Source of the DNA: Escherichia coli | GTDB taxonomy: Bacteria; Pseudomonadota; Gammaproteobacteria; Enterobacterales; Enterobacteriaceae | Length of the DNA: 64,000 nucleotides | Strand: one strand, 5' to 3' | Assembly (NCBI RefSeq): GCF_013122565.1 | Contig: NZ_CP053258.1 | Shown here: piece by piece, positions 1 through 64,000 of the stretch | Position numbering within the stretch: position 1 is the stretch's first letter | Layout: every line of letters starts with the position of its first letter | Program-made: the position numbers and the translations under genes | Notes under the pieces: generated by a model | The model's database searches: none | Told to the model about the DNA's origin: nothing | The model's input: only the letters and a program-made list of their open reading frames with translations

Positions 1-588
1 CAGCAATATGCAGTAGCGGGAAAGAACGCGGTTCAGCAAATTATTACTTGCCAGATGGCTGTACTCTTCTTTGAGCGTCAGAATCACCTGCGTACCCGTT
101 TCCGAGGACTGATGCGGCGTAACGGTATATTTTTGCCCGTCAGTAGAGTGGTATTTCCAGCTCTGATCCGGCGTTTGCCAGGATGTGGTCAACACCGTGA
201 CCTCTTTTGCAAGTACAAATGCTGACAAGAAACCAAGGCCGAACATACCAATTAAACCGGTGTTGTCATCCTGCTGGCGCAACATTCGGGTATAACCCAC
301 GCCCACTGTTGCCAGGAAGCCGTGAATTTCGCTTTCTGTCAAACCCGCACCGGTATCGGTAATGGTGATGGTGGACTTCGCCACGTCTGCCACTACACGA
401 ATTTGGTTATCCTTTGGCGCATCGGGCTGCTCAATCCTGCGGCGCACGATCGCATCGTGTCCGTTCTGCACCAGCTCGCGCACGGCGACCACGGGCGTAG
501 AGTAAAGGTGCTTACTGAGCACCTCAATTAAGCCGTTTAAATTAACTTCAGTAGAATATGAACTGCCAGGTAACTGTAATGTACTCAT
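1..588 (-). CDS. HSP90/HtpG-family ATPase paralog, N-terminal part (gene continues beyond window start)
   Basis: Hand translation of minus strand from ATG at 588: MSTLQLPGSSYSTEVNLNGLIEVLSKHLYSTPVVAVRELVQNGHDA...ITITDTGAGLTESEI...LIGMFGLGFLSAFVLAKEVTV, matching HtpG N-domain motifs (RELISNASDA, ISDNGVGMT, IGQFGVGFYSAF). Sits in the K-12 yiiG position; identity with yiiG not verified. Confidence 0.55.
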   Translation of the reverse strand, partial: MSTLQLPGSSYSTEVNLNGLIEVLSKHLYSTPVVAVRELVQNGHDAIVRRRIEQPDAPKDNQIRVVADVAKSTITITDTGAGLTESEIHGFLATVGVGYTRMLRQQDDNTGLIGMFGLGFLSAFVLAKEVTVLTTSWQTPDQSWKYHSTDGQKYTVTPHQSSETGTQVILTLKEEYSHLASNNLLNRVLSRYCILL

Positions 589-854
589 TTTTCAATACTC
601 ATAATCCATCACCCACTATTGAAAATACATTGCTGTTTTTACAACCGGTGCAAGGTTTGTTATTTGCATTCACTCATCAGAAACATTTATTTATTGATGC
701 GATGATTAAAACAAAATGTCTTATATAAATAATGATTAATTCTTAAAGGATTAATGCGACCGGAGTATATCGATATAAACCGGAATTAACGAGATAATTT
801 ATTGTGGTGAAAATATTATTTAAATGCTGAATAATATATTGAGGATTATTTAAT

Positions 855-900
855 AGAAAAATAAAACCGCAATCCAGAATCAGAATTGCGGTATTTATTT
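855..900 (-). terminator. Stem-loop accgcaatccagaatcagaattgcggt with flanking T/A runs, downstream of fdhD
   Basis: Inverted repeat 866-892 flanked by T-rich tracts on both strands, immediately 3' of the fdhD stop. Confidence 0.5.
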
Positions 901-1735
901 AATTATGAATCAAACGCTGCGGATGCGTATAAACCGTCGCCCGACCCGGTTTACAAAAGCCCACCAGCGTCAGATTACAGCGCTCGGCCACTTCCACGGC
1001 AAGTGTGGTCGCGGCAGACACCGCAAACAAAATCTCTACGCCACACATCGCCGACTTTTGCACCATTTCATAACTGGCACGGCTGGAAACCAGTACCGCA
1101 CCTTGCTGCCAGCTTTCCCCTTCTTGTGACCGGCGGCCTAACAGTTTGTCCAGCGCCACATGACGCCCCACGTCTTCATGCCCGCCGACCAGTTCGCCAG
1201 ATGGCAACATCCATGCAGCGGCGTGAGTACAACCAGTCAGTTGCCCCACTGGCTGGAAATCGTTGAGATGACGTAATGCATCATCCAGTTTGTTGAGATC
1301 AAACGTCTGGGTGAACGGTAGCGGCTGCACCGGTTTTCCGATGTCATTAAGTTGCTCCACGCCGCATACACCACAGCCCGTACGTCCCGCCAGCGCCCGG
1401 CGGCGCTCCTTCAACCCCATAAAGCGGCGGCTGGAAAGCTCAATTTGTACTTCAAGACCATTACAGGAAGGAACGACATCCATGCCGAAGATATCGCGCG
1501 GGCTTTCTATAATCCCCTCGGAAAGCGAAAAACCGAGCGCAAAGTACTCAAGGTCTTTGGGCGACGCCATCATCACCACATGCGAAATGCCGTTGTAGAC
1601 CAGCGCAACGGGAACTTCTTCCGCCACCTCATCTAACCGTGGGTGTTGTAAATCATCACGTCGCCATAACACAATTTGACGAACACCTGTGACATTTGTC
1701 ACATTTTCGATTTCTTTTTGCTGTGTTTTTTTCAC
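899..1735 (-). CDS. fdhD: Formate dehydrogenase accessory sulfurtransferase FdhD
   Basis: 278-aa ORF divergent from fdoG; length and position match K-12 fdhD. Confidence 0.9.
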
Positions 1736-1928
1736 TTTCTATTAACCGGATAAGAACACACACACCAACATTATGGTATTCTGTTACAAACCCTTCCTGG
1801 ATGGAGGGAAATTGAGCCAATTCTGGACCTTTGCGGCCCCTTCCGCAAAGAAAAATAACTCCCACTCCCTGCACACGCAGCAAGCGAATGTAAATGGGAC
1901 GTGACAATGTCGAAACAAGGAGCAATCC

Positions 1929-4900
1929 ATGCAGGTCAGCAGAAGGCAGTTCTTTAAGATCTGCGCTGGCGGTATGGCAGGCACCACGGCAGCGGCACTG
2001 GGTTTTGCACCCAGCGTAGCACTCGCGGAAACCCGGCAGTATAAACTGCTGCGCACCCGCGAAACCCGTAATACCTGCACCTATTGTTCCGTAGGCTGTG
2101 GGCTGTTGATGTACAGCCTCGGTGACGGAGCAAAAAACGCCAAAGCATCTATCTTCCATATCGAAGGCGATCCGGATCACCCGGTCAACCGCGGTGCACT
2201 TTGTCCGAAAGGCGCTGGCCTGGTGGATTTCATCCACTCCGAAAGCCGTCTGAAGTTTCCGGAATACCGTGCGCCAGGTTCTGATAAATGGCAGCAAATC
2301 AGTTGGGAAGAGGCGTTTGATCGCATCGCCAAACTGATGAAAGAAGACCGCGATGCTAACTACATTGCGCAAAACGCCGAAGGCGTGACTGTTAACCGCT
2401 GGCTCTCTACCGGGATGCTGTGTGCTTCCGCATCGAGTAACGAAACCGGCTATTTAACGCAAAAATTCTCCCGCGCGCTGGGTATGCTCGCGGTCGACAA
2501 CCAGGCGCGTGTCTGACACGGACCAACGGTAGCAAGTCTTGCTCCAACATTTGGTCGCGGTGCGATGACCAACCACTGGGTCGACATCAAGAACGCCAAC
2601 CTCGTCGTGGTGATGGGCGGTAATGCCGCTGAAGCTCACCCGGTCGGGTTCCGCTGGGCGATGGAAGCCAAAATTCACAACGGCGCGAAGCTGATTGTGA
2701 TCGATCCTCGCTTTACGCGTACGGCGGCGGTAGCTGACTACTATGCCCCTATTCGTTCCGGTACTGACATTGCTTTCCTGTCAGGCGTATTGCTGTACCT
2801 GCTGAACAATGAAAAATTCAACCGCGAATACACCGAAGCCTATACCAACGCCAGCCTGATCGTGCGTGAGGATTACGGCTTTGAAGATGGCCTGTTCACC
2901 GGCTATGACGCGGAAAAACGCAAGTACGATAAATCCTCCTGGACTTACGAACTGGACGAAAACGGCTTCGCCAAACGCGATACCACGCTGCAACATCCGC
3001 GCTGCGTGTGGAACTTGCTGAAACAGCACGTTTCCCGCTACACGCCAGATGTGGTTGAAAACATCTGTGGTACGCCAAAAGACGCGTTCCTGAAAGTCTG
3101 CGAATACATCGCAGAAACCAGTGCTCACGATAAAACTGCCTCGTTCCTGTATGCCCTCGGCTGGACGCAACACTCCGTTGGTGCGCAAAACATTCGTACG
3201 ATGGCGATGATCCAGCTGCTGCTCGGCAATATGGGGATGGCAGGCGGCGGCGTTAACGCCCTGCGCGGTCACTCCAATATTCAGGGGCTGACGGACCTGG
3301 GGCTGCTGTCGCAGAGCCTGCCAGGTTACATGACGCTGCCAAGCGAGAAGCAGACCGATCTGCAAACCTACCTTACCGCCAACACGCCAAAACCGCTGCT
3401 GGAAGGCCAGGTAAACTACTGGGGCAACTACCCGAAATTCTTCGTCTCTATGATGAAGGCCTTCTTTGGTGATAAAGCGACGGCGGAAAATAGCTGGGGC
3501 TTTGACTGGTTGCCGAAGTGGGATAAAGGCTACGACGTCCTGCAATACTTCGAGATGATGAAAGAAGGCAAGGTCAATGGCTATATCTGCCAGGGCTTTA
3601 ACCCTGTTGCCTCATTCCCGAACAAAAACAAAGTGATCGGTTGTCTGTCGAAACTGAAGTTCCTCGTCACTATCGACCCGCTGAACACTGAAACCTCTAA
3701 CTTCTGGCAGAACCACGGTGAGCTGAACGAAGTTGACTCGTCGAAGATCCAGACCGAAGTGTTCCGTCTGCCATCGACCTGCTTCGCGGAAGAGAACGGT
3801 TCAATCGTTAACTCAGGTCGCTGGTTGCAGTGGCACTGGAAAGGTGCGGACGCCCCGGGGATTGCGCTGACTGACGGCGAGATCCTCTCCGGTATCTTCC
3901 TGCGCTTGCGCAAGATGTATGCCGAACAGGGTGGCGCAAACCCGGATCAGGTGCTGAACATGACCTGGAACTACGCCATTCCGCATGAGCCGAAGTCGGA
4001 AGAAGTGGCGATGGAGAGCAACGGTAAGGCGCTGGCCGATATTACCGATCCGGCAACCGGTGCGGTTATCGTCAAGAAAGGTCAACAACTTAGCTCGTTC
4101 GCCCAACTGCGCGATGACGGTACAACTTCCTGTGGTTGCTGGATTTTCGCCGGTAGCTGGACGCCGGAAGGCAACCAGATGGCACGCCGTGATAACGCCG
4201 ATCCGTCTGGCCTCGGTAACACGCTGGGCTGGGCATGGGCATGGCCGCTTAACCGCCGCATTCTGTATAACCGCGCCTCCGCAGATCCGCAGGGTAACCC
4301 GTGGGATCCGAAGCGTCAGTTGCTGAAATGGGACGGCACTAAGTGGACCGGCTGGGATATTCCGGACTACAGCGCAGCGCCTCCGGGTAGCGGCGTCGGG
4401 CCGTTTATCATGCAGCAGGAAGGCATGGGGCGTCTGTTTGCCCTCGATAAGATGGCGGAAGGTCCGTTCCCGGAACACTACGAGCCGTTTGAAACGCCGC
4501 TGGGAACTAACCCGCTGCATCCAAACGTTATCTCGAACCCGGCTGCACGTATCTTTAAAGACGACGCCGAAGCATTGGGTAAAGCCGATAAGTTCCCGTA
4601 TGTCGGAACCACCTATCGTCTGACCGAGCACTTCCACTACTGGACCAAACACGCGCTGTTGAACGCGATTTTGCAGCCAGAGCAGTTTGTGGAAATCGGT
4701 GAGTCGCTGGCGAATAAACTTGGCATTGCCCAGGGCGATACCGTGAAAGTCTCCTCCAACCGTGGCTATATCAAAGCCAAAGCGGTGGTGACCAAACGTA
4801 TTCGCACGCTGAAAGCGAACGGCAAAGATATCGATACCATCGGTATTCCGATTCACTGGGGCTATGAAGGCGTTGCGAAAAAAGGCTTTATTGCCAATAC

Positions 4901-4979
4901 GTTGACGCCATTCGTCGGTGATGCGAACACGCAGACGCCGGAGTTTAAGTCCTTCCTTGTGAATGTGGAAAAGGTGTAA
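1929..4979 (+). CDS. fdoG: Formate dehydrogenase-O alpha subunit (selenoprotein, in-frame TGA)
   Basis: ORFs 1929-2516 and 2565-4979 are in the same frame, joined through TGA at 2514-2516; Tat signal MQVSRRQFFKICAGG; total 1016 aa as in K-12 FdoG. Confidence 0.9.
2514..2570 (+). other. Selenocysteine UGA codon (2514-2516) and presumed downstream SECIS region
   Basis: In-frame TGA inside the molybdopterin enzyme ORF, with the reading frame continuing; SECIS hairpin inferred from position, not folded. Confidence 0.7.
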
Positions 4980-4991
4980 CGGAGACGACAT

Positions 4992-5894
4992 ATGGCTTAT
5001 CAATCGCAAGATATCATTCGTCGTTCCGCGACTAACGGTCTGACCCCCGCGCCTCAGGCGCGGGACTTCCAGGAAGAAGTGGCGAAACTCATCGACGTCA
5101 CCACCTGTATCGGCTGTAAAGCCTGTCAGGTGGCGTGTTCAGAGTGGAACGACATTCGCGATACCGTCGGCAATAACATTGGGGTGTACGACAACCCCAA
5201 TGATTTAAGTGCCAAATCGTGGACGGTGATGCGATTCTCGGAAGTGGAGCAGAACGACAAACTGGAATGGCTGATCCGCAAAGACGGCTGTATGCACTGT
5301 TCCGATCCCGGCTGCCTGAAAGCGTGCCCGGCGGAAGGTGCAATTATTCAGTATGCCAACGGTATCGTCGACTTCCAGTCCGAGCAGTGCATTGGCTGCG
5401 GTTATTGCATTGCGGGCTGTCCGTTCGACATTCCGCGCCTCAACCCGGAAGACAACCGCGTCTACAAATGTACGCTGTGCGTTGACCGCGTGGTGGTTGG
5501 GCAAGAACCGGCCTGCGTGAAGACCTGCCCAACGGGCGCGATTCACTTCGGTACGAAAGAGTCGATAAAAACGCTGGCGAGCGAGCGCGTGGCGGAGCTG
5601 AAAACCCGTGGTTACGACAATGCGGGCCTGTACGATCCGGCAGGTGTCGGTGGTACACACGTTATGTACGTGCTGCACCATGCTGACAAGCCAAATCTCT
5701 ATCATGGCTTGCCGGAGAACCCGGAAATCAGCGAAACCGTGAAATTCTGGAAAGGCATCTGGAAACCGCTCGCAGCTGTTGGCTTTGCGGCTACCTTCGC
5801 GGCCAGTATCTTCCACTACGTGGGTGTCGGTCCGAACCGTGCGGATGAGGAAGAGAATAATCTGCACGAAGAGAAAGACGAGGAGCGCAAATGA
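4992..5894 (+). CDS. fdoH: Formate dehydrogenase-O iron-sulfur (beta) subunit
   Basis: 300 aa with multiple CxxCxxCxxxCP ferredoxin motifs and C-terminal TM segment; follows fdoG. Confidence 0.9.
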
Positions 5895-6526
5895 AACGAC
5901 GTGACACCATCGTGCGCTACACCGCGCCGGAACGTATCAACCACTGGATCACCGCCTTCTGCTTCATCCTGGCGGCGGTGAGCGGGCTGGGCTTTTTGTT
6001 CCCGTCCTTCAACTGGTTGATGCAAATCATGGGCACACCGCAGCTGGCGCGAATTCTGCACCCGTTTGTCGGCGTGGTTATGTTTGCCTCGTTCATCATC
6101 ATGTTTTTCCGTTACTGGCATCACAACCTAATCAATCGGGATGATATCTTTTGGGCGAAGAATATTCGTAAGATCGTCGTCAACGAGGAAGTAGGTGACA
6201 CCGGGCGTTATAACTTCGGTCAGAAATGCGTTTTCTGGGCGGCGATTATTTTCCTGGTTCTGCTGCTGGTGAGCGGCGTGATTATCTGGCGTCCTTATTT
6301 TGCGCCTGCTTTCTCAATCCCGGTGATCCGATTCGCGTTAATGCTGCATTCATTTGCCGCAGTGGCGTTAATTGTGGTTATCATGGTGCATATCTACGCC
6401 GCCCTTTGGGTGAAAGGCACGATTACCGCCATGGTGGAAGGATGGGTTACCAGCGCCTGGGCGAAGAAACATCACCCGCGCTGGTACCGTGAGGTCCGCA
6501 AGACAACGGAAAAGAAAGCTGAATGA
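5891..6526 (+). CDS. fdoI: Formate dehydrogenase-O cytochrome b556 (gamma) subunit
   Basis: 211-aa polytopic membrane protein, overlapping fdoH stop (ATGA). Confidence 0.9.
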
Positions 6527-7452
6527 GTATTCGCATAATCCCGCAAGATGAGCTGGGTTCGGGCGAGAAACGTACGGCGGATATGATTCCGCCGTTATTG
6601 TTCCCTCGGCTCAAGAATTTATACAACCGCCGCGCCGAGCGTCTGCGCGAGCTGGCAGAAAATAATCCGCTGGGTGATTACCTGCGCTTTGCTGCGCTTA
6701 TCGCCCACGCCCAGGAAGTGGTGCTGTACGACCATCCGCTGGAGATGGATCTGACTGCACGCATTAAAGAAGCCAGCGCACAAGGCAAGCCCCCGCTGGA
6801 TATTCACGTTCTGCCGCGTGATAAGCACTGGCAAAAGCTGCTGATGGCGCTAATTGCTGAGCTGAAACCTGAAATGAGCGGCCCGGCGCTGGCAGTGATT
6901 GAGAATCTGGAGAAGGCATCGACTCAGGAGCTGGAAGATATGGCCAGCGCACTGTTTGCCTCTGATTTCTCATCCGTCAGTAGCGATAAAGCGCCGTTTA
7001 TCTGGGCTGCACTGTCGCTCTACTGGGCGCAGATGGCCAATCTGATCCCCGGCAAAGCCCGCGCTGAATACGGCGAACAACGTCAATATTGCCCGGTTTG
7101 TGGTTCTATGCCGGTGTCCAGCATGGTGCAAATTGGCACCACTCAGGGTCTGCGTTACCTGCACTGCAACCTGTGTGAAACCGAATGGCACGTAGTGCGC
7201 GTAAAATGCAGCAACTGCGAGCAGAGCGGCAAACTGCATTACTGGTCGCTGGATGACGAACAGGCCGCGATTAAAGCCGAAAGCTGCGATGACTGCGGCA
7301 CTTACCTGAAAATTCTCTATCAGGAAAAAGAACCGAAAGTTGAAGCCGTGGCAGATGACCTCGCCTCTCTGGTACTGGACGCACGAATGGAGCAAGAAGG
7401 CTATGCCCGCAGTTCCATCAACCCGTTCCTGTTTCCGGGTGAAGGGGAGTAA
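6523..7452 (+). CDS. fdhE: Formate dehydrogenase accessory protein FdhE
   Basis: 309 aa with CxxC pairs ([27 protein letters not shown]); overlaps fdoI stop. Confidence 0.9.
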
Positions 7453-7629
7453 TCTCTGACGTTTTCCGGGTGGCGCTGGTCGCCCGGATTACAGCTCATA
7501 GGGTGTGACGACACCATCTCTCGTATTCCGCGTTACCACCTCAAGCTATGCCGCCTGTGCCTGTTTGCCTCGTTCTTCCCTCCAACACATCGATAAGGTT
7601 ATTGGTATGTTACTGATGACAAGCGTAAG

Positions 7630-7745
7630 ATTGCCTGATGCGCTGCGCTTATCAGGCCTACCAATAAACTGCAATACATTGAATTTTCATGACTTTGTAG
7701 GCCGGATAAGGCGTTCACGCCGCATCCGGCATGAACAACGCACAC
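7630..7745. repeat. REP/BIME-type palindromic elements
   Basis: gcctgatgcgctgcgcttatcaggcctac and gtaggccggataaggcgttcacgccgcatccggca motifs typical of E. coli REP units. Confidence 0.75.
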
Positions 7746-7780
7746 GTTGTCAGCAATCTGATTGACATCATTTTTTCCCA

Positions 7781-8002
7781 TTACCCTTCCTCGCGCAGCT
7801 TACGCTGGTATTCGACACCATCTTCCTCATACACTTGCCAGATGCCAGGAACACTGGATCTTGCTGTTTGCAATTGATTTTCCAGGTATTGTTCTACCGC
7901 TTCTCGTAATAGGTCTGCACGCGGAAGATTACGCTGCACCTCAAGATCATCAAGTTGCTTAATCACCTCATTCGATAAATCGAGTAAAATTCTGCTCATA
8001 TC
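7781..8002 (-). CDS. yiiF: Ribbon-helix-helix (CopG/Arc-like) small DNA-binding protein
   Basis: ORF 7781-8038; likely start [12 protein letters not shown] at 8002; shares the REAVEQYLE motif with its neighbour. Confidence 0.7.
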
Positions 8003-8117
8003 CCAACCTGCCAGAGGGTTCGTAAATATTTCACCCATATCATTTTTGAATCTATGGAGAGAAAAGTACCCTTGCCGAATCTTAAAAGAAAGCTCATTTA
8101 CGCATCATTTTTTATTT

Positions 8118-8136
8118 TTGCGAGGCGTTTTCCAGA
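8118..8136 (-). promoter_or_regulatory. Conserved upstream motif ttgcgaggcgttttccaga, copy 1 (upstream of yiiF)
   Basis: Identical 19-mer recurs at 8557-8575 and, with one change, at 9788-9807, each about 90-120 bp upstream of a minus-strand start codon. Confidence 0.5.
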
Positions 8137-8241
8137 TATGATGTAACAGTTGCAGTTATTATAAGTTCAAGTAAAACAGTCTTGTATTAATACCAGAATA
8201 AGGGCATCTGGTTTTTATATTCAAGAATAATATATTTTTTG

Positions 8242-8460
8242 TCATTCCTTATGCTCCTTACACTGATCATCAACAACTACTGTCTCACCCCTTTGCCTGC
8301 CTCCCTTTGCTTTACGCACCGGAAATTGCTGCCGCTCCAGATATTGCTCAACCGCTTCGCGTAAAATTGCAGATCGTGAAACCTTACGCCAGCCCCGAAG
8401 CTTGTTCAGCCGTTTAATTGCCTCTTCTGATAAATGAAGAAAAACCGTATTCATCGTCAT
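8242..8460 (-). CDS. yiiE: Ribbon-helix-helix (CopG/Arc-like) small DNA-binding protein, paralog of yiiF
   Basis: ORF 8242-8469; [11 protein letters not shown] motif; tandem paralog of yiiF including its upstream region. Confidence 0.7.
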   Translation of the reverse strand: MTMNTVFLHLSEEAIKRLNKLRGWRKVSRSAILREAVEQYLERQQFPVRKAKGGRQRGETVVVDDQCKEHKE

Positions 8461-8556
8461 TGCCACCACCTAACATATATTATTCATTAATGTATGTACG
8501 AAAACTACGCCGGAAAATTAATTAACGAAAGCGGATTTTTGCATGTTGTTTTGTTT

Positions 8557-8575
8557 TTGCGAGGCGTTTTCCAGA
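8557..8575 (-). promoter_or_regulatory. Conserved upstream motif ttgcgaggcgttttccaga, copy 2 (upstream of yiiE)
   Basis: Same 19-mer as copy 1; also followed by the related gttgcagtt box seen after copy 1. Confidence 0.5.
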
Positions 8576-8985
8576 AATAATAAGAGCGTTGCAGTTGTTT
8601 CAATTGTTACTCAAAAATGGTTTAGTTATCGCCCAAAATGAATTATAGGTGCTATGAATATATTATATTCAGGGATATTTATTTTTTCATTGGATCTTTA
8701 TTTGCATAATCTGAATGGTGTAGCCGAAAAATGTCAGCATCCTAACAGCACCCGGATTTACGGTGAAATTAATCATCCATCACAGACCGGTCAGTACTGC
8801 TACCAACCGGTCTTAACTTGCTCATCGTTATAATTTTGTTGGTAACAGTTCGGGAAACAAGGAATTCCTTCCGGAACACCCCTGACATCATCCGATAGCA
8901 TTGACGTCAATCATCGGCGCGACGATGAGTTTTTTAATCGCATCATAGGGTGGCAACGGTCAGCACGATTACGGGTCATAGCAAA

Positions 8986-9090
8986 ACTCCTGAGCAGGTG
9001 GCACTACGCCGCTTTCACAGGAGTTCTGAATGCTGGTGCTTTCTGTATGGCATAACCATGCCTCTAACGGTTAAGTGCTTGCAGCACATG
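8986..9090. repeat. About 105-bp direct repeat, copy A (overlaps 3' end of antitoxin gene)
   Basis: aactcctgagcag..gccgctttcacaggagttctgaatgctggtgctttctgtatggc.. recurs at 10802-10906 with roughly 85 percent identity by eye. Confidence 0.8.
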
Positions 9091-9354
9091 TTGCGGATCA
9101 TTGGCAATCGCTCGCAGCAAAGCCTTTGCAGGCCCGGTCGGTGAACGTCGCCCCTGCTCCCAGTTACGCAACGTGTCTACACTTACAGAAATAAGATCGG
9201 CAAATTTAGATTGTGACAACCCTGAAGCGCGGCGTATTTCTTTGATTTTCATAGCATCAACTTCAAAAGTCCGCGAAGGCTGTCGCGTTCCTTCAATAAT
9301 TTCATTCATCTGGGCCATGCTGTGAGTCAACCGCTCAAAAAGTGCCTTATCCAT
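9064..9354 (-). CDS. HTH (XRE-family) antitoxin, HigA-like
   Basis: 96 aa; helix-turn-helix segment IRRASGLSQSKFADLISVSVDTLRNWEQG; start abuts the stop of the upstream toxin ORF. Confidence 0.7.
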   Translation of the reverse strand: MDKALFERLTHSMAQMNEIIEGTRQPSRTFEVDAMKIKEIRRASGLSQSKFADLISVSVDTLRNWEQGRRSPTGPAKALLRAIANDPQHVLQALNR

Positions 9355-9666
9355 TTACCACCTCGTATTTAACAACCGGAGCATTGCTTTTTCCTGGGGA
9401 GACAGATCATCTTTAATACCCTTACGATAAATAAGCAGTAATCTGATCTCATAATGTTTAACCTGATGAAAGTAAATAACCCTGACACCAGCACGTTTCC
9501 CCTTTCCTCCTGACACCCATCGAATCTTTCTTAACCCACCAGTTTCAGGTATTACCTCACCATAGTCAGGATTCAAGGCCAGGAAAAACTGAAAACGACT
9601 GAATTCATCGTCGGTCAGCAGTTTTTGAACATCTTCAGTAAAAATTTCCGTTTCGATGAAGAGCAT
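9355..9666 (-). CDS. RelE/HigB-superfamily (Gp49-like) toxin
   Basis: 103-aa basic protein placed upstream of an XRE antitoxin (toxin-first hig-type layout); conserved-looking GVRVIYF...LLLIYRKG core. Confidence 0.65.
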   Translation of the reverse strand: MLFIETEIFTEDVQKLLTDDEFSRFQFFLALNPDYGEVIPETGGLRKIRWVSGGKGKRAGVRVIYFHQVKHYEIRLLLIYRKGIKDDLSPQEKAMLRLLNTRW

Positions 9667-9787
9667 AATTATACGCCATTGGCTTAGAGTAACAATCCTT
9701 TTTGTACGTCATTGACGTACCCTTGAAACCACTAGCTTACTGATAGTGCTCCAGCAAAACCACGTCTCTGCCGGGTTTGTCTTTACA

Positions 9788-9807
9788 TTTGCGAGGCGCT
9801 TTCCAGA
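9788..9807 (-). promoter_or_regulatory. Conserved upstream motif tttgcgaggcgctttccaga, copy 3 (upstream of toxin-antitoxin operon)
   Basis: One-mismatch copy of the yiiE/yiiF upstream 19-mer, about 120 bp upstream of the toxin start. Confidence 0.5.
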
Positions 9808-9819
9808 TTTTTCACGCCC

Positions 9820-21189: not shown

Positions 21190-22092
21190 ATGCAAATCAC
21201 CAACATGCATTGCAGTGGACAGACCGTTTCACTTGCCGCGGGGGATTATCACGCGACCATTGTGACCGTCGGTGCAGGTCTGGCTGAATTAACCTTTCAG
21301 GGCTGTCATTTAGTTATTCCGCATAAGCCCGAAGAGATGCCACTGGCACATCTGGGCAAAGTCCTTATTCCGTGGCCGAACCGGATCGCCAACGGCTGTT
21401 ACCGCTATCAGGGGCAGGATTATCAGTTACCCATTAATGAACATGGTTCAAAAGCCGCTATTCATGGGCTGCTCGCCTGGCGTGACTGGCAAATCAGCGA
21501 ATTAACCGCCACCAGCGTTACCCTGACAGCTTTTCTGCCGCCCAGTTACGGCTATCCGTTTATGCTGGCTTCGCAGGTTGTTTATTCGCTCAATGCACGC
21601 ACGGGTCTTTCCGTTGAGATCGCAAGCCAGAATATTGGTACTGTGACCGCACCCTATGGTGTGGGTATTCATCCTTATTTAACCTGCAACTTAACGCCTG
21701 TTGATGACTATGTATTCCAGCTTCCGGCAAACCAGGTTTATGCCGTCGATGAGCACGCGAATCCGACAACGCTTCACCACGTTGATGAGCTGGATTTAAA
21801 TTTCACGCAGGCGAAAAAAATAGCCGCGACAAAAATCGACCACACCTTTAAAACCGCGAATGATCTGTGGGAAATGACCATTACCCATCCAGAGCAAGCG
21901 CTTTCGGTAAGCCTTTGTTCCGATCAACCCTGGGTGCAGGTTTATAGCGGCGAAAAATTACAGCGTCAGGGACTGGCAGTTGAACCTATGAGTTGCCCAC
22001 CTAACGCCTTTAATTCAGGTCTCGACTTATTATTACTGGAACCAGGGAAAACGCACCGCCTGTTTTTTAATATTTACGGGCAGCACAATTAA
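21190..22092 (+). CDS. yihR: Aldose-1-epimerase family protein
   Basis: 300-aa ORF; start may be a few codons upstream. Confidence 0.8.
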   Translation: MQITNMHCSGQTVSLAAGDYHATIVTVGAGLAELTFQGCHLVIPHKPEEMPLAHLGKVLIPWPNRIANGCYRYQGQDYQLPINEHGSKAAIHGLLAWRDWQISELTATSVTLTAFLPPSYGYPFMLASQVVYSLNARTGLSVEIASQNIGTVTAPYGVGIHPYLTCNLTPVDDYVFQLPANQVYAVDEHANPTTLHHVDELDLNFTQAKKIAATKIDHTFKTANDLWEMTITHPEQALSVSLCSDQPWVQVYSGEKLQRQGLAVEPMSCPPNAFNSGLDLLLLEPGKTHRLFFNIYGQHN

Positions 22093-22152
22093 TTTTATTA
22101 AGAAAAGAACGAGATCATTGTTTAGAGTTGTATTTACGCAACAGGAAATATC

Positions 22153-23028
22153 ATGGACTTTTTTACGTTATTTTCACCGGATGGGGTCATGCTGGAAACA
22201 AACGTGGTATGTATCGTTATCGCGTTAATGTTTCTTTATACCTTTGTGGGGATATGCGCGGGATTTGGCGGTGGTTTAACCACTATGCCGCTCGTCACGT
22301 TAATGCTCCCCGTAAAAATGGCAACTCCGCTCTCGGTGATTGTCGGCACCGCGACCGCCTTGTACGCCACCTGGCTGTCACGTAAAGAAACGGATTGGCG
22401 ATCGGCAATGGTACTGATTATTTTCTCGTTTCTGGGAATACCCGTCGGTTTATATGCGCTGTCATATTTACCCGACCATTTTATGAAAGTGGGCTTAGGC
22501 GGATTCCTTATCCTCTACTCGTTTTATAGTATGTTTATTCCACGCCTGCCGATTTATGACCGCAACTGGATCGCCGCACCTATAGGCGCAGTAGCTGGCG
22601 CATTAGGCGCGGCGTTCTCAACCAACGGACCGCCGATGGTTATCTACGGTATGCTGCGTAACTTAGGCCCGGCGGCATTTCGCGGCACTCTGAACGCTTT
22701 CTTCACCGCAAACAACATCGCGGTGATCGGCGGACTGGCGACCAGCGGAATTTTGACTGTTTCTATCTTTAAACTGGTGCTGTTTTGTATTCCCACCATG
22801 ATCCTCGGTTCACTGGTTGGACAATATGTGCATAAACGCATTTCAGTCAAAGTGTTCCGTGTGATGGTCTTTTTGTTGCTGATTGCCTCCGGTTCTATGT
22901 TGATAAAAGGCGCGCTGGGAATTCCCGCTGCTGCCGCGCTTCTGCCTCCTTTTACCTTGTTAGTTATACTGCAACTGGCATTTGGTAAAAAAGTGGCGGC
23001 AATCCGCCGGGCTGAAGAAAGTAAATAA
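22153..23028 (+). CDS. TauE/SafE-like (sulfite/sulfonate exporter family) membrane protein
   Basis: 291-aa polytopic protein with Gly-rich TM helices; RBS aggaaa upstream; lies between yihR and yihQ, where I recall no gene in K-12. Confidence 0.6.
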   Translation: MDFFTLFSPDGVMLETNVVCIVIALMFLYTFVGICAGFGGGLTTMPLVTLMLPVKMATPLSVIVGTATALYATWLSRKETDWRSAMVLIIFSFLGIPVGLYALSYLPDHFMKVGLGGFLILYSFYSMFIPRLPIYDRNWIAAPIGAVAGALGAAFSTNGPPMVIYGMLRNLGPAAFRGTLNAFFTANNIAVIGGLATSGILTVSIFKLVLFCIPTMILGSLVGQYVHKRISVKVFRVMVFLLLIASGSMLIKGALGIPAAAALLPPFTLLVILQLAFGKKVAAIRRAEESK

Positions 23029-23136
23029 TCACTTATGCGGGTTTTAATTTATACCAGCACCACATTCTTTAATTAATGAAACCTGTAACAACAGGATGGC
23101 ATGAAATATTAGCTTTATACTCTATGGAGATTATTT

Positions 23137-25173
23137 ATGGATACGCCACGCCCACAATTACCAGATTTTCAGTTTCATCAGAATAACGACAGTTTTACCC
23201 TACATTTTCAACAGCGTCTTATTTTAACCCATAGCAAAGATAATCCTTGTTTATGGATTGGTTCAGGTATTGCGGATATCGATATGTTCCGCGGCAATTT
23301 CAGCATTAAAGATAAACTACAGGAGAAAATTGCGCTTACCGACGCCATCGTCAGCCAGTCACCGGATGGTTGGTTAATCCATTTCAGCCGTGGTTCTGAC
23401 ATTAGCGCCACGCTGAATATCTCTGCCGACGATCAGGGCCGTTTATTGCTGGAACTACAAAACGACAACCTTAACCACAACCGTATCTGGCTGCGCCTTG
23501 CCGCTCAACCAGAGGACCATATCTACGGCTGCGGCGAACAGTTTTCCTACTTCGATCTGCGCGGCAAACCGTTCCCGCTATGGACCAGTGAACAAGGCGT
23601 TGGTCGCAACAAACAAACCTATGTCACCTGGCAGGCCGACTGCAAAGAAAATGCGGGCGGCGACTATTACTGGACTTTCTTCCCACAGCCTACGTTTGTC
23701 AGCACGCAGAAGTATTACTGCCATGTTAATAACAGTTGCTACATGAACTTCGACTTTAGCGCCCCGGAATACCATGAACTGGCGCTGTGGGAAGACAAAG
23801 CTACGCTACGTTTTGAATGTGCTGACACATACATCTCCCTGCTGGAAAAATTAACTGCCCTGCTGGGACGCCAGCCAGAACTGCCCGACTGGATTTATGA
23901 CGGGGTAACGTTCGGCATTCAGGGCGGGACGGAAGTGTGCCAGAAGAAACTGGACACCATGCGTAACGCGGGCGTGAAAGTCAACGGCATCTGGGCGCAG
24001 GACTGGTCCGGGATCCGTATGACCTCTTTTGGCAAGCGCGTAATGTGGAACTGGAAGTGGAACAGCGAAAACTACCCGCAACTGGATTCACGCATTAAGC
24101 AGTGGAATCAGGAGGGCGTGCAGTTCCTGGCCTATATCAACCCGTATGTAGCCAGCGATAAAGATCTCTGCGAAGAGGCGGCAAAGCGCGGTTATCTGGC
24201 AAAAGATGCCTCTGGCGGTGACTATCTGGTGGAGTTTGGCGAGTTTTACGGCGGCGTTGTCGATCTCACTAATCCGGAAGCCTACGCCTGGTTCAAGGAA
24301 GTTATCAAAAAGAACATGATTGAACTCGGCTGCGGCGGCTGGATGGCTGACTTCGGCGAGTATCTGCCCACCGACACTTACCTGCATAACGGCGTCAGCG
24401 CGGAAATTATGCATAACGCCTGGCCTGCGCTGTGGGCGAAGTGTAACTACGAAGCCCTTGAAGAAACGGGCAAGCTCGGCGAGATCCTTTTCTTTATGCG
24501 CGCCGGTTCTACCGGTAGCCAGAAATACTCCACCATGATGTGGGCGGGCGACCAGAACGTCGACTGGAGTCTCGACGATGGCCTGGCGTCGGTTGTCCCG
24601 GCGGCGCTGTCGCTGGCAATGACCGGACATGGCCTGCATCACAGCGACATTGGCGGTTACACCACCCTGTTTGAGATGAAGCGCAGCAAAGAGCTGCTGC
24701 TGCGCTGGTGCGATTTCAGCGCCTTCACGCCGATGATGCGCACCCACGAAGGTAACCGTCCGGGCGACAACTGGCAGTTTGACGGCGACGCGGAAACTAT
24801 CGCCCATTTCGCCCGTATGACCACCGTCTTCACCACCCTGAAACCTTACCTGAAAGAGGCCGTCGCGCTGAATGCGAAGTCTGGCCTACCGGTTATGCGC
24901 CCGCTGTTCCTTCATTACGAAGACGATGCGCACACTTACACCCTGAAATATCAGTACCTGTTAGGTCGCGACATTCTGGTCGCTCCGGTGCATGAAGAAG
25001 GCCGTAGCGACTGGACGCTCTATCTACCGGAGGATAACTGGGTCCACGCCTGGACGGGTGAAGCGTTCCGGGGCGGGGAAGTTACCGTTAATGCGCCCAT
25101 CGGCAAGCCGCCGGTCTTTTATCGCGCCGATAGCGAATGGGCGGCACTGTTCGCGTCGTTAAAAAGCATCTAA
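23137..25173 (+). CDS. yihQ: Sulfoquinovosidase (GH31)
   Basis: 678 aa; WAQDW and MWAGDQ glycoside-hydrolase motifs. Confidence 0.85.
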   Translation: MDTPRPQLPDFQFHQNNDSFTLHFQQRLILTHSKDNPCLWIGSGIADIDMFRGNFSIKDKLQEKIALTDAIVSQSPDGWLIHFSRGSDISATLNISADDQGRLLLELQNDNLNHNRIWLRLAAQPEDHIYGCGEQFSYFDLRGKPFPLWTSEQGVGRNKQTYVTWQADCKENAGGDYYWTFFPQPTFVSTQKYYCHVNNSCYMNFDFSAPEYHELALWEDKATLRFECADTYISLLEKLTALLGRQPELPDWIYDGVTFGIQGGTEVCQKKLDTMRNAGVKVNGIWAQDWSGIRMTSFGKRVMWNWKWNSENYPQLDSRIKQWNQEGVQFLAYINPYVASDKDLCEEAAKRGYLAKDASGGDYLVEFGEFYGGVVDLTNPEAYAWFKEVIKKNMIELGCGGWMADFGEYLPTDTYLHNGVSAEIMHNAWPALWAKCNYEALEETGKLGEILFFMRAGSTGSQKYSTMMWAGDQNVDWSLDDGLASVVPAALSLAMTGHGLHHSDIGGYTTLFEMKRSKELLLRWCDFSAFTPMMRTHEGNRPGDNWQFDGDAETIAHFARMTTVFTTLKPYLKEAVALNAKSGLPVMRPLFLHYEDDAHTYTLKYQYLLGRDILVAPVHEEGRSDWTLYLPEDNWVHAWTGEAFRGGEVTVNAPIGKPPVFYRADSEWAALFASLKSI

Positions 25174-25218
25174 TCACATCCGCCCGTGGGGAAACTCACG
25201 GGCAAAGGGAGAACAACG

Positions 25219-26604
25219 ATGAGTCACATCACAACGGAAGATCCGGCAACTTTGCGCCTGCCCTTTAAAGAGAAACTCTCTTACGGTATTGGCGACCTGG
25301 CCTCTAACATTTTGCTGGATATCGGCACGCTTTATCTTTTGAAGTTTTATACCGACGTTCTGGGGCTGCCTGGCACCTATGGCGGCATTATCTTTTTGAT
25401 CTCGAAATTCTTTACCGCCTTTACCGATATGGGAACCGGCATCATGTTGGATTCCCGACGCAAGATCGGTCCAAAAGGTAAATTCCGTCCTTTTATTCTG
25501 TATGCGTCATTCCCGGTTACCTTATTGGCAATCGCTAACTTTATCGGCACACCGTTCGATGTCACCGGTAAAACGGTGATGGCCACTATTCTGTTTATGC
25601 TTTACGGACTGTTTTTCAGCATGATGAACTGCTCCTACGGCGCAATGGTTCCCGCCATTACCAAAAACCCCAACGAACGCGCCTCGCTGGCAGCATGGCG
25701 TCAGGGCGGCGCTACGCTGGGCCTGCTGCTGTGCACGGTGGGATTCGTGCCGGTTATGAATCTTATCGAGGGTAATCAGCAACTTGGCTATATCTTCGCC
25801 GCCACGCTGTTTTCACTGTTTGGCCTGCTGTTTATGTGGATCTGCTATTCGGGCGTGAAAGAGCGTTATGTCGAAACCCAACCTACCAATCCGGCGCAAA
25901 AGCCTGGCCTGCTGCAATCTTTCCGCGCAATTGCCGGTAACCGCCCACTGTTCATTCTGTGCATTGCCAACCTCTGCACTTTAGGGGCGTTTAACGTCAA
26001 GCTCGCCATCCAGGTCTATTACACCCAGTACGTACTTAACGATCCCATCCTGTTGTCATATATGGGATTTTTCAGCATGGGCTGTATTTTCATCGGCGTG
26101 TTCCTGATGCCTGGCGCAGTCAGGCGTTTTGGTAAGAAGAAGGTCTATATCGGCGGCCTGCTGATTTGGGTGCTGGGCGATCTGCTCAACTATTTCTTCG
26201 GCGGCGGTTCGGTCAGCTTCGTGGCGTTCTCCTGCCTGGCATTCTTCGGCTCAGCGTTTGTTAACAGCCTGAACTGGGCGCTGGTTTCCGACACCGTCGA
26301 GTACGGCGAGTGGCGTACCGGCGTTCGTTCGGAAGGAACGGTCTACACCGGCTTCACCTTCTTTCGCAAAGTGTCTCAGGCGCTGGCTGGTTTCTTCCCC
26401 GGCTGGATGCTGACGCAAATCGGTTATGTGCCGAACGTGGCGCAGGCTGACCACACCATTGAAGGGTTGCGCCAGCTGATCTTCATCTACCCAAGCGCAC
26501 TGGCGGTAGTCACCATTGTGGCGATGGGCTGCTTCTACAGCCTGAACGAGAAGATGTATGTCCGCATTGTTGAAGAAATAGAAGCCCGTAAACGCACGGC
26601 GTAA
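25219..26604 (+). CDS. yihP: GPH-family sugar/sulfonate:cation symporter
   Basis: 12-TM transporter, paralog of the next gene; 461 aa from MSHITTED. Confidence 0.8.
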   Translation: MSHITTEDPATLRLPFKEKLSYGIGDLASNILLDIGTLYLLKFYTDVLGLPGTYGGIIFLISKFFTAFTDMGTGIMLDSRRKIGPKGKFRPFILYASFPVTLLAIANFIGTPFDVTGKTVMATILFMLYGLFFSMMNCSYGAMVPAITKNPNERASLAAWRQGGATLGLLLCTVGFVPVMNLIEGNQQLGYIFAATLFSLFGLLFMWICYSGVKERYVETQPTNPAQKPGLLQSFRAIAGNRPLFILCIANLCTLGAFNVKLAIQVYYTQYVLNDPILLSYMGFFSMGCIFIGVFLMPGAVRRFGKKKVYIGGLLIWVLGDLLNYFFGGGSVSFVAFSCLAFFGSAFVNSLNWALVSDTVEYGEWRTGVRSEGTVYTGFTFFRKVSQALAGFFPGWMLTQIGYVPNVAQADHTIEGLRQLIFIYPSALAVVTIVAMGCFYSLNEKMYVRIVEEIEARKRTA

Positions 26605-26646
26605 TAATAATAAACAACGCCCTGCGGGGCGTTATAAGGAGTGATT

Positions 26647-28050
26647 ATGTCTGACCATAATCCACTGACATTAAAACTGAATCTGCGGGAAAAAATCGCC
26701 TATGGTATGGGCGACGTCGGTTCGAATTTAATGCTCTGCATCGGTACTCTGTATCTCCTCAAATTTTATACCGATGAATTAGGGATGCCTGCTTACTATG
26801 GCGGGATTATCTTTCTGGTGGCGAAGTTTTTTACCGCGTTTACCGATATGCTCACCGGATTTTTACTCGACTCGCGGAAAAATATTGGGCCTAAAGGCAA
26901 ATTTCGTCCCTTTATTTTATATGCAGCAGTTCCGGCGGCGTTAATTGCAACGCTCCAGTTTATCGCCACCACCTTTTGTTTGCCGGTTAAAACGACGATT
27001 GCCACCGCGCTGTTTATGATGTTTGGACTTTCATACAGTCTGATGAACTGCTCGTATGGTGCGATGATCCCGGCAATTACCAAAAACCCGAATGAGCGCG
27101 CGCAGCTCGCGGCTTACCGCCAGGGTGGTGCAACCATAGGGCTATTGATTTGTACCGTGGCGTTTATTCCGTTGCAGTCGCTTTTTTCTGACTCAACCGT
27201 CGGTTATGCCTGTGCGGCACTTATGTTCTCCATTGGCGGCTTTATTTTTATGATGCTGTGCTACAGAGGCGTCAAAGAGCATTATGTGGACACAGCGCCA
27301 ACCGGACATAAAGCCAGTATTCTCAAATCTTTTTGCGCGATATTTCGTAATCCACCATTGCTGGTTTTATGCATTGCTAACCTGTGTACTCTGGCGGCAT
27401 TTAATATCAAACTGGCGATTCAGGTCTATTACACCCAGTATGTGCTGAATGATATTAATTTATTGTCGTGGATGGGATTCTTCAGTATGGGATGCATCCT
27501 CGTCGGCGTATTACTGGTGCCAGTAACTGTAAAATGTTTTGGTAAAAAACAGGTTTATTTAGCTGGCATGGTGCTATGGGCGGTGGGTGATATACTGAAT
27601 TATTTCTGGGGAAGTAACTCTTTCACTTTCGTCATGTTCTCTTGTGTCGCCTTTTTTGGCACGGCCTTTGTAAACAGCCTGAACTGGGCACTGGTACCAG
27701 ATACCGTAGATTACGGTGAATGGAAAACCGGTATTCGTGCCGAAGGTTCTGTTTATACCGGTTATACCTTCTTTCGTAAAATTTCTGCCGCACTTGCTGG
27801 CTTCTTGCCAGGCATTATGCTGACGCAAATCGGTTATGTTCCCAACATCGCGCAAAGTGATGCGACATTACAGGGTTTGCGTCAGCTCATTTTTATCTGG
27901 CCTTGTGCACTGGCAATTATTGCTGCATTGACGATGGGATTCTTTTACACACTCAATGAAAAACGGTTTGCGTTGATTATTGAGGAAATCAACCAACGCA
28001 AAAATAAAGAGATGGCGACAGAAGAAAAAACGGCTTCCGTAACGTTATAA
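26647..28050 (+). CDS. yihO: GPH-family sulfoquinovose transporter
   Basis: 467 aa from MSDHNPL; paralogous to yihP. Confidence 0.8.
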   Translation: MSDHNPLTLKLNLREKIAYGMGDVGSNLMLCIGTLYLLKFYTDELGMPAYYGGIIFLVAKFFTAFTDMLTGFLLDSRKNIGPKGKFRPFILYAAVPAALIATLQFIATTFCLPVKTTIATALFMMFGLSYSLMNCSYGAMIPAITKNPNERAQLAAYRQGGATIGLLICTVAFIPLQSLFSDSTVGYACAALMFSIGGFIFMMLCYRGVKEHYVDTAPTGHKASILKSFCAIFRNPPLLVLCIANLCTLAAFNIKLAIQVYYTQYVLNDINLLSWMGFFSMGCILVGVLLVPVTVKCFGKKQVYLAGMVLWAVGDILNYFWGSNSFTFVMFSCVAFFGTAFVNSLNWALVPDTVDYGEWKTGIRAEGSVYTGYTFFRKISAALAGFLPGIMLTQIGYVPNIAQSDATLQGLRQLIFIWPCALAIIAALTMGFFYTLNEKRFALIIEEINQRKNKEMATEEKTASVTL

Positions 28051-28116
28051 ATGTCAATAGCCGCTATTTCCATCCTGGTGGGTGGCGGCCTCCCTACGTT
28101 TAAAAATGGACTTATT

Positions 28117-28809
28117 ATGAAAAAGATTAATGCAATAATTTTATTATCTTCTCTGACCTCTGCCTCAGTATTCGCTGGCGCATACGTCGAAAACAGGGAG
28201 GCATATAATCTCGCCTCCGATCAGGGCGAGGTTATGCTACGTGTGGGTTATAACTTCGATATGGGCGCGGGTATTATGTTAACCAATACCTATAACTATC
28301 AGCGAGAAGATGAACTAAAACATGGATATAACGAAATCGAAGGTTGGTATCCTTTATTTAAACCAACCGATAAATTAACCATCCAGCCCGGTGGCTTAAT
28401 TAATGATAAGAGTATCGGTTCGGGTGGTGCAGTTTATCTGGATGTTAACTACAAATTTACTCCGTGGTTTAACCTGACGGTGCGTAATCGTTTTAACCAT
28501 AATAACTACAGCTCAACCGATTTAAACGGTGATCTGGATAATAATGACAGCTACGAGATTGGCAACTACTGGAACTTTATTATTACCGATAAGTTCTCAT
28601 ATACCTTTGAACCGCATTATTTTTATAACATTAATGATTTCAATAGCAGCAATGGTACGAAGCATCACTGGGAAATCACTAACACCTTCCGTTATCGCAT
28701 TAATGAGCACTGGCTGCCCTATATTGAATTGCGCTGGTTAGACCGCAACGTCGAGCCGTACCACCGTGAGCAAAACCAGATTCGTATCGGGACGAAGTAT
28801 TTCTTCTGA
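28117..28809 (+). CDS. ompL: Outer membrane porin OmpL
   Basis: Signal peptide MKKINAIILLSSLTSASVFA and terminal aromatic residue (..GTKYFF). Confidence 0.85.
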   Translation: MKKINAIILLSSLTSASVFAGAYVENREAYNLASDQGEVMLRVGYNFDMGAGIMLTNTYNYQREDELKHGYNEIEGWYPLFKPTDKLTIQPGGLINDKSIGSGGAVYLDVNYKFTPWFNLTVRNRFNHNNYSSTDLNGDLDNNDSYEIGNYWNFIITDKFSYTFEPHYFYNINDFNSSNGTKHHWEITNTFRYRINEHWLPYIELRWLDRNVEPYHREQNQIRIGTKYFF

Positions 28810-28820
28810 TGTAAAAATGT

Positions 28821-28850
28821 AAAAAGCCGCTGATATTTAAGCGGCTTTTT
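28821..28850 (+). terminator. Rho-independent terminator after ompL
   Basis: aaaaagccgctgatatttaagcggcttttt stem-loop with T-run. Confidence 0.8.
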
Positions 28851-28989
28851 ACACAGATATTCACAATATAAATAACTCTCCATAATTATATAACTACGTT
28901 GATTATAAAATATTCCTCGTCCTCTCTATCAAAGCCATTGACTACTCGGTAAGATCTTTTCCACTGCAACACTCACAAGGAATGAGAAA

Positions 28990-29838
28990 ATGGAAAAGAA
29001 ATTTTTTATGGATTGGGATAATGAAATCCCGCAAGAAGAATTTATTAACAATATTTTAGCCGATGAAGACCTACCCAAACTTCGCTCTCTGATTATTGGT
29101 CGTTGGGGGGAGTGCTGGGATGAGGAAAGTTGCCAATCGATAATCGACATGTTTGTTGAACATGCTGAACGCTTCACGCATCTTGAATCCCTGTATGTCG
29201 GCGATATGGAAAGTGATGAGTGTGAGATTTCGTGGATAAAACAAGGGGATTATTCTCGTCTGTATGCTGCGCTGCCGAATCTGAAAAAGCTGACAATTAA
29301 AGGTACTCAGGGCCTGGAACTGGGAGAAATCGCCCACGACAAGCTTGAGCATCTGGAAATTATCTCTGGCGGTACGCCGTGCGACGTGTTCGCTTCATTG
29401 CAAAATTCCCACCTGCCTGCGTTAAAAACACTTATCGTTTATATTGGCGTTGAGAATTATGGTTTTGATGCATCGCTGGATATCGTGATGAAGCTGGCGT
29501 TGAAATCCCTCTTCCCGAGCCTGACGCATCTTGGCCTGGTGAACAGCGAAGAGCAAAACGAAATCGTCCGCCGCGTGCTGGAAAGCGATATTCTGCCACA
29601 ACTGGAAGTGCTGGAACTTTCCTTGGGTACACTCACCGACGAAGGCGCGGAGTCTCTTCTCAAACATGCCGATCGCCTTAGCCATCTGAAACTGCTGGAT
29701 TTGCATCATCATTACCTTACAGAAAAAATGCAGGAAAAATTGCAGAAAACGCTACCGATCGAAGTGGATGTCTCATACAGAAATAAACCGCGTACTTATA
29801 GTGATAGAGTTTATATGACTCCCATGTTTACCGAATAA
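28990..29838 (+). CDS. Acidic cytoplasmic leucine-rich-repeat-like protein
   Basis: 282 aa; repeated LxxLxxLxL segments (LPNLKKLTI, LEHLEII, LPALKTLIV, LTHLGLV, LPQLEVLEL, LSHLKLLDL); RBS aaggaatgag. Confidence 0.5.
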   Translation: MEKKFFMDWDNEIPQEEFINNILADEDLPKLRSLIIGRWGECWDEESCQSIIDMFVEHAERFTHLESLYVGDMESDECEISWIKQGDYSRLYAALPNLKKLTIKGTQGLELGEIAHDKLEHLEIISGGTPCDVFASLQNSHLPALKTLIVYIGVENYGFDASLDIVMKLALKSLFPSLTHLGLVNSEEQNEIVRRVLESDILPQLEVLELSLGTLTDEGAESLLKHADRLSHLKLLDLHHHYLTEKMQEKLQKTLPIEVDVSYRNKPRTYSDRVYMTPMFTE

Positions 29839-29898
29839 AGTGCCTATAACAGGAGATGGCAACATCTCCTGTTATTTATCACAGAAAAGGAATTCTTC

Positions 29899-30885
29899 GT
29901 GATTACGCTAATTTGTCATCCTGAAAGCAAACGCACATTTTATTTTTTCCAGGCCGCGTCACGCTTGCAGGAACATATCAACGTAGTGAGCTATGATCAA
30001 GCACTTACCCTGCCCTTAAATAAAGGCATGGTAAAAATTGATCCCCCCTTACATCAGGAAACAGATATTCGCTTAATTAATACGGTTAGCCAAAACTATA
30101 TTACTTTTTTACAAAAAATGGCTAACCGAAGAGAAATCCGTTTTATTAACTCGCCAGAAGGTATCATTCATCTTCTGGATAAACGCCACTGTAAGCAACG
30201 ATTAATTGAACACGCGATCCCGACACCGCCAATATTAGCGGATGATATCCGTAGCTACGATCAACTGATCGCCTGTATGCGCAGCGAAAAGGTTTATCGC
30301 GTGTTTATTAAGCCGAATTTCGGATCAGGGGCCGCCGGGGTGCTGGCATTGAGTTTACATCCCGGCGATAACCGCCAGGTGCTTTATTGCGCCATCCAGG
30401 TTGCAGGTGACAGGCTGGTGAACAGTAAACATATTATCCGCTATGAAAACAGCGATGATATTACGTTGATTGTGAATGCTATTTTACAACAAGAAAATAT
30501 TATCGAATGCTGGCTGGCAAAAGCCAGAGTGGGCAATAAAAGCTACGATTTACGAATAGTATACGTTAATGGCGAAATCGTCTGGCGGGTTGTCAGAACA
30601 TCATCACAGCCGATCACCAATTTGCATCTACAAAATGAAGCTATCCGTTTTGCCGATCTTAATTTACCCGCAGAAAAAGTTACTGAAATTGACACGCTTT
30701 GTCTCAACGCCATGAAACTCTACCCGGACGTACACATTGCCGGGATTGACGTATTACTCACGCAAAACTTAACCCCCTATATTATCGAAATTAACGGCCA
30801 GGGCGATCTTATTTATCAGGACACCTGCGAACAAAACATAATTTATCAACGCCAGATTCAGGTAATGAGAGAACACCATGTATAA
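29899..30885 (+). CDS. ATP-grasp ligase (RimK-like)
   Basis: GTG start with RBS; KPNFGSGAAGV and ...YIIEINGQGDL resemble ATP-grasp motifs; 8-nt overlap with next ORF. Confidence 0.55.
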   Translation: MITLICHPESKRTFYFFQAASRLQEHINVVSYDQALTLPLNKGMVKIDPPLHQETDIRLINTVSQNYITFLQKMANRREIRFINSPEGIIHLLDKRHCKQRLIEHAIPTPPILADDIRSYDQLIACMRSEKVYRVFIKPNFGSGAAGVLALSLHPGDNRQVLYCAIQVAGDRLVNSKHIIRYENSDDITLIVNAILQQENIIECWLAKARVGNKSYDLRIVYVNGEIVWRVVRTSSQPITNLHLQNEAIRFADLNLPAEKVTEIDTLCLNAMKLYPDVHIAGIDVLLTQNLTPYIIEINGQGDLIYQDTCEQNIIYQRQIQVMREHHV

Positions 30886-31750
30886 CGTAACTGACGAAGT
30901 ACCAGAAAATACCCGCACGGCAATCCATTCCTGCGATGGCGAAATCAATATGAATGATTTGATTGCCAGGGAAGCGAACGTTCTGTTTGTGGTGCTTGAT
31001 TCCCTGCGTTTTGATATTGCGTTTCAGGAACAAGAGGCGGGCAATACGCCGAACATTAACCGCTATGGTCGCTGGATAAAGTGCGAAGCCGCTGGCAATT
31101 TTACCTGGCCTTCGCATCATTCGATGTTTTCTGGTTTTATGCCTAAGCCACTGGAAGCCGCACCAGGTCATTCAATGCTCTTTTTTCCCAAAGATATTGG
31201 CTTAGGGCGTTTAGGACCAAAAAATGCGTTCGCATTCAGTGAAGAGACGTGGATTAAGGGGATGGAAAACAAAGGTTACCGCACTATCTGCGTGGGTGGC
31301 GTCTCCTTTTTTAATAACCGTTCAGGGATGGGAAAAGTGTTCCCGGCGATGTTTAAAGAGAGTTACTGGTATCCTAATTTCTCCTGCACGGTGAAAGAGA
31401 GCATGGATAATCAGCTCACCTTAATTAACAAAAAGGTGAACGCTGAACAGCCGCTGATGATGTATATCAATATCGACACCATTCATTATCCGAATCACTT
31501 TTATATTGAAAATGCCAAACCTGGCGATACGGTAGAAACGCATGCCGCTGCCCTACATTATATTGATGCCAGAATCGATAAACTTTTTGATATCTTTCGG
31601 CAAACCAGGAGGGAGACGTTAGTTATTCTCTGTTCCGATCATGGCACCTGCTACGGGGAAGACGGTAAATATTTCCACAGTTTTAACCATCCGATTGTGA
31701 ATACCGTACCCTATTTTCACTTTGTGTTAGACGGCAAAACCCATGAATAA
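30878..31750 (+). CDS. Alkaline-phosphatase-superfamily metalloenzyme (sulfatase/phosphotransferase-like)
   Basis: N-terminal VLDSLRFD and C-terminal LCSDHGTCYGEDG metal-binding-type motifs. Confidence 0.5.
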   Translation: MYNVTDEVPENTRTAIHSCDGEINMNDLIAREANVLFVVLDSLRFDIAFQEQEAGNTPNINRYGRWIKCEAAGNFTWPSHHSMFSGFMPKPLEAAPGHSMLFFPKDIGLGRLGPKNAFAFSEETWIKGMENKGYRTICVGGVSFFNNRSGMGKVFPAMFKESYWYPNFSCTVKESMDNQLTLINKKVNAEQPLMMYINIDTIHYPNHFYIENAKPGDTVETHAAALHYIDARIDKLFDIFRQTRRETLVILCSDHGTCYGEDGKYFHSFNHPIVNTVPYFHFVLDGKTHE

Positions 31751-32981
31751 TGAATCGATTTATCAGCAATATATGTACAGTTACCCGCATAAGACCGCTT
31801 ATCGGGAATTAAACAATATTGCTTTTGCAGATGTGAAGTCGCGTATTTACGAGCATAAAACACATCTCTATATTCATATGCCTTTTTGCCAGAGCCGCTG
31901 CGGGTTTTGTAATCTTTTTACCTGCACGGGCGCAGACAATGCCTTTATCGACAACTACATAGAGGCGATTATCGTCCAGGCCCAGCAAATGCAACTTGCG
32001 CCTGTAGACTGGGCCAGTTTTACCATTGGCGGCGGTACGCCACTGCTGCTTAATGTCGGGCAACTGTCGCGATTGTTTCGCGGGGTGTTTGACGAATTAC
32101 AGGTCGATGCGCAGATTTTTAAGGCCATTGAAACATCGCCTTCCGATACCTCTGCCGAAAAAGTCGCGTTGTTGCGCCAGCTTGCGGTAAACCGTGTCAG
32201 TATTGGTGTTCAGAGTTTTAACGATCTGGAACTTGCCACATTACACCGCCGCCATAGCACTAAAAATGCCCATCGGGCGCTGGAGCTACTGCGCACGGGT
32301 AATTTCCCGATACTCAATATTGATATTATTTACGGTATTCCCGGTCAAACAGCCGCAAGTTTATTGGCGTCGCTTAATCAGGCATTAGATTATCAACCTG
32401 ACGAACTGTTTCTGTACCCACTGTATAACATGCCTCGCCAGCCGGATATGTATAGCCTCTATATTGAAGCCCGCGATCGCTTATTGCATGAAGGTTATAC
32501 GCAAACGTCAATGCGCCGTTTTGTGCGGGTGAATAATGATTCGGCGGTTGAAAGTTGTGGCTTTGAAAATTCGCTGGCGCTTGGCGCGGGCGGGCGCAGT
32601 TACCTGGGCAATTTACATTACTGCACGCCGTGGTCGCAAAACCAGCCTGCATCGCGACAAATTGTCGCGGATTTTATCGCCCGACAAGATAAAACCCTTA
32701 TTAACCACGGCTATGTGCTTTCACAAGCAGAAATGAAGCGGCGTTTTGTTATCAAGAATCTCTTTTTCTATAAAGGGCTTTCGTTACGTGATTATCAGCG
32801 CCAGTTCTCCTCTGAGGTATTAAGCGATTTTCCCCTGCTGGGCGATTTTATCAAACAAGATTATTGCCACCAGCAGGATAATCGCATTCTGCTCACCGCG
32901 CAGGGTTTGGCGCTTTCGGACCAGCTTGGCCCGCTGTTTATTTCCCCGGAAGTTCGCAGGCTGGAGACGCATAAACGATGA
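31743..32981 (+). CDS. HemN-family radical SAM protein (paralog of coproporphyrinogen oxidase; HemW / class C methyltransferase-like)
   Basis: LYIHMPFCQSRCGFCNLF (CX3CX2C) and FTIGGGTPLL, parallel to LYVHIPFCHKLCYFCGC / LHWGGGTPTYL in the canonical hemN of this window. Confidence 0.7.
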   Translation: MNNESIYQQYMYSYPHKTAYRELNNIAFADVKSRIYEHKTHLYIHMPFCQSRCGFCNLFTCTGADNAFIDNYIEAIIVQAQQMQLAPVDWASFTIGGGTPLLLNVGQLSRLFRGVFDELQVDAQIFKAIETSPSDTSAEKVALLRQLAVNRVSIGVQSFNDLELATLHRRHSTKNAHRALELLRTGNFPILNIDIIYGIPGQTAASLLASLNQALDYQPDELFLYPLYNMPRQPDMYSLYIEARDRLLHEGYTQTSMRRFVRVNNDSAVESCGFENSLALGAGGRSYLGNLHYCTPWSQNQPASRQIVADFIARQDKTLINHGYVLSQAEMKRRFVIKNLFFYKGLSLRDYQRQFSSEVLSDFPLLGDFIKQDYCHQQDNRILLTAQGLALSDQLGPLFISPEVRRLETHKR

Positions 32982-33832
32982 CGCTCAAGCAGATCCAGAC
33001 GCTGATTTATCGCGGCGAGATAAAGTCGTGTAATTATCGCTGTGGCTATTGTCCGTTTCATAAACAAGACCGCAATGATAAGCAGCAGGATGAAGCGGCA
33101 TTATGGCGCATGGTTGAGCATTTACCGGCGCTGGGTTCACCGTTAAATGTGTTGATTACACCCTACGGCGAAGCATTGCGTTATCGGTATTATATGGCGG
33201 CGATGGCGGAAATAAGCCGTTATTCCCATGTCCAGGCGGTGGGTATTCAGACCAACGCCTCGTTTAATTTATCCTCGTTGATAGCGACTTTTCAGCACTC
33301 TCAGGGCGATTTAGCAAAGCTGCGGCTGTGGTGTTCATTTCATCCTTCCCAGGTCAGTAAAGAAGTTTTCCTTAAACAGATACTGGCAATTAAGGACGCG
33401 GGGATTAATTGTTCTGTGGGGGCCGTCGCCAACGTAACCGACTACGACACATTCCAGTGGTTACGCGCGCATCTTCCTTCCGATATCTATTTCTGGCTAA
33501 ACGCCAATGAGCGCGATAAAAGGCCCACCAGCGACGAAAGAAATAGCCAGTTTCAGTTGCTGGACCCGCTTTATCCTTTGGAAACCAGCCTCTGGCCTGC
33601 CAATGTTGCGTTTTGTCTCGGCGGCAAAAAGAGCGTGTTTATGAATGCCGAAGGCGATCTCTTCGCCTGTAATATCAGCAAAATTAAAATCGGCAATTTA
33701 TATCAGCAGCAACTTTCATCTCCAGCCTGTATGGCCAGGCACTGCCACTGTTATCTGGCTTATCATCTGCGTCAGGATATCCCGGCCCTCTCACAATTTG
33801 ATGCTGAACGCTGTTTTCGGATCTTCCCTTAA
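32978..33832 (+). CDS. Radical SAM protein with C-terminal Cys-rich (SPASM/twitch-like) region
   Basis: N-terminal SCNYRCGYCPF (CX3CX2C); C-terminal FACN...PACMARHCHC cluster; ATGA overlap with upstream ORF. Confidence 0.55.
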   Translation: MTLKQIQTLIYRGEIKSCNYRCGYCPFHKQDRNDKQQDEAALWRMVEHLPALGSPLNVLITPYGEALRYRYYMAAMAEISRYSHVQAVGIQTNASFNLSSLIATFQHSQGDLAKLRLWCSFHPSQVSKEVFLKQILAIKDAGINCSVGAVANVTDYDTFQWLRAHLPSDIYFWLNANERDKRPTSDERNSQFQLLDPLYPLETSLWPANVAFCLGGKKSVFMNAEGDLFACNISKIKIGNLYQQQLSSPACMARHCHCYLAYHLRQDIPALSQFDAERCFRIFP

Positions 33833-34530
33833 TGATCTGCCGGTTAATCGCGCTCGATTTAGATGGCACATTGCTGAACAGCAAGAAGATGATTTCCCCT
33901 GCGTCGGTTTCGGCACTGCAAAGCGCACAACAGGCAGGCGTGAAGATTATTCTCGCCACCGGGCGTTCGCACAGCGAAGCCCTGCCTTATTACCAGCAAT
34001 TGCAGTTAACCGGGCCGATGATTTGCTGTAACGGCAGCTATCTTTATCATCCGTATCAGCGGCAAATAGTGAATCCGCAACCGCTTAATATTCAGCAGGT
34101 GGAGAAACTGCGAGCATGGTTTTCACTACACTCACTCCAGCCAATTTTGTATACCCACGATGAGTTAACTTTGCAGATAAGCCTGGTACATCGCAAGGCT
34201 TCGTTATTGCGCCAGGCTGAGGAATTTGCCCGGCAAGAATTATCGCTGGCCTGTAGCTGGTCCTGGCATCATCAACTGGATATTACACAGGCGGGGTGTG
34301 AGAAAGGCAAAAGTCTGGCCTGGTATGCACAGCAGCAAAATATCGCTCTGGATGAAATCATCGCCTTTGGCGATAACGATAATGATGCGGGGATGTTGCA
34401 GATGGTAGGGAAAGGTATTGCGATGGGCAATGGTAGCTTTCTGGCAAAAGCCAGCTCTAACTGCGTTATCGGTCACAACAACACTGACGCGATTGCGGAT
34501 TTTCTTTATGCGCAGGGGGTCAGTTCATGA
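33832..34530 (+). CDS. HAD-superfamily (Cof-like) phosphatase
   Basis: Motif I IALDLDGTLLNS; C-terminal FGDNDNDAGM; start overlaps upstream stop by 1 nt. Confidence 0.7.
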   Translation: MICRLIALDLDGTLLNSKKMISPASVSALQSAQQAGVKIILATGRSHSEALPYYQQLQLTGPMICCNGSYLYHPYQRQIVNPQPLNIQQVEKLRAWFSLHSLQPILYTHDELTLQISLVHRKASLLRQAEEFARQELSLACSWSWHHQLDITQAGCEKGKSLAWYAQQQNIALDEIIAFGDNDNDAGMLQMVGKGIAMGNGSFLAKASSNCVIGHNNTDAIADFLYAQGVSS

Positions 34531-34602
34531 CGCATCTTATCAGGTCTACAAAAGCAAAAAACCTGCCATCGCTGGCAGGTTTTTTATGACTAAAAAACGA
34601 AA

Positions 34603-36426
34603 TTAATCGTCTTTCGGTGCGCGGTTAGCGCGACGACGATCGTTTTCCGTCAGGTGACGTTTACGAATACGGATAGAGGTCGGAGTCACTTCTACCAGTT
34701 CGTCATCATCGATGAACTCCAGAGCTTGTTCCAGAGTCATGCGGATAGGCGGAACCAGAACAACGGCTTCGTCAGTACCGGAAGCACGCATGTTGGTCAG
34801 TTTCTTACCGGTCAGGCAGTTTACAGTCAGGTCGTTAGAGCGGCTATGAATACCGATAATCTGACCTTCGTAAACTTCTGCACCGTGACCGAGGAACAGC
34901 TTACCGCGATCCTGCAGACCGAACAGCGCGAACGCGACCGCTTTACCCTGACCGTTAGAGATCAGTACGCCGTTCTGACGCTGACCCACTTCACCCGGAC
35001 GTACGTCGTCGTAGTGGCTGAAGGTGGAGTACAGCAGACCAGTACCGGAAGTCATGGTCATGAACTCAGAACGGAAGCCAATCAGACCACGGCTTGGGAT
35101 CACGTAGTCGAGACGTACGCGGCCTTTACCGTCTGGATTCATGTTTTTCAGGTCGCCTTTACGTTCGCCCAGCGCCTGCATTACAGAACCCTGATGCTGT
35201 TCTTCAACGTCCAGAGTCACGTTTTCATACGGCTCTTGTTTACGACCGTCGATTTCACGGAAGATAACTTTCGGACGGGATACCGCCAGTTCGAAACCTT
35301 CACGACGCATGTTTTCGATCAGAACAGACAGGTGCAGTTCGCCACGACCAGAAACGCGGAACGCATCGGCGTCTTCGGTTTCTTCTACGCGCAGCGCAAC
35401 GTTGTGTACCAGTTCTTTGTTCAGACGATCCAGGATCTGACGAGACGTTACGAACTTACCTTCTTTACCGCAGAACGGCGAGGTGTTAACGCAGAAGAAC
35501 ATAGAAACGGTCGGCTCATCAACGGAGAGTGCCGGCAGCGCTTCAACGTTTTGCGTGTCGCAAACGGTGTCAGAAATGTTCAGTTCGCCCAGGCCCGTGA
35601 TCGCCACGATATCGCCAGCTTCCGCCAGGTCGGTTTCGATACGTTCCAGACCGAGGTGGCCCAGCACTTTACCGACTTTCGCGTTACGGGTTTTGCCTTC
35701 GCTATCGATGATAGTGACCTGCTGGTTCGGCTTCACTTTACCGCGCTTGATGCGGCCAATGCCGATAACGCCAACATAGCTGTTGTAATCGAGCTGAGAA
35801 ATCTGCATCTGGAACGGACCGTCAAGGTCAACGTCCGGCGCAGGAACGTGATCAACAATCGCCTGATACAGCGGGGTCATGTCTTCAGCCATATCTTCGT
35901 GGTCCAGACCCGCGATACCGTTCAGCGCAGAAGCGTAAACGATCGGGAAGTCCAGCTGCTCGTCGGTCGCGTCGAGGTTAACGAACAGGTCGAATACCTG
36001 ATCCACAACCCAGTCAGGACGCGCGCCAGGGCGGTCAACTTTGTTGATAACAACAATCGGCTTCAGGCCGTAAGCAAACGCTTTTTTGGTTACGAAGCGC
36101 GTTTGCGGCATCGGGCCGTCAAATGCGTCAACCACCAGCAGCACTGAGTCTACCATGGACATTACACGTTCAACTTCACCACCGAAGTCGGCGTGCCCCG
36201 GGGTATCAACGATGTTGATACGGTAATCATTCCATTTGATAGCGGTGTTTTTCGCGAGGATGGTAATCCCACGCTCTTTCTCCAAATCGTTGGAGTCCAT
36301 CACGCGCTCTTGGGTTTCGGCACGAGAGTCGAACGTACCGGATTGTTGGAGCAGCTTGTCTACCAGGGTGGTTTTACCATGGTCTACGTGCGCGATGATG
36401 GCGATATTACGCAATTTTTCGATCAC
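34603..36426 (-). CDS. typA: Ribosome-dependent translational GTPase BipA/TypA
   Basis: 607 aa; G1 [12 protein letters not shown]-like architecture. Confidence 0.9.
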
Positions 36427-36577
36427 AACTTTGCCTCAGGCATTAGAAATAGCGCGTTATTGTACACGGATTAATCGCACTACAAAACAGGATCACAAAC
36501 ATCCTCCGCAAACAAGTATTGCAGAGTCCCTTTGTGATCGCTTTCACGGAGCATAAAAAGGGTTATCCAAAGGTCAT

Positions 36578-36645
36578 TGCACCAATATGGTGCTTAATGT
36601 TTCCATTGAAGCACTATATTGGTGCAACATTCACATCATGGTGCA
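36578..36645 (+). promoter_or_regulatory. NtrC (NRI) enhancer sites upstream of glnA
   Basis: Dyad sites tgcaccaatatggtgct, gcactatattggtgca and tcacatcatggtgca (TGCACC-N-GGTGCA type). Confidence 0.75.
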
Positions 36646-36698
36646 GCCCTTTTGCACGATGTTAAGCATGATAACGCCTTTTAGGGGCAATTTAAAAG

Positions 36699-36715
36699 TT
36701 GGCACAGTTTTCGCT
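36699..36715 (+). promoter_or_regulatory. Sigma-54 promoter glnAp2
   Basis: ttGGcacagttttcGCt with GG/GC spacing typical of -24/-12 promoters, about 85 bp upstream of the glnA ATG. Confidence 0.8.
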
Positions 36716-36798
36716 TTATCTTTTTTACGGCGACACGGCCAAAATAATTGCAGATTTCGTTACCACGACGACAATGACCAATCCAGGAGAGTTAAAGT

Positions 36799-38208
36799 AT
36801 GTCCGCTGAACACGTACTGACGATGCTGAACGAGCACGAAGTGAAGTTTGTTGATTTGCGCTTCACCGATACCAAAGGTAAAGAACAGCACGTCACTATC
36901 CCTGCTCATCAGGTGAATGCTGAATTCTTCGAAGAAGGCAAAATGTTTGACGGCTCCTCGATTGGCGGCTGGAAAGGCATTAACGAATCCGACATGGTGC
37001 TGATGCCAGACGCATCCACCGCAGTGATTGACCCGTTCTTCGCCGACTCTACCCTGATTATCCGTTGCGACATCCTTGAACCTGGCACCCTGCAAGGCTA
37101 TGACCGTGACCCGCGCTCTATTGCGAAGCGCGCCGAAGATTACCTGCGTTCCACTGGCATTGCCGACACCGTACTGTTCGGGCCAGAACCTGAATTCTTC
37201 CTGTTCGATGACATCCGTTTCGGATCATCTATCTCCGGTTCTCACGTTGCTATCGACGATATCGAAGGCGCATGGAACTCCTCCACCCAATATGAAGGTG
37301 GTAACAAAGGTCACCGTCCGGCAGTGAAAGGCGGTTACTTCCCGGTGCCACCTGTAGACTCTGCTCAGGATATTCGTTCTGAAATGTGTCTGGTGATGGA
37401 ACAGATGGGTCTGGTGGTTGAAGCCCATCACCACGAAGTAGCGACTGCTGGTCAGAACGAAGTGGCTACCCGCTTCAATACCATGACCAAAAAAGCTGAC
37501 GAAATTCAGATCTACAAATATGTTGTGCACAACGTGGCGCACCGCTTCGGTAAAACCGCGACCTTTATGCCAAAACCGATGTTCGGTGATAACGGCTCCG
37601 GTATGCACTGCCACATGTCGCTGTCTAAAAACGGCGTTAACCTGTTCGCGGGTGACAAATATGCAGGTCTGTCTGAGCAGGCGCTGTACTACATTGGCGG
37701 CGTAATCAAACACGCTAAAGCGATTAACGCCCTGGCAAACCCGACCACCAACTCTTACAAGCGTCTGGTCCCGGGCTACGAAGCACCGGTAATGCTGGCT
37801 TACTCTGCGCGTAACCGTTCTGCGTCTATCCGTATTCCGGTGGTTTCTTCTCCGAAAGCACGTCGTATCGAAGTACGTTTCCCGGATCCGGCGGCTAACC
37901 CGTACCTGTGCTTTGCTGCCCTGCTGATGGCCGGTCTTGATGGTATCAAGAACAAGATCCATCCGGGCGAAGCCATGGACAAAAACCTGTATGACCTGCC
38001 GCCAGAAGAAGCGAAAGAGATCCCACAAGTTGCAGGCTCTCTGGAAGAAGCACTGAACGAGCTGGATCTGGACCGCGAGTTCCTGAAAGCCGGTGGCGTG
38101 TTCACGGATGAAGCGATCGATGCGTACATCGCTCTGCGTCGCGAAGAAGATGACCGCGTGCGTATGACTCCGCATCCGGTAGAGTTTGAGCTGTACTACA
38201 GCGTCTAA
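36799..38208 (+). CDS. glnA: Glutamine synthetase
   Basis: 469 aa; [25 protein letters not shown]-terminus; adenylylation-region NLYDLP. Confidence 0.95.
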
Positions 38209-38404
38209 GTGTTTTAGTTGCCGTGGAAACTTTTCGCCTGTCTCTGGCAGGCCTGGGATCGGTGGCAAGCACATTACGCCGGATGCGACGCAAATGCGTC
38301 TTATCCGGCCTACACGGTGATGATGTGGTAGGCCGGAGCAGGTGAGTCGCTCTCCAACGTGAAGTTTGTCAGCTATCTGTAGCCCATCTCTGCATGGGCT
38401 TTTT
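38209..38404 (+). ncRNA. glnA 3' UTR with REP units and intrinsic terminator (candidate GlnZ-type 3'UTR sRNA)
   Basis: REP motifs gccggatgcgacgcaaatgcgtcttatccggcctac then hairpin gcccatctctgcatgggc plus T-run (38381-38404); sRNA status is inferred from recalled literature on glnA 3'UTR sRNAs. Confidence 0.4.
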
Positions 38405-38493
38405 TCTCCGTCAATTCTCTGATGCTTCGCGCTTTTTATCCGTAAAAAGCTATAATGCACTAAAATGGTGCAACCTGTTCAGGAGACTGCTTT

Positions 38494-39543
38494 ATGGCAA
38501 CAGGCACGCAGCCCGATGCTGGGCAGATCCTCAACTCGCTGATTAACAGTATTTTGTTAATCGATGACAACCTGGCGATCCATTACGCCAACCCCGCCGC
38601 GCAACAACTGCTCGCCCAAAGCTCCCGCAAATTGTTTGGTACACCGTTACCGGAACTGTTGAGCTACTTCTCATTAAATATCGAGCTGATGCAAGAAAGT
38701 CTGGAGGCGGGGCAAGGTTTTACCGATAACGAAGTGACGCTGGTCATCGACGGGCGCTCGCATATCCTTTCTGTGACGGCCCAGCGTATGCCGGACGGCA
38801 TGATCCTGCTGGAGATGGCGCCGATGGATAACCAGCGCCGCTTAAGCCAGGAACAGCTACAACATGCTCAACAAGTTGCTGCCCGTGATTTAGTGCGTGG
38901 CCTGGCACATGAGATTAAAAATCCGCTTGGCGGTTTACGTGGCGCGGCGCAGCTTCTCAGCAAAGCATTACCTGACCCTTCACTGCTGGAATATACCAAA
39001 GTGATTATCGAACAGGCGGACCGGCTGCGAAATCTGGTCGACCGTCTGTTGGGGCCGCAACTACCCGGTACGCGCGTTACCGAAAGTATTCACAAAGTGG
39101 CTGAACGCGTGGTGACGCTGGTGTCGATGGAACTGCCGGACAACGTGCGGTTGATTCGTGATTACGACCCCAGCCTGCCGGAACTGGCGCACGACCCGGA
39201 TCAAATTGAACAGGTCTTGCTGAATATTGTGCGCAATGCGCTACAGGCGCTGGGGCCTGAAGGCGGTGAAATCATTCTGCGGACCCGCACCGCGTTTCAA
39301 CTGACCTTACACGGCGAGCGCTATCGGCTGGCGGCGCGGATTGATGTGGAAGACAACGGGCCGGGCATTCCGCCTCATTTGCAGGATACGCTGTTTTACC
39401 CGATGGTCAGCGGCCGCGAAGGTGGCACCGGGCTTGGCTTATCCATCGCCCGTAATTTGATTGATCAGCATTCAGGCAAAATTGAATTTACCAGTTGGCC
39501 AGGTCATACCGAGTTCTCGGTTTACCTGCCTATCAGGAAATAA
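38494..39543 (+). CDS. glnL: Nitrogen regulation sensor kinase NtrB
   Basis: 349 aa; H-box [14 protein letters not shown]-binding DNGPGI/GTGLGL. Confidence 0.9.
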
Positions 39544-39554
39544 AGGTGACGTTT

Positions 39555-40964
39555 ATGCAACGAGGGATAGTCTGGGTAGTCGATGACGATAGTTCCATCC
39601 GTTGGGTGCTTGAACGTGCGCTCGCTGGAGCGGGTTTAACCTGTACGACATTTGAGAACGGCGCGGAGGTACTGGAGGCGCTGGCGAGCAAAACGCCGGA
39701 TGTGCTGCTTTCAGATATCCGTATGCCGGGAATGGACGGGCTGGCACTGCTCAAGCAGATTAAACAGCGCCATCCGATGCTTCCGGTCATCATTATGACC
39801 GCACATTCCGATCTGGATGCTGCCGTCAGCGCCTATCAACAAGGGGCGTTTGATTATCTGCCCAAACCGTTTGATATCGACGAAGCCGTGGCGCTGGTTG
39901 AGCGCGCCATCAGTCATTACCAGGAACAGCAGCAGCCGCGTAATGTTCAGCTTAATGGCCCAACGACCGATATCATCGGCGAAGCGCCAGCCATGCAGGA
40001 CGTGTTCCGTATTATCGGTCGGCTTTCGCGTTCTTCTATTAGCGTGCTGATTAACGGCGAATCCGGCACCGGTAAAGAACTGGTCGCTCATGCCCTGCAT
40101 CGCCACAGTCCGCGAGCCAAAGCGCCGTTTATCGCGCTGAATATGGCGGCTATCCCGAAAGATTTGATCGAATCAGAACTGTTTGGTCACGAGAAAGGCG
40201 CATTTACCGGCGCGAATACCATTCGTCAGGGGCGTTTTGAACAGGCTGATGGCGGTACATTATTTCTCGATGAAATTGGCGATATGCCGCTGGATGTGCA
40301 GACGCGTTTGCTGCGCGTGCTGGCAGACGGTCAGTTTTACCGCGTTGGCGGCTATGCGCCGGTGAAAGTGGATGTGCGGATTATCGCTGCCACTCACCAG
40401 AATCTCGAACAGCGGGTGCAGGAAGGTAAGTTCCGTGAGGATCTGTTCCACCGCCTGAACGTTATCCGCGTTCATCTGCCGCCGCTGCGCGAACGTCGGG
40501 AAGATATTCCCCGTCTGGCGCGCCATTTTTTACAGGTTGCCGCGCGCGAACTGGGCGTAGAAGCGAAGTTGCTGCATCCGGAAACCGAAGCTGCTCTGAC
40601 GCGTCTGGCGTGGCCAGGCAACGTGCGCCAGCTGGAAAACACCTGCCGCTGGCTAACAGTGATGGCCGCCGGGCAGGAAGTGTTGATTCAGGATTTGCCC
40701 GGCGAACTGTTTGAATCAACGGTTGCGGAGAGTACTTCGCAAATGCAACCGGACAGTTGGGCGACACTTTTAGCGCAGTGGGCAGACAGAGCGCTGCGTT
40801 CCGGTCATCAAAACCTGCTTTCCGAAGCGCAGCCTGAGCTGGAGCGGACATTATTGACGACCGCGTTGCGACATACACAGGGGCATAAACAGGAAGCGGC
40901 GCGGCTACTCGGCTGGGGCCGCAACACCCTGACGCGTAAGTTAAAAGAGCTAGGGATGGAGTGA
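39555..40964 (+). CDS. glnG: Nitrogen regulation response regulator NtrC (sigma-54 activator)
   Basis: Start [12 protein letters not shown] (receiver domain); AAA+ GESGTGKE; 469 aa; track ORF begins upstream in-frame. Confidence 0.9.
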
Positions 40965-41074
40965 TTCAGGCTTGTGTGTAAAGATTGATTATTGAGCGCA
41001 AATTGCTGGTATTTTGCGCTTTACTGTTCCGATAAGTTCAGTATGATCTTGCCCGGAAAACGGGGAGAGTCATT

Positions 41075-41185
41075 ATGCTGGAATCAATAATTAATCTGGT
41101 ATCGAGTGGCGCAGTTGACAGCCACACACCGCAAACTGCTGTTGCTGCCGTGCTGTGTGCCGCGATGATTGGGCTGTTTAGTTGA
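41075..41185 (+). CDS. yshB: Small protein YshB (36 aa)
   Basis: ATG 41075 to TGA 41185 encodes MLESIINLVSSGAVDSHTPQTAVAAVLCAAMIGLFS; position between glnG and hemN as I recall for K-12 yshB. Confidence 0.55.
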   Translation: MLESIINLVSSGAVDSHTPQTAVAAVLCAAMIGLFS

Positions 41186-41199
41186 AGCTCGTTGTTTAT

Positions 41200-41300
<101 letters not shown>

Positions 41301-41384
41301 ACAAAAGCAATAATTTCAACAGGTTTTGTTGACCAGCGCATCAGGCAACCTTGTTCTCAGCACATTGATAGCGCCATTCACTAT

Positions 41385-42758
41385 TTAAATCACCCGAGAG
41401 AACTGCTGCATCCGCGCTTTCTGGCGCAGATAGGTATCAAAGCACATGCAAATGTTGCGGATCAGCAAGCGACCTTTCGCCGTCACCTGTATTCCCTTCT
41501 CATCCACATCCACCAGCCCATCTTTTGCTAATGGGGCGAGCAGCTTGAGATCTTCCGCAAAGTAATCAGCGAAGTGCAAATCCCACTGTTTCTCAATAGG
41601 GGCGTAATCCAGACGGAAGTTGCAGATGAGCGACTTAATCACATCGCGGCGAATACAGTCATCACGCGTTAGCGCAATACCACGCCACAGCGCGTTGCCT
41701 TGTTCATCCACTTGCTGATAGTACTGCTTCAACTCTTTCTGGTTCTGCGCGTAGCAGTCGCCAATCATGCTGATGGCGGAAACGCCCATCCCCAGCAGAT
41801 CGGTATCGCCCTGAGTGGTGTAGCCCTGGAAGTTACGATGCAGCACGCCTTCACGCTGGGCCACCGCCAGCTCGTCATCCGGACGGGCAAAGTGATCCAT
41901 ACCGATAAACTGATAGCCCGATTGCGTCAGGAAGGCGATGGTTTCCTGCAGGATATCGAGTTTTTGCTGCGGACTCGGCAGGTCAGCATCTTTGATTTTG
42001 CGCTGAGCAGCAAAAATGGTCGGCAGATGCGCATAGTTAAAGACGCTCAGACGGTCAGGGTTTAGCTCCGCCACGCGTTTCAGGGTAAAGGCGAAACTTT
42101 CCGGCGTCTGTTTCGGCAGGCCGTAAATCAGGTCGATGTTGGTGGAGGTAAAGCCAATCTCACGCGCATGGTTAAGCAGCGCAAAGATAAACTCTTCATC
42201 CTGCTCGCGGTTAACCAGACGTTGCACTTCTTTGTTGAAGTCCTGCACGCCCATACTCAGGCGATTAAAGCCCTCGGCGCGTAAATGATCGAGTACATCC
42301 AGTTCGATTTCCCGCGGATCGACTTCGATCGAAATCTCCGCATCGGCATTGAACTGGAAGTTTTCGCGCAGCAGCTTCATCAGGCGGCTGATTTGCGCTT
42401 TATTAAGATACGTCGGCGTTCCGCCGCCCCAGTGCAGCTGGCTGACGTGACGCCCGGCGAACAGCGGTGCACGATGGACGATTTCTTGCTCCAGCGCGTC
42501 CAGATACTGATCGGCCTTGTGCTGCTGGCGAGTAACAATCTTATTACAACCGCAGAAGTAACAAAGCTTATGGCAGAACGGGATATGTACGTAGAGAGAT
42601 AATGGACGCTCAGGATAGCGCGCCACGGCTTGTAAAAACGCCTGTTCGCCGAAGTCTTCTGAAAACTCCAGCGCGGTCGGGTACGAGGTGTATCGTGGCC
42701 CGGAATAGTTATATTTCTGGATCAGGGCCAGATCCCAGTCGATTTGCTGTACAGACAT
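41385..42758 (-). CDS. hemN: Oxygen-independent coproporphyrinogen III oxidase
   Basis: Radical SAM CHKLCYFCGC and GGGTP motifs; 457 aa from MSVQQIDWD. Confidence 0.9.
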   Translation of the reverse strand: MSVQQIDWDLALIQKYNYSGPRYTSYPTALEFSEDFGEQAFLQAVARYPERPLSLYVHIPFCHKLCYFCGCNKIVTRQQHKADQYLDALEQEIVHRAPLFAGRHVSQLHWGGGTPTYLNKAQISRLMKLLRENFQFNADAEISIEVDPREIELDVLDHLRAEGFNRLSMGVQDFNKEVQRLVNREQDEEFIFALLNHAREIGFTSTNIDLIYGLPKQTPESFAFTLKRVAELNPDRLSVFNYAHLPTIFAAQRKIKDADLPSPQQKLDILQETIAFLTQSGYQFIGMDHFARPDDELAVAQREGVLHRNFQGYTTQGDTDLLGMGVSAISMIGDCYAQNQKELKQYYQQVDEQGNALWRGIALTRDDCIRRDVIKSLICNFRLDYAPIEKQWDLHFADYFAEDLKLLAPLAKDGLVDVDEKGIQVTAKGRLLIRNICMCFDTYLRQKARMQQFSRVI

Positions 42759-42946
42759 GCTCACTCCTTCCGATGGCGTCTCTGGCGGCTACGGCGTACC
42801 GGCGGATGCCCGTTTCGGGTCATCAGCCGGTTGCGCAGCCACTTTTGTCGCCGCGACAACCGCTGTAGTTTAACGAATAACCACACCAGATAACATATAA
42901 CCGGAAGGGTTATCAGCAGAACGGGAAGGCCCACGGCGGAAATCCG

Positions 42947-43456
42947 TTAGTTACCCCGCAGCAGACGCATCATGTCTTCTTGCTTCTCGTCTTCTTCCTC
43001 TTCTTCGTCATCGTCATAAGAGAGGCCGAGTTTCTGCATCAACTCATCAATACGATCCAGTTTAGCATCCACCCAGGATTGCTCTTCGGCGCTCAGGGTT
43101 TCGCCTGCTTCCAGACGTTCCAGCAGCGCATCCAGACGCTCATCCGTTTCCAGTAATTCCAACTCCGCCTGCGGTGAAAGCATAGGTTTCTCACTCTTCG
43201 GTTTGTGCTGTTTGGTGACTTTTTCAGTCACGCCCAATGGAATAGGGGTTTTGCTGCCAATACGTGGATCTTTCGGTGCGTTCTGGCCTTTGCTGCCTGA
43301 CGTGGTGTTACCGCCCGCTGCGCGGCTGCCCGGCGCATGACCACGACGTTTTTTCTGACGCTTACGGTCACGAGCTTCCTGATCCAGCTCCTCGCGTGTT
43401 TTTCGACGCGCTTTTGCATGACCTTTGCTGCGTGAGTTTGAAGATGATGGTTTCAT
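42947..43456 (-). CDS. yihI: Der GTPase-activating protein YihI
   Basis: Highly basic N-terminus and acidic C-terminal tail; 169 aa from [12 protein letters not shown]. Confidence 0.85.
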
Positions 43457-43522
43457 AATGGTTCGTCTTTTAGCCGTTTTATTCAGTATAGATTTGCGGC
43501 GGAATCTAACAGAAAGCAAGCA

Positions 43523-43767
43523 AAGAAAAAAGGCGACAGATTACTCTGTCGCCTTTTTTCCTGACTCATAACCCTTAACGGGTCTTACAATCCTTGCAGG
43601 CCGCCAACACACCCTGTTTTTCCATTAGCCGGAACAATCCGTGTTGATTCCATTTCCGTTTAATTACGTCTCCGGACGTTTGTCTTCCTGACAATCCTCT
43701 GTCTTCGCCTCCTGGCGCTCCTGACCCTCATCCTGAGTCATTGTTCCTGTTAGCGTCCTCGCTCTAT
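43523..43767 (-). ncRNA. csrC: CsrC small RNA (CsrA-sequestering)
   Basis: Minus-strand sequence begins ATAGAGCGAGGACGCTAACAGGAACAATGACTCAGGATGAGGGTCAGGAGCG, carries many GGA motifs, and ends in the terminator GGCGACAGAGTAATCTGTCGCCTTTTTT; lies between yihI and engB. Confidence 0.8.
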
Positions 43768-44037
43768 GGGTGCTACTTTACGCCTTTGCTTTAAACAAAC
43801 AATCAACCGCCATCAGCATTTGCACATTTTCAGAGTTTTATATAAAAGCAATTAGCTGATTTATATAGCTTATTTGATATGGATCGCAGAATTTTCTCTG
43901 CTATTTCGCATAAAGACTATCGGCAATGTCTCACAAAGCGTATGGCTTTTACTTACAACGCTCACGCCGAAAAATCCGCCTTTTATTATGGTTCAGGTAT
44001 AATCGCCACAAAGCTTTGACTGACGGAGACGACCGCT

Positions 44038-44670
44038 TTGACTAATTTGAATTATCAACAGACGCATTTTGTGATGAGTGCGCCAGATATTCGCCACCTA
44101 CCTTCCGATACCGGAATTGAAGTGGCTTTTGCAGGCCGTTCCAACGCAGGTAAATCCAGCGCGCTGAACACGCTGACTAACCAGAAAAGCCTGGCTCGTA
44201 CCTCAAAAACCCCTGGACGCACCCAGCTTATCAACCTGTTTGAAGTGGCTGACGGCAAGCGTCTGGTTGACTTGCCTGGGTACGGTTATGCGGAAGTCCC
44301 GGAAGAGATGAAGCGCAAATGGCAGCGCGCGCTCGGCGAATACCTCGAAAAACGTCAGAGCCTGCAAGGTCTGGTGGTGCTAATGGATATTCGCCATCCG
44401 CTGAAAGATTTGGATCAGCAGATGATTGAGTGGGCGGTAGACAGCAATATCGCCGTTCTGGTGCTGCTGACCAAAGCGGACAAACTGGCAAGCGGCGCAC
44501 GTAAAGCGCAATTGAATATGGTGCGTGAAGCGGTGCTGGCGTTTAACGGTGATGTGCAGGTTGAAACGTTTTCTTCGCTGAAGAAACAAGGCGTGGACAA
44601 GCTGCGGCAGAAACTGGATACCTGGTTTAGCGAGATGCAGCCTGTAGAAGAAACGCAGGACGGCGAATAA
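44038..44670 (+). CDS. engB: Ribosome biogenesis GTPase EngB/YihA
   Basis: TTG start; [23 protein letters not shown]1 GRSNAGKSS. Confidence 0.9.
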
Positions 44671-44684
44671 TTTTCTTGCCTTAA

Positions 44685-44770
44685 AGCTTGTGCCGGATGT
44701 GGCGTATCCGGCCCGTAAATTCAATAGATTACAATTCTACCGTTGGCCTGATAAACATGGCGCATCAGGC
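44685..44770. repeat. REP palindromic elements
   Basis: gccggatgtggcgtatccggc and ggcctgataaacatggcgcatcaggc. Confidence 0.7.
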
Positions 44771-44794
44771 ATTACGGACTTTTTCTTTCGCCCA

Positions 44795-44903
44795 ATAAAA
44801 AACGCCCCAGTCATTACTGACTGGGGCGGCTAAAATATTCAGCCAAATCCGATTACGTGAAGTAAAAGGTCTGAAAGATAGAACATCTTACCTCTGTACC
44901 CTA
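44795..44903 (-). ncRNA. spf: Spot 42 small RNA
   Basis: Reverse complement reads GTAGGGTACAGAGGTAAGATGTTCTATCTTTCAGACCTTTTACTTCACGTAATCGGATTTGGCTGAATATTTTAGCCGCCCCAGTCAGTAATGACTGGGGCGTTTTTTA. Confidence 0.9.
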
Positions 44904-45051
44904 CGCGACTAACTTTACTCTTTTTTGTTCAGTTCAGAAAGCACTTTTTGTAATTTTTTTTCAGTTGTTGCATAGGAATTTCTAATAGCCATCACAAAAC
45001 GTGACAGCTTATGTTGCTTACTTACGAAAAAAGGGCATGTTCAGGCGAATC

Positions 45052-47838
45052 TTAGTGCGCCTGATCCCAGTTTTCGCCACTCCCCACTTCCACCAGCAAC
45101 GGCACATCCAGACGGGTACAGTTTTCCATCAGTTGATGAATCTGCTTCGCGACGGCATCGACATCATCTTTATGAACTTCAAATACCAGTTCATCGTGTA
45201 CCTGCATGATCATACGCACACGCGGTTGCTCAGCCTGTAACCACGCATCAACGGCAATCATCGCCCGTTTGATAATGTCGGCGGCGGTTCCCTGCATTGG
45301 CGCGTTAATAGCTGCACGTTCAGCCGCTGCACGACGAGCACCATTGCTGGATTTGATATCCGGCAGATACAGACGGCGTCCGTCCAGCGTTTCAACGTAG
45401 CCCTGCTCTTTCGCCTGAGCACGGGTGCGTTCCATATACTCCAGCACGCCAGGGTAGCGTTCGAAGTAAAGGTCCATGTACTTCTGCGCTTCTTTACGTG
45501 GAATGTTCAATTGCCGCGCCAGACCGAAAGCACTCATGCCATAAATCAGACCAAAGTTGATCGCTTTCGCGCTACGGCGTTGCTCGCTGGTGACGGTTTC
45601 CAGTGGCAAACCAAACACTTCTGCCGCCGTTGCCCGGTGGATATCTTTTCCTTCCGCGAATGCGGTCAGCAAGCCTTTGTCACGCGAGAGATGCGCCATA
45701 ATGCGCAGTTCAATCTGCGAGTAGTCCGCTGAGACAATCACATAATCCTCTGGCGCAATAAACGCCTGGCGGATACGACGACCTTCTTCGTTACGCACCG
45801 GAATGTTTTGCAGGTTAGGATCGGTTGACGATAAACGTCCCGTTGCAGTTACTGCCTGGTGATAAGAGGTATGCACACGCCCGGTTTTCGGGTTGATCAT
45901 CAGCGGCAGCTTGTCGGTGTAAGTCGACTTCAGCTTCGCCAGACCACGATACTCCAGAATCACTTTTGGCAACGGATAGTCCAGCGCCAGTTCTTCCAGT
46001 ACCTCTTCCGACGTTGACGGCGCGCCACCCGGCGTTTTCTTCAGCGGTTTAATGCCCTGTTTTTCAAACAGAATGGTTTGTAACTGCTTGGTGGAAGAAA
46101 GGTTAAATTCTTCACCTGCAATTTCATGCGCTTTCTTTTCCAGCTCAGCAAGACGAAGGGTGAGCTCTTCAGAATGATTGTGCAGCACTTTCGGATCGAT
46201 CTTCACACCGTTACGTTCAATGCGTGAAAGCACCGGCACCAGCGGCATTTCGATATTCTCGAAGACGTTCAACGGCCCTTTGTGTTTTTGCAGATCCGGC
46301 CACATTTTCAGATGCAACTGCAAGGTGACATCCGCATCTTCGGCGGCGTAACGTCCGGCCTCTTCGAGGGCAATCTGGTTAAAGGTCAGTTGATTTTTGC
46401 CTTTACCCGCAATCTCTTCAAAAGTGATGGTTTTGTGCTTCAACCAACGTTCCGCGAGGCTGTCCATATCGTGACGCCCGGCAACGCTATTGAGAATGTA
46501 GGACTCCAGCATGGTATCAAACGCAATCCCACGCAGCTCAATGCCGTAATTCGCCAGAATACCGCGGTCGTATTTCAGGTTTTGCCCGACCTTCAGCGCC
46601 TTTTCATTTTCCAGCAGCGGTTTTAGCAACTCGAGTGCACGCTCGCGAGAGATTTGATCGGGCGCATCAAGATAATCATGAGCAACCGGAATATATGCCG
46701 CTACGCCTGGCTCGATAGCAAAAGAAAGCCCGACCAGGTTAGCAGAGATGTTATCGAGGCTGTCGGTTTCGGTATCAAATGCAAATACCGGCGCTTTTTC
46801 CAGCTTCGCAATCCACGCTTTCAGTGTTTCTTCATCAAGGATGGTGACGTAGTTGTCATAAGAAATCACCGTTGCCGTCACTTCTGGCGCTTCGTCTGCA
46901 ACACTGGTTTCCTGCGGTCTGGCTGCGGGTTTCGCCCCTTTAGCCTGTAACCATTTGCCCGCTTCGACATCAGCAGTCCAGCGTTTGAACTCATACTTTT
47001 TGAACAGCCCCAACAACTCTTCCGCCGCCGGTTGCTGCACTTCCAGTTGTTCACAGGTCAGCTCCAGTTCAACGTCGGTTTTAATCGTCGCCAGCTGGTA
47101 TGAGAGATAAGCAACTTCTTTGTTTTGCTCGAGCTTCGCTGCCATTGTTTTCGCGCCACGGAAGCTCAACCCAGCAATTTTTTCTGGCTCGGCATACAGC
47201 GTATCCAGTCCGCCAAGACCTTGCAGCAATGCCTGCGCGGTTTTTTCACCGACGCCCGGTACGCCAGGGATGTTATCAGAGGAGTCACCCATCAGCGCCA
47301 GGAAGTCGATGATCAGTTCAGGCGGCACGCCGTACTTATTCACCACCTCTTCCGGTCCGAGGATGGTATTCGTCATGGTATTGATAAGCGTAATATTTGG
47401 CGTCACCAGCTGCGCCATATCTTTATCGCCAGTGCTGATCAGCACCGGACGCCCAGCTTTTTCGGCTTCGCGCGCCAGAGTACCGATAACGTCGTCCGCT
47501 TCTACGCCAGAAACCGCCAGCAGCGGCAGTCCCATCGCTTTAACCATCGCGTGCAGAGGTTCGATTTGTGCTCGCAGATCGTCCGGCATTGGCGGGCGAT
47601 GTGATTTGTAATGTTCAAACAGTTCATCACGAAAGGTTTTTCCCTTGGCGTCAAAGACCACCGCTGCATGCGTCGGTTTATATTGCATGATCAGACTGCG
47701 CAGCATGTTGAGGACACCATACATCGCACCGGTAGGCTCGCCTGCGCTGTTAGTCAGCGGGGGAAACGCGTGATATGCGCGATAAAGATAAGATGAACCA
47801 TCTACAAGGATAAGTGGATTTTGGGGGATCTGAACCAT
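45052..47838 (-). CDS. polA: DNA polymerase I
   Basis: 928 aa; [21 protein letters not shown] 5'-nuclease N-terminus; Klenow motifs. Confidence 0.95.
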
Positions 47839-47961
47839 AATGTCCGTGCCTGTTTATCAGTTTATGGGTAAAGGATGCCACAGACAGGATGAAAACATGA
47901 GTTTTTCGCCGCTTTTCGTGAAAATCTTTTGTAGATCTTCTGGATCGCTCGCAAATCGTCA

Positions 47962-47970
47962 TGTGGATAA
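47962..47970 (-). promoter_or_regulatory. DnaA box (TTATCCACA) in polA upstream region
   Basis: Plus strand tgtggataa is the reverse complement of the 9-mer consensus; a second near-consensus box tgtggatag lies at 48103-48111. Confidence 0.5.
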
Positions 47971-48201
47971 CTTTGTGCATAAATTATTTACATCGCTTTT
48001 AATTTATTATCATGCTTTTTACAGCATGATGTTTGTCTTTGTTTTTCATGTAGTTAAAAATAAAGCCATCCCTAATAATTGAGATAATGGGATTTTTTCT
48101 AATGTGGATAGATATGAATTATTTTTCTCCTTAAGGATCATCCGTTATTTGGGGCGTTTTCTGCTAAAATCTGCGCCTTGCGCTTCTTTAGCGCACTGTC
48201 T

Positions 48202-49134
48202 ATGGCTAACCTTTTGAATAAATTCATTATGACGAGAATACTCGCTGCGATAACCCTTTTGCTGAGTATCGTATTGACCATTTTGGTCACTATTTTTTGC
48301 TCCGTCCCGATCATCATTGCCGGGATTGTAAAACTATTGCTACCTGTGCCAGTCATTTGGCGAAAGGTTTCGCGTTTTTGTGATTTTATGATGTATTGCT
48401 GGTGCGAAGGTCTGGCGGTATTACTGCATCTGAACCCACACCTGCAATGGGAAGTTCACGGGCTGGAAGGGTTAAGTAAGAAGAACTGGTATCTGCTTAT
48501 TTGTAACCACCGTAGTTGGGCAGATATTGTCGTACTGTGCGTGCTGTTTCGTAAGCACATTCCGATGAATAAATATTTCCTCAAGCAGCAACTGGCCTGG
48601 GTGCCTTTTCTTGGCCTGGCGTGCTGGGCGCTGGATATGCCGTTTATGAAGCGTTATTCCCGCGCTTATTTATTACGTCATCCGGAGCGACGTGGTAAAG
48701 ATGTCGAAACCACTCGGCGTTCTTGTGAAAAGTTTCGCCTGCATCCCACCACAATTGTCAATTTCGTTGAAGGCTCCCGTTTCACGCAAGAAAAACATCT
48801 ACAAACCCACTCCACTTTTCAAAACTTGTTGCCACCAAAGGCGGCAGGCATTGCGATGGCGCTAAATGTACTGGGTAAACAATTCGATAAACTTCTTAAT
48901 GTTACGCTGTGTTATCCGGACAATAACCGTCAGCCGTTCTTCGATATGTTAAGCGGTAAACTGACGCGAATTGTCGTACATGTGGATTTGCAGCCTATTT
49001 CCGATGAGTTACATGGCGACTACATCAATGACAAAAGCTTTAAGCGCCATTTTCAGCAATGGCTGAACTCACTGTGGCAGGAAAAAGACCGGCTTCTGAC
49101 GTCGTTGATGTCATCACAGCGGCAGGACAAGTAA
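48202..49134 (+). CDS. yihG: Acyltransferase (PlsC-like) YihG
   Basis: 310 aa from [16 protein letters not shown] acyltransferase motif. Confidence 0.85.
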
Positions 49135-49174
49135 ATTTTGCTCGCCTCTGAATGAGCAGAGGCGAGTGAGTATT

Positions 49175-50605
49175 TTAATGAACAAAACGTCCGGCACGAG
49201 ACATAAATTCTTCTTCGCTCATCTCCTGTCCGTTAAAAACAACTTTACCCGGTGTATAACGCAGTTGCAGCGAGGCGGTATTGTTGTCAATCGTGATTAA
49301 CTGAAACATCTGACCTAAGGTCATCATCCCGCTGATTTGTTTATCAGCCTGCTTTTGCGCTTTTTCCGCATCCATTCCTTCAGATAAATTAAGCTGTTTT
49401 GCGATTTCTGTGACGACATTAAGCGGTAACTTCACATCAAAATTGAGCGATTTGATATCTTTGTTTGTGGATGATGAAGATTTGGCTGGGTCGGCAATAC
49501 TGATATCCAGATTGGCATTTAGTTCGCCGAGTGCGTTCTTCCATCTTACCGGTTGTTTAATGGTCGGCTCACTTTGTTGTAATAACGGTAAATACTCTTT
49601 GAACAATGCAGCATTCACTTCTTGCAGAGCAACTTCATCGTTTGCTAACTCAGGGTGTGCAGCAAGCTGCTTCTGCATCGCAATGTTATAATGGATGATA
49701 AATTGGCGCACTGCTGAGGGATCAATAGATTCAGCAATCAATGACCACTCACCACTACCGAGTTGCTGATTCCCTTTTGTTAACTTATCAAGTTCGTAGG
49801 TCAGATTGACATTGATATAATCTTTGTCTTTAACGCGATCCAGCCTGGTTTTTGCAACGAAAGCATCGATTTGGGCAACGTCTTCCCCCTGATTGATAAT
49901 ATTAACCTGATTAAATTTCGACTCGCTTTCACCAACCGGAAATTTCTTTTCTTCTAATCGTGTCAGAGAATCAATGGTAAAACTTTTTGCCGTTACTTTG
50001 TTCATTGGTGATAATTGCAGAACAATATCTTCGACTTTGCCTTCAATATCCAGGTTAGACAATGAACTACCATCACCATTAAAAGTAAACTGGCCTTCAC
50101 CAAAGGAAAACTTTCCATACTCTGCAGGGGCAACATCTAATGTCGTGGAGAAGGAGCCACCAAACGCGAATCGCAATGTTGCTTCCACGGGCGATTTATT
50201 TTTCGCGGCAATAAATAGCGGTTGTGTCAGTTCATTATTCACTAAGCTCACTTTTGCCGCTGCCAGTGCTGGGATGACATTACCATGCATTAACATTGTG
50301 ATGGGCAACGGACCGTGCTCAACATCCACATCAAATGCAACTTTCTGGCCTGGCTTGATATTGAGATCGGGTGCACCGTTATCAAATGAAATTTGCATTT
50401 GAAAATGGGAATTAAAAAAGCCTTTGTCAAAGTTTTTATAACTTAACGTCATATCGTAGGCATGTTCACCTTTCTTTTTAGCATCGTTAAAATCTTTAAT
50501 AAATTTTTCGACACCAGGCTGAATTTGCGTACCTGTGTACCATGTGCCACCACCCCAGATTACGGCTAACGCAACAATAACACCTGTAGCTGACTTACGT
50601 ATCAT
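49175..50605 (-). CDS. yihF: DUF945-family protein YihF
   Basis: ORF 49175-50647; 476 aa from MIRKSATGVIVALAV (N-terminal signal/TM). Confidence 0.8.
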   Translation of the reverse strand: MIRKSATGVIVALAVIWGGGTWYTGTQIQPGVEKFIKDFNDAKKKGEHAYDMTLSYKNFDKGFFNSHFQMQISFDNGAPDLNIKPGQKVAFDVDVEHGPLPITMLMHGNVIPALAAAKVSLVNNELTQPLFIAAKNKSPVEATLRFAFGGSFSTTLDVAPAEYGKFSFGEGQFTFNGDGSSLSNLDIEGKVEDIVLQLSPMNKVTAKSFTIDSLTRLEEKKFPVGESESKFNQVNIINQGEDVAQIDAFVAKTRLDRVKDKDYINVNLTYELDKLTKGNQQLGSGEWSLIAESIDPSAVRQFIIHYNIAMQKQLAAHPELANDEVALQEVNAALFKEYLPLLQQSEPTIKQPVRWKNALGELNANLDISIADPAKSSSSTNKDIKSLNFDVKLPLNVVTEIAKQLNLSEGMDAEKAQKQADKQISGMMTLGQMFQLITIDNNTASLQLRYTPGKVVFNGQEMSEEEFMSRAGRFVH

Positions 50606-50759
50606 ATAAATATTCCCTGATAAAACAGCAAAACTTTGAATATCCACTTATGCTGAAATAATGTCCAGCGGCAGGATGCATTATCAGAATGTATTTATAT
50701 TTATTAAATAATAAAAAAAGCCCGTGAATATTCACGGGCTTTATGTAATTTACATTGAA

Positions 50760-51386
50760 TTATTTTTTCTCGGACAGATATTTCACTGTATCAGCATACT
50801 GCTGAACAAAAACATCCATATTGCTGGTATCCATACCCTGCGGATTCAGCTGATATTTACCGTTAACAAACATCGCCGGAACACCACGCAATTGCACGTC
50901 AGCTGCAGCTTTTTCCTGCTGAGCGACCAGAGATTTCACCACGAAGCTGTTCCACGCCGCGTCGTACTCTTCACCTTTAATACCTGCGTTGATAAATACA
51001 TCGCGGATATCAGAAGCAGAACGAATGGTCTGGGTTTTCTGTACGCCTTCAAACAGCGGAACAGTGACTTTGTCTTCCACGCCCAGCGCCATCGCCACAG
51101 CCCATGCCTGAGTCAGATCTTTGCCCAGGTCACCACCCATGAAGTTGACGTGGTATTTAGTCATCTTCACGCCTTCCGGCAGTTTTTTCTTCACATTATC
51201 AGAAATATGCAGAACTTCTTCAAACTGATAGCAGTGCGGGCAGAAGAAAGAGAAAAACTCCAGCACTTGCGGCGCGCCAGCTACCGGTTTTTCCAGGGTA
51301 GTGTACTGTTTACCATCTTCATACTGCGCCGCCGATGTGCTAAACGCTAAAACTAAACCAGCCAGCGCCAGCCAAATCTTTTTCAT
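50760..51386 (-). CDS. dsbA: Periplasmic thiol:disulfide oxidoreductase DsbA
   Basis: 208 aa; signal peptide; active site [12 protein letters not shown]. Confidence 0.95.
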
Positions 51387-51402
51387 GATCTACTCTCTCC
51401 GA

Positions 51403-52389
51403 TTAATACATAGGTGTTAATTGCAAAGGGGGTTCTTGTAGAACTTTTGCCTGTTCTATAAAAGTCGCCGTCTGTCGTAGCCAGTAATCTTCCCCGGTTA
51501 ACCACGGGAAATTTTTCGGGAACGCGGGATCAGCCCAACGCCGTATTAGCCAGGCAAGATAATAAACCAAACGCATGGCGCGTAAAGGTTCAATCAGTCC
51601 GATTTCAGCGGTGTCGAACTCGCTAAATTCTTCATAAGCTTCAATAATAGTTTCCAGTTGCATCCGCTGCTCGGCTTTATCGCCATTGAGCAACATCCAC
51701 AAATCCTGAATAGCTGGACCATTACGTGCATCATCCAGATCAACAAACATTGGACCATCGCGCCAGAGAATATTCCCGGCGTGGCAGTCTCCATGTAGCC
51801 GCAGAACGGTGAAATCTTCCCGCCAGTGTGCTGTAACGGCGGCGATCAGCTCATCTGTCGCTTTCAGGAATGCCGCTTTCAACCCGGAAGGTATCAGTGT
51901 AGCGTCCTCAAACAGCTTGCGTGGCTCAATGAGATATTCATTCAGACCGATGGTCGGGCGATGGATAAAAAGCTGTTTGCGCCCCGTCTGGTGCATACGC
52001 CCTAAATAACGCCCAACCGCTTCCATCTGATCGATATTATCAGCTTCGAACTGGCGACCACCGACGCTGGGAAAAACAGCGAAATAAAATCCCTGATGAT
52101 TCAATAAAGTCTGACCGTTAAAAGCCACAGGTGCTGCAACCGGAACTTCATCATTTACCAGCTGCAACGCAAATTGATGTTCTTCGAGGATTTGATCGGC
52201 TGTCCAACGTTCAGGACGATAAAATTTGACGACAAAACGTCGACGATCTTCGTCCTGAAATTGATAGACACGGTTTTCATAGCTGTTAAGCGGGGTAAGA
52301 CCGGAATCCACCCGGATCCCATGCTCAAACAGAGCGTCCATGATGGTATCCGGGTGTAGTGTCTGGAAAGTAAAAGCGCTGTTGTTCAT
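51403..52389 (-). CDS. srkA: Stress-response Ser/Thr kinase SrkA (YihE)
   Basis: 328 aa; kinase-like LHGDCHAGN and VDLDD motifs. Confidence 0.85.
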   Translation of the reverse strand: MNNSAFTFQTLHPDTIMDALFEHGIRVDSGLTPLNSYENRVYQFQDEDRRRFVVKFYRPERWTADQILEEHQFALQLVNDEVPVAAPVAFNGQTLLNHQGFYFAVFPSVGGRQFEADNIDQMEAVGRYLGRMHQTGRKQLFIHRPTIGLNEYLIEPRKLFEDATLIPSGLKAAFLKATDELIAAVTAHWREDFTVLRLHGDCHAGNILWRDGPMFVDLDDARNGPAIQDLWMLLNGDKAEQRMQLETIIEAYEEFSEFDTAEIGLIEPLRAMRLVYYLAWLIRRWADPAFPKNFPWLTGEDYWLRQTATFIEQAKVLQEPPLQLTPMY

Positions 52390-52465
52390 CCTATCATCCG
52401 GAAAACATTACGAATGATGAAGGATATCATTTCACGATGATTTTGGTGGCGCCGCTTACAAGCTT

Positions 52466-52735
52466 TTACTCTTTAATTACGCCGCGAGCGCGTAACAGCG
52501 CCGTTTTGAAGTCTTCTTCATAATCTTTCTGCAAACCCGGGATCACCGCATCTTTCGCGGAATCACGCATTTTCAGGTGATAGATCAGAATGTCATCCGT
52601 CAAATCCGCCAGTTCGCCGTCAAAACCTGACTCTTTCGCCAGTTTCTGCAAAAATTGCAACAGGTTAAGGTCTGGCTCTTTTTGCCAGGCTGGCTGGAGG
52701 AGTTCAATAACTTCATTCAGACGTTTACATTTCAT
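52466..52735 (-). CDS. yihD: Small protein YihD
   Basis: 89 aa from [14 protein letters not shown]. Confidence 0.8.
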
Positions 52736-52804
52736 AGTGATGCTCCTTACTCTTGAGACAGACACGTTAGCAGGGTCAATCCCACAATAAAAGAGGCGAT
52801 ATCG

Positions 52805-53389
52805 GTGAATCTGATGACGACGATAACAGGCGTTGTGCTGGCGGGCGGTAAAGCCAGACGAATGGGCGGCGTAGATAAAGGATTGCTGGAATTAAATGGC
52901 AAACCGCTGTGGCAACATGTCGCTGACGCGCTTATGACGCAGCTCTCTCACGTCGTGGTTAATGCTAATCGTCATCAGGAAATCTATCAGGCAAGCGGTC
53001 TGAAAGTGATTGAAGATTCACTGGCGGATTACCCAGGCCCTCTGGCAGGAATGCTTTCAGTAATGCAGCAGGAAGCTGGTGAGTGGTTTTTGTTTTGTCC
53101 GTGCGATACGCCTTACATTCCCCATGATTTAGCCGCCCGGCTTAATCATCAGCGCAAAGATGCGCCTGTCGTGTGGGTCCATGACGGTGAACGCGATCAC
53201 CCGACTATTGCTCTGGTAAACCGCGCTATTGAGCCTTTGTTGCAGGAATATTTGCAAACCGGAGAACGACGGGTAATGGCATTCTTGCGTCTGGCTGGCG
53301 GGCATGCGGTTGATTTCAGCGATCATAAAGATGCATTTGTTAACGTGAATACGCCAGAGGAGCTTGCCCGATGGCAGGAAAAACGATGA
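52805..53389 (+). CDS. mobA: Molybdenum cofactor guanylyltransferase
   Basis: 194 aa; [20 protein letters not shown]. Confidence 0.9.
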
Positions 53390-53898
53390 TACCGTTGCTC
53401 GCCTTTGCTGCGTGGAGTGGCACCGGAAAAACTACGCTTTTGAAAAAACTGATCCCGGCATTATGCACCAGAGGGATCCGTCCGGGGCTGATTAAGCATA
53501 CGCACCATGATATGGATGTTGATAAGCCAGGCAAAGATAGCTATGAGCTGCGCAAGGCTGGCGCGGCACAAACCATCGTTGCCAGCCAGCAACGATGGGC
53601 CTTGATGACGGAAACACCAGACGAAGAAGAGCTGGATCTACATTTTCTCGCCAGTCGAATGGATACCTCAAAGCTGGATTTGATTCTGGTCGAAGGGTTT
53701 AAGCATGAAGAGATCGCAAAGATTGTGCTGTTTCGCGATAGAGCCGGGCATCGACCGGAAGAATTAGTGATAGACAGGCATGTTATTGCTGTAGCCAGTG
53801 ATGTGCCGCTTAATCTTGATGTCGCGTTACTGGATATTAATGATGTTGAGGGGCTGGCTGATTTTGTGGTGGAGTGGATGCAAAAGCAGGACGGATAA
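53371..53898 (+). CDS. mobB: Molybdopterin-guanine dinucleotide biosynthesis adapter protein
   Basis: P-loop WSGTGKTT; overlaps mobA end. Confidence 0.85.
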
Positions 53899-53960
53899 GC
53901 AAGAGTAGGCTGGATAAGACGCGCCAGCGTCGCATCCGGCATTTTTTTCTGCGCCAATGC

Positions 53961-53990
53961 AAAAAGGCCATCCGTCAGGATGGCCTTTCG
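53961..53990. terminator. Bidirectional intrinsic terminator between mobB and 5S rRNA (rrn terminator)
   Basis: aaaaaggccatccgtcaggatggcctttcg hairpin with flanking A/T runs. Confidence 0.75.
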
Positions 53991-53999
53991 CTTAATTTG

Positions 54000-54119
54000 A
54001 TGCCTGGCAGTTCCCTACTCTCGCATGGGGAGACCCCACACTACCATCGGCGCTACGGCGTTTCACTTCTGAGTTCGGCATGGGGTCAGGTGGGACCACC
54101 GCGCTACGGCCGCCAGGCA
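54000..54119 (-). rRNA. rrfA: 5S ribosomal RNA
   Basis: Reverse complement matches the E. coli 5S sequence TGCCTGGCGGC...GGAACTGCCAGGCAT (120 nt). Confidence 0.95.
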
Positions 54120-54211
54120 AATTCTGTTTTATCAGACCGCTTCTGCGTTCTGATTTAATCTGGATCAGGCTGAAAATCTTCTCTCATCCGCCAAAACAGC
54201 TTCGGCGTTGT

Positions 54212-57115
<2,904 letters not shown>

Positions 57116-57288
57116 TCACAACCCGAAGATGTTTCACTTCAGAGTTGCGAAAATTTGAGAGACTCACGAACAACTTTCGTTGTTCAGTGTTTCAATTTTC
57201 AGCTTGATCCAGATTTTTAAAGAGCAAAACTTCGCAGTGAACCTTTGCAGGTACACTCTGAAGTATTTTTTATTTAATCACTACAGAG

Positions 57289-57364
57289 ATGGTGGAGCTA
57301 TGCGGGATCGAACCGCAGACCTCCTGCGTGCAAAGCAGGCGCTCTCCCAGCTGAGCTATAGCCC
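57289..57364 (-). tRNA. alaT: tRNA-Ala (UGC)
   Basis: Reverse complement GGGGCTATAGCTCAGCTGGGAGAGCGCCTGCTTTGCACGCAGGAGGTCTGCGGTTCGATCCCGCATAGCTCCACCA. Confidence 0.95.
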
Positions 57365-57406
57365 CATAACATGTAGTTAAAACCTCTTCAAATTTGCGGT
57401 GCAAAT

Positions 57407-57483
<77 letters not shown>

Positions 57484-57552
57484 TGTAGAGGTTTTACTGC
57501 TCATTTTCATCAGACAATCTGTGTGAGCACTGCAAAGTACAGTTCTTTAAGG

Positions 57553-59093
<1,541 letters not shown>

Positions 59094-59221
59094 TAAAAGT
59101 TTGATGCTCAAAGAATTAAACTTCGTAATGAATTACGTGTTCACTCTTGAGACTTGGTATTCATTTTTCGTCTTGCGACGTTAAGAATCCGTATCTTCGA
59201 GTGCCCACACAGATTGTCTGA

Positions 59222-59238
59222 TAAATTGTTAAAGAGCA
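59222..59238 (-). promoter_or_regulatory. rrn leader boxA antitermination element
   Basis: Minus strand TGCTCTTTAACAATTTA. Confidence 0.8.
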
Positions 59239-59264
59239 GTGCCGCTTCGCTTTTTCTCAGCGGC

Positions 59265-59315
59265 GCGGGGTGTGCATAATACGCTTTCCCGCTACAGAGT
59301 CAAGCATTTTTTTGC
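59265..59315 (-). promoter_or_regulatory. rrn P2 promoter
   Basis: Minus strand TTGACT...TATTAT (plus-strand agtcaa / ataata) upstream of boxA. Confidence 0.7.
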
Positions 59316-59384
59316 TTTTCTCTGTTGAGATTCTCAGGAGAACCCCGCTGACCCGGCGGCGTGTTTGCCGTTGTTCCGTGTCAG

Positions 59385-59450
59385 TGGTGGCGCATTATAG
59401 GGAGTTATTCCGGCCTGACAAGAGGAAATTTAAAATAATTTTCTGACCGC
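59385..59450 (-). promoter_or_regulatory. rrn P1 promoter with A/T-rich UP element
   Basis: Minus strand TTGTCAGGCCGGAATAACTCCCTATAATGCGCCACCACTG preceded by AAATTATTTTAAATTTCCTCT. Confidence 0.8.
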
Positions 59451-59470
59451 GCATTTTTTATTCTTTATGC

Positions 59471-60016
59471 TTATTTCAGCGTCGGTTTGTCGGTTAAATG
59501 GGCGATTTCTCGGGCGAAATTTGCCACCTGCTCCCAATCGGTATAGACAACTTCTTTGCGCGTATCCGTTTCACCGCCTGACATCTTCATAATTAGCTTG
59601 ATCATAAAACGATCGTACCAGCGATAACGTGGGTAACGCAGCGCCCCGGCAATGACCGCGCAGCGATCGGGACGCCATTGCGAGTTCATCAGAAACTTCC
59701 GCGCGTAGCTGTTGGTCTGTGGAGTACGCTTCTCCGGTTTGCGCGCCACCAGGTTTACGGAATAAAAGGCGCTCGGCATCGAATTCAGTCGCGTCGCATG
59801 TTTTTTGACAAATTCCTGGAACGCAGAGTGGTAGTGACCATAGCGAATAGAAGCACCAATGACCACACGGTCATAATTTTCCCATTGTGGTTCTTCAATG
59901 CGGTGCACATTGGCGACATCCGTCTGGATCCCCAGTTCTTTCAGTTCCGAAGCCAGGTAGGAGGCAATCTCGCGCGTTTGTCCGTCCCTTGTTGAGAAAA
60001 GAATTAATGTTTTCAC
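59471..60016 (-). CDS. hemG: Protoporphyrinogen IX dehydrogenase (menaquinone-dependent, flavodoxin-like)
   Basis: 181 aa; [18 protein letters not shown] flavodoxin fold. Confidence 0.9.
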
Positions 60017-60027
60017 GTATTACTCCA

Positions 60028-61479
60028 TCATTCACGCCAGAAAGTCGGGGTAAAGAGCACCAGCAATGTAAAGACCTCGAGACGACCAAACAGCATGTTG
60101 GCAATCAGGATCCATTTAGCCACCGGGTTCATACTGGTAAAGTTATCAGCAACCACGCCAAGCCCTGGCCCCAGGTTATTCAATGTCGCAACAACTGAGG
60201 CAAAGGCAGAAAAGTCATCCACGCCCGTGGCGATAATCGCCAGCATACTGACAATAAACACCAATGCATAGGCGGAGAAAAATCCCCAAACGGCTTCGAG
60301 GATACGTTCCGGCAGTGCGCGATTCCCCAGCTTAATGCTATAGACGGCGTTCGGATGCACCAGTCGTTTCAGCTCACGGTTCCCCTGCTTAAACAGCAGC
60401 AGGATGCGGATCACTTTCAGGCCACCGCCCGTTGACCCGGCACAACCGCCGATAAAAGCTGAACATAAAAGCAGTACCGGCAAAAAGAGCGGCCAGCGGG
60501 CAATGCTGTCAGTCGTAAACCCGGCGGTTGTCGCCATCGACACCACCTGGAAAAACGCCTGGTTAATTGTCATCAGCGCCGAACTGTAGACATTATGAAA
60601 CCACAGTACGAGGGTACAAATAATCACCAGCGTAAACTGTACGCCGATAAACATGCGAAATTCCGGATCGCGCCAATAAACCTTCAGACTACGCCCACTT
60701 AATAGTGAAAAGTGCAGACCGTAGTTACAGCCGGAGATCAGCAGAAAGATAGCAATGATAGTGTTAATTGTCGGGCTGTCGAAATAACCGATACTGGCAT
60801 CATGTGTCGAGAAGCCGCCAATAGCGATAGTCGCAAAGCTATGGCCGATGGCATCAAAGGCATCCATTCCGGCAAACCACAACGCCAGCGCACAGGCGAC
60901 GGTCAGCAAGACATAAATCAACCACAGGGTTTTCGCCGTTTCCGCAATTCGCGGGCGCATTTTGTTATCTTTCAGCGGGCCGGGCATTTCTGCGCGATAG
61001 AGCTGCATCCCACCCACGCCGAGGATAGGCAGTATCGCAACCGCTAACACGATGATCCCCATCCCGCCAAACCATTGCAGCATCTGGCGATAAAAGAGGA
61101 TGGCGTGAGGGAGCGAATCCAGCCCCACCAGCGTAGTGGCCCCGGTGGTGGTCAGGCCAGAGAAAGATTCAAAAAACGCATCGGTAATCGTGAGGTTCGG
61201 GCTTTCCGAGAAGATAAAAGGGAGCGCACCGACGCTACCCAGCACGGTCCAGAACAGCACCACTATCAGAAACCCCTCACGGGATTTAAGTTCGCCTTTC
61301 TCTTTGCGGTTCGGCCACCACAGCATAGAGCCAATGGCGAGGGCGACAAAAAAGGTCTGGGTAAAAGCGCGGCCCGCTCCATCCCGGTAGATGAGTGCTA
61401 CCAGCCCAGGGATAATCATGGTCCCTGAAAATAAGATGACCAGTAGTCCAACGATTCGGGTAATGGCGCGAAAATGCAT
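60028..61479 (-). CDS. trkH: Potassium uptake protein TrkH
   Basis: 483-aa polytopic membrane protein. Confidence 0.9.
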   Translation of the reverse strand: MHFRAITRIVGLLVILFSGTMIIPGLVALIYRDGAGRAFTQTFFVALAIGSMLWWPNRKEKGELKSREGFLIVVLFWTVLGSVGALPFIFSESPNLTITDAFFESFSGLTTTGATTLVGLDSLPHAILFYRQMLQWFGGMGIIVLAVAILPILGVGGMQLYRAEMPGPLKDNKMRPRIAETAKTLWLIYVLLTVACALALWFAGMDAFDAIGHSFATIAIGGFSTHDASIGYFDSPTINTIIAIFLLISGCNYGLHFSLLSGRSLKVYWRDPEFRMFIGVQFTLVIICTLVLWFHNVYSSALMTINQAFFQVVSMATTAGFTTDSIARWPLFLPVLLLCSAFIGGCAGSTGGGLKVIRILLLFKQGNRELKRLVHPNAVYSIKLGNRALPERILEAVWGFFSAYALVFIVSMLAIIATGVDDFSAFASVVATLNNLGPGLGVVADNFTSMNPVAKWILIANMLFGRLEVFTLLVLFTPTFWRE

Positions 61480-61517
61480 CTCTGCCGCTTCCTTAGTTCT
61501 GCAAAACGAAGTGGGGA

Positions 61518-62132
61518 TTATTCTTCAATCGCTAACAATTGCAATGAACCACGGCTAAAATCCGCCAGCTTTGCGGAAAATTCAGCCACTTTCGCCGCCG
61601 GAAGCGCCACCCGCAGCAGAACGAATGCCTGATAATCACTGTTGATAATTTTGCCGTCACACTGCCCCAGCAACGCTTCAATGCCGGTTAACTGATGATA
61701 TTCACATTGCAAAGTATATTCGGTTAATGGCGTCTTGCGTTGGGTCGTTAGCTGGCGCAGCGCCTGATTCACGCCGCCGCCATACGCTTTCACTAACCCA
61801 CCGGTGCCAAGCAATATGCCGCCGTAGTAGCGCACTACCACAGCGGTAATTTCCCCAACGCCGCTGCCCATTAGCTGGGCGAGCATCGGTTTACCTGCCG
61901 TTCCCGCCGGCTCCCCATCGTCAGAGAAACCCAGCTGTTGTGAATCATCCGGCGCACCCGCCACCCACGCCACGCAATGGTGCCGGGCATCGGGGTGTTC
62001 TGCCCGTACCGATTCAACAAACGCTTTCGCCGCCTCAACGCCATCGGTATGCGCCAACATCGTTATGAAGCGGCTCTTTTTGATCTCTTCAACGACCGTG
62101 ACCGGTGCCGCAGGAATTAACCAGCTTTCCAT
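61518..62132 (-). CDS. yigZ: IMPACT-family protein YigZ
   Basis: 204 aa from the second Met; overlaps pepQ stop. Confidence 0.8.
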   Translation of the reverse strand: MESWLIPAAPVTVVEEIKKSRFITMLAHTDGVEAAKAFVESVRAEHPDARHHCVAWVAGAPDDSQQLGFSDDGEPAGTAGKPMLAQLMGSGVGEITAVVVRYYGGILLGTGGLVKAYGGGVNQALRQLTTQRKTPLTEYTLQCEYHQLTGIEALLGQCDGKIINSDYQAFVLLRVALPAAKVAEFSAKLADFSRGSLQLLAIEE

Positions 62133-63463
62133 CACGCCAGTTTCAGATCCCGGGTCATGTTTTCCACGTTGTTTTCGTGGATCACCACGTTGTCTTCGAT
62201 ACGAATGCCGCCGAACGGTTTCAGTGCTTCAATTTTCTGCCAGTTGAAGTGCTTGCTGAACTGCCCTTCACGCCACGGTGCCAGCAGCGATTCAATGAAG
62301 TAAATACCCGGTTCGATGGTTAACACCATGCCCGGCTGGAGAATACGGGTGCAGCGCAGGTACGGATATTTTGCCGGTGCCGCGAGGTGCGTACCGCTAT
62401 CATCTTGCATAAAGCCAGCTACGTCATGCACCTGCAGGCCCAGCGGATGGCCGATACCGTGCGGCATAAACGGTCCGGTGAGATCGTTTTCGACCATCGC
62501 TTCTTCACTCATATCGGTGATGATTTGATGTTTACGCAGCAATTTGGCGATGCGCTGATGGAACTGGATGTGGTAATCCACATAGCTGACGCCTGCTTTC
62601 ATGGTGGCGATCAGCGCCAGTTGTTCATCATTTACGTCTTTCACCAGCTGTGCGTAGTCGTTGTCACTTTTTGCCGACCAGGTACGAGTCAGGTCAGCCG
62701 CATAGCCGTTATATTCGGCCCCGGCATCCAGCAGGAAGCTGCGCATCTCTTCCGGTGCCTGATGATCCAGTTTGGTATAATGCAGTACCGCAGCGTGTTC
62801 ATTAAGCGCCACAATGTTGCTGTAAGGTACGTCGGTATCACGATGACCGGTCGCGGTCAGATAAGCAATGTTGATATCGAACTCGCTCATGCCAGAACGG
62901 AACGCTTCTTCTGCCGCGCGATGACCGTTGACCGCCATTTTCTGCGCTTCACGCATACAGGCCAGTTCGTACTCGGTTTTGAAGGAGCGATAGTAATGCA
63001 GGTAGTCGATCACCCCTTTCGGGTTGATGTTGCTGGCCTCAATACCCAGTTGCAGCGCACGTTCCGGCACCGGACCGATATAACCGATATTGCCGCGCGC
63101 AGCAGGCAGCAGGCTACCAATGCCATCGGCTTTCGGCAGCGCGATCACTTCCACATCTTCAGTCCAGAAGGAGTTCGGCAGCGGTTCGACGTTGTGCCAG
63201 TAATCAACCGGCAGATAAAACCACAGTTTCGGCTTGTTCACGCCATCCACCAGCAACCAGCAGTTTGGCACCTGAGTTACCGGCACCCATGCTTTGAATT
63301 GCGGGTTCACTTTAAACGGATAGGGATGATCGTCGAGAAAAACGTTGAACAGTTCGCCGGAGTGAATAAGTAACGCATCCAGCTTGAAGCGCGCCAGCGC
63401 ATCGCGAGTCCGTTCCTGTAAGGTAGCTATATGATTTTTATAGAGTGAGGCCAGTGATTCCAT
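62132..63463 (-). CDS. pepQ: Xaa-Pro dipeptidase (prolidase)
   Basis: 443 aa; metallopeptidase M24 motifs [13 protein letters not shown]. Confidence 0.9.
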
Positions 63464-63652
63464 TTTTTACCCTTCTGTTTTTTTGACCTTAAGTCTCCGC
63501 ATCTTAGCACATCGTTCATCCAGAGCGTGATTTCTGCCGAGCGTGATCAGATCGGCATTTCTTTAATCTTTTGTTTGCATATTTTTAACACAAAATACAC
63601 ACTTCGACTCATCTGGTACGACCAGATCACCTTGCGGATTCAGGAGACTGAC

Positions 63653-64000
63653 ATGCTTTACAAAGGCGACACCCTGTACCTTGACTGGCTGGAAGATGGC
63701 ATTGCCGAACTGGTATTTGATGCCCCAGGTTCAGTTAATAAACTCGACACTGCGACCGTCGCCAGCCTCGGCGAGGCCATCGGCGTGCTGGAACAGCAAT
63801 CAGATCTAAAAGGGCTGCTGCTGCGTTCGAACAAAGCAGCCTTTATCGTCGGTGCTGATATCACCGAATTTTTGTCCCTGTTCCTCGTTCCTGAAGAACA
63901 GTTAAGCCAGTGGCTGCATTTTGCCAATAGCGTGTTTAATCGCCTGGAAGATCTGCCGGTGCCGACCATTGCTGCCGTCAACGGCTATGCGCTGGGCGGT
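63653..64000 (+). CDS. fadB: Fatty acid oxidation complex alpha subunit, N-terminal part (continues beyond window)
   Basis: [32 protein letters not shown] enoyl-CoA hydratase N-terminus, divergent from pepQ. Confidence 0.85.

What the first reader, a model, noticed from the sequence alone, without database searches (positions are those of the whole stretch)
28990..34530. Six-gene translationally coupled operon with two radical SAM enzymes, an ATP-grasp ligase and an LRR-like protein between ompL and typA
Seen in sequence: six same-strand ORFs with stop/start overlaps of 8, 8, 4 and 1 nt between the last five genes, in a visibly AT-richer stretch than the flanking ompL and typA. ORF4 has the HemN-family radical SAM signature (PFCQSRCGFC and TIGGGTP). 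ORF5 has a second CX3CX2C (CNYRCGYC) plus a C-terminal Cys cluster. ORF2 has RimK-like ATP-grasp motifs, ORF3 alkaline-phosphatase-superfamily DSLRFD/SDHG motifs, ORF6 the HAD DLDGTLL motif, and ORF1 leucine-rich repeats. Recalled knowledge: K-12 carries yihL-yihM-yihN (regulator, isomerase-like, MFS) at this junction, so this is a replacement cassette. Inference: the enzyme set (radical chemistry, ATP-dependent ligation, phospho-transfer and dephosphorylation) suggests synthesis or tailoring of a phosphorylated small molecule, nucleotide derivative or peptide; the LRR partner is unusual for a metabolic operon and could be a recognition or immunity component. I could not assign it to any pathway I know.
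Basis: partly seen in the sequence, partly recalled or inferred. Interest (0 to 1): 0.85.

Follow-up and report, generated by a model that had tools for sequence, protein, structure and literature searches.

The report
Uncharacterised STM4010–4015 protein-tail modification operon
This is the E. coli copy of a widespread but functionally unstudied gene cassette (named after Salmonella STM4011–STM4015), and it most likely modifies the invariant last amino acid, a glutamate, of its own leucine-rich-repeat protein.

Summary
The six ORFs, their overlaps and every quoted motif are real. They are not novel genes. NCBIfam already names them: STM4015, STM4014, STM4013/SEN3800, STM4012 and STM4011 families plus a Cof-type HAD. 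PDB 2RA8 is an STM4015 homologue. I found no functional study.

The cassette sits at the same ompL–typA junction in Salmonella and Superficieibacter, and in 157 of 5,426 complete E. coli genomes. yihLMN occupies that site in 4,238.

The first five genes keep the same order in Lachnospiraceae, Clostridia, Betaproteobacteria and soil metagenomes. The HAD is accessory and was recruited in three different ways.

The LRR-like protein ends in Glu in all 82 genome-derived homologues and in 141 of 148 distant representatives. Extra domains are always N-terminal. The adjacent ATP-grasp is structurally closest to ArgX/LysX and RimK, which ligate amino acids onto the C-terminal Glu of a partner protein.

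The "sulfatase" carries Thr in place of the formylglycine Cys/Ser. One radical SAM enzyme is HemN-like and the other is twitch/SPASM-like.

Best reading, inferred and not shown: STM4015 is the substrate or carrier. The ATP-grasp extends its terminal Glu, and the radical SAM enzymes and phosphoesterases tailor the product. It is a new variant of a known kind and can be tested directly.

The parts
28817..28854 (.). Hairpin terminator after ompL (15-bp stem with T/A runs on both sides). It marks the upstream boundary of the cassette's transcription unit.
   Evidence: Terminator scan and sequence.
28855..28989 (+). AT-rich intergenic region with a weak sigma-70-like match (TTCACA-18-AATTAT at 28860-28889) and an AAGGA ribosome-binding site 10 nt before the ATG. 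Presumed promoter and 5' UTR (inferred).
   Evidence: The whole ompL-ORF1 spacer (28810-28989) is 33% GC. Also. The promoter match is no better than chance: 12 found against 10.6 expected.
28990..29838 (+). ORF1, an STM4015-family protein (282 aa): a cytoplasmic RNase-inhibitor-like LRR horseshoe. Proposed substrate or carrier protein.
   Evidence: NF038076, 324.7 bits against a cut-off of 275. AF2 pLDDT 90.8, pTM 0.91. PDB 2RA8: 44% identity, TM 0.87.
29812..29835 (+). Codons for the C-terminal tail YMTPMFTE (residues 275-282), ending in invariant Thr281-Glu282 immediately before the stop codon. Proposed modification site.
   Evidence: T281 and E282 are invariant in 19 sequences. 82 of 82 loci end in ...TE. 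141 of 148 distant representatives end in Glu. The linker just upstream is hypervariable even between E. coli alleles.
29899..30885 (+). ORF2, an STM4014-family ATP-grasp ligase (328 aa, GTG start). Proposed ligase acting on the terminal Glu of ORF1.
   Evidence: NF038074, 331 bits against 175, then RimK, MptN, LysX and CofF as weaker hits. ATP/Mg motif residues (K138, E203, D217, R219, D284, E297, N299) are invariant in 31 sequences. Nearest solved folds are ArgX+LysW, LysX and RimK+RpsF.
30878..31750 (+). ORF3, an STM4013/SEN3800 alkaline-phosphatase-superfamily enzyme (290 aa; the conserved core starts at Met25, nt 30950). Thr76 sits at the nucleophile position. Predicted phosphoester transferase or hydrolase.
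   Evidence: NF038075, 352 bits against 250. Pfam Sulfatase and Phosphodiest. Thr76 aligns with the sulfatase FGly Cys. T76, D41, D200/H203 and D253/H254 are conserved in 62 sequences.
31743..32981 (+). ORF4, an STM4012-family HemN/HemW-like radical SAM protein (412 aa).
   Evidence: NF006067, 494 bits against 380. HemW, HemN and ChuW hits fall below their cut-offs. Radical_SAM and HemN_C. CX3CX2C, GGGTP and an N-terminal YxQYMYSYPHKTAY motif are conserved.
32978..33832 (+). ORF5, an STM4011-family radical SAM protein (284 aa) with an N-terminal CX3CX2C (C18/C22/C25) and a C-terminal twitch/SPASM-like Cys cluster (five invariant Cys: 213, 230/231, 251, 256, 258).
   Evidence: NF038073, 301 bits against 200. 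Pfam. Invariant Cys. Profile against PDB: SkfB auxiliary-cluster domain 0.0019, BtrN 0.044.
33832..34530 (+). ORF6, a Cof-type HAD-IIB phosphatase (232 aa) with a shortened cap. Accessory member of the cassette.
   Evidence: TIGR00099, 186.7 bits against 137. Hydrolase_3 matches in two pieces and skips model positions 108-145. The equivalent domain is fused to the ORF5 homologue in Firmicutes.
34555..34586 (.). Hairpin terminator between the convergent ORF6 and typA. Downstream boundary of the unit.

Best explanation
The region is the E. coli version of the Salmonella STM4010-STM4015 cassette. This is a conserved five-gene core: an STM4015 LRR protein, an STM4014 ATP-grasp, an STM4013 Thr-nucleophile alkaline-phosphatase-superfamily enzyme, an STM4012 HemN-like radical SAM and an STM4011 twitch/SPASM-like radical SAM. 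A HAD phosphatase is an accessory member.

Proposed mechanism:
1. The LRR protein is the substrate, or a LysW-like carrier, rather than a receptor.
2. Its flexible acidic linker presents a conserved C-terminal tail that ends in a free Glu.
3. By analogy with RimK (on S6), LysX/ArgX (on LysW) and tubulin-tyrosine ligase, the ATP-grasp activates a carboxylate of that Glu as an acyl-phosphate and ligates an amine, probably an amino acid, to it.
4. The two radical SAM enzymes then carry out C-H chemistry on the appended or terminal residues (methylation or cross-linking).
5. The alkaline-phosphatase-like enzyme, and the HAD phosphatase where present, process a phosphoester intermediate or donor.

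Shown here: gene identities, conservation of the core, the conserved terminal Glu, the intact catalytic motifs and the structural affinity of the ligase.

Inferred: that ORF1 is the substrate, the order of steps, the nature of the ligated group, and whether the product stays on the protein or is released.
For: Identity: all five core proteins exceed the curated NCBIfam cut-offs.

Conserved core: the order O1-O2-O3-O4-O5 holds in about 60 Lachnospiraceae and Clostridia loci. It holds in 22 of 24 soil-metagenome loci with enough flank; the other 2 are cut by contig ends. It also holds in Undibacterium and Cellulosilyticaceae and in Salmonella and Superficieibacter.

Terminal Glu: it is invariant in A1, present in 82 of 82 genome loci, in about 84 of 85 metagenome copies and in 141 of 148 representatives at 50% clustering. 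The exceptions look truncated. The adjacent linker is hypervariable.

Domain position: in 49 multi-domain relatives, every extra domain (WGR, TPR/Sel1-like and others) is N-terminal and the protein still ends in the tail motif. This fits a need for a free C-terminus.

Ligase affinity: by profile it is nearest RimK, MptN, LysX and CofF, all of which act on a terminal Glu. By fold it is nearest ArgX+LysW (E 3.6e-13, TM 0.76), LysX/ArgX+LysW-gamma-AAA, RimK+RpsF and LysX, ahead of Ddl and the graspetide ligases.

O1-O2 coupling: they are always adjacent. Six Eubacterium loci checked have O1+O2 only. In L153 an O1-O2 unit is transcribed divergently from O3-O4-O5.

Substrate-like behaviour: tandem O1 copies occur before the enzymes, as with multiple precursor genes.

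Maturase-like features: ORF5 has the twitch/SPASM Cys pattern typical of peptide- and protein-modifying radical SAM enzymes.

Gene fusions: O5-HAD in Firmicutes and an apparent O2-O3 fusion in L059 tie the enzymes into one process.
Against: There is no direct evidence that ORF1 is modified.

An AF2 model of an O2-linker-O1 fusion with 26 paired rows gave pTM 0.55 and only moderate tail confidence. No confident docking was predicted.

The ligase scores far below the RimK and LysX family cut-offs. A sequence profile search against PDB does not separate it from Ddl or cyanophycin synthetase.

One locus (L087) has O1-O3-O4-O5 with no ligase between them. One O1 copy ends in Ala.

No releasing peptidase is present, so a LysW-type carrier cycle is incomplete.

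The role proposed for the alkaline-phosphatase-like enzyme is vague.

Conservation of a C-terminal Glu could instead reflect binding to a partner, for example as a plug or ligand, rather than covalent modification.
Confidence: 0.45

Rival explanations
1. The five enzymes make or tailor a soluble small molecule, such as a nucleotide derivative, cofactor or phosphorylated metabolite. The LRR protein is a non-substrate partner: a scaffold, chaperone, regulator or immunity/binding protein. This is essentially the first reader's view.
For: The ligase's profile relatives MptN and CofF extend small-molecule cofactors that end in Glu. Phosphodiesterase-like plus phosphatase pairs are typical of small-molecule metabolism. 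There is no releasing protease, and the AF2 fusion showed no docking. L087 lacks the ligase next to O1.
Against: It does not explain three observations. The last residue of the LRR protein is Glu across thousands of relatives while the preceding linker varies freely. Extra domains are never C-terminal. O1+O2 occur as a stand-alone pair.
Confidence: 0.25
2. A RiPP- or cofactor-like pathway, comparable to mycofactocin, PQQ or pearlins. The C-terminal residues of STM4015 are modified and then cleaved off by a peptidase encoded elsewhere, releasing a small product. The LRR domain acts only as a large leader or scaffold.
For: The evidence is the same as for the main explanation. In addition, ORF5 has a twitch/SPASM-type radical SAM architecture like MftC, PqqE and SkfB. 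Tandem O1 copies resemble multiple precursor genes.
Against: No protease or exporter is conserved near the cassette (neighbour clustering). A 280-aa folded, highly conserved LRR domain is atypical for a leader. The N-terminal sensor-like fusions (WGR, TPR) suggest the mature protein itself has a function.
Confidence: 0.15
3. An anti-phage or conflict system in which the LRR protein senses an invader, as in NLRs, and the enzymes generate a signal or toxin.
For: The LRR fold resembles NLR LRR domains. Some relatives carry N-terminal WGR and other sensor-like domains. The cassette is patchily distributed in E. coli. STM4015 was listed among candidates for lineage-specific positive selection in Salmonella Typhi (PMC2784778).
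Against: There are no PADLOC hits apart from a marginal one for ORF4. The cassette has a fixed housekeeping location conserved across genera and strictly vertical-looking synteny. No defence-type neighbours are evident in the gene contexts listed. ORF1 divergence between E. coli alleles has dN/dS 0.19 with high dS, which indicates recombination rather than diversifying selection.
Confidence: 0.07
4. A sulfatase-plus-maturase pair, with ORF5 acting like an anaerobic sulfatase-maturating enzyme on ORF3, serving the adjacent sulfoquinovose (yihOPQ-ompL) catabolic genes.
For: ORF3 hits Pfam Sulfatase. The ORF5 family weakly hits the anSME model at its N-terminus. The cassette lies next to the sulfoglycolysis genes in Enterobacteriaceae.
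Against: The C/S-x-P-x-R motif is replaced by T-W-P-S-H, conserved in at least 97% of 62 sequences. The anSME cut-off is missed by a wide margin. Outside Enterobacteriaceae the cassette is not shown next to sulfoquinovose genes in the contexts listed. This reading leaves the LRR protein, the ligase and the HemN-like enzyme unexplained.
Confidence: 0.04

Closest known systems
NCBIfam STM4015 / STM4014 / STM4013-SEN3800 / STM4012 / STM4011 families (Salmonella LT2 STM4010-4015 locus); PDB 2RA8 (B. fragilis Q64V53)
   Same: All five core proteins score above the curated cut-offs. The gene order and chromosomal junction match Salmonella. 2RA8 is 44% identical to ORF1 and its native sequence ends ...YPMITE.
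   Different: Nothing separates them; this is membership. The families are "hypothetical equivalogs" with no assigned function. 2RA8 is a structural-genomics deposit, and it carries an extra N-terminal WGR domain that the E. coli protein lacks.
LysW / LysX (ArgX) amino-group carrier protein system of lysine and arginine biosynthesis
   Same: A RimK-family ATP-grasp is encoded next to a protein whose conserved C-terminal Glu, preceded by a small residue, is the attachment point. LysW ends ...GE (from my own knowledge of LysW); the soil subfamily here ends ...V[GS]E. ArgX and LysX are the nearest solved folds to ORF2. An acidic stretch precedes the tail.
   Different: LysW is a small (about 54 aa) zinc-ribbon protein, whereas STM4015 is a 280-aa LRR horseshoe. 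The downstream enzymes are a kinase, reductase, aminotransferase and releasing hydrolase in LysW systems. Here they are two radical SAM enzymes and phosphoesterases, with no releasing hydrolase. ORF2 scores below the LysX cut-off (34.7 against 275.6).
RimK - ribosomal protein S6 (and tubulin-tyrosine ligase - alpha-tubulin)
   Same: These are ATP-grasp ligases that add amino acids to the alpha-carboxylate of a protein's C-terminal Glu. RimK is the best non-cognate NCBIfam hit (9e-13) and a top structural neighbour. There is a weak Pfam TTL hit (0.028).
   Different: RimK's substrate is not encoded next to it and needs no further tailoring enzymes. ORF2 scores 48 bits against the RimK family cut-off of 143.
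Radical SAM/SPASM maturation of a precursor's C-terminus (mycofactocin MftA/MftC; PQQ PqqA/PqqE; SkfB)
   Same: ORF5 has a CX3CX2C motif plus a C-terminal auxiliary-cluster Cys motif (CX12GX4C...CX4CXC). It weakly matches the SkfB twitch domain, BtrN and PapB. The conserved target motif lies at the extreme C-terminus of a co-encoded polypeptide.
   Different: The "precursor" is a large folded protein, not a short peptide. No RRE/PqqD domain, protease or exporter was found. A second HemN-like radical SAM enzyme and an ATP-grasp are also present.
Formylglycine sulfatases with anaerobic sulfatase-maturating enzymes; Thr-nucleophile alkaline-phosphatase-superfamily enzymes (NPP, phosphoethanolamine transferases)
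   Same: ORF3 has the Sulfatase-family fold signature and the SDHG metal motif.
   Different: Thr76 replaces the Cys/Ser that becomes formylglycine, and His replaces the Arg of CxPxR. In this respect it resembles NPP or EptA-type phosphoryl transferases, but it is a small soluble protein of about 260 aa with no membrane domain.
Pup - PafA (prokaryotic ubiquitin-like protein)
   Same: In both, a protein's C-terminal Glu carboxylate is activated with ATP as an acyl-phosphate and ligated to an amine (from my own knowledge).
   Different: PafA has a glutamine-synthetase-like fold, not an ATP-grasp fold. Pup is a small disordered protein. Nothing here suggests conjugation to target proteins.

Membership tests
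NCBIfam STM4015/4014/4013/4012/4011 families | Whole-protein HMM score above the curated cut-off for each of the five families. | tested here: met
   Scores against cut-offs: 324.7/275, 331.2/175, 352.1/250, 493.9/380 and 301.1/200 bits.
NCBIfam STM4015/4014/4013/4012/4011 families | Co-occurrence of the five genes as one cassette. | tested here: met
   The same order is found in Salmonella, Superficieibacter, Firmicutes, Betaproteobacteria and soil metagenomes.
RimK/LysX-type protein C-terminal Glu ligases | ATP-grasp fold with conserved ATP/Mg-binding residues. | tested here: met
   K138, E203, D217, R219, D284, E297 and N299 are invariant. Foldseek top enzyme hits are ArgX, LysX and RimK.
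RimK/LysX-type protein C-terminal Glu ligases | Score above the family cut-offs (TIGR00768 RimK family; TIGR02144 LysX). | tested here: not met
   48.2 bits against 143.4, and 34.7 against 275.6. It is a separate family within the same fold group.
RimK/LysX-type protein C-terminal Glu ligases | A partner protein with a conserved C-terminal Glu that is the acceptor. | tested here: inconclusive
   The adjacent ORF1 family ends in Glu almost universally. Ligation was not demonstrated, and the AF2 fusion gave no confident docking.
LysW amino-group carrier proteins | Small acidic zinc-ribbon protein of about 50-60 aa. | tested here: not met
   ORF1 is a 282-aa LRR horseshoe.
Formylglycine-dependent sulfatases | C/S-x-P-x-R motif providing the formylglycine nucleophile. 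| tested here: not met
   The motif is T-W-P-S-H. Thr76 aligns with the sulfatase Cys and is conserved in at least 97% of 62 sequences.
Thr-nucleophile alkaline-phosphatase superfamily (NPP or phosphoethanolamine-transferase type) | Thr nucleophile plus Asp/His metal ligands. | tested here: inconclusive
   T76, D41, D200/H203 and D253/H254 are conserved. Partial Pfam Phosphodiest match, 2e-6. Ligand roles were assigned by motif analogy only; there is no structure or assay.
HemN (oxygen-independent coproporphyrinogen III dehydrogenase) | Score above the TIGR00538 cut-off, and the HemN CX3CX2CXC four-Cys motif. | tested here: not met
   123 bits against 325. The sequence is CQSRCGFCNLF with no fourth Cys. 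It is HemN/HemW-like only.
Radical SAM superfamily (ORF4 and ORF5) | CX3CX2C cluster motif within a Radical_SAM domain. | tested here: met
   ORF4 C49/C53/C56, Pfam 4e-18. ORF5 C18/C22/C25, Pfam 8e-4, invariant in 27 sequences.
SPASM/twitch radical SAM maturases | C-terminal auxiliary Fe-S Cys motif (CX9-15GX4C plus further Cys). | tested here: met
   C213-x12-G226-x3/4-C230/231 plus C251, C256 and C258 are invariant. Pfam SPASM 0.017. SkfB twitch domain 0.0019. Cluster binding itself cannot be tested here.
Anaerobic sulfatase-maturating enzymes | Score above the TIGR03942 cut-off. | tested here: not met
   23.7 bits against 349 for the Undibacterium orthologue. No such hit for the window protein.
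Cof-type HAD-IIB phosphatases | Score above the TIGR00099 cut-off, and a DxDGT motif I. | tested here: met
   186.7 bits against 137. DLDGTLL is at residues 9-15. The specific pyridoxal-phosphatase equivalog is missed (219 against 274).
RiPP biosynthetic clusters | Short leader-core precursor peptide, with an RRE domain, protease or exporter. | tested here: not met
   The candidate substrate is a 282-aa folded protein. No conserved protease or exporter was found among the neighbours.
Known anti-phage defence systems (PADLOC) | Match to any defence-system protein model. | tested here: not met
   Five proteins gave no hit. ORF4 gave one marginal hit (PDC-M51A, 2.8e-5).

The most novel reading that the evidence does not exclude
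STM4015 is a new kind of protein scaffold. It would be an LRR-domain analogue of the LysW amino-group carrier or of a RiPP precursor. Its universally conserved C-terminal Glu would be extended by a dedicated ATP-grasp ligase and then rebuilt by two radical SAM enzymes and phosphoesterases. The outcome would be a previously unknown C-terminal protein modification, or a released cofactor-like small molecule. The system is present in Salmonella, some E. coli, many gut Lachnospiraceae and soil bacteria.
Probability: 0.3. Interest if true: 0.85.

Novelty: new variant of a known kind. Interest (0 to 1): 0.62.

Why it matters
The cassette is widespread. The STM4015 family alone has more than 5,000 representatives at 50% clustering. 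It occurs in Salmonella enterica, about 3% of complete E. coli genomes, many mouse and human gut Lachnospiraceae, and soil Acidobacteria and Chloroflexota. Despite this it has no known function.

The analysis turns "unknown operon" into a specific hypothesis that is cheap to test in a tractable organism: is the terminal Glu of STM4015 covalently extended and modified?

If the answer is yes, it would add a new type of protein C-terminal modification, or protein-templated biosynthesis, that combines ATP-grasp and radical SAM chemistry. It would also give functions to five "hypothetical equivalog" families at once.

If the answer is no, the almost universal terminal Glu still needs an explanation.

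Tried and rejected
1. AF2 docking proxy. I predicted ORF2-(GGGGS)6-ORF1 with a 26-row paired alignment. pTM was 0.55 and the tail pLDDT about 71, so there is no evidence for or against an interface. The tool returns no contacts or PAE.

2. Sequence-profile search of the ORF2 family against PDB. It returned only generic ATP-grasp hits (Ddl, cyanophycin synthetase, ITPK1, RimK) at E of about 0.002-0.07, which is uninformative. The single-sequence search gave only CdnC at 0.007.

3. ORF5 single sequence against PDB gave no hits. Only the family profile gave weak SkfB and BtrN matches.

4. PADLOC defence models gave nothing meaningful.

5. Rfam on 28000-35000 found no riboswitch or leader upstream of ORF1.

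6. Literature searches used the locus tags, 2RA8/Q64V53 and combinations of ATP-grasp, radical SAM, LRR, WGR, C-terminal glutamate and amino-group carrier protein. They returned only two incidental table entries: a sigma-54 ChIP site in STM4013, and STM4015 in a positive-selection list. Iyer et al. 2009 on ATP-grasp amidoligases (PMC3268129) is not held, so I could not check it for a prior prediction.

7. Positive selection on ORF1 was rejected. ORF1 is only 85% identical to the nearest E. coli allele, against 96-99% for ORF2-ORF5. However, dS is equally high in ompL and ORF1 (0.46-0.49) and dN/dS is 0.19, which indicates a recombination mosaic.

8. A functional link to the neighbouring sulfoquinovose genes was rejected, because that adjacency is not seen in the gene contexts listed outside Enterobacteriaceae.

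9. The first metagenome scan, with a 64-sequence alignment, failed for lack of a conserved stretch. It was repeated with 20 sequences.

10. Neighbour clustering for further conserved genes found only lineage-restricted neighbours.

Full report
**Observation**

The stop/start overlaps between the last five are 8, 8, 4 and 1 nt. ORF1 and ORF2 are 60 nt apart. RefSeq annotates identical gene models in an orthologous E. coli locus. Every quoted motif is present.

A strong hairpin follows ompL at 28817-28854. Another lies between ORF6 and the convergent typA at 34555-34586. Between the first hairpin and ORF1 is an AT-rich stretch; the whole ompL-ORF1 spacer (28810-28989) is 33% GC. Together these bracket a plausible single transcription unit. 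The promoter-like match there is no better than chance.

One detail is wrong. The cassette (46.2% GC) is AT-richer than typA (53.4%) and the window (50.0%), but not than ompL (40.7%).

**Identity**

The genes are not unknown. All five core proteins exceed the curated cut-offs of named NCBIfam families:

| ORF | NCBIfam family |
|---|---|
| ORF1 | STM4015 |
| ORF2 | STM4014 |
| ORF3 | STM4013/SEN3800 |
| ORF4 | STM4012 radical SAM |
| ORF5 | STM4011 radical SAM |
| ORF6 | Cof-type HAD-IIB hydrolase |

These NCBIfam models are "hypothetical equivalogs", meaning they carry a name but no function.

Full-text searches found only two incidental mentions. One is a sigma-54 ChIP site inside STM4013. 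The other lists STM4015 in a positive-selection screen. Combinations of keywords found nothing functional.

**Chromosomal setting**

The flanks identify the window as E. coli: typA-glnA is 99.4% identical to E. coli genomes. Occupancy of the ompL-typA junction among 5,426 complete E. coli genomes is as follows:

| State at the junction | Genomes | Source |
|---|---|---|
| yihL-yihM-yihN, opposite strand | 4,238 | |
| The cassette (single copy, always chromosomal, 95-97% identical to the window, none ≥99%) | 157 | |
| Neither intact (derived from the two counts above) | roughly 1,000 | |

The same six genes sit between ompL and typA in Salmonella enterica and in Superficieibacter electus. ORF1 orthologues are also annotated in E. 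fergusonii and E. marmotae. The cassette is therefore at least as likely to be the old occupant of this junction as an incoming island.

Against the nearest E. coli allele, ORF1 is only 85% identical while ORF2-ORF5 are 96-99% identical. However, dS is high in both ompL and ORF1 (0.46-0.49) and low in ORF2-ORF6 (0.01-0.22). ORF1 dN/dS is 0.19. This is a recombination mosaic, not diversifying selection.

**A conserved five-gene core**

ORF1 homologues at about 50% identity abound in Lachnospiraceae and Clostridia. A scan of species-representative genomes found 424 relatives. In the 80 loci kept, the order O1-O2-O3-O4-O5 is almost invariant.

A more distant subfamily comes from soil Acidobacteria, Chloroflexota and others, and is also annotated "STM4015 family". 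It shows the same order. Of 24 metagenome loci with at least 5.5 kb downstream, 22 have all five genes and 2 are cut by the contig end.

Several variants suggest two sub-modules:
- Six Eubacterium loci checked have only O1+O2.
- L153 has O1-O2 transcribed divergently from O3-O4-O5.
- L087 has O1-O3-O4-O5 with no ligase between them.
- A Hungatella MAG has O2 and O3 in one 635-aa reading frame.

**The HAD is accessory but repeatedly recruited**

The HAD takes three different forms:
- In Enterobacteriaceae it is a separate Cof-type gene at the end of the cassette.
- In Firmicutes a Hydrolase_3 domain is fused to the C-terminus of the STM4011 homologue, giving a median length of 504 aa.
- In Undibacterium an unrelated HAD-IA (YjjG/CTE7-like) gene sits between O2 and O3.

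None of the 24 soil loci has a HAD. All three HAD-bearing arrangements go with ...TE tails, while the HAD-less soil loci mostly end in ...GE or ...SE. This is suggestive but confounded by phylogeny. One soil locus ends in ...TE and has no HAD (L171).

**The LRR protein (ORF1)**

AF2 predicts a confident RNase-inhibitor-like LRR horseshoe (pLDDT 90.8, pTM 0.91). The best solved match is PDB 2RA8, an uncharacterised B. fragilis protein from structural genomics. It is 44% identical with TM 0.87 and carries an extra N-terminal WGR domain. NLR and RNase-inhibitor LRRs follow far behind.

The striking feature is the C-terminus:
- In an alignment of 19 sequences down to 49% identity, Thr281 and Glu282 are invariant and every protein stops right after the Glu.
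- All 82 genome-derived homologues end in [A/P]-[M/V]-[L/M/I/F]-T-E.
- A profile search of 1.84 billion representatives gave 5,138 hits.
- Of the best 148, 141 end in Glu: SE 49, GE 39, TE 38, AE 8. The 7 exceptions look truncated.
- The native 2RA8 sequence ends ...YPMITE.

Anchored at the C-terminus, the consensus is: acidic linker, then Y/W-R-Y-(V/P/I)-(A/M)-(V/I/L)-(S/G/T)-E. The linker just before it varies freely, even between E. coli alleles.

In 49 longer relatives, the additional domains are always N-terminal and the protein still ends in the tail motif. These domains include WGR (Pfam) and, from my reading of the sequences, TPR/Sel1-like, KOW-like and YegP-like segments, canonical LRRs and tandem STM4015 modules. 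Tandem O1 genes also occur. The simplest reading is that a free C-terminal Glu is functionally required.

**The enzymes**

*ORF2.* The ATP-grasp catalytic residues are intact across 31 sequences. Outside its own family, its best profile hits are RimK, MptN, LysX and CofF. All four extend a terminal glutamyl carboxylate; this is established knowledge of those families. I used the AF2 fusion model as a source for the ORF2 fold. Its nearest solved enzyme structures are ArgX bound to LysW (E 3.6e-13, TM 0.76), LysX/ArgX with LysW-gamma-AAA, RimK with RpsF, and LysX. These rank ahead of DcsG, the graspetide ligases PsnB and CdnC, and Ddl. The margins are modest, and ORF2 is far below the RimK and LysX cut-offs. 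It works like them but is not a member.

*ORF3.* It belongs to the Sulfatase/alkaline-phosphatase superfamily. Thr76 aligns with the Cys that becomes formylglycine, and His replaces the Arg of CxPxR. Thr76, D41, D200/H203 and D253/H254 are conserved in 62 sequences. It is therefore predicted to be a Thr-nucleophile phosphoester transferase or hydrolase, not a sulfatase.

*ORF4.* It is HemN/HemW-like, with Radical_SAM plus HemN_C, conserved GGGTP and a YSYPHKTAY N-terminal motif. It lacks the fourth Cys of HemN and misses the HemN cut-off.

*ORF5.* The CX3CX2C motif starts at residue 18, so there is no N-terminal recognition domain. Five further invariant Cys form a twitch/SPASM-like pattern. 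Weak profile matches go to the SkfB auxiliary-cluster domain, BtrN and PapB.

*ORF6.* It is a Cof-type HAD with a shortened cap. In the Firmicutes fusions the nucleophile Asp is invariant, but the Asp+2 general acid is replaced in about half of the sequences.

**Most likely mechanism**

Shown here:
- a conserved five-gene unit;
- a partner protein with a conserved free terminal Glu;
- a catalytically intact ligase of the RimK/LysX structural type, always next to it;
- two intact radical SAM enzymes, one of the peptide-maturase type;
- a Thr-type phosphoesterase, plus an optional phosphatase.

Inferred:
- STM4015 is the substrate or carrier.
- STM4014 phosphorylates a carboxylate of Glu282 and ligates an amine to it.
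- The radical SAM enzymes then modify the appended or terminal residues.
- ORF3, with or without the HAD, handles a phosphoester intermediate or donor.
- The independent recruitment of three different HADs argues that a phosphate must be removed somewhere in the TE-type systems.

I put 0.45 on this overall picture, and rather more on the narrower claim that ORF1's tail is what ORF2 acts on.

The AF2 fusion experiment gave pTM 0.55, so it offers no docking support and is inconclusive.

**Rivals**

- Small-molecule pathway with the LRR protein as a non-substrate partner (0.25). It fits the MptN/CofF analogy and the phosphoesterases, but leaves the terminal Glu, the domain-position rule and the O1+O2-only loci unexplained.
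- RiPP- or cofactor-like release of the modified tail (0.15). This is a variant of the main model. It lacks a conserved protease or exporter.
- Defence system (0.07). This is disfavoured by PADLOC, by the fixed housekeeping location and by purifying selection.
- Sulfatase plus maturase serving the neighbouring sulfoquinovose genes (0.04). This is contradicted by the Thr at the nucleophile position and by the absence of that adjacency in the contexts listed for other phyla.

**Novelty and verdict**

The cassette's existence is already recorded in NCBIfam, RefSeq annotation and one PDB entry, so the finding is not a new gene set. What appears to be unreported in the literature I could search is the following combination: an LRR-domain protein with a universally conserved C-terminal Glu, a dedicated RimK/LysX-like ligase, two radical SAM enzymes and a Thr-type alkaline-phosphatase enzyme.

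In kind, it is closest to carrier or substrate-protein C-terminal Glu ligase systems (LysW/LysX, RimK/S6) and to radical SAM maturation of precursor C-termini. It differs from each in scaffold and enzyme set. I rate it a new variant of a known kind with moderately high interest. The hypothesis can be tested directly by mass spectrometry in E. coli or Salmonella.

Noticed in passing
window 34550-34618 (- strand): Match to the enterobacterial sRNA family STnc370 (53.2 bits against a gathering score of 54, E 7.8e-6). It overlaps the typA stop and terminator region, so it is possibly a typA 3'-end-derived sRNA.
   Followed up: no
window 28117-29838 (ompL and ORF1) against L001: Synonymous divergence from the nearest E. 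coli allele is 0.46-0.49 in ompL and ORF1, but 0.01-0.22 in ORF2-ORF6. The recombination breakpoint seems to lie near the ORF1/ORF2 boundary. ORF4 is nearly identical (dS 0.015).
   Followed up: partly
E. coli complete genomes, ompL-typA junction: About 1,000 of 5,426 genomes have neither an intact yihLMN (4,238) nor the cassette (157). Some retain only a 66-nt yihN remnant (H33). The junction therefore has at least three states.
   Followed up: no
L090 6795-7946; L091 13155-14537; about 12 soil metagenome loci: A protein with canonical XopL-like LRRs plus DUF6745, and a conserved small protein of about 100 aa, lie next to the cassette in 11-12 environmental loci. They are on either side and on either strand. 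This may be lineage synteny or a further accessory pair.
   Followed up: partly
L059 1157-3061 (Hungatella MAG): The ATP-grasp (O2) and the alkaline-phosphatase-like enzyme (O3) are in one uninterrupted 635-aa reading frame. This is either a natural fusion or an assembly error in a MAG.
   Followed up: no
Firmicutes O5-HAD fusion proteins (48 sequences; for example L004 14110-15606): In the fused HAD domain the nucleophile Asp is invariant. The Asp+2 general acid/base is Asp in only 23 of 48 sequences (otherwise E, A, M or Q), so many of these domains may not be conventional phosphatases.
   Followed up: partly
window 33832-34530 (ORF6): The Cof-type HAD matches Pfam Hydrolase_3 in two pieces and skips model positions 108-145. 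This is a deletion of about 36 residues in the cap domain, which normally determines substrate specificity. The protein also falls below the pyridoxal-phosphatase equivalog cut-off (219 against 274 bits).
   Followed up: no
window 30878-30949 (first 24 codons of ORF3): The conserved STM4013 core starts at Met25, which is conserved in at least 97% of homologues, and the NCBIfam model aligns from residue 25. The true start could be at nt 30950 rather than 30878. That would remove the 8-nt overlap with ORF2. RefSeq uses the long form.
   Followed up: partly
Salmonella STM4013 (orthologue of window ORF3): A published ChIP-chip study lists a sigma-54 binding site inside STM4013, in the antisense orientation (PMC3844500). 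I did not check whether the site is conserved in the E. coli sequence.
   Followed up: no
L116 924-1739: One of two tandem STM4015 copies in a soil metagenome contig ends ...FIAVGA instead of ...GE. It is the only complete copy seen without the terminal Glu, and may be a decaying paralogue.
   Followed up: no

What the first reader, a model, noticed from the sequence alone, without database searches (positions are those of the whole stretch)
31743..32981. Second HemN-family radical SAM gene in the same window as canonical hemN
The window holds canonical hemN (41385-42758) and a 412-aa paralog with the same PFC-x3-C-x2-C and GGGTP signatures but otherwise divergent sequence. Established knowledge: HemN-like proteins outside heme biosynthesis act as heme chaperones (HemW) or class C radical SAM methyltransferases. 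Its position inside the accessory operon argues for a non-heme role.
Basis: partly seen in the sequence, partly recalled or inferred. Interest (0 to 1): 0.5.

Follow-up and report, generated by a model that had tools for sequence, protein, structure and literature searches.

The report
HemN-like enzyme in LRR-tail cassette
The second HemN-like gene is real but is not a heme enzyme: it belongs to an already catalogued, functionally unstudied gene cassette whose first protein always ends in a free glutamate, which suggests the enzymes jointly modify that protein's tail.

Summary
ORF 31743-32981 (+) encodes a 412-aa radical SAM protein with PFCQSRCGFC and GGGTP. Canonical hemN lies at 41385-42758 on the minus strand.

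The gene is not HemN, HemW or ChuW. It passes only the curated NCBIfam model "STM4012 family radical SAM protein" (494 bits, cut-off 380). RefSeq already gives it that name in 157 of 5426 complete E. coli genomes. No paper on its function was found.

It is gene 4 of a terminator-bounded, translationally coupled six-gene operon (28990-34530):
- STM4015, a leucine-rich-repeat (LRR) protein
- STM4014, a RimK/LysX-like ATP-grasp
- STM4013, an NPP-like alkaline-phosphatase-superfamily enzyme
- STM4012, the target
- STM4011, a SPASM/twitch radical SAM
- a Cof-type HAD phosphatase

The same domain set recurs in about 90 loci (Enterobacteriaceae, many Clostridia, unassigned metagenome contigs). Gene orders are shuffled, and non-orthologous HADs are fused to different partners.

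New here: the STM4015 module always sits at the protein's C-terminal end, and 143 of 150 diverse cluster representatives end in Glu.

Best inference, untested: the ATP-grasp ligates something to that terminal Glu, and STM4012, using HemN-type two-SAM radical chemistry, helps tailor the tail. Family and context are secure; the mechanism is about 0.35-0.45.

The parts
31743..32981 (+). Target: STM4012-family HemN-like radical SAM protein, 412 aa. CX3CX2C at nt 31881-31910; GGGTP at 32028-32042; family-specific N-terminal motif YQQYMYSYPHKTAY at 31761-31802; SMRRF at 32508-32522; GGRSY at 32589-32603; KRRFVI at 32736-32753.
   Evidence: (NF006067 493.9 bits, cut-off 380).
28990..29838 (+). STM4015-family LRR protein, 282 aa, ending ...RVYMTPMFTE-COOH (tail nt 29812-29835). 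Proposed protein substrate or scaffold of the cassette.
   Evidence: NF038076, 324.7 bits; AF2 pLDDT 93.7 with an RNI/NLR-type LRR fold and the last 2 residues at low confidence; crystal structure of a homolog, PDB 2RA8; invariant C-terminal Glu.
29899..30885 (+). STM4014-family ATP-grasp ligase, 328 aa, related to RimK, LysX, MptN, CofF and YheC/D. Overlaps the next gene by 8 nt.
   Evidence: NF038074, 331 bits; RimK family 9e-13, MptN 3e-11, LysX 1e-8, CofF 3.5e-8; ATPgrasp_YheCD 6.5e-6; TTL 0.028.
30878..31750 (+). STM4013/SEN3800-family alkaline-phosphatase-superfamily enzyme, 290 aa. Invariant D41, T76 (FTWPSH), D254-H255 (SDHG) and further His/Asp residues. Reads as NPP/phosphotransferase-like with a Thr nucleophile. 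Overlaps the target by 8 nt.
   Evidence: NF038075, 352 bits; weak matches to the metal sites of sulfatases, NPP and EptC. The comparison with the NPP motif is from memory.
32978..33832 (+). STM4011-family radical SAM protein, 284 aa. Cluster Cys C18/C22/C25, plus invariant C213, C231, C251, C256, C258 (C-x12-G-x4-C, a SPASM/twitch-type auxiliary cluster). Start overlaps the target's stop by 4 nt.
33832..34530 (+). Cof-type HAD-IIB phosphatase, 232 aa (DLDGT motif I, GDNDND motif IV). Sixth cassette member.
   Evidence: TIGR00099, 186.7 bits, cut-off 137. Fused to STM4011 in most Clostridia and in L096. A non-orthologous HAD-IA is fused to STM4014 in L095.
28817..28854 (.). Bidirectional terminator-like hairpin after ompL. 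Upstream boundary of the operon. A weak sigma-70-like site lies at 28860-28889.
34555..34586 (.). Bidirectional terminator-like hairpin between the HAD gene and convergent typA. Downstream boundary of the operon.
41385..42758 (-). Not part of the cassette.
   Evidence: (TIGR00538, 808 bits).

Best explanation
The gene encodes an STM4012-family HemN-like radical SAM enzyme. It is one of six co-inherited components of a self-contained cassette: STM4015, STM4014, STM4013, STM4012, STM4011 and a HAD phosphatase.

Shown:
- It is neither HemN, HemW nor ChuW by curated models and diagnostic residues.
- It keeps the [4Fe-4S]/SAM-I site and the Tyr (Y43, equivalent to HemN Y56 and NocN Y34) that stacks on the second SAM.
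- It is always linked to an LRR protein whose module sits at the C-terminal end of its protein and almost always ends in Glu.

Inferred:
1. The RimK/LysX-like ATP-grasp STM4014 activates a carboxylate of the terminal Glu of STM4015 and ligates an amine-bearing, probably phosphorylated, partner to it.
2. STM4012 cleaves SAM-I to a 5'-deoxyadenosyl radical, which makes a methylene radical on SAM-II, as in HemN and class C methylases. That radical either transfers a C1 unit to, or abstracts H from (possibly decarboxylating), the Glu tail or the moiety tethered to it.
3. The SPASM/twitch enzyme STM4011, the NPP-like STM4013 and the HAD phosphatase complete the tailoring by phosphodiester and phosphate removal.

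No amidase is encoded, so the modified protein itself may be the end product.
For: Family membership: NF006067 493.9 bits against a cut-off of 380. RefSeq uses the same name.

Operon: overlaps of 8, 8, 4 and 1 nt, bounded by two terminator hairpins.

Linkage:
- Order 4015>4014>4013>4012>4011 in essentially all sufficiently long loci among L002-L086.
- Shuffled orders in L089, L094 and L096.
- No other conserved neighbour.

HAD is integral: Cof-type fused to 4011, a HAD-IA fused to 4014 in L095, free-standing in E. coli.

Tail:
- 87 of 87 close homologs end [PA]-M-[LIMF]-T-E.
- 143 of 150 representatives of 50%-identity clusters end in Glu, with S/T/G/A at -2 and 33% acidic residues upstream.
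- The module is always C-terminal, behind N-terminal extensions of up to 727 aa that include TPR, internalin-type LRR, KOW/NusG-like and WGR domains.
- A second tail type (RY[VI]AV[SG]E) lies in the same cassette in L091, L094 and L095. Only the terminal Glu is common to both types.
- The AF2 model has its last 2 residues at low confidence (pLDDT about 46).
- Three tandem STM4015 paralogs share one enzyme set in L072.

ATP-grasp: its nearest named relatives are RimK, MptN, LysX and CofF. By established knowledge these act on a terminal glutamyl or hydroxyglutaryl carboxylate; RimK on S6 and TTL on tubulin are cited in PMC4431377.

STM4011 falls in the SPASM/twitch clade, which is rich in peptide and protein modifiers.

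STM4012 residues: Y43, H45, E130, R169-170, D194 and GGGTP are conserved. The role of the Tyr in SAM-II stacking is from PMC12871812.
Against: - No experiment and no complex model links any enzyme to the tail. The terminal Glu could be structural or a binding determinant of this LRR family.
- One family member (L088) stands alone with no cassette nearby.
- L072 shows no ATP-grasp on its short contig.
- STM4014 scores far below the RimK and LysX cut-offs (48 against 143 bits) and has no sequence match in the PDB.
- The best structural neighbours of STM4011 include small-molecule enzymes (BlsE, MoaA, DesII).
- The HADs resemble sugar-phosphate or nucleotide phosphatases, which also fits a small-molecule pathway.
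- Only 2 of 4 NocN residues that hold the SAM-II methionine are kept, and the HemN F310/Q311 SAM-II segment is missing. Two-SAM binding is therefore inferred, not shown.
Confidence: 0.45

Rival explanations
1. The cassette makes or salvages a small phosphorylated metabolite, such as a modified sugar-phosphate or nucleotide-linked compound. STM4012 methylates or otherwise modifies that free small molecule. STM4015 is only a regulator, scaffold or sensor, not the substrate.
For: - The NPP-like enzyme plus sugar-phosphate/nucleotidase-like HADs suggest free phospho-metabolites.
- Pfam gives weak 'sugar-transfer associated ATP-grasp' hits for STM4014.
- Known class C enzymes act on small molecules as well as peptides (PMC10114718).
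Against: - It does not explain why the LRR module is always C-terminal and ends in Glu in 143 of 150 diverse representatives.
- It does not explain why the LRR protein is as tightly linked as the enzymes across shuffled gene orders.
- It does not explain why LRR paralogs multiply next to one enzyme set.
- No transporter, regulator or riboswitch is conserved with the cassette.
Confidence: 0.3
2. STM4012 is a heme-handling protein: a HemW-like chaperone or a ChuW/HutW-like anaerobic heme-degrading methyltransferase.
For: - General HemN-family similarity: HemW model 140 bits, ChuW/HutW 119.5 bits.
- The HemN_C domain is present.
- Like HemW, it lacks HemN's fourth Cys.
Against: - It is below both curated cut-offs (205.4 and 400).
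- The HNxxYW heme motif of HemW (PMC10114718) is absent; that segment is deleted.
- It has an N-terminal domain that HemW lacks.
- About 90 contexts contain no heme uptake or heme biosynthesis gene.
- E. coli has its own hemW.
Confidence: 0.05
3. STM4012 is a redundant coproporphyrinogen III dehydrogenase, that is, a true second HemN.
For: - Full-length colinearity with HemN, including an N-terminal motif resembling HemN's.
- Y56 and H58 equivalents are conserved.
- Older database names call homologs 'coproporphyrinogen III oxidase'.
Against: - 26% identity, and 123 bits against a cut-off of 325 on TIGR00538.
- Lacks C71 and the F310/Q311 segment.
- Embedded in a non-heme cassette present in only 2.9% of E. 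coli, while hemN is universal.
- Most hosts are Clostridia. By general knowledge many of these lack heme synthesis; this was not tested here.
Confidence: 0.03
4. The cassette is an anti-phage or conflict system. The LRR protein would act as a sensor, as in NLR-type proteins, and the radical SAM enzymes would make a toxic or signalling nucleotide.
For: - The LRR fold resembles NLR and ribonuclease-inhibitor LRRs.
- It is a low-GC variable island present in 2.9% of E. coli.
- Some homologs carry WGR, TPR or KOW fusions.
Against: - No PADLOC model matches any of the six proteins, apart from one marginal 21-bit hit on the target.
- No NTPase, nuclease or other effector is linked.
- In the loci with a named source genome the cassette lies among chromosomal housekeeping genes rather than defence islands.
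Confidence: 0.07

Closest known systems
HemN (oxygen-independent coproporphyrinogen III dehydrogenase; PDB 1OLT)
   Same: Radical SAM core with CX3CX2C and GGGTP. Conserved equivalents of Y56, H58, E145, R184 and D209. A HemN-like N-terminal motif and the HemN_C domain. Colinear over the full length.
   Different: 26% identity. Fails TIGR00538 (123 against 325 bits). No fourth Cys (C71 is N57 here). The F310/Q311 segment is missing. Has family-specific YPHK, SMRRF, GGRSY and KRR[FY]VI motifs. The genomic context is non-heme.
Class C radical SAM methylases (NocN/NosN, TbtI, ChuW, Jaw5, C10P)
   Same: HemN-like fold. The second-best solved relative by sequence is NocN (9P2U, E 3e-21). The SAM-II-stacking Tyr is conserved. 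NocN R153 and D196 equivalents are conserved.
   Different: NocN Y96 and S225 equivalents are not kept (variable and Phe). The target has an N-terminal domain that NocN lacks. No thiopeptide, polyketide or heme genes lie nearby. ChuW/HutW model scores 119.5 against 400 bits. Methyl transfer is untested.
HemW / RSAD1 heme chaperones
   Same: Lacks HemN's fourth Cys. The core is 28% identical to E. coli HemW.
   Different: No HNxxYW motif. Has an N-terminal domain. Below the TIGR00539 cut-off (140 against 205). E. coli carries a separate hemW.
RimK-S6, TTL-tubulin and LysX-LysW (amino-group carrier protein) systems
   Same: A RimK/LysX-related ATP-grasp is encoded next to a protein with an acidic tail ending in a conserved terminal Glu. 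In the LysW system further enzymes tailor the tethered group; that statement is from established knowledge.
   Different: The partner is a 280-aa LRR module, not S6, tubulin or a 54-aa zinc-ribbon LysW with an EDWGE tail. The tailoring enzymes are two radical SAMs, an NPP-like enzyme and a HAD, not LysZ/Y/J/K. No releasing amidase is present. STM4014 is far below the RimK and LysX cut-offs. Ligation is untested.
Scaffold-peptide (pearlin/PEARL) and peptide-derived cofactor pathways (3-thiaglutamate, ammosamide, mycofactocin, PQQ)
   Same: Concept: chemistry is built on, or appended to, the C-terminus of a ribosomal product. SPASM radical SAM enzymes are involved in MftC and PqqE (PMC12715798 for pearlins).
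   Different: Here the 'scaffold' is a folded LRR protein. The ligase is an ATP-grasp, not a tRNA-dependent PEARL. No protease, RiPP recognition element or exporter is linked.

Membership tests
STM4012 family radical SAM protein (NCBIfam NF006067) | Whole-protein HMM score at or above the curated cut-off (380 bits) | tested here: met
   493.9 bits, aligned 7-409 of 412. RefSeq gives the same name to orthologs in E. coli.
STM4012 family radical SAM protein (NCBIfam NF006067) | Occurs in the STM4011-STM4015 cassette | tested here: met
   All four partner families pass their cut-offs in the window. The same linkage is seen in about 90 loci.
Radical SAM superfamily | CX3CX2C cluster motif, glycine-rich SAM motif and a PF04055 match | tested here: met
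   C49/C53/C56; GGGTP at 96-100; PF04055 4e-18.
HemN / CPDH (TIGR00538) | HMM score at or above 324.95 bits | tested here: not met
   123 bits. The window's real hemN scores 808.
HemN / CPDH (TIGR00538) | Fourth Cys of CX3CX2CXC (C71), and the F310/Q311 SAM-II segment | tested here: not met
   N57 replaces C71. The HRNFQGY segment aligns to a gap in both MAFFT and BLASTP alignments. The roles of these residues are from memory of Layer et al.
HemN / CPDH (TIGR00538) | N-terminal domain and Y56/H58 | tested here: met
   YQQYMYSYPHKTAY aligns with HemN's IQKYNYSGPRYTSY. Y43 and H45 are conserved.
HemN / CPDH (TIGR00538) | Converts coproporphyrinogen III; complements a hemN mutant | not testable with these tools
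   Needs genetics or an enzyme assay.
HemW heme chaperone (TIGR00539) | HMM score at or above 205.4 bits | tested here: not met
   140.3 bits.
HemW heme chaperone (TIGR00539) | HNxxYW motif (PMC10114718) and no N-terminal HemN domain | tested here: not met
   The motif region is deleted and an N-terminal domain is present.
ChuW/HutW (TIGR04107) | HMM score at or above 400 bits, and a heme-uptake operon context | tested here: not met
   119.5 bits. No heme genes in any context. No residue-level comparison was made because no ChuW sequence was in hand.
Class C radical SAM methylase (functional class) | Binds two SAM molecules: stacking Tyr plus SAM-II contacts | tested here: inconclusive
   The Tyr (Y43) is conserved. 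Of NocN's Y96, R153, D196 and S225, only the R and D equivalents are kept.
Class C radical SAM methylase (functional class) | Transfers a SAM-derived C1 unit, producing SAH as well as 5'-dA | not testable with these tools
   Needs anaerobic reconstitution.
RimK/LysX-type protein C-terminal Glu ligase system (applied to the cassette) | ATP-grasp enzyme of the RimK/LysX family | tested here: inconclusive
   Nearest named families are RimK (9e-13), MptN, LysX and CofF, but all are far below cut-off (48 against 143 bits). Pfam gives YheCD 6.5e-6 and TTL 0.028. No PDB sequence hit.
RimK/LysX-type protein C-terminal Glu ligase system (applied to the cassette) | Partner protein with a conserved free C-terminal Glu on an acidic tail | tested here: met
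   87 of 87 close homologs and 143 of 150 diverse homologs end in Glu. The module is always C-terminal. 33% acidic residues upstream.
RimK/LysX-type protein C-terminal Glu ligase system (applied to the cassette) | ATP-dependent ligation to that Glu | not testable with these tools
   Needs biochemistry or MS.
Known anti-phage defence systems (PADLOC-DB 2.0) | Match to a defence-protein model | tested here: not met
   Five proteins give no hit. The target gives one marginal 21-bit hit to candidate PDC-M51A.

The most novel reading that the evidence does not exclude
The STM4011-4015 + HAD cassette is a previously undescribed protein-C-terminus-templated radical SAM pathway. An ATP-grasp ligase loads a (phospho-)amine onto the invariant terminal Glu of an LRR protein. 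A HemN-like two-SAM enzyme (this gene) and a SPASM/twitch enzyme then remodel it, with phosphodiesterase and phosphatase trimming. The result would be a new post-translational modification or protein-borne cofactor, present in gut Clostridia, Salmonella, some E. coli and probably Bacteroides (PDB 2RA8). It would also be the first HemN-like enzyme shown to act on a folded protein's tail.
Probability: 0.35. Interest if true: 0.8.

Novelty: new variant of a known kind. Interest (0 to 1): 0.55.

Why it matters
HemN-like radical SAM enzymes are widely mis-annotated as coproporphyrinogen oxidases, and several clades remain uncharacterised (PMC10114718). This clade is present in Salmonella, a minority of E. 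coli and many gut Clostridia, and it has a solved partner structure (2RA8), yet no function was found for it in the literature searched.

The invariant C-terminal Glu of the partner LRR protein turns 'unknown function' into a cheap, direct experiment: co-expression plus mass spectrometry of one tail peptide in E. coli.

A positive result would define a new protein modification and a new substrate class for HemN-type two-SAM chemistry. A negative result would redirect the search to a small-molecule product.

For annotation, the gene should not be called a coproporphyrinogen oxidase.

Tried and rejected
- **Known defence system:** PADLOC gave no real hits.
- **Extra conserved partners** (transporter, regulator, precursor peptide, protease): clustering of neighbour ORFs of at least 90 aa within 4 kb of about 80 loci found nothing in more than 12 loci. 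Shorter ORFs were not examined.
- **Riboswitch or T-box upstream** that would name a ligand: none in 7 Clostridial loci or in the window.
- **Literature:** STM4011-4015, SEN3800, 2RA8, Q64V53 and several keyword combinations returned only incidental mentions. The Iyer et al. 2009 amidoligase survey (PMC3268129), which might discuss this ATP-grasp, is not held. The supplement of the HemN-like review is not held.
- **Sequence search of solved structures:** no hit for STM4014 or for the radical SAM part of STM4011.
- **Auxiliary cluster in STM4012:** the Cys of LHFCTPY and GCGG are not kept in the window's own protein or in distant homologs, so this was dropped.
- **STM4011 as a formylglycine maturase for STM4013:** rejected because STM4013 has a Thr (FT-x-PSH), not a C/S-x-P-x-R motif.
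- **ChuW residue-level comparison and a full HemN-family phylogeny:** Curated HMM cut-offs were used instead.
- **Complex model of STM4014 with the STM4015 tail:** not possible.
Full report
**1. Observation**

The ORF listing and translation confirm a 412-aa ORF at 31743-32981 (+).
- PFCQSRCGFC is at aa 47-56 and GGGTP at aa 96-100.
- Pfam finds Radical_SAM (4e-18) and a weak HemN_C domain (6e-4).
- Canonical hemN is at the stated coordinates but on the minus strand. It scores 808 bits on TIGR00538.
- The two proteins are 26% identical and colinear from residue 5 to 391.
- Against E. coli HemW, only the radical SAM core (42-262) aligns, at 28% identity.

**2. What the gene is**

Among NCBIfam's curated models the protein passes only NF006067, 'STM4012 family radical SAM protein' (493.9 bits, cut-off 380). 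It fails HemW (140 against 205), HemN (123 against 325) and ChuW/HutW (119.5 against 400).

RefSeq already annotates the same gene and its neighbours with these names. The 5.8-kb island occurs in 157 of 5426 complete E. coli genomes at about 94.8% identity, always between ompL and typA.

The family is therefore catalogued, but I found no paper on its function. The only hits were an incidental positive-selection list and a sigma-54 ChIP site inside STM4013 in Salmonella.

**3. Residue-level comparison**

This uses an alignment of 67 family members with HemN, HemW and the NocN fragment.

Kept:
- Y43 and H45 (HemN Y56 and H58). The Tyr stacks on the adenine of the second SAM in HemN and NocN (PMC12871812).
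- The cluster Cys residues and GGGTP.
- E130 (HemN E145), the R of HRRH (HemN R184, NocN R171), R of NRVS (NocN R153), and D194 (HemN D209, NocN D196).

Lost:
- HemN's fourth Cys (N57).
- HemN's HRNFQGY segment, which contains F310/Q311.
- HemW's HNxxYW heme motif (PMC10114718).
- NocN Y96 and S225 equivalents.

Special to the family:
- An invariant N-terminal Y-x-Y-[SA]-Y-P-H-K motif that resembles HemN's N-terminal domain and is absent from HemW and NocN.
- Basic motifs SMRRF, GGRSY and KRR[FY]VI.

The protein is thus a distinct HemN-like clade with HemN-type architecture. Two-SAM chemistry is likely but not proven.

**4. The operon**

Six + strand genes run from 28990 to 34530, with overlaps of 8, 8, 4 and 1 nt. 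They are bracketed by bidirectional terminator hairpins at 28817-28854 and 34555-34586.

All components pass their curated cut-offs:
- STM4015 (NF038076)
- STM4014 (NF038074, an ATP-grasp whose nearest named relatives are RimK, MptN, LysX and CofF)
- STM4013/SEN3800 (NF038075, alkaline-phosphatase superfamily)
- STM4012 (the target)
- STM4011 (NF038073)
- a Cof-type HAD

Island GC is 0.43-0.50 against 0.52-0.55 in the flanks. The flank typA-glnG is at most 98.7% identical to any complete E. coli genome. In the best-matching genome ompL abuts typA with nothing between them. The island is therefore an accessory insertion at a variable junction.

**5. Conservation of the cassette**

STM4012 homologs are about 70% identical in Salmonella and Superficieibacter, then drop to about 45% in many Clostridia.

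A scan of 100,044 species genomes with an STM4015 alignment found 242 genomes. Eighty loci were fetched: one Enterobacteriaceae and the rest Clostridia.
- In essentially every locus long enough, the order 4015-4014-4013-4012-4011 is kept on one strand.
- No other gene family is shared by more than 12 loci.

In most Clostridia STM4011 is a protein of about 500 aa whose C-terminal half is a Cof-type HAD (Pfam Hydrolase_3; DxDGT present).

More distant versions from metagenomes:
- They shuffle the order: 4013-4012-4015-4011 in L089, 4014-4013-4012-4015-4011::HAD in L096, and 4014-4015-HAD-4013-4012-4011 in L094.
- In L095 a different, HAD-IA nucleotidase-like domain is fused to the ATP-grasp.

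Shuffled order and independent fusions of non-orthologous phosphatases are strong evidence that all six activities serve one process, and that a phosphate-removal step is essential.

**6. The partner proteins**

*STM4015.* The model has pLDDT 93.7 and is an RNI/NLR-type LRR horseshoe. It has a solved homolog, PDB 2RA8 (B. fragilis Q64V53, structural genomics; E 6e-71), that ends ...YSYPMITE.

*STM4011.* It has the CX3CX2C motif plus five further invariant Cys residues in a C-x12-G-x4-C...C-x4-C-x-C pattern. Its model (pLDDT 91) is closest to the SPASM/twitch enzymes BlsE, SkfB, MoaA, SuiB, EpeE, anSME and PqqE.

*STM4013.* It keeps a complete set of invariant Asp/His residues and a Thr in FT-x-PSH, plus SDHG. 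I read this, from memory of NPP and EptA active sites, as a bimetal phosphodiesterase or phosphotransferase with a Thr nucleophile, not a formylglycine sulfatase.

**7. The key new observation**

Every one of 87 close STM4015 homologs ends exactly in [PA]-M-[LIMF]-T-E.

A profile search of 1.84 billion cluster representatives found 912 clusters at E<=1e-30. Among the best 150:
- 143 end in Glu. Most of the seven exceptions look like truncated fragments or frameshifts.
- Position -2 is S/T/G/A in 127 of 131.
- Position -6 is Tyr in 102 of 131.
- The preceding 22 residues are 33% Asp/Glu.

Two tail types exist (...YPM[LIFY]TE and ...RY[VI]AV[SG]E). Both occur inside the cassette, so the only shared residue is the terminal Glu.

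The module always lies at the C-terminal end of its protein. In 136 of the 150 the profile match ends within 15 residues of the C-terminus; in the other 14 it ends 16-72 residues short, and 12 of those still end in Glu. N-terminal extensions reach 727 aa and carry TPR, internalin-LRR, KOW/NusG-like or WGR domains.

In the AF2 model the last two residues have low confidence while the aromatic part of the tail packs on the LRR.

One genome has three tandem STM4015 paralogs, all ending in PMITE, in front of one enzyme set.

**8. Mechanistic inference**

Shown: the linkage, the domain identities and the invariant free Glu.

Inferred:
- *The ligase step.* The characterised relatives of the ATP-grasp all activate a terminal glutamyl-type carboxylate. 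RimK acts on the S6 C-terminal Glu and LysX on the γ-carboxyl of the LysW C-terminal Glu. CofF and MptN act on glutamyl or hydroxyglutaryl tails. This is established knowledge; RimK and TTL are cited in PMC4431377. I therefore propose that STM4014 ligates an amine to the terminal Glu of STM4015.
- *The phosphate steps.* The recurrent NPP-like enzyme and HAD suggest that the ligated partner, or an intermediate, carries a phosphodiester or phosphate that is later removed.
- *The target's step.* STM4012 would generate the SAM-II methylene radical, as in HemN and class C methylases (PMC10114718). That radical would either add a C1 unit or abstract H from the tethered group or from the Glu side chain. 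A Glu side chain is itself a propionate, the group HemN decarboxylates. I offer that analogy only as a lead.
- *The end product.* No amidase or protease is linked, so the modified protein may be the end product.

I put the Glu-ligation step at about 0.55 and STM4012 acting on the tail at about 0.35-0.45.

**9. Rivals and caveats**

A small-molecule pathway with STM4015 as regulator or scaffold remains plausible (0.3). STM4011's top structural match is a nucleoside-sugar decarboxylase, and the HADs look like sugar-phosphate or nucleotide phosphatases.

Heme chaperone/degradation, redundant HemN and defence-system readings are each disfavoured by tested features.

Caveats:
- One stand-alone STM4015-like gene has no cassette nearby (L088).
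- One short contig lacks the ATP-grasp (L072).
- STM4014 is only remotely RimK-like.
- Nothing here is experimental.

**10. Verdict**

The gene is an ortholog of an already named family of unknown function, so the finding as written is only moderately novel.

The added value is twofold: the six-component definition of the cassette, and the invariant C-terminal Glu of its LRR protein. Together they yield a concrete, cheaply testable hypothesis for a new substrate class of HemN-type enzymes.

Noticed in passing
window 22153-23028 (+): A 291-aa multi-pass membrane ORF lies between yihR and yihQ in the sulfoquinovose operon. It has no NCBIfam hit. The gene is absent from the closest complete E. 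coli genome (LHM10-1), where yihR and yihQ are adjacent. By eye it looks like a TauE/SafE-type sulfite/sulfonate exporter; this was not verified.
   Followed up: partly
window 28809-34603 (ompL-typA junction): This junction varies between strains. It is empty in strain LHM10-1 and holds the STM4015-HAD island in 157 of 5426 genomes. From memory, K-12 has yihLMN here; this was not checked.
   Followed up: partly
window 34550-34618 (-): Near-threshold Rfam match to the enterobacterial sRNA STnc370 (53.2 bits; gathering score 54; E 8e-6). It overlaps the typA 3' end and terminator hairpin.
   Followed up: no
window 33832-34530 (+): The cassette's HAD is short (232 aa). It matches the Cof/PRK10530 profiles in two pieces, skipping about 30 profile positions in the cap region. 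Catalytic motifs DLDGT and GDNDND are intact.
   Followed up: partly
L006 10001-11479: This STM4012 homolog (492 aa) contains an exact internal tandem duplication of about 45 aa (FSDCGFGSCLALGCGGRSYLGNLHFCTPYAITRNDCLKELEQFENT twice). This may be an assembly artefact or a real duplication.
   Followed up: no
L002 11265-12810 compared with L003 11265-12809; L002 12868-13530 / L003 12867-13490: Two contigs carry the identical STM4012-family protein P0024, which NCBI names from Hungatella sp. They differ in two ways. The STM4011::HAD fusion is split into two ORFs in L002 but intact in L003. The gene downstream encodes a proline-rich repeat protein (PPQGPPPWGPPPRP units) with a different repeat number in each contig.
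   Followed up: no
L072 1116-3756; protein P0121: Three tandem STM4015 paralogs, all ending in PMITE, precede STM4013 and STM4012 in a Defluviitaleaceae MAG. P0121 (561 aa) appears to contain two STM4015-like modules in tandem, judging from its length and profile score; this was not examined.
   Followed up: partly
L027 7897-9772 (-): A group II intron (RF02005, 137 bits; RF00029, 54 bits) lies just upstream of the cassette in Lachnospiraceae bacterium M18-1.
   Followed up: no
Salmonella LT2 STM4013 (literature): A sigma-54 ChIP-chip site is reported inside STM4013, in antisense orientation to the ORF (PMC3844500). Its relevance to cassette regulation is unknown.
   Followed up: no
L089 1784-2872; L096 3253-4350; PDB 2RA8: In some lineages STM4015 carries an N-terminal extension of about 80-90 aa. 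Pfam calls it a WGR domain in L089. The 2RA8 protein from B. fragilis has a similar extension.
   Followed up: partly

What the first reader, a model, noticed from the sequence alone, without database searches (positions are those of the whole stretch)
38209..38404. Structured glnA 3' UTR with REP units and a terminator, candidate 3'UTR-derived sRNA
Downstream of the glnA stop there are REP palindromes and a strong intrinsic terminator (gcccatctctgcatgggc plus T-run). From memory of the literature, enterobacterial glnA 3' UTRs give rise to a nitrogen-responsive sRNA (GlnZ); this strain's UTR may encode a REP-containing variant.
Basis: partly seen in the sequence, partly recalled or inferred. 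Interest (0 to 1): 0.3.

Follow-up and report, generated by a model that had tools for sequence, protein, structure and literature searches.

The report
Known GlnZ small RNA, K-12 form
The stretch after the glutamine synthetase gene is the already characterised GlnZ small RNA in its standard E. coli K-12 form, differing from the laboratory strain by one base, so it is ordinary.

Summary
glnA ends at 38208. The next 197 nt (38209-38405) contain one complete REP palindrome, a 10-nt fragment of an inverted REP, and an intrinsic terminator (7-bp stem, six T).

The interpretation also holds, but it is not new and not specific to this strain. The segment matches 196 of 197 nt of the E. coli K-12 glnA 3'UTR. 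That UTR is the published GlnZ sRNA: "K-12 type" in Miyakoshi et al. 2022 (eLife) and "class III, REP insertion" in Walling et al. 2022.

- **Conserved elements:** the published seed UUGCCGUGGAAA (38218-38229), three RN|WUU RNase E-type motifs around the stop codon, and the terminator are all identical to K-12.
- **The one difference:** T38275 (C in K-12) turns a C-G pair into U-G in the long REP-containing stem. The predicted fold does not change.
- **Distribution:** the K-12-type UTR occurs in 1570 of 5426 complete E. coli genomes and in the E. albertii type strain.
- **Seed and terminator conservation:** both are invariant across the K-12 and E. albertii forms. In the O157 and O111 forms the 12-nt seed and the terminator hairpin are also unchanged.

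Expression, processing and target repression in this strain are inferred from near-identity, not shown. Novelty: already known. Interest: low.

The parts
36700..36714 (+). glnAp2-type sigma-54 promoter motif TGGCACAGTTTTCGC, which drives glnA and therefore GlnZ transcription
   Evidence: Pattern match. It aligns to the K-12 sequence TGGCACAGATTTCGC with one spacer difference at 36708. Its identity as glnAp2 rests on established knowledge.
36799..38208 (+). glnA (glutamine synthetase), the parental mRNA. The protein is identical to that of K-12.
   Evidence: ORF. It aligns to the annotated K-12 glnA. The translation shows 0 amino-acid differences over 469 residues plus stop.
38183..38187 (+). 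RNase E-type motif RN|WUU (AGUUU) inside the end of glnA; candidate upstream processing site
   Evidence: Motif scan. The sequence is identical to K-12. Miyakoshi et al. report two RNase E sites flanking the stop codon. Exact assignment to this motif is my inference.
38209..38405 (+). glnA 3'UTR of 197 nt, which is the K-12-type (class III) GlnZ sRNA. The main published form, GlnZ194, would start at about 38212-38213.
   Evidence: 196/197 identical to K-12. The length matches the published 197-nt K-12-type UTR. The 194/174/213-nt forms are described.
38211..38215 (+). RNase E-type motif (GUUUU) just after the stop codon. Cleavage here would give a 193-194-nt RNA, i.e. GlnZ194.
   Evidence: a new 5' end at 38213 gives 193 nt to 38405. 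The mapping is inferred.
38218..38229 (+). Seed UUGCCGUGGAAA
   Evidence: Exact match to the published seed. It is invariant in K-12, O157-type, O111-type and E. albertii. It pairs with the K-12 sucA 5'UTR around -43 (UCCACGGC core, -20.5 kcal/mol).
38229..38233 (+). RNase E-type motif (ACUUU). Cleavage here would give about 175 nt, i.e. GlnZ174, which lacks the seed.
   Evidence: Walling et al. state that the seed lies between nt 194 and 174 from the 3' end and that GlnZ174 does not repress SucA.
38236..38252 (+). Small hairpin GCCUGUC-UCU-GGCAGGC
   Evidence: Minimum-free-energy and centroid structure. The pairs are kept in E. albertii.
38256..38379 (+). Long imperfect stem-loop with the REP at its centre. 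This is the 'insertion' that separates seed and terminator in class III GlnZ.
   Evidence: Fold. Walling et al. probed this stem and found RNase III cleavage in vitro.
38275..38275 (+). The only difference from K-12 within 38119-38594: T here, C in K-12. It changes a C-G pair to U-G in the long stem.
   Evidence: Same predicted structure, -78.8 versus -81.0 kcal/mol. Pair 64-152 is CG:2, UG:1. No complete E. coli genome is 100% identical over 38150-38500 (best 99.7%).
38277..38313 (+). REP (repetitive extragenic palindrome), complete copy
   Evidence: Inverted repeat I1. Six family members in the window against 0 expected. The weak Rfam naRNA4 (REP325) hit is due to the REP: 30.5 bits, below the gathering score of 59.5.
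38328..38337 (+). 10-nt fragment of an inverted REP (GTAGGCCGGA), which pairs with 38304-38313
   Evidence: Inverted repeat I2, 100% complementary. The hairpin folds at -21.9 kcal/mol.
38381..38405 (+). Intrinsic terminator and Hfq-type 3' module: 7-bp stem, 6-nt loop, U6
   Evidence: Invariant in all four UTR types compared. Matches the terminator of the Rfam Ysr49 consensus.
38451..38472 (+). Context outside the sRNA: TATAAT (38451-38456) and the NtrC-type palindrome TGCACTAAAATGGTGCA (38456-38472) ahead of glnL, i.e. the separate glnL promoter region
   Evidence: Sequence positions, identical to K-12. The functional assignment rests on established knowledge of the glnALG operon. The simple promoter scan did not call it.

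Best explanation
The region is the glnA 3'UTR and encodes the K-12-type (class III, REP-containing) form of the known sRNA GlnZ.

Mechanism, as established for K-12 and inferred here from near-identity:
1. Under nitrogen limitation NtrC activates the sigma-54 promoter glnAp2, and transcription stops at the intrinsic terminator at 38381-38405.
2. RNase E, with Hfq, cuts at U-rich sites flanking the stop codon. This releases a roughly 194-nt RNA whose single-stranded 5' end carries the seed UUGCCGUGGAAA.
3. The REP-centred long hairpin folds on itself, which brings seed and terminator close together.
4. The seed pairs with the 5'UTRs of sucA, glnP and aceE and represses them. This diverts 2-oxoglutarate towards glutamate and glutamine synthesis.

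This strain's copy differs from K-12 only by C-to-U at 38275, a change from C-G to U-G that should be neutral for structure.
For: Shown here:
- Position directly after the glnA stop, same strand, 197 nt to the end of the T-run.
- 196/197 identity to K-12.
- Exact seed.
- Seed and terminator are invariant across the K-12 type, O157 type, O111 type and E. albertii, while the middle of the RNA carries 17 changes in E. albertii.
- Terminator called by the scan.
- Fold more stable than shuffles, z = -3.2, with the same structure in K-12 and E. albertii.
- RN|WUU motifs sit at positions that would give about 221, 193 and 175-nt RNAs, close to the published 213/194/174 forms.
- The seed pairs with the K-12 sucA 5'UTR (8-nt perfect core at -43, -20.5 kcal/mol).
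- A sigma-54 promoter motif is present upstream of glnA.

From the literature:
- Northern blots, Hfq and RNase E dependence, and compensatory mutations for sucA, glnP and aceE (PMC9731577).
- Structure probing, RNase III cleavage, the REP insertion and the three classes (bioRxiv 10.1101/2022.04.01.486790).
Against: Nothing in the sequence argues against it. The limits are these:
- Expression, processing and Hfq binding in this strain were not observed.
- This strain's own sucA, glnP and aceE leaders are outside the window.
- The sucA duplex energy is only modestly better than shuffled seeds (45 of 1000 shuffles as good).
- Rfam 15 returned no GlnZ-named family, so no curated model could be applied.
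- No compensatory base changes were seen in the stem, with only three sequences available.
Confidence: 0.95

Rival explanations
1. The region is only a passive mRNA 3' end. On this view the REP and terminator protect glnA mRNA from 3' exonucleases and partly insulate glnLG, with no trans-acting RNA.
For: REP hairpins and terminators are known stabilisers (established knowledge). Miyakoshi et al. found slightly less GlnA when the terminator was deleted. The structured part is very stable.
Against: This does not explain why a single-stranded 12-nt motif is invariant across UTR types that otherwise share little. Compensatory-mutation experiments in K-12 show direct target repression by this same sequence. 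The two roles are not mutually exclusive.
Confidence: 0.03
2. The region encodes a small protein: the 40-aa GTG ORF at 38223-38345 or the 44-aa TTG ORF at 38186-38320.
For: Both ORFs are listed mechanically; translations are.
Against: The ORFs run through the REP palindrome. E. albertii has a 1-nt insertion at the position matching window ~38295 and another near 38345, which would shift the frame. Neither ORF has an ATG start. The same sequence is experimentally an sRNA.
Confidence: 0.01
3. The region is a nucleoid-associated REP RNA of the naRNA4/REP325 kind rather than a base-pairing sRNA.
For: Rfam naRNA4 hit at 38250-38310, 30.5 bits, E = 0.0024.
Against: The score is far below the gathering score of 59.5. 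The hit appears on both strands because it is simply the REP palindrome. It covers only 61 of 197 nt.
Confidence: 0.01

Closest known systems
E. coli K-12 GlnZ (K-12 type, Miyakoshi et al. 2022 eLife; class III, Walling et al. 2022)
   Same: Same locus, same 197-nt length, same seed, REP, long stem, terminator and RNase E-type motifs. Identity is 196/197.
   Different: One transition, U instead of C at window 38275 (nt 67 of the UTR), giving U-G instead of C-G in the long stem. None of 5426 complete E. coli genomes matches the window's 351-nt segment around the UTR exactly.
EHEC O157:H7 EsrF / O157-type GlnZ (class I, 85-nt UTR)
   Same: Same seed and same terminator, after the same gene. Reported to repress the same targets.
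   Different: In the O157 type the seed sits directly before the terminator and there is no REP-centred hairpin of about 150 nt. It instead has a 38-nt 5' segment that the K-12 type lacks.
O111-type GlnZ (230-nt UTR)
   Same: Same seed and terminator.
   Different: It is the O157 type plus a 98-nt insertion flanked by AGGTTCAAA repeats upstream of the seed. It is found in 993 of 5426 complete genomes.
E. albertii glnA 3'UTR (type strain NBRC 107761)
   Same: Class III architecture. The seed region and terminator are identical and the predicted structure is the same.
   Different: 17 substitutions or indels, all in the middle REP/stem part. Flanking genes are only about 94% identical to the window.
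Rfam RF02766 Ysr49 (Yersinia sRNA 49)
   Same: Its consensus contains GCCGuGGAAACUUUU followed by a GCCCau...auGGGC U-tail terminator, i.e. the GlnZ seed plus terminator.
   Different: Scores are below the gathering score of 95: 18.5 bits on the window and 34.1 bits on the O157 type. In the window the seed is separated from the terminator, so only the terminator aligns. That Ysr49 lies after Yersinia glnA was not verified.

Membership tests
GlnZ (glnA 3'UTR-derived sRNA) | Lies in the 3'UTR of glnA, on the sense strand, between the glnA stop and glnL | tested here: met
   glnA 36799-38208, glnL 38494-39543, same strand. They align to the annotated K-12 genes.
GlnZ (glnA 3'UTR-derived sRNA) | Conserved seed 5'-UUGCCGUGGAAA-3' | tested here: met
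   Exact at 38218-38229. Invariant in four other UTRs.
GlnZ (glnA 3'UTR-derived sRNA) | Conserved Rho-independent terminator with a U-tail (Hfq-binding 3' module) | tested here: met
   7-bp stem plus T6 at 38381-38405. Identical in all types compared.
GlnZ (glnA 3'UTR-derived sRNA) | Class III / K-12-type architecture: seed next to the stop codon, with the REP-containing long hairpin between seed and terminator | tested here: met
   Seed 10 nt after the stop, REP at 38277-38313, long stem at 38256-38379. 196/197 identical to K-12.
GlnZ (glnA 3'UTR-derived sRNA) | Release from glnA mRNA by RNase E at sites flanking the stop codon | not testable with these tools
   RN|WUU motifs at 38183, 38211 and 38229 are present and identical to K-12. 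Cleavage itself needs RNA data.
GlnZ (glnA 3'UTR-derived sRNA) | Induction by nitrogen limitation through NtrC and sigma-54 (glnAp2) | tested here: inconclusive
   A sigma-54 motif lies at 36700-36714 and NtrC-like palindromes lie upstream. One weak upstream NtrC-like site differs from K-12 (36662-36665). Expression was not measurable.
GlnZ (glnA 3'UTR-derived sRNA) | Seed complementarity to the sucA, glnP and aceE leaders | tested here: inconclusive
   With the K-12 sucA leader: 8-nt perfect core at -43, -20.5 kcal/mol, and 45 of 1000 shuffled seeds as good. The strain's own targets are outside the window. glnP and aceE were not tested.
GlnZ (glnA 3'UTR-derived sRNA) | Hfq binding and Hfq-dependent stability | not testable with these tools
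   Shown for K-12 in PMC9731577.
REP (repetitive extragenic palindrome) | Imperfect palindrome of about 35 nt with the conserved ...CTTATC(C/A)GGCCTAC tail, extragenic and multi-copy | tested here: met
   Arms 83% complementary. Six copies in the window at up to 3 mismatches, against 0 in 100 shuffles.
Rfam naRNA4 (RF02564) | Score at or above the family gathering score | tested here: not met
   30.5 bits against 59.5.
Rfam Ysr49 (RF02766) | Score at or above the family gathering score | tested here: not met
   18.5 bits against 95 on the window; 34.1 bits on the O157-type UTR.

The most novel reading that the evidence does not exclude
The lineage-specific C-to-U change at 38275 sits in the stem that RNase III cleaves in vitro in K-12 GlnZ. 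It might alter RNase III processing or glutamine-dependent turnover, and so change GlnZ half-life in this lineage. More broadly, the three glnA 3'UTR types may be exchanged between Escherichia lineages as a recombination cassette: the block 38119-38594 is almost identical to K-12 while the flanks differ by about 1.7%.
Probability: 0.07. Interest if true: 0.2.

Novelty: already known. Interest (0 to 1): 0.08.

Why it matters
GlnZ links nitrogen assimilation to the TCA cycle. The same mRNA gives both glutamine synthetase and an sRNA that lowers 2-oxoglutarate dehydrogenase and the glutamine transporter. Recognising it here is a correct annotation and adds nothing to the biology. What the check adds:
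- A count of how the three published UTR types are distributed in complete E. coli genomes: about 29% K-12 type, 18% O111 type and the rest (about 53%) presumably O157 type.
- A single, structurally conservative SNP in this lineage.
- A lead that the Rfam family Ysr49 is the Yersinia counterpart of GlnZ.

Tried and rejected
- **Rfam at a permissive E-value**: no GlnZ-named family was returned. The hits were a sub-threshold REP hit (naRNA4) and a sub-threshold Ysr49 hit on the terminator.
- **Promoter scan**: no sigma-70 consensus inside the UTR or on the opposite strand. It therefore gives no support for an independent promoter at the resolution of this simple scan. Walling et al. cite dRNA-seq evidence for a weak internal promoter giving GlnZ213.
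- **Small-ORF reading:** rejected because of frameshifting indels in E. albertii.
- **Special conservation of 38119-38594:** this block has 1 difference from K-12 in 476 nt against about 1.7% in the flanks. However, typA has a 956-nt block with no differences, so mosaic recombination explains it as well as selection does.
- **Genome-collection scan** with the class III junction 25-mer: only the E. albertii type strain was found, so I could not name the window's own organism. It is E. coli-like: 98.3-98.8% identical to K-12 across typA-glnALG-hemN and 99.3% to the closest complete genome over glnA.
- **Salmonella alignment:** The published comparison is cited instead.
- **Ysr49's genomic location:** I looked in the literature and found nothing usable.

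Full report
**Observation**

The window carries glnA at 36799-38208 (stop TAA at 38206-38208) and glnL from 38494, both on the + strand. The finding's coordinates, 38209-38404, are the glnA 3'UTR to within one base.

The quoted terminator is real. The scan calls a 7-pair stem at 38381-38400 with a 6-nt loop, followed by six T up to 38405, and the hairpin folds at -10.0 kcal/mol.

A canonical REP lies at 38277-38313, with inverted-repeat arms 38275-38292 and 38295-38312. Its conserved 3' half has six matches in the window at up to three mismatches and none in 100 shuffles.

There is one complete REP, not several. The second palindrome is a 10-nt fragment of an inverted REP (38328-38337) that pairs perfectly with the end of the first.

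The 194-nt RNA from 38212 to 38405 folds at -78.8 kcal/mol, against -64.0 +/- 4.6 for shuffles (z = -3.2).

**What it is**

A search of 5426 complete E. coli genomes finds this segment once per genome, always between glnA and glnL. Full-length matches (1570 genomes) include K-12 strains at 99.7% identity.

Base-by-base alignment with K-12 shows a single difference in the 3'UTR: T38275 where K-12 has C. The UTR is 197 nt long to the end of the T-run. That is exactly the length Miyakoshi et al. give for the "K-12 type" glnA 3'UTR (PMC9731577).

That paper and Walling et al. (bioRxiv 10.1101/2022.04.01.486790) establish the following for the K-12 sequence:
- It gives rise to the sRNA GlnZ, with a main form of 194 nt and minor forms of 213 and 174 nt.
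- It is induced under nitrogen limitation through NtrC.
- It depends on Hfq and is released from glnA mRNA by RNase E at two sites flanking the stop codon.
- It represses sucA, glnP and aceE through the seed UUGCCGUGGAAA, shown by compensatory mutations.

Walling et al. explicitly describe the K-12 RNA as "class III". In this class the seed lies near the stop codon and a large REP insertion, folded into a long RNase III-sensitive stem-loop, separates it from the conserved terminator.

**Anatomy in window coordinates**

- The seed is exact at 38218-38229.
- RN|WUU motifs, the RNase E consensus cited, lie at 38183, 38211 and 38229. Cuts there would give RNAs of about 221, 193 and 175 nt. The last two fit GlnZ194 and GlnZ174, and they explain why GlnZ174 lacks the seed. 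Assigning motifs to the published sites is my inference.
- The predicted structure leaves the seed region largely open. It is followed by a small hairpin (38236-38252), a long imperfect stem-loop (38256-38379) centred on the REP, and the terminator.
- K-12 gives the same structure at -81.0 kcal/mol. The SNP converts pair 64-152 from C-G to U-G.
- Upstream of glnA there is a sigma-54 motif, TGGCACAGTTTTCGC, at 36700.
- Downstream of the terminator, TATAAT (38451) and the NtrC-type palindrome TGCACTAAAATGGTGCA (38456) precede glnL, as in K-12.

**Conservation**

I aligned the window with K-12, an O157:H7 strain (short UTR) and an O111-type strain (long UTR). The four share the end of glnA, the seed, the terminator and everything downstream. 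The rest of the UTR differs by large indels, as published.

A scan of one genome per species for the class III junction found only the E. albertii type strain. Its flanks are about 94% identical to the window. [quoted passage not shown] The consensus structure is kept, with no double compensatory changes among the three sequences.

Counts among complete E. coli genomes are 1570 K-12 type and 993 O111 type. The remaining roughly 2860 are presumably O157 type; I did not count them directly.

**Target check**

The known targets are not in the window. Using the K-12 sdhB-sucA spacer, the window's GlnZ 5' end pairs around -43 of sucA (UCCACGGC core) at -20.5 kcal/mol. Of 1000 shuffled seeds, 45 do as well. 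This is consistent with the published interaction but weak as independent evidence.

**Rivals**

- **Purely passive stabiliser or terminator.** This does not explain the invariant single-stranded seed, and the K-12 genetics contradict it.
- **Small ORFs.** The two ORFs across the REP are broken by indels in E. albertii.
- **naRNA4.** The Rfam hit is just the REP and falls far below threshold.

**The strain**

GlnA protein is identical to that of K-12. The DNA across typA-glnALG-hemN is 98.3-98.8% identical to K-12, and the closest complete genome over glnA is 99.3% identical. No complete genome shares T38275. The organism is E. coli or a very close relative, and I could not name it.

**Verdict**

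The feature is already known, and the strain-level difference is one conservative base. Function in this strain is inferred from near-identity, not shown. Interest is low.

Noticed in passing
window 38304-38405; L002:340-444: The consensus of Rfam family RF02766 (Ysr49, Yersinia sRNA 49) contains GCCGuGGAAACUUUU directly followed by a GCCCau..auGGGC U-tail terminator. That is the GlnZ seed plus terminator in the class I/II arrangement. [quoted passage not shown] Ysr49 is probably the Yersinia GlnZ orthologue. The papers I could search do not make the link.
   Followed up: partly
window 36638-36708: The glnA regulatory region differs from K-12 at 36662-36665: GTTAAG instead of GGTGCG inside TGCACGATGGTGCGCA. 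This removes a GGTGC half of an NtrC-like low-affinity site. It also differs at 36708, in the spacer of the sigma-54 promoter (TGGCACAGTTTTCGC versus ...AGATTTCGC). The same allele is present in E. coli strain EC09, so it is a natural variant.
   Followed up: partly
window 30000-34531: Over 30000-46000 the best-matching E. coli genomes are only 97.5% identical. Next to typA they carry an STM4011-STM4014 cluster (two radical SAM proteins, hydrolases). K-12 has yihL-yihM-yihN at that place. This part of the window was not examined further.
   Followed up: no
window 7697-7714, 34532-34549, 41219-41236, 41285-41302, 53905-53922: Five further REP copies. They include an inverted pair 66 nt apart (41219-41302), which looks like a BIME, in the spacer after glnG/yshB.
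   Followed up: no
window 34634-35589 and 38119-38594: Divergence from K-12 is mosaic. There are 956 nt of typA with no difference and 476 nt around the glnA-glnL spacer with one difference, against about 1.7% overall and up to 5% per 200 nt in glnL and glnG. This suggests recombination blocks.
   Followed up: partly
L003:397-482 (O111-type UTR, not in the window): The published 98-nt insertion flanked by AGGTTCAAA repeats in the O111-type glnA 3'UTR is present in 993 of 5426 complete E. coli genomes. Some genomes have up to 3 matching places, so part of the query may be repeated elsewhere in the genome. There is a weak, non-significant Rfam sX9 hit on its minus strand.
   Followed up: no

Follow-up and report, generated by a model that had tools for sequence, protein, structure and literature searches.

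The csrC and spf (Spot 42) small RNA genes in a 64-kb Escherichia coli DNA window, the open reading frames that overlap them and the nested SpfP gene

Two intervals of the Escherichia coli DNA analysed here (the window, a single stretch of 64,000 nucleotides) are the small RNA genes csrC and spf, and they almost certainly function as the published K-12 sRNAs do, the small protein SpfP encoded within Spot 42 included. As regulators of E. coli, CsrC and Spot 42 are textbook knowledge. Both genes had been recognised in an earlier note made from the sequence alone. The observation is correct and describes something already known: judged by their sequence, the copies of csrC and Spot 42 are identical or nearly identical to those of K-12.

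The polA-spf-engB-csrC-yihI locus of the window is of the type standard in enterobacteria. As read from the ORF list and from the RefSeq and K-12 annotations, the gene order is polA-spf-engB(yihA)-csrC-yihI and matches that of K-12. According to this gene-order annotation, polA is located at 45052-47838 on the minus strand. Between csrC and spf, on the plus strand at 44038-44670, lies engB/yihA (210 aa, TTG start), annotated in RefSeq as the ribosome biogenesis GTP-binding protein YihA/YsxC. The earlier note had given one start-to-end span, 43523-44903, for its two sRNA genes; the span also encloses this genuine protein gene. The downstream neighbour of csrC is yihI (Der GTPase-activating protein), a gene of 510 nt at 42947-43456 on the minus strand in the K-12 and RefSeq annotations. 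The mechanically called yihI ORF is over-extended to 43519 (42947-43519); it ends 3 nt before csrC and overlaps the Rfam match of CsrC at the 3' tail only.

The 123-bp spacer between engB and spf (44671-44793) displays two REP-like short palindromes, noticed by eye in the sequence. We take GCCGGAT..ATCCGGC and GCCTGAT..ATCAGGC to be putative REP palindromes. An inverted-repeat search of 44660-45060 returned the spf terminator alone, the 7-bp stems of the REP-like elements being below the limits of the search. Overall, the window is approximately 1% diverged from all the complete E. coli genomes compared, with best identities of 98.9% for 43300-45200, 99.2% for polA and 98.6% for the engB region. 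Compared with K-12 and strain MB52, 20 to 22 differences were counted in 1.9 kb, distributed over engB, two spacers, yihI and polA, and four of these differences from the E. coli relatives sit in the engB-spf spacer. None of the csrA, hfq, crp, uvrY/barA and csrD genes lies within the 64-kb window. Elsewhere in the window, a 327-aa ORF (9820-10803) was considered as a possible IS110/IS621 transposase; this candidate was rejected, the ORF corresponding to an alpha/beta hydrolase.

The whole window was scanned with the Rfam covariance models at their gathering thresholds. The CsrC model (RF00084) matched the minus strand at 43514-43767 over its full length (positions 1-255 of 255), with 277.9 bits against a gathering threshold of 61 (E 1.2e-87). 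The Spot_42 model (RF00021) matched the minus strand at 44796-44914, also over its full length (positions 1-115 of 115), with 122.8 bits against a threshold of 80 (E 3.6e-24). The earlier note had proposed such a scan, together with an alignment to K-12, and had named scores below threshold in both intervals as evidence against its reading; both scores are above threshold, and the alignments gave 99.6% identity for csrC and 100% for spf. A permissive E-value scan of 43300-45200 added nothing credible, its weak matches being due to the csrC terminator only.

The csrC gene, encoding a CsrA-sequestering sRNA of 246 nt, occupies 43522-43767 on the minus strand. Read from 43767 to 43522, it is identical at 245 of 246 positions to the annotated csrC of K-12 MG1655 (b4457). 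The assignment of 43523-43767 to CsrC was thus right, with coordinates accurate to within one base. The only substitution is a T at 43624 where K-12 has an A, which places a U instead of an A at position 144 of the RNA; it turns AAGGA into AUGGA and retains the GGA motif. This allele is not peculiar to the window: 100% identical copies are present in O157:H7 and in 15 others of the 60 E. coli genomes sampled, and no substitution separates the gene from that of strain MB52.

The predicted fold of CsrC is stable, with a minimum free energy (MFE) of -87.7 kcal/mol (z = -6.98). The 246-nt sequence contains 14 GGA motifs, compared with 8.9 ± 1.95 in dinucleotide shuffles (19 of 2000 shuffles reach 14) and with a window-wide mean of 3.1 per 246 nt, so the description of csrC as GGA-rich is justified. 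In the Rfam consensus structure, GGA is found in the loops of five short hairpins in the 5' half, and a sixth candidate is located further 3'. The CGCC-AGGA-GGCG hairpin displays compensatory changes from C-G to U-A among orthologues. A terminator scan detected an intrinsic terminator at 43523-43562 (minus strand), with an 18-bp stem between an A-tract and a T-tract, and the sequence quoted for it in the earlier note, GGCGACAGAGTAATCTGTCGCC, was found at 43532-43553 in the minus-strand reading. These flanks make the element terminator-like on both strands; the plus strand matches positions 200-244 of the CsrC model at 42.9 bits. The terminator is kept in all of 29 orthologues, with some compensatory changes.

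Upstream of csrC, the UvrY-P binding region of the promoter was located at 43918-43957 on the minus strand. It consists of the inverted repeat TGTGAGACATTGCCGATA (43918-43935) and, 16 bp upstream of it, a TGTAAG half-site (43952-43957). The match is exact, with none expected by chance. The sequence of the csrC UvrY-P site and its DNase I footprint were described by Zere et al. 2015 (PMC4682653). The window therefore contains what is, by its sequence, the BarA-UvrY-type promoter element of csrC. A sigma-70 consensus scan of 43400-45100 returned no promoter, against 1.9 expected, for csrC and spf alike.

The spf gene lies at 44794-44904 on the minus strand. From 44904 to 44794 it is identical at 111 of 111 positions to spf of K-12 MG1655 (b3864), and the classic 109-nt form of Spot 42 spans 44796-44904. 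The earlier note had recognised Spot 42 correctly, but its interval of 44795-44903 is shifted by one base, the 5' G being at 44904. The MFE fold (-40.6 kcal/mol, z = -5.08) contains three hairpins. The intrinsic terminator (44803-44828, minus strand) is formed by an 11-bp stem followed by a U-tract, and shows compensatory changes among 113 unique sequences. The polA-spf spacer displays at most one difference from K-12 and MB52. Compared with K-12, this is one single-base indel at 45035, indicating that the K-12 spf promoter is effectively present. CRP-like sites were searched over the whole window with the pattern TGTGA-N6-TCACA, allowing up to 3 mismatches. The best site upstream of spf (44981-44996) has 2 mismatches. 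Since the window contains 199 such matches against 219 expected, this site carries no weight.

Spot 42 is a dual-function RNA, and SpfP is a real small protein. The 15-codon ORF MFYLSDLLLHVIGFG runs from 44886 to 44839 on the minus strand, starting at position 19 of Spot 42. It is intact, its translation is identical to K-12 b4837, and His10 is present. Translation of SpfP and its binding to CRP were shown by Aoyama et al. for the identical sequence (PMC8916003), and the same paper reports His10 to be critical. The 15-aa ORF with His10 was found in 103 of 117 spf loci, a count in which codons 8 to 15 alone are informative, codons 1 to 7 being fixed by the search pattern; none of the 103 loci with a 15-aa ORF lacks His10. 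The loci without it belong mostly to Alteromonadales (Shewanella and relatives). In databases, spfP is annotated as b4837 in the K-12 RefSeq record, and PGAP calls it in part of the E. coli genomes. The earlier warning against annotating track ORFs near these intervals as proteins needs one amendment: Spot 42 also codes for SpfP. With 15 aa, spfP falls under the 20-aa limit of the ORF list, and the statement on track ORFs is thus unaffected.

Both genes are widely distributed. Of 5426 complete E. coli genomes, 5424 contain csrC and spf, and the identity of spf is 99% or higher in 5423 of 5424. A search with a 22-mer of Spot 42 gave 120 loci from Enterobacterales, Vibrionales, Aeromonadales and Alteromonadales. 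Among the 113 unique sequences from these four orders, hairpins 2 and 3 covary, with many compensatory changes, and positions 2-15, which are outside the search pattern, have the same base in at least 90%. In about 30 species, spf is followed on its own strand by a csrC homologue approximately 1.05 to 1.1 kb downstream. Identity of the 28 full-length orthologues to the window goes down to 53%; 27 of them contain 12 to 15 GGA motifs and the remaining one 9, and the GGA-loop hairpins and terminator are retained with compensatory changes. Yersinia, Serratia and Rahnella have diverged CsrC-like RNAs that escaped the single-sequence nhmmer search with csrC. These were recognised by their GGA counts and, in Yersinia alone, by the Rfam family RF02767, at the engB-yihI slot. 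The GGA-rich RNAs of Serratia, Rahnella and one Pantoea (10 to 16 GGA) have a similar terminator and score below every Rfam threshold.

Several known systems can be compared with the two genes. K-12 csrC shares with the present copy its length of 246 nt, its position between yihA/engB and yihI, the 14 GGA motifs, the terminator and the upstream UvrY repeat. For K-12 spf the RNA is the same throughout, and the two copies have in common the three hairpins, the location between polA and yihA and the uninterrupted 15-aa SpfP ORF. CsrB (RF00018) follows the same decoy principle as csrC, with many GGA motifs and a strong terminator, but belongs to a different sequence family. It is longer than CsrC, has 22 GGA motifs (PMC7652899) and is not what is annotated between engB and yihI. 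CsrC itself was first described in 2003 (PMC7652899). The CsrC of Yersinia (RF02767, Ysr186/sR026) has the decoy principle and the engB-yihI slot in common with the present locus and is followed directly by the same conserved block upstream of yihI; however, it is 305 nt long, belongs to a different family and has diverged beyond the reach of single-sequence nhmmer.

As the earlier note had remarked, short ORFs fill both sRNA intervals. Eleven ORFs of at least 20 aa lie over the RNAs: 8 (22 to 48 aa) over csrC and 3 (25 to 47 aa) over spf. With a cut-off of 60 aa, no ORF overlaps either gene. One could suppose that at least one of these ORFs is a genuine small-protein gene, with CsrC, for instance, acting as a dual-function RNA, and Spot 42 offers a precedent for an sRNA that encodes a protein. 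Databases also lend some support to this idea. In a spread sample of 60 E. coli genomes, the sole RefSeq feature listed under csrC is a "hypothetical protein" in 60 of 60. Moreover, the 25-aa csrC ORF (43664-43741) corresponds to the hypothetical protein Z5401 of O157:H7 EDL933 and occurs on 645 contigs, and the 48-aa antisense ORF corresponds to the hypothetical protein c4814 of CFT073, for which a UniRef entry exists. However, the RefSeq feature is a spurious pseudo-CDS (43575-43741, minus strand; csrC positions 27-193) that joins the 25-aa ORF to a 39-aa ORF (43575-43694), and the four records that were opened all flag it as "frameshifted; internal stop". None of the 11 ORFs matched Pfam or NCBIfam, and the 36-aa and 47-aa plus-strand ORFs that enter spf, which originate in the engB-spf spacer, are also absent from the protein collection. 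Conservation was assayed across species for the five sense-strand ORFs of csrC. These five are intact in only 1 to 3 of 28 orthologues, and the other E. coli is in every case among them; start codons are retained in 4 to 13 of 28, and length changes that are not a multiple of three break the frame in 15 to 20 of 28. The longest ORF at csrC moves in position and strand between species. Conservation at csrC concerns the number of GGA motifs and the hairpins rather than any reading frame. A conserved function of the short csrC ORFs is thus largely refuted, the description of the overlapping track ORFs as spurious is borne out, and a genuine small protein of at least 20 aa over csrC or spf appears very improbable.

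Two other readings concern the RNA genes themselves. csrC and spf could be intact-looking relics, unexpressed or non-functional in the source host. All complete E. coli genomes differ from the window by about 1%, so this host is not among the studied strains, and no sigma-70 consensus promoter was detected. Yet the RNA genes and the regions upstream of them are conserved to the degree seen in functional strains: the substitutions that separate the window from K-12 and MB52 are found in the flanking genes and spacers, with 0 differences in spf and 0 to 1 in csrC; the polA-spf spacer is equally close, and the UvrY site is exact. We consider the relic reading even less probable than that of a small-protein gene. 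Finally, the match at 43.5 kb might have been CsrB, the paralogue, or a further CsrB/RsmB clan member, because Rfam groups CsrB and CsrC in a single clan (CL00106), because both have GGA repeats, and because lower-scoring matches from the same clan were suppressed in the scan. Nevertheless, CsrC is the best-scoring clan member and is matched over its entire model, the gene is nearly identical to b4457 and occupies the same position between engB/yihA and yihI as K-12 csrC, and the repeat found upstream has the csrC sequence TGTGAGACATTGCCGATA where csrB would have TGTGAGAGATCTCTTACA. We therefore discard this reading entirely and retain the identification of the two intervals as csrC and spf.

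A short conserved block was observed between the csrC terminator and yihI. This near-invariant sequence of about 31 nt, TTTCTGTTAGATTCCGCCGCAAATCTATACT, runs from 43515 to 43485 on the minus strand and is a probable yihI promoter or operator. It is much more conserved than CsrC: 22 to 31 nt hardly vary between Escherichia and Yersinia, Serratia or Pectobacterium, also where CsrC is absent. Each E. coli genome contains a single copy, without annotation. The block was found in 40 spf-anchored loci, usually about 55 to 70 nt upstream of the yihI start codon, and farther upstream in six loci with an insertion between block and yihI. Pectobacterium, Dickeya and Brenneria keep the block and have no GGA-rich RNA between engB and yihI. 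The possibility that the block is part of CsrC was rejected for this reason, and its persistence without CsrC indicates that it belongs to the upstream region of yihI; membership in a putative antisense sRNA was considered as well. Its 3' end, TCTATACT, is a putative -10 element resembling the sigma-S type. A literature search for yihI together with csrC found nothing on the block. It might represent an undescribed yihI operator or promoter, with the csrC T-tract serving as its upstream element, or with terminator read-through into yihI; we regard this as an unlikely, though not negligible, proposal. If it were true, coupling through the T-tract or read-through would tie Csr signalling to the control of ribosome assembly via yihI.

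The mechanism expected for the two RNAs follows from published work on identical or near-identical sequences, and this applies to the binding of CsrA, Hfq and CRP, to regulation and to targets. Phosphorylated UvrY would bind the inverted repeat about 160 bp upstream and activate the csrC promoter. CsrC would then act as a decoy, its 14 GGA motifs (many located in short-hairpin loops) binding several CsrA dimers and relieving target mRNAs of CsrA control. The control of CsrC by BarA-UvrY, the titration of CsrA through GGA sites and the mechanism of CsrB and CsrC are summarised in PMC7652899. From the 99.6% identity to the K-12 RNA, we infer that CsrA sequestration and CsrD/RNase E-dependent turnover probably take place as described for CsrC in that work (PMC7652899). 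By Hfq-dependent base pairing, Spot 42 would silence galK and other mRNAs whose products serve the utilisation of secondary carbon sources, and spf would be repressed by cAMP-CRP. Pairing with galK and other catabolic mRNAs is expected from the 100% identity to the RNA studied in PMC8916003. SpfP, produced from the Spot 42 transcript, would bind CRP and reinforce catabolite repression within the same feed-forward loop.

The locus also illustrates how annotation errors arise at sRNA genes. Mechanical ORF lists, and the RefSeq pipeline as well, put protein or pseudogene features in csrC, and Z5401 and c4814 are translations of an RNA locus. An Rfam pass ahead of ORF calling removes such errors. 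Masking Spot 42 as non-coding, on the other hand, must spare the nested spfP gene.

The window differs by approximately 1% from each of the complete E. coli genomes searched, with best identities of 98.9%, 99.2% and 98.6% for three of its regions. The host may thus represent an E. coli-like lineage missing from that collection, possibly Shigella or a cryptic clade. Despite this divergence, csrC (43522-43767, minus strand) and spf (44794-44904, minus strand) both have 100% matches among complete E. coli genomes. The interval of about 5.7 kb that separates fdhE from fabY (7453-13200) was found at 80% coverage or more in only 241 of the 5426 complete E. coli genomes, with a best identity of 96.6%. 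It contains two RHH/CopG genes, a nadS pair, an Abhydrolase_3 gene (9820-10803) and direct repeats at 8061/8500 and 8985/10802. A 617-aa ORF on its minus strand (10972-12825) had no Pfam match; in relatives, it is annotated as two features, a 'transposase' plus a partial hypothetical protein.

A 'hypothetical protein' is annotated by RefSeq/PGAP within csrC (43575-43741, minus strand) in all 60 sampled E. coli genomes; in the four records inspected it is a pseudo-CDS, frameshifted and with an internal stop. A csrC ncRNA feature was listed in none of the 60. Z5401 of EDL933 is a 25-aa sense ORF in csrC, and c4814 of CFT073, for which a UniRef entry exists, is a 48-aa antisense ORF (43425-43571, plus strand). 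The mechanical yihI ORF (42947-43519, minus strand) has a TTG start, placed 21 codons before the annotated ATG (43456), and extends as far as the csrC terminator, indicating that the yihI N-terminus is over-called by the ORF track.

Two REP-like palindromes (GCCGGAT..ATCCGGC and GCCTGAT..ATCAGGC) occur in the engB-spf spacer (44671-44793). Of the 20-22 substitutions counted against E. coli relatives, 4 fall in this spacer; the plus-strand ORFs running antisense into the spf terminator originate here. On the other side, in Pectobacterium, Brenneria and Dickeya, Spot_42 is directly adjoined at its 5' end by the Rfam family Fwd6_3p_UTR (6712-6827, 4383-4498 and 1741-1856 in the spf-anchored loci L035, L056 and L124, respectively). 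Thus, in these genera the polA-spf spacer is a separately described RNA element.

Other RNA elements were matched at the Rfam gathering level: on the minus strand, the sRNA ES222 (36508-36615), naRNA4 (41222-41299) and StyR-44 (57123-57222), the latter in the rRNA operon spacer, and on the plus strand a SECIS element (2511-2569). The rRNA operon is complete, carries two tRNAs and occupies 54002-59094 (minus strand). The SECIS element lies where the plus-strand ORF 1929-2516 meets its neighbour on that strand, 2565-4979; the two are presumably split by the selenocysteine UGA of fdoG.

Directly 3' of the csrC terminator lies a conserved block of about 31 nt, TTTCTGTTAGATTCCGCCGCAAATCTATACT (43485-43515, minus strand). 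In E. coli it occurs once per genome and carries no annotation. Over its first 22 nt, the block is near-invariant across the Enterobacterales, including Pectobacteriaceae with no CsrC in this place. Of ten inspected loci, most have the yihI ATG approximately 55-70 nt downstream of the block, and this distance is greater at loci with an intervening insertion. The block contains TCTATACT, which we take to be a putative sigma-S-like -10, and probably corresponds to the yihI promoter with a putative operator. In six loci (L024, L023, L086, L119, L041 and L120), block and yihI are set apart by an insertion of roughly 65-110 nt. A second TATATACT motif follows it in at least five of the six, L023 being ambiguous, and the insertion may represent a small mobile element accompanied by a target-site duplication.

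Finally, in Serratia, Rahnella and Pantoea sp. Mb-10, the engB-yihI slot holds a GGA-rich stretch (10-16 GGA per 300 nt) with a CsrC-like terminator at its end. These stretches lie in the approximately 300 nt located 5' of the conserved block in L102 (block at 7410, plus strand), L061, L068 and L120 (block at 4668, plus strand). They matched no Rfam family at gathering score, and appear to be diverged CsrC homologues lying outside current models.

Follow-up and report, generated by a model that had tools for sequence, protein, structure and literature searches.

The closest described relatives of the locus analyzed here are the double DnaA boxes of E. coli, in which two boxes of the same orientation lie 2 or 3 bp apart (3 bp at polA), a class that includes purH, DARS2, datA, nrdA, and polA itself (PMC11317965). 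In the DnaA ChIP-seq study of E. coli K-12 by Stringer, Fitzgerald, and Wade in 2024, 16 bound regions were identified, polA included; the polA peak, at position 4,046,831, was enriched 123-fold, which is among the highest values in the table, on a par with purH and exceeding nrdA, mioC, and dnaA, and the site listed for it in Table 1 is tTTATGCACAaagTTATCCACAt (PMC11317965). Mutagenesis at purH showed that DnaA binding needs both halves and a spacing of 2 to 3 bp, single consensus boxes were found to be usually unbound alone and poor predictors of binding, and activation of transcription by DnaA was described as "poorly understood" (PMC11317965). The nrdA site likewise stands upstream of a replication-related gene and has a double box, gTTATCCACAaagTTATGCACTt, also with an AAG spacer, but its strong and weak halves are in the reverse order relative to polA and its ChIP signal is approximately 9-fold lower (PMC11317965). 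For polA, reviews credit Quinones, Wandt, Kleinstauber, and Messer in 1997 (PMID 9106210) with reporting stimulation by DnaA, notably in stationary phase; the locus and the consensus box are those found here, DnaA is reported as an activator, and the proximal box shows no difference. Later summaries mention just one site ("the" site) upstream of polA.

The window (the whole 64-kb stretch of DNA that was analyzed) contains this locus as a 363-bp spacer, at positions 47839-48201, between polA on the minus strand and yihG on the plus strand. The genes and the features lying upstream of the polA promoter region are as follows.

45052..47838, minus strand: polA (DNA polymerase I, 928 aa), ATG at 47838, from the open reading frame list and annotation, as in 5,425 E. 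coli genomes and K-12
47962..47970, minus strand: proximal consensus DnaA box TTATCCACA (tgtggataa on the plus strand), a perfect 9-mer forming the downstream half of the double box
47974..47982, minus strand: upstream partner box TTATGCACA, separated from the proximal box by the 3-bp spacer AAG and found by relaxed-consensus search
47983..48102, no strand assigned: AT-rich spacer from the distal box to the double box, 25% GC, with its length kept and its sequence not
47984..47992, plus strand: weak inverted box TTATTTACA, 7 of 9 positions matching, abutting the double box and kept within Escherichia only
48008-48031, plus strand: inverted repeat ATCATGCT-N6-AGCATGAT, perfect over 8 bp, called as a terminator-like stem-loop by a promoter/terminator scan
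48044..48056, minus strand: candidate IHF-like core TAACTACATGAAA, 2 mismatches to YAANNNNTTGATW, with its bend center approximately 68 bp from the distal-box start
48103..48111, minus strand: distal single DnaA box CTATCCACA (tgtggatag on the plus strand), oriented like the proximal box and 141 bp upstream of it
48202..49134, plus strand: yihG (acyltransferase, 310 aa), ATG at 48202, from translation and annotation, divergent from polA

The description of positions 47839-48201 in the initial annotation as a very AT-rich divergent spacer agrees with the base composition, GC content being 35.8% across the spacer and 25% between the boxes, compared with 50% for the 64-kb window. A sequence check found both DnaA-box matches proposed there, tgtggataa at 47962-47970 and tgtggatag at 48103-48111, to be exactly placed; the partner TTATGCACA had been missed, so that only half of the bound double box was recognized. 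Relative to K-12 MG1655 the spacer carries 5 SNPs in 363 bp, none of them within the boxes, and 5,425 of 5,426 complete E. coli genomes contain a match to the yihG-polA spacer. The best spacer identity among complete E. coli genomes was 98.9%, which points to a slightly divergent Escherichia/Shigella lineage. PolA residues 1 to 250 are identical to those of E. albertii, while yihG is just 90% identical.

Beyond yihG lie yihF/DUF945 (minus strand, 49175-50647), dsbA (minus strand, 50760-51386), and a 328-aa open reading frame (51403-52389) that we take to be srkA/yihE from the K-12 gene order. Downstream of polA, Rfam identified naRNA4 (41222-41299), CsrC (43514-43767), and Spot 42 (44796-44914), all on the minus strand and as in K-12; positions 47700-48350 gave no Rfam match at an E value of ≤1. 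Two open reading frames that overlap the spacer, one of 80 aa (47840-48082, plus strand) and one of 72 aa (48138-48356, minus strand), had no other support and are probably spurious; one RefSeq E. coli genome annotates the latter as "hypothetical protein." The inverted repeat at 48008-48031 was also set aside as a functional element, as neither E. albertii nor a divergent Escherichia strain has it intact, and it probably has no function.

The two adjoining boxes, TTATGCACA-AAG-TTATCCACA, have the same orientation and a 3-bp spacer and together make up a double DnaA box at 47962-47982. In a TTWTNCACA-type 9-mer test TTATCCACA was a perfect match, and TTATGCACA fits the TTATNCACA consensus. A single perfect 9-mer was found in 64 kb, against 0.54 to 0.58 expected, which is within chance; a pair of double-box quality occurred once in the window and in none of 100 first-order Markov simulations. 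The core ...CACA-AAG-TTATCCACA is invariant across 27 non-redundant loci. The polA site in Table 1 of PMC11317965 matches the window letter for letter. K-12 positions 4,046,822-4,046,842 read TTATGCACAaagTTATCCACA, identical to the window, and the ChIP peak center falls in the 3-bp spacer; the footnote of that study cites NC_000913.2, but the coordinates nevertheless fit NC_000913.3 numbering for the polA site. Binding of a DnaA dimer to the double box has thus been shown by ChIP-seq for the identical K-12 sequence.

With the double box at a published ChIP-seq peak and a 1997 report of stimulation by DnaA, the spacer is the DnaA-bound polA control region described in earlier work, and the core finding is known. 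The statement in the initial annotation that DnaA-dependent modulation of polA expression has been reported is borne out by reviews citing Quinones 1997 and by the 123-fold peak on the identical K-12 sequence, and the ChIP binding that it proposed to look for exists as the published K-12 peak on the double box (PMC11317965). In that first form the finding re-identifies a textbook-level DnaA target and alone changes nothing; what is added here is the anatomy of the polA region, one of the most strongly occupied DnaA sites of the genome. In a proteomics study, most of the DnaA regulon was unchanged when datA, DARS1, and DARS2 were removed (PMC12371093), so the regulatory amplitude at polA may be small.

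Conservation was assessed in the polA loci of 80 species, fetched with PolA residues 1 to 250. In 46 of the 80 loci, a perfect TTATCCACA in the polA orientation precedes the ATG by 92 to 185 bp; these include 21 of 24 from Enterobacterales and all five from Vibrionales, as well as many from Alteromonadales-type genomes (Shewanella, Pseudoalteromonas, Idiomarina, Rheinheimera, Alteromonas, and others). Budvicia, a member of the Enterobacterales, carries a 1-mismatch proximal box, TTATCAACA, and the proximal box was absent from the Pasteurellales, Pseudomonas, Stutzerimonas, Halomonas, and Marinomonas loci of the 80-species set. The distal box, CTATCCACA, misses the strict consensus at position 1 only; considered in one genome, an extra 1-mismatch box per 363 bp has an estimated probability of approximately 0.1 and is within chance. 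A pair scan of the 64 kb identified no partner within 2 to 3 bp on either side, making it a single box. The window and 29 of the species loci have a distal box with at most one mismatch (NTNTCCACA), oriented like the proximal box and 141 to 148 bp upstream of it, and the spacing is 141 to 143 bp in nearly all Enterobacterales and Vibrionaceae. The boxes of the initial annotation are therefore conserved in related genomes.

In box-anchored profiles, distal-box positions 2 and 4 to 9 were nearly invariant and the flanks showed no conservation. Mean column identity over the upstream region was 41%, with the DNA between the motifs essentially unconserved and that between the distal and double boxes 60 to 80% AT in all taxa. 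In the divergent Escherichia strain, the spacer is scrambled except for the distal box, the double box, and a small number of further islands, which are intact. The double box pair is beyond chance, and both it and the distal box are conserved across three orders of Gammaproteobacteria. At polA, DnaA ChIP-seq gives a single peak, centered on the double box, and its resolution is too low to separate a site 135 bp away. As far as the literature searched shows, there appears to be no earlier description of the conserved distal box or of the IHF-like midpoint and phased promoter presented below; PMC11317965 describes for polA neither a third, distal box nor an IHF-like site nor conservation among species, and Quinones 1997 may already hold more.

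Within the AT-rich spacer, conservation is otherwise limited to columns that read TAA-N5-TGA, which fits the IHF consensus WATCAANNNNTTR in reverse complement. Matches with no more than one mismatch stand at offsets 55/56 from the distal-box start in 9 of 34 non-redundant loci, compared with six other such matches in the same motif orientation among approximately 4,000 positions elsewhere. Relatives have 0 to 1 mismatch to the IHF consensus at the equivalent place, whereas the copy in the window has 2. Enterobacterales and Aliivibrio have the motif in reverse complement, whereas loci of the Shewanella, Idiomarina, and Rheinheimera types have it in the forward orientation. Bend centers were predicted by setting the IHF pseudo-dyad one base pair 5' of the W, following our reading of the H' site. 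Counting both motif orientations, 13 of the 24 one-mismatch matches have predicted bend centers at +67 to +70 from the distal box, and with up to 2 mismatches these four offsets accumulate 31 matches, against approximately 1 to 3 for each other offset. The bend center would lie approximately 64 bp from the distal-box center and 65 bp from the center of the upstream half of the double box. Length changes of 10 to 12 bp in one arm were seen in Mangrovibacter and Pseudoalteromonas. This positioning suggests that the motif at the midpoint between the boxes is a putative IHF site. The polA/yihG region is absent from the text and supplements of a study of the 42 highest E. coli IHF peaks, for which the threshold was deliberately high. 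The polA module of Photorhabdus contains a perfect IHF-consensus match, and a preprint on temperature restriction in Photorhabdus mentions a "polA promoter" (10.1101/2020.06.02.129163).

With these elements in place, the polA region can be set beside the better-known DnaA-IHF complexes. The oriC Left-DOR has a similar layout, R1, an IHF site, and then R5M and further boxes, with a same-orientation box on each side of the IHF bend, AT-rich DNA, and GATC clusters nearby. The polA module differs in its longer arms (approximately 64 and 73 bp), in having neither a low-affinity box cluster nor a right half, and in its downstream element, which is a promoter where oriC has an unwinding element. An oriC-type test of the spacer returned three good boxes and few 2-mismatch matches, and inspection revealed no 13-mer repeats; the sequence indicates that the module is not a replication origin. 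An arrangement GATCTTCTGGATCGC-N13-TGTGGATAAC, which in our view resembles the oriC 13-mer-R/R1 junction, was considered as an oriC-like element and rejected, as no conserved 13-mer or DnaA-trio pattern was found.

Likewise, datA and DARS2, noncoding DnaA-IHF loci that convert DnaA between its ATP and ADP forms, have high DnaA occupancy and a double box with an IHF site, the latter putative at polA; datA has more boxes than the polA module. The DARS core has a specific three-box arrangement, with Fis in addition for DARS2, whereas the polA module has only a weak, Escherichia-specific inverted box. In work attributed to Fujimitsu in 2009 and Sugiyama in 2019, the DARS core is said to consist of three boxes, one of them inverted beside a direct pair, and to have ADP-release activity. 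At polA an inverted 7/9 box abuts the direct pair at 47984-47992 and is kept in Escherichia only. This box, TTATTTACA, recalls the inverted box of the DARS core and is part of a near-palindrome, TGTGCATAA-A-TTATTTACA, that is kept together with the 12-bp sequence GATGTAAATAAT only within Escherichia. For nrdA, we know of no distal box or IHF arrangement.

The following further features were identified between the double box and the polA ATG, along with one Dam site beyond the distal box.

47872..47880, minus strand: TGGCATCCT, candidate extended -10 (TRTGgCATnCT), 34 to 42 bp before the polA ATG, found by conservation
47896-47901, minus strand: weak -35-like hexamer CTCATG (TTCAnn/CTCATG), 18 bp upstream of the candidate extended -10
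47926..47954, minus strand: second candidate promoter, TTGCGA at 47949-47954, 17 bp, and CAAAAG at 47926-47931, adjoining the double box
47934-47937 and 47943-47946, no strand assigned: pair of GATC (Dam) sites, 9 bp apart, the first inside AGATCT
48136-48139, no strand assigned: third GATC

The sequence TGGCATNCT is found in the window and in 41 species loci, at 36 to 67 bp before the ATG, and every one of these carries the consensus box. It stands alongside the 1-mismatch box in Budvicia and was absent from the taxa without DnaA boxes in the 80-species set. The base preceding it is always a purine, and the one further 5' is mostly T. The resulting TRTGgCATnCT resembles an extended -10, with its A and T at -11 and -7, and is a candidate for the core promoter of polA; the predicted start is an A at 47865, 27 nucleotides before the ATG. 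TGGCAT is separated from the consensus box by distances that cluster at approximately 49, 60, 71, 81, and 91 bp; the value in E. coli is 90 bp, and in Vibrio or Shewanella the separation is 4 helical turns shorter. A Rayleigh test on the 19 distinct distances, with a period of 10.5 to 11 bp, gave a P value of approximately 0.01; the value is lower when all loci are counted, but the loci are not independent, and the signal is modest without phylogenetic redundancy. This periodicity of approximately 10.5 bp suggests that the DnaA complex keeps a constant helical face with respect to RNA polymerase. Relative to the predicted start, the center of the consensus box would lie at approximately -60 in Shewanella and approximately -101 in E. 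coli.

Both TTGCGA and CAAAAG are kept in the divergent Escherichia strain, whereas the 17-bp spacer between them diverges. The arrangement was found only in Enterobacteriaceae, within an extra stretch of approximately 40 bp between the box and TGGCAT, and may represent a second polA promoter abutting the boxes, for which a start near 47919 would be expected. A promoter scan of the spacer returned none at the threshold of the tool. The published start-site data searched hold no entry for polA, and the promoter assignment and the box-to-promoter geometry are predictions from conservation. A sigma-54 site was considered for TGGCA and rejected, the GG-to-GC spacing being 2 bp too short, as was an upstream open reading frame beginning at (A/G)TGGCAT, for which neither length nor sequence is conserved. 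Between the double box and the extended -10, the conserved islands TTTGCGAGCG and CAAAAGATTT and the A-rich tract AAAAGATTTTCACGAAAAG (47926-47954 and 47903-47925) were also observed; the islands at 47903-47954 could be the second promoter, an UP-like element, or the site of another factor.

GATC sites are enriched upstream of polA, 2.9-fold in Enterobacterales and 4.7-fold in Vibrionales, compared with 1.3-fold in taxa without boxes. This is a hint, and no more, of regulation through Dam and SeqA of the kind known from oriC and the dnaA promoter. AGATCT was also considered as a DnaA-ATP box and was discarded, being confined to Escherichia.

Taking these features together, we consider it probable that the spacer is a polA regulatory region in which three boxes of the same orientation, on the polA sense strand, support an IHF-folded DnaA complex upstream of a conserved weak promoter, with yihG not a target. 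Folding of the 120-bp spacer at its midpoint would come from IHF or from curvature intrinsic to its AT-rich DNA, and a third DnaA protomer on the distal box, brought beside the dimer on the double box, would stabilize a higher-order complex, much as IHF acts between R1 and R5M at oriC or within datA. Positioned on a fixed helical face upstream of the weak extended -10 promoter, this complex could aid RNA polymerase and so tie DNA polymerase I synthesis to DnaA availability, and the clustered GATC sites might add Dam/SeqA input after fork passage.

Several other explanations were weighed against this one. That the double box alone is functional, with the distal box, TAA-N5-TGA, and the fixed spacing being neutral leftovers, would agree with the poor predictive value of single boxes for binding (PMC11317965) and with the chance-level occurrence of a 1-mismatch box per 363 bp in a single genome; it is nonetheless highly improbable, as the distal box is near-invariant and its spacing is kept over three orders while the intervening sequence is essentially randomized, and the predicted bend center is kept despite the inversion of the motif. 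The initial annotation had instead read the distal box, being closer to yihG, as coupling yihG and polA to DnaA through shared divergent control. In this genome the box does lie 91 to 99 bp upstream of the yihG ATG, and the two genes are divergent, but a yihG homologue adjoins polA in only approximately 10 of the 80 species loci. The spacing and orientation of the distal and proximal boxes are kept where the upstream gene is dsbA, yihF/DUF945, the Vut_1 transporter, hemB, or an unrelated divergent gene, and the DnaA literature searched contains no mention of DnaA control of yihG. The coupling claim thus did not hold up, and shared control is very unlikely. As the distal box is kept whatever gene stands upstream, the comparison of loci indicates that it serves polA and not yihG and is part of a polA module older than the arrival of yihG, although an incidental effect of this box on yihG in E. 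coli is conceivable. In Photorhabdus, Pseudescherichia, Brenneria, and others (many Enterobacterales), dsbA lies directly upstream of polA and is co-directional with it; since dsbA and the srkA-like open reading frame are found just beyond yihF in the window, yihG-yihF appears to have been inserted between dsbA and the control region of polA in a lineage-specific way.

It could also be that the locus is mainly a DnaA-handling site, acting in titration or in datA/DARS-like control of the nucleotide state, with the effect on polA transcription secondary. The very high ChIP enrichment, similar to that of purH and within about 2-fold of datA, DARS2, and oriC (PMC11317965), is compatible with such a role, as are the combination of DnaA boxes with an IHF-like site in a layout like those of oriC and datA, the position in an oriC-proximal zone rich in DnaA boxes (25 boxes with at most one mismatch in the window against 13 expected), and the suggestion by the authors of the proteomics study that promoter boxes may also titrate DnaA, together with the near-absence of change there in the DnaA regulon (PMC12371093). 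Nevertheless, the module invariably accompanies polA and stays in helical phase with the conserved promoter element; a published genome screen of 52 similar box pairs, which may or may not have covered polA, yielded DARS1 and DARS2 only, and the inverted third box typical of a DARS core matches at just 7 of 9 positions here and is restricted to Escherichia. We regard a primary handling role as unlikely. Somewhat more weight, within what is still a doubtful reading, can be given to TGGCATNCT not being a promoter but an RNA element of the 5' untranslated region, the start of an upstream open reading frame, or the site of another factor, with TTGCGA-17-CAAAAG as the true promoter. The invariant G, C, and C at the nonconsensus positions -13, -12, and -8 are unusual for a sigma-70 -10, the purine that always precedes TGGCATNCT creates ATG or GTG, and TTGCGA and CAAAAG are conserved islands within Escherichia. 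However, the frames opened by this ATG or GTG vary in length and sequence in every genus, the TGGCATNCT block has no Rfam match and forms no consistent hairpin, and the T-R-T-G ahead of the hexamer fits the extended -10 motif. Outside Enterobacteriaceae, moreover, TTGCGA-17-CAAAAG is absent while the boxes and TGGCATNCT persist, and both promoters could coexist.

The IHF-folded DnaA complex upstream of the polA promoter thus remains the preferred reading. The module is common to Enterobacterales, Vibrionales, and Alteromonadales-type genomes and is missing in Pasteurellales and Pseudomonas-like taxa. It is possible, and proposed here only tentatively, that the distal box, IHF bend, double box, and phased promoter form an ancient module that would be a further conserved DnaA-IHF complex besides oriC, datA, and DARS2, linking the supply of DNA polymerase I, and possibly the titration of DnaA near the origin, to the initiation cycle. 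The conserved layout of three boxes and an IHF site, with its fixed arms and helical phasing, offers a concrete, mutable model for activation by DnaA and lets one ask whether promoter boxes act as organized DnaA-IHF complexes, as at oriC and datA; as a testable activation model it should be of moderate interest to specialists.

Across the window, boxes with at most one mismatch to TTATCCACA number 25, compared with 13.1 ± 3.9 expected, and 1 of 100 simulations reached 25. Apart from the polA trio, no other double box was present among them. The 25 near-consensus boxes fit the published enrichment of DnaA boxes around oriC (PMC12371093).
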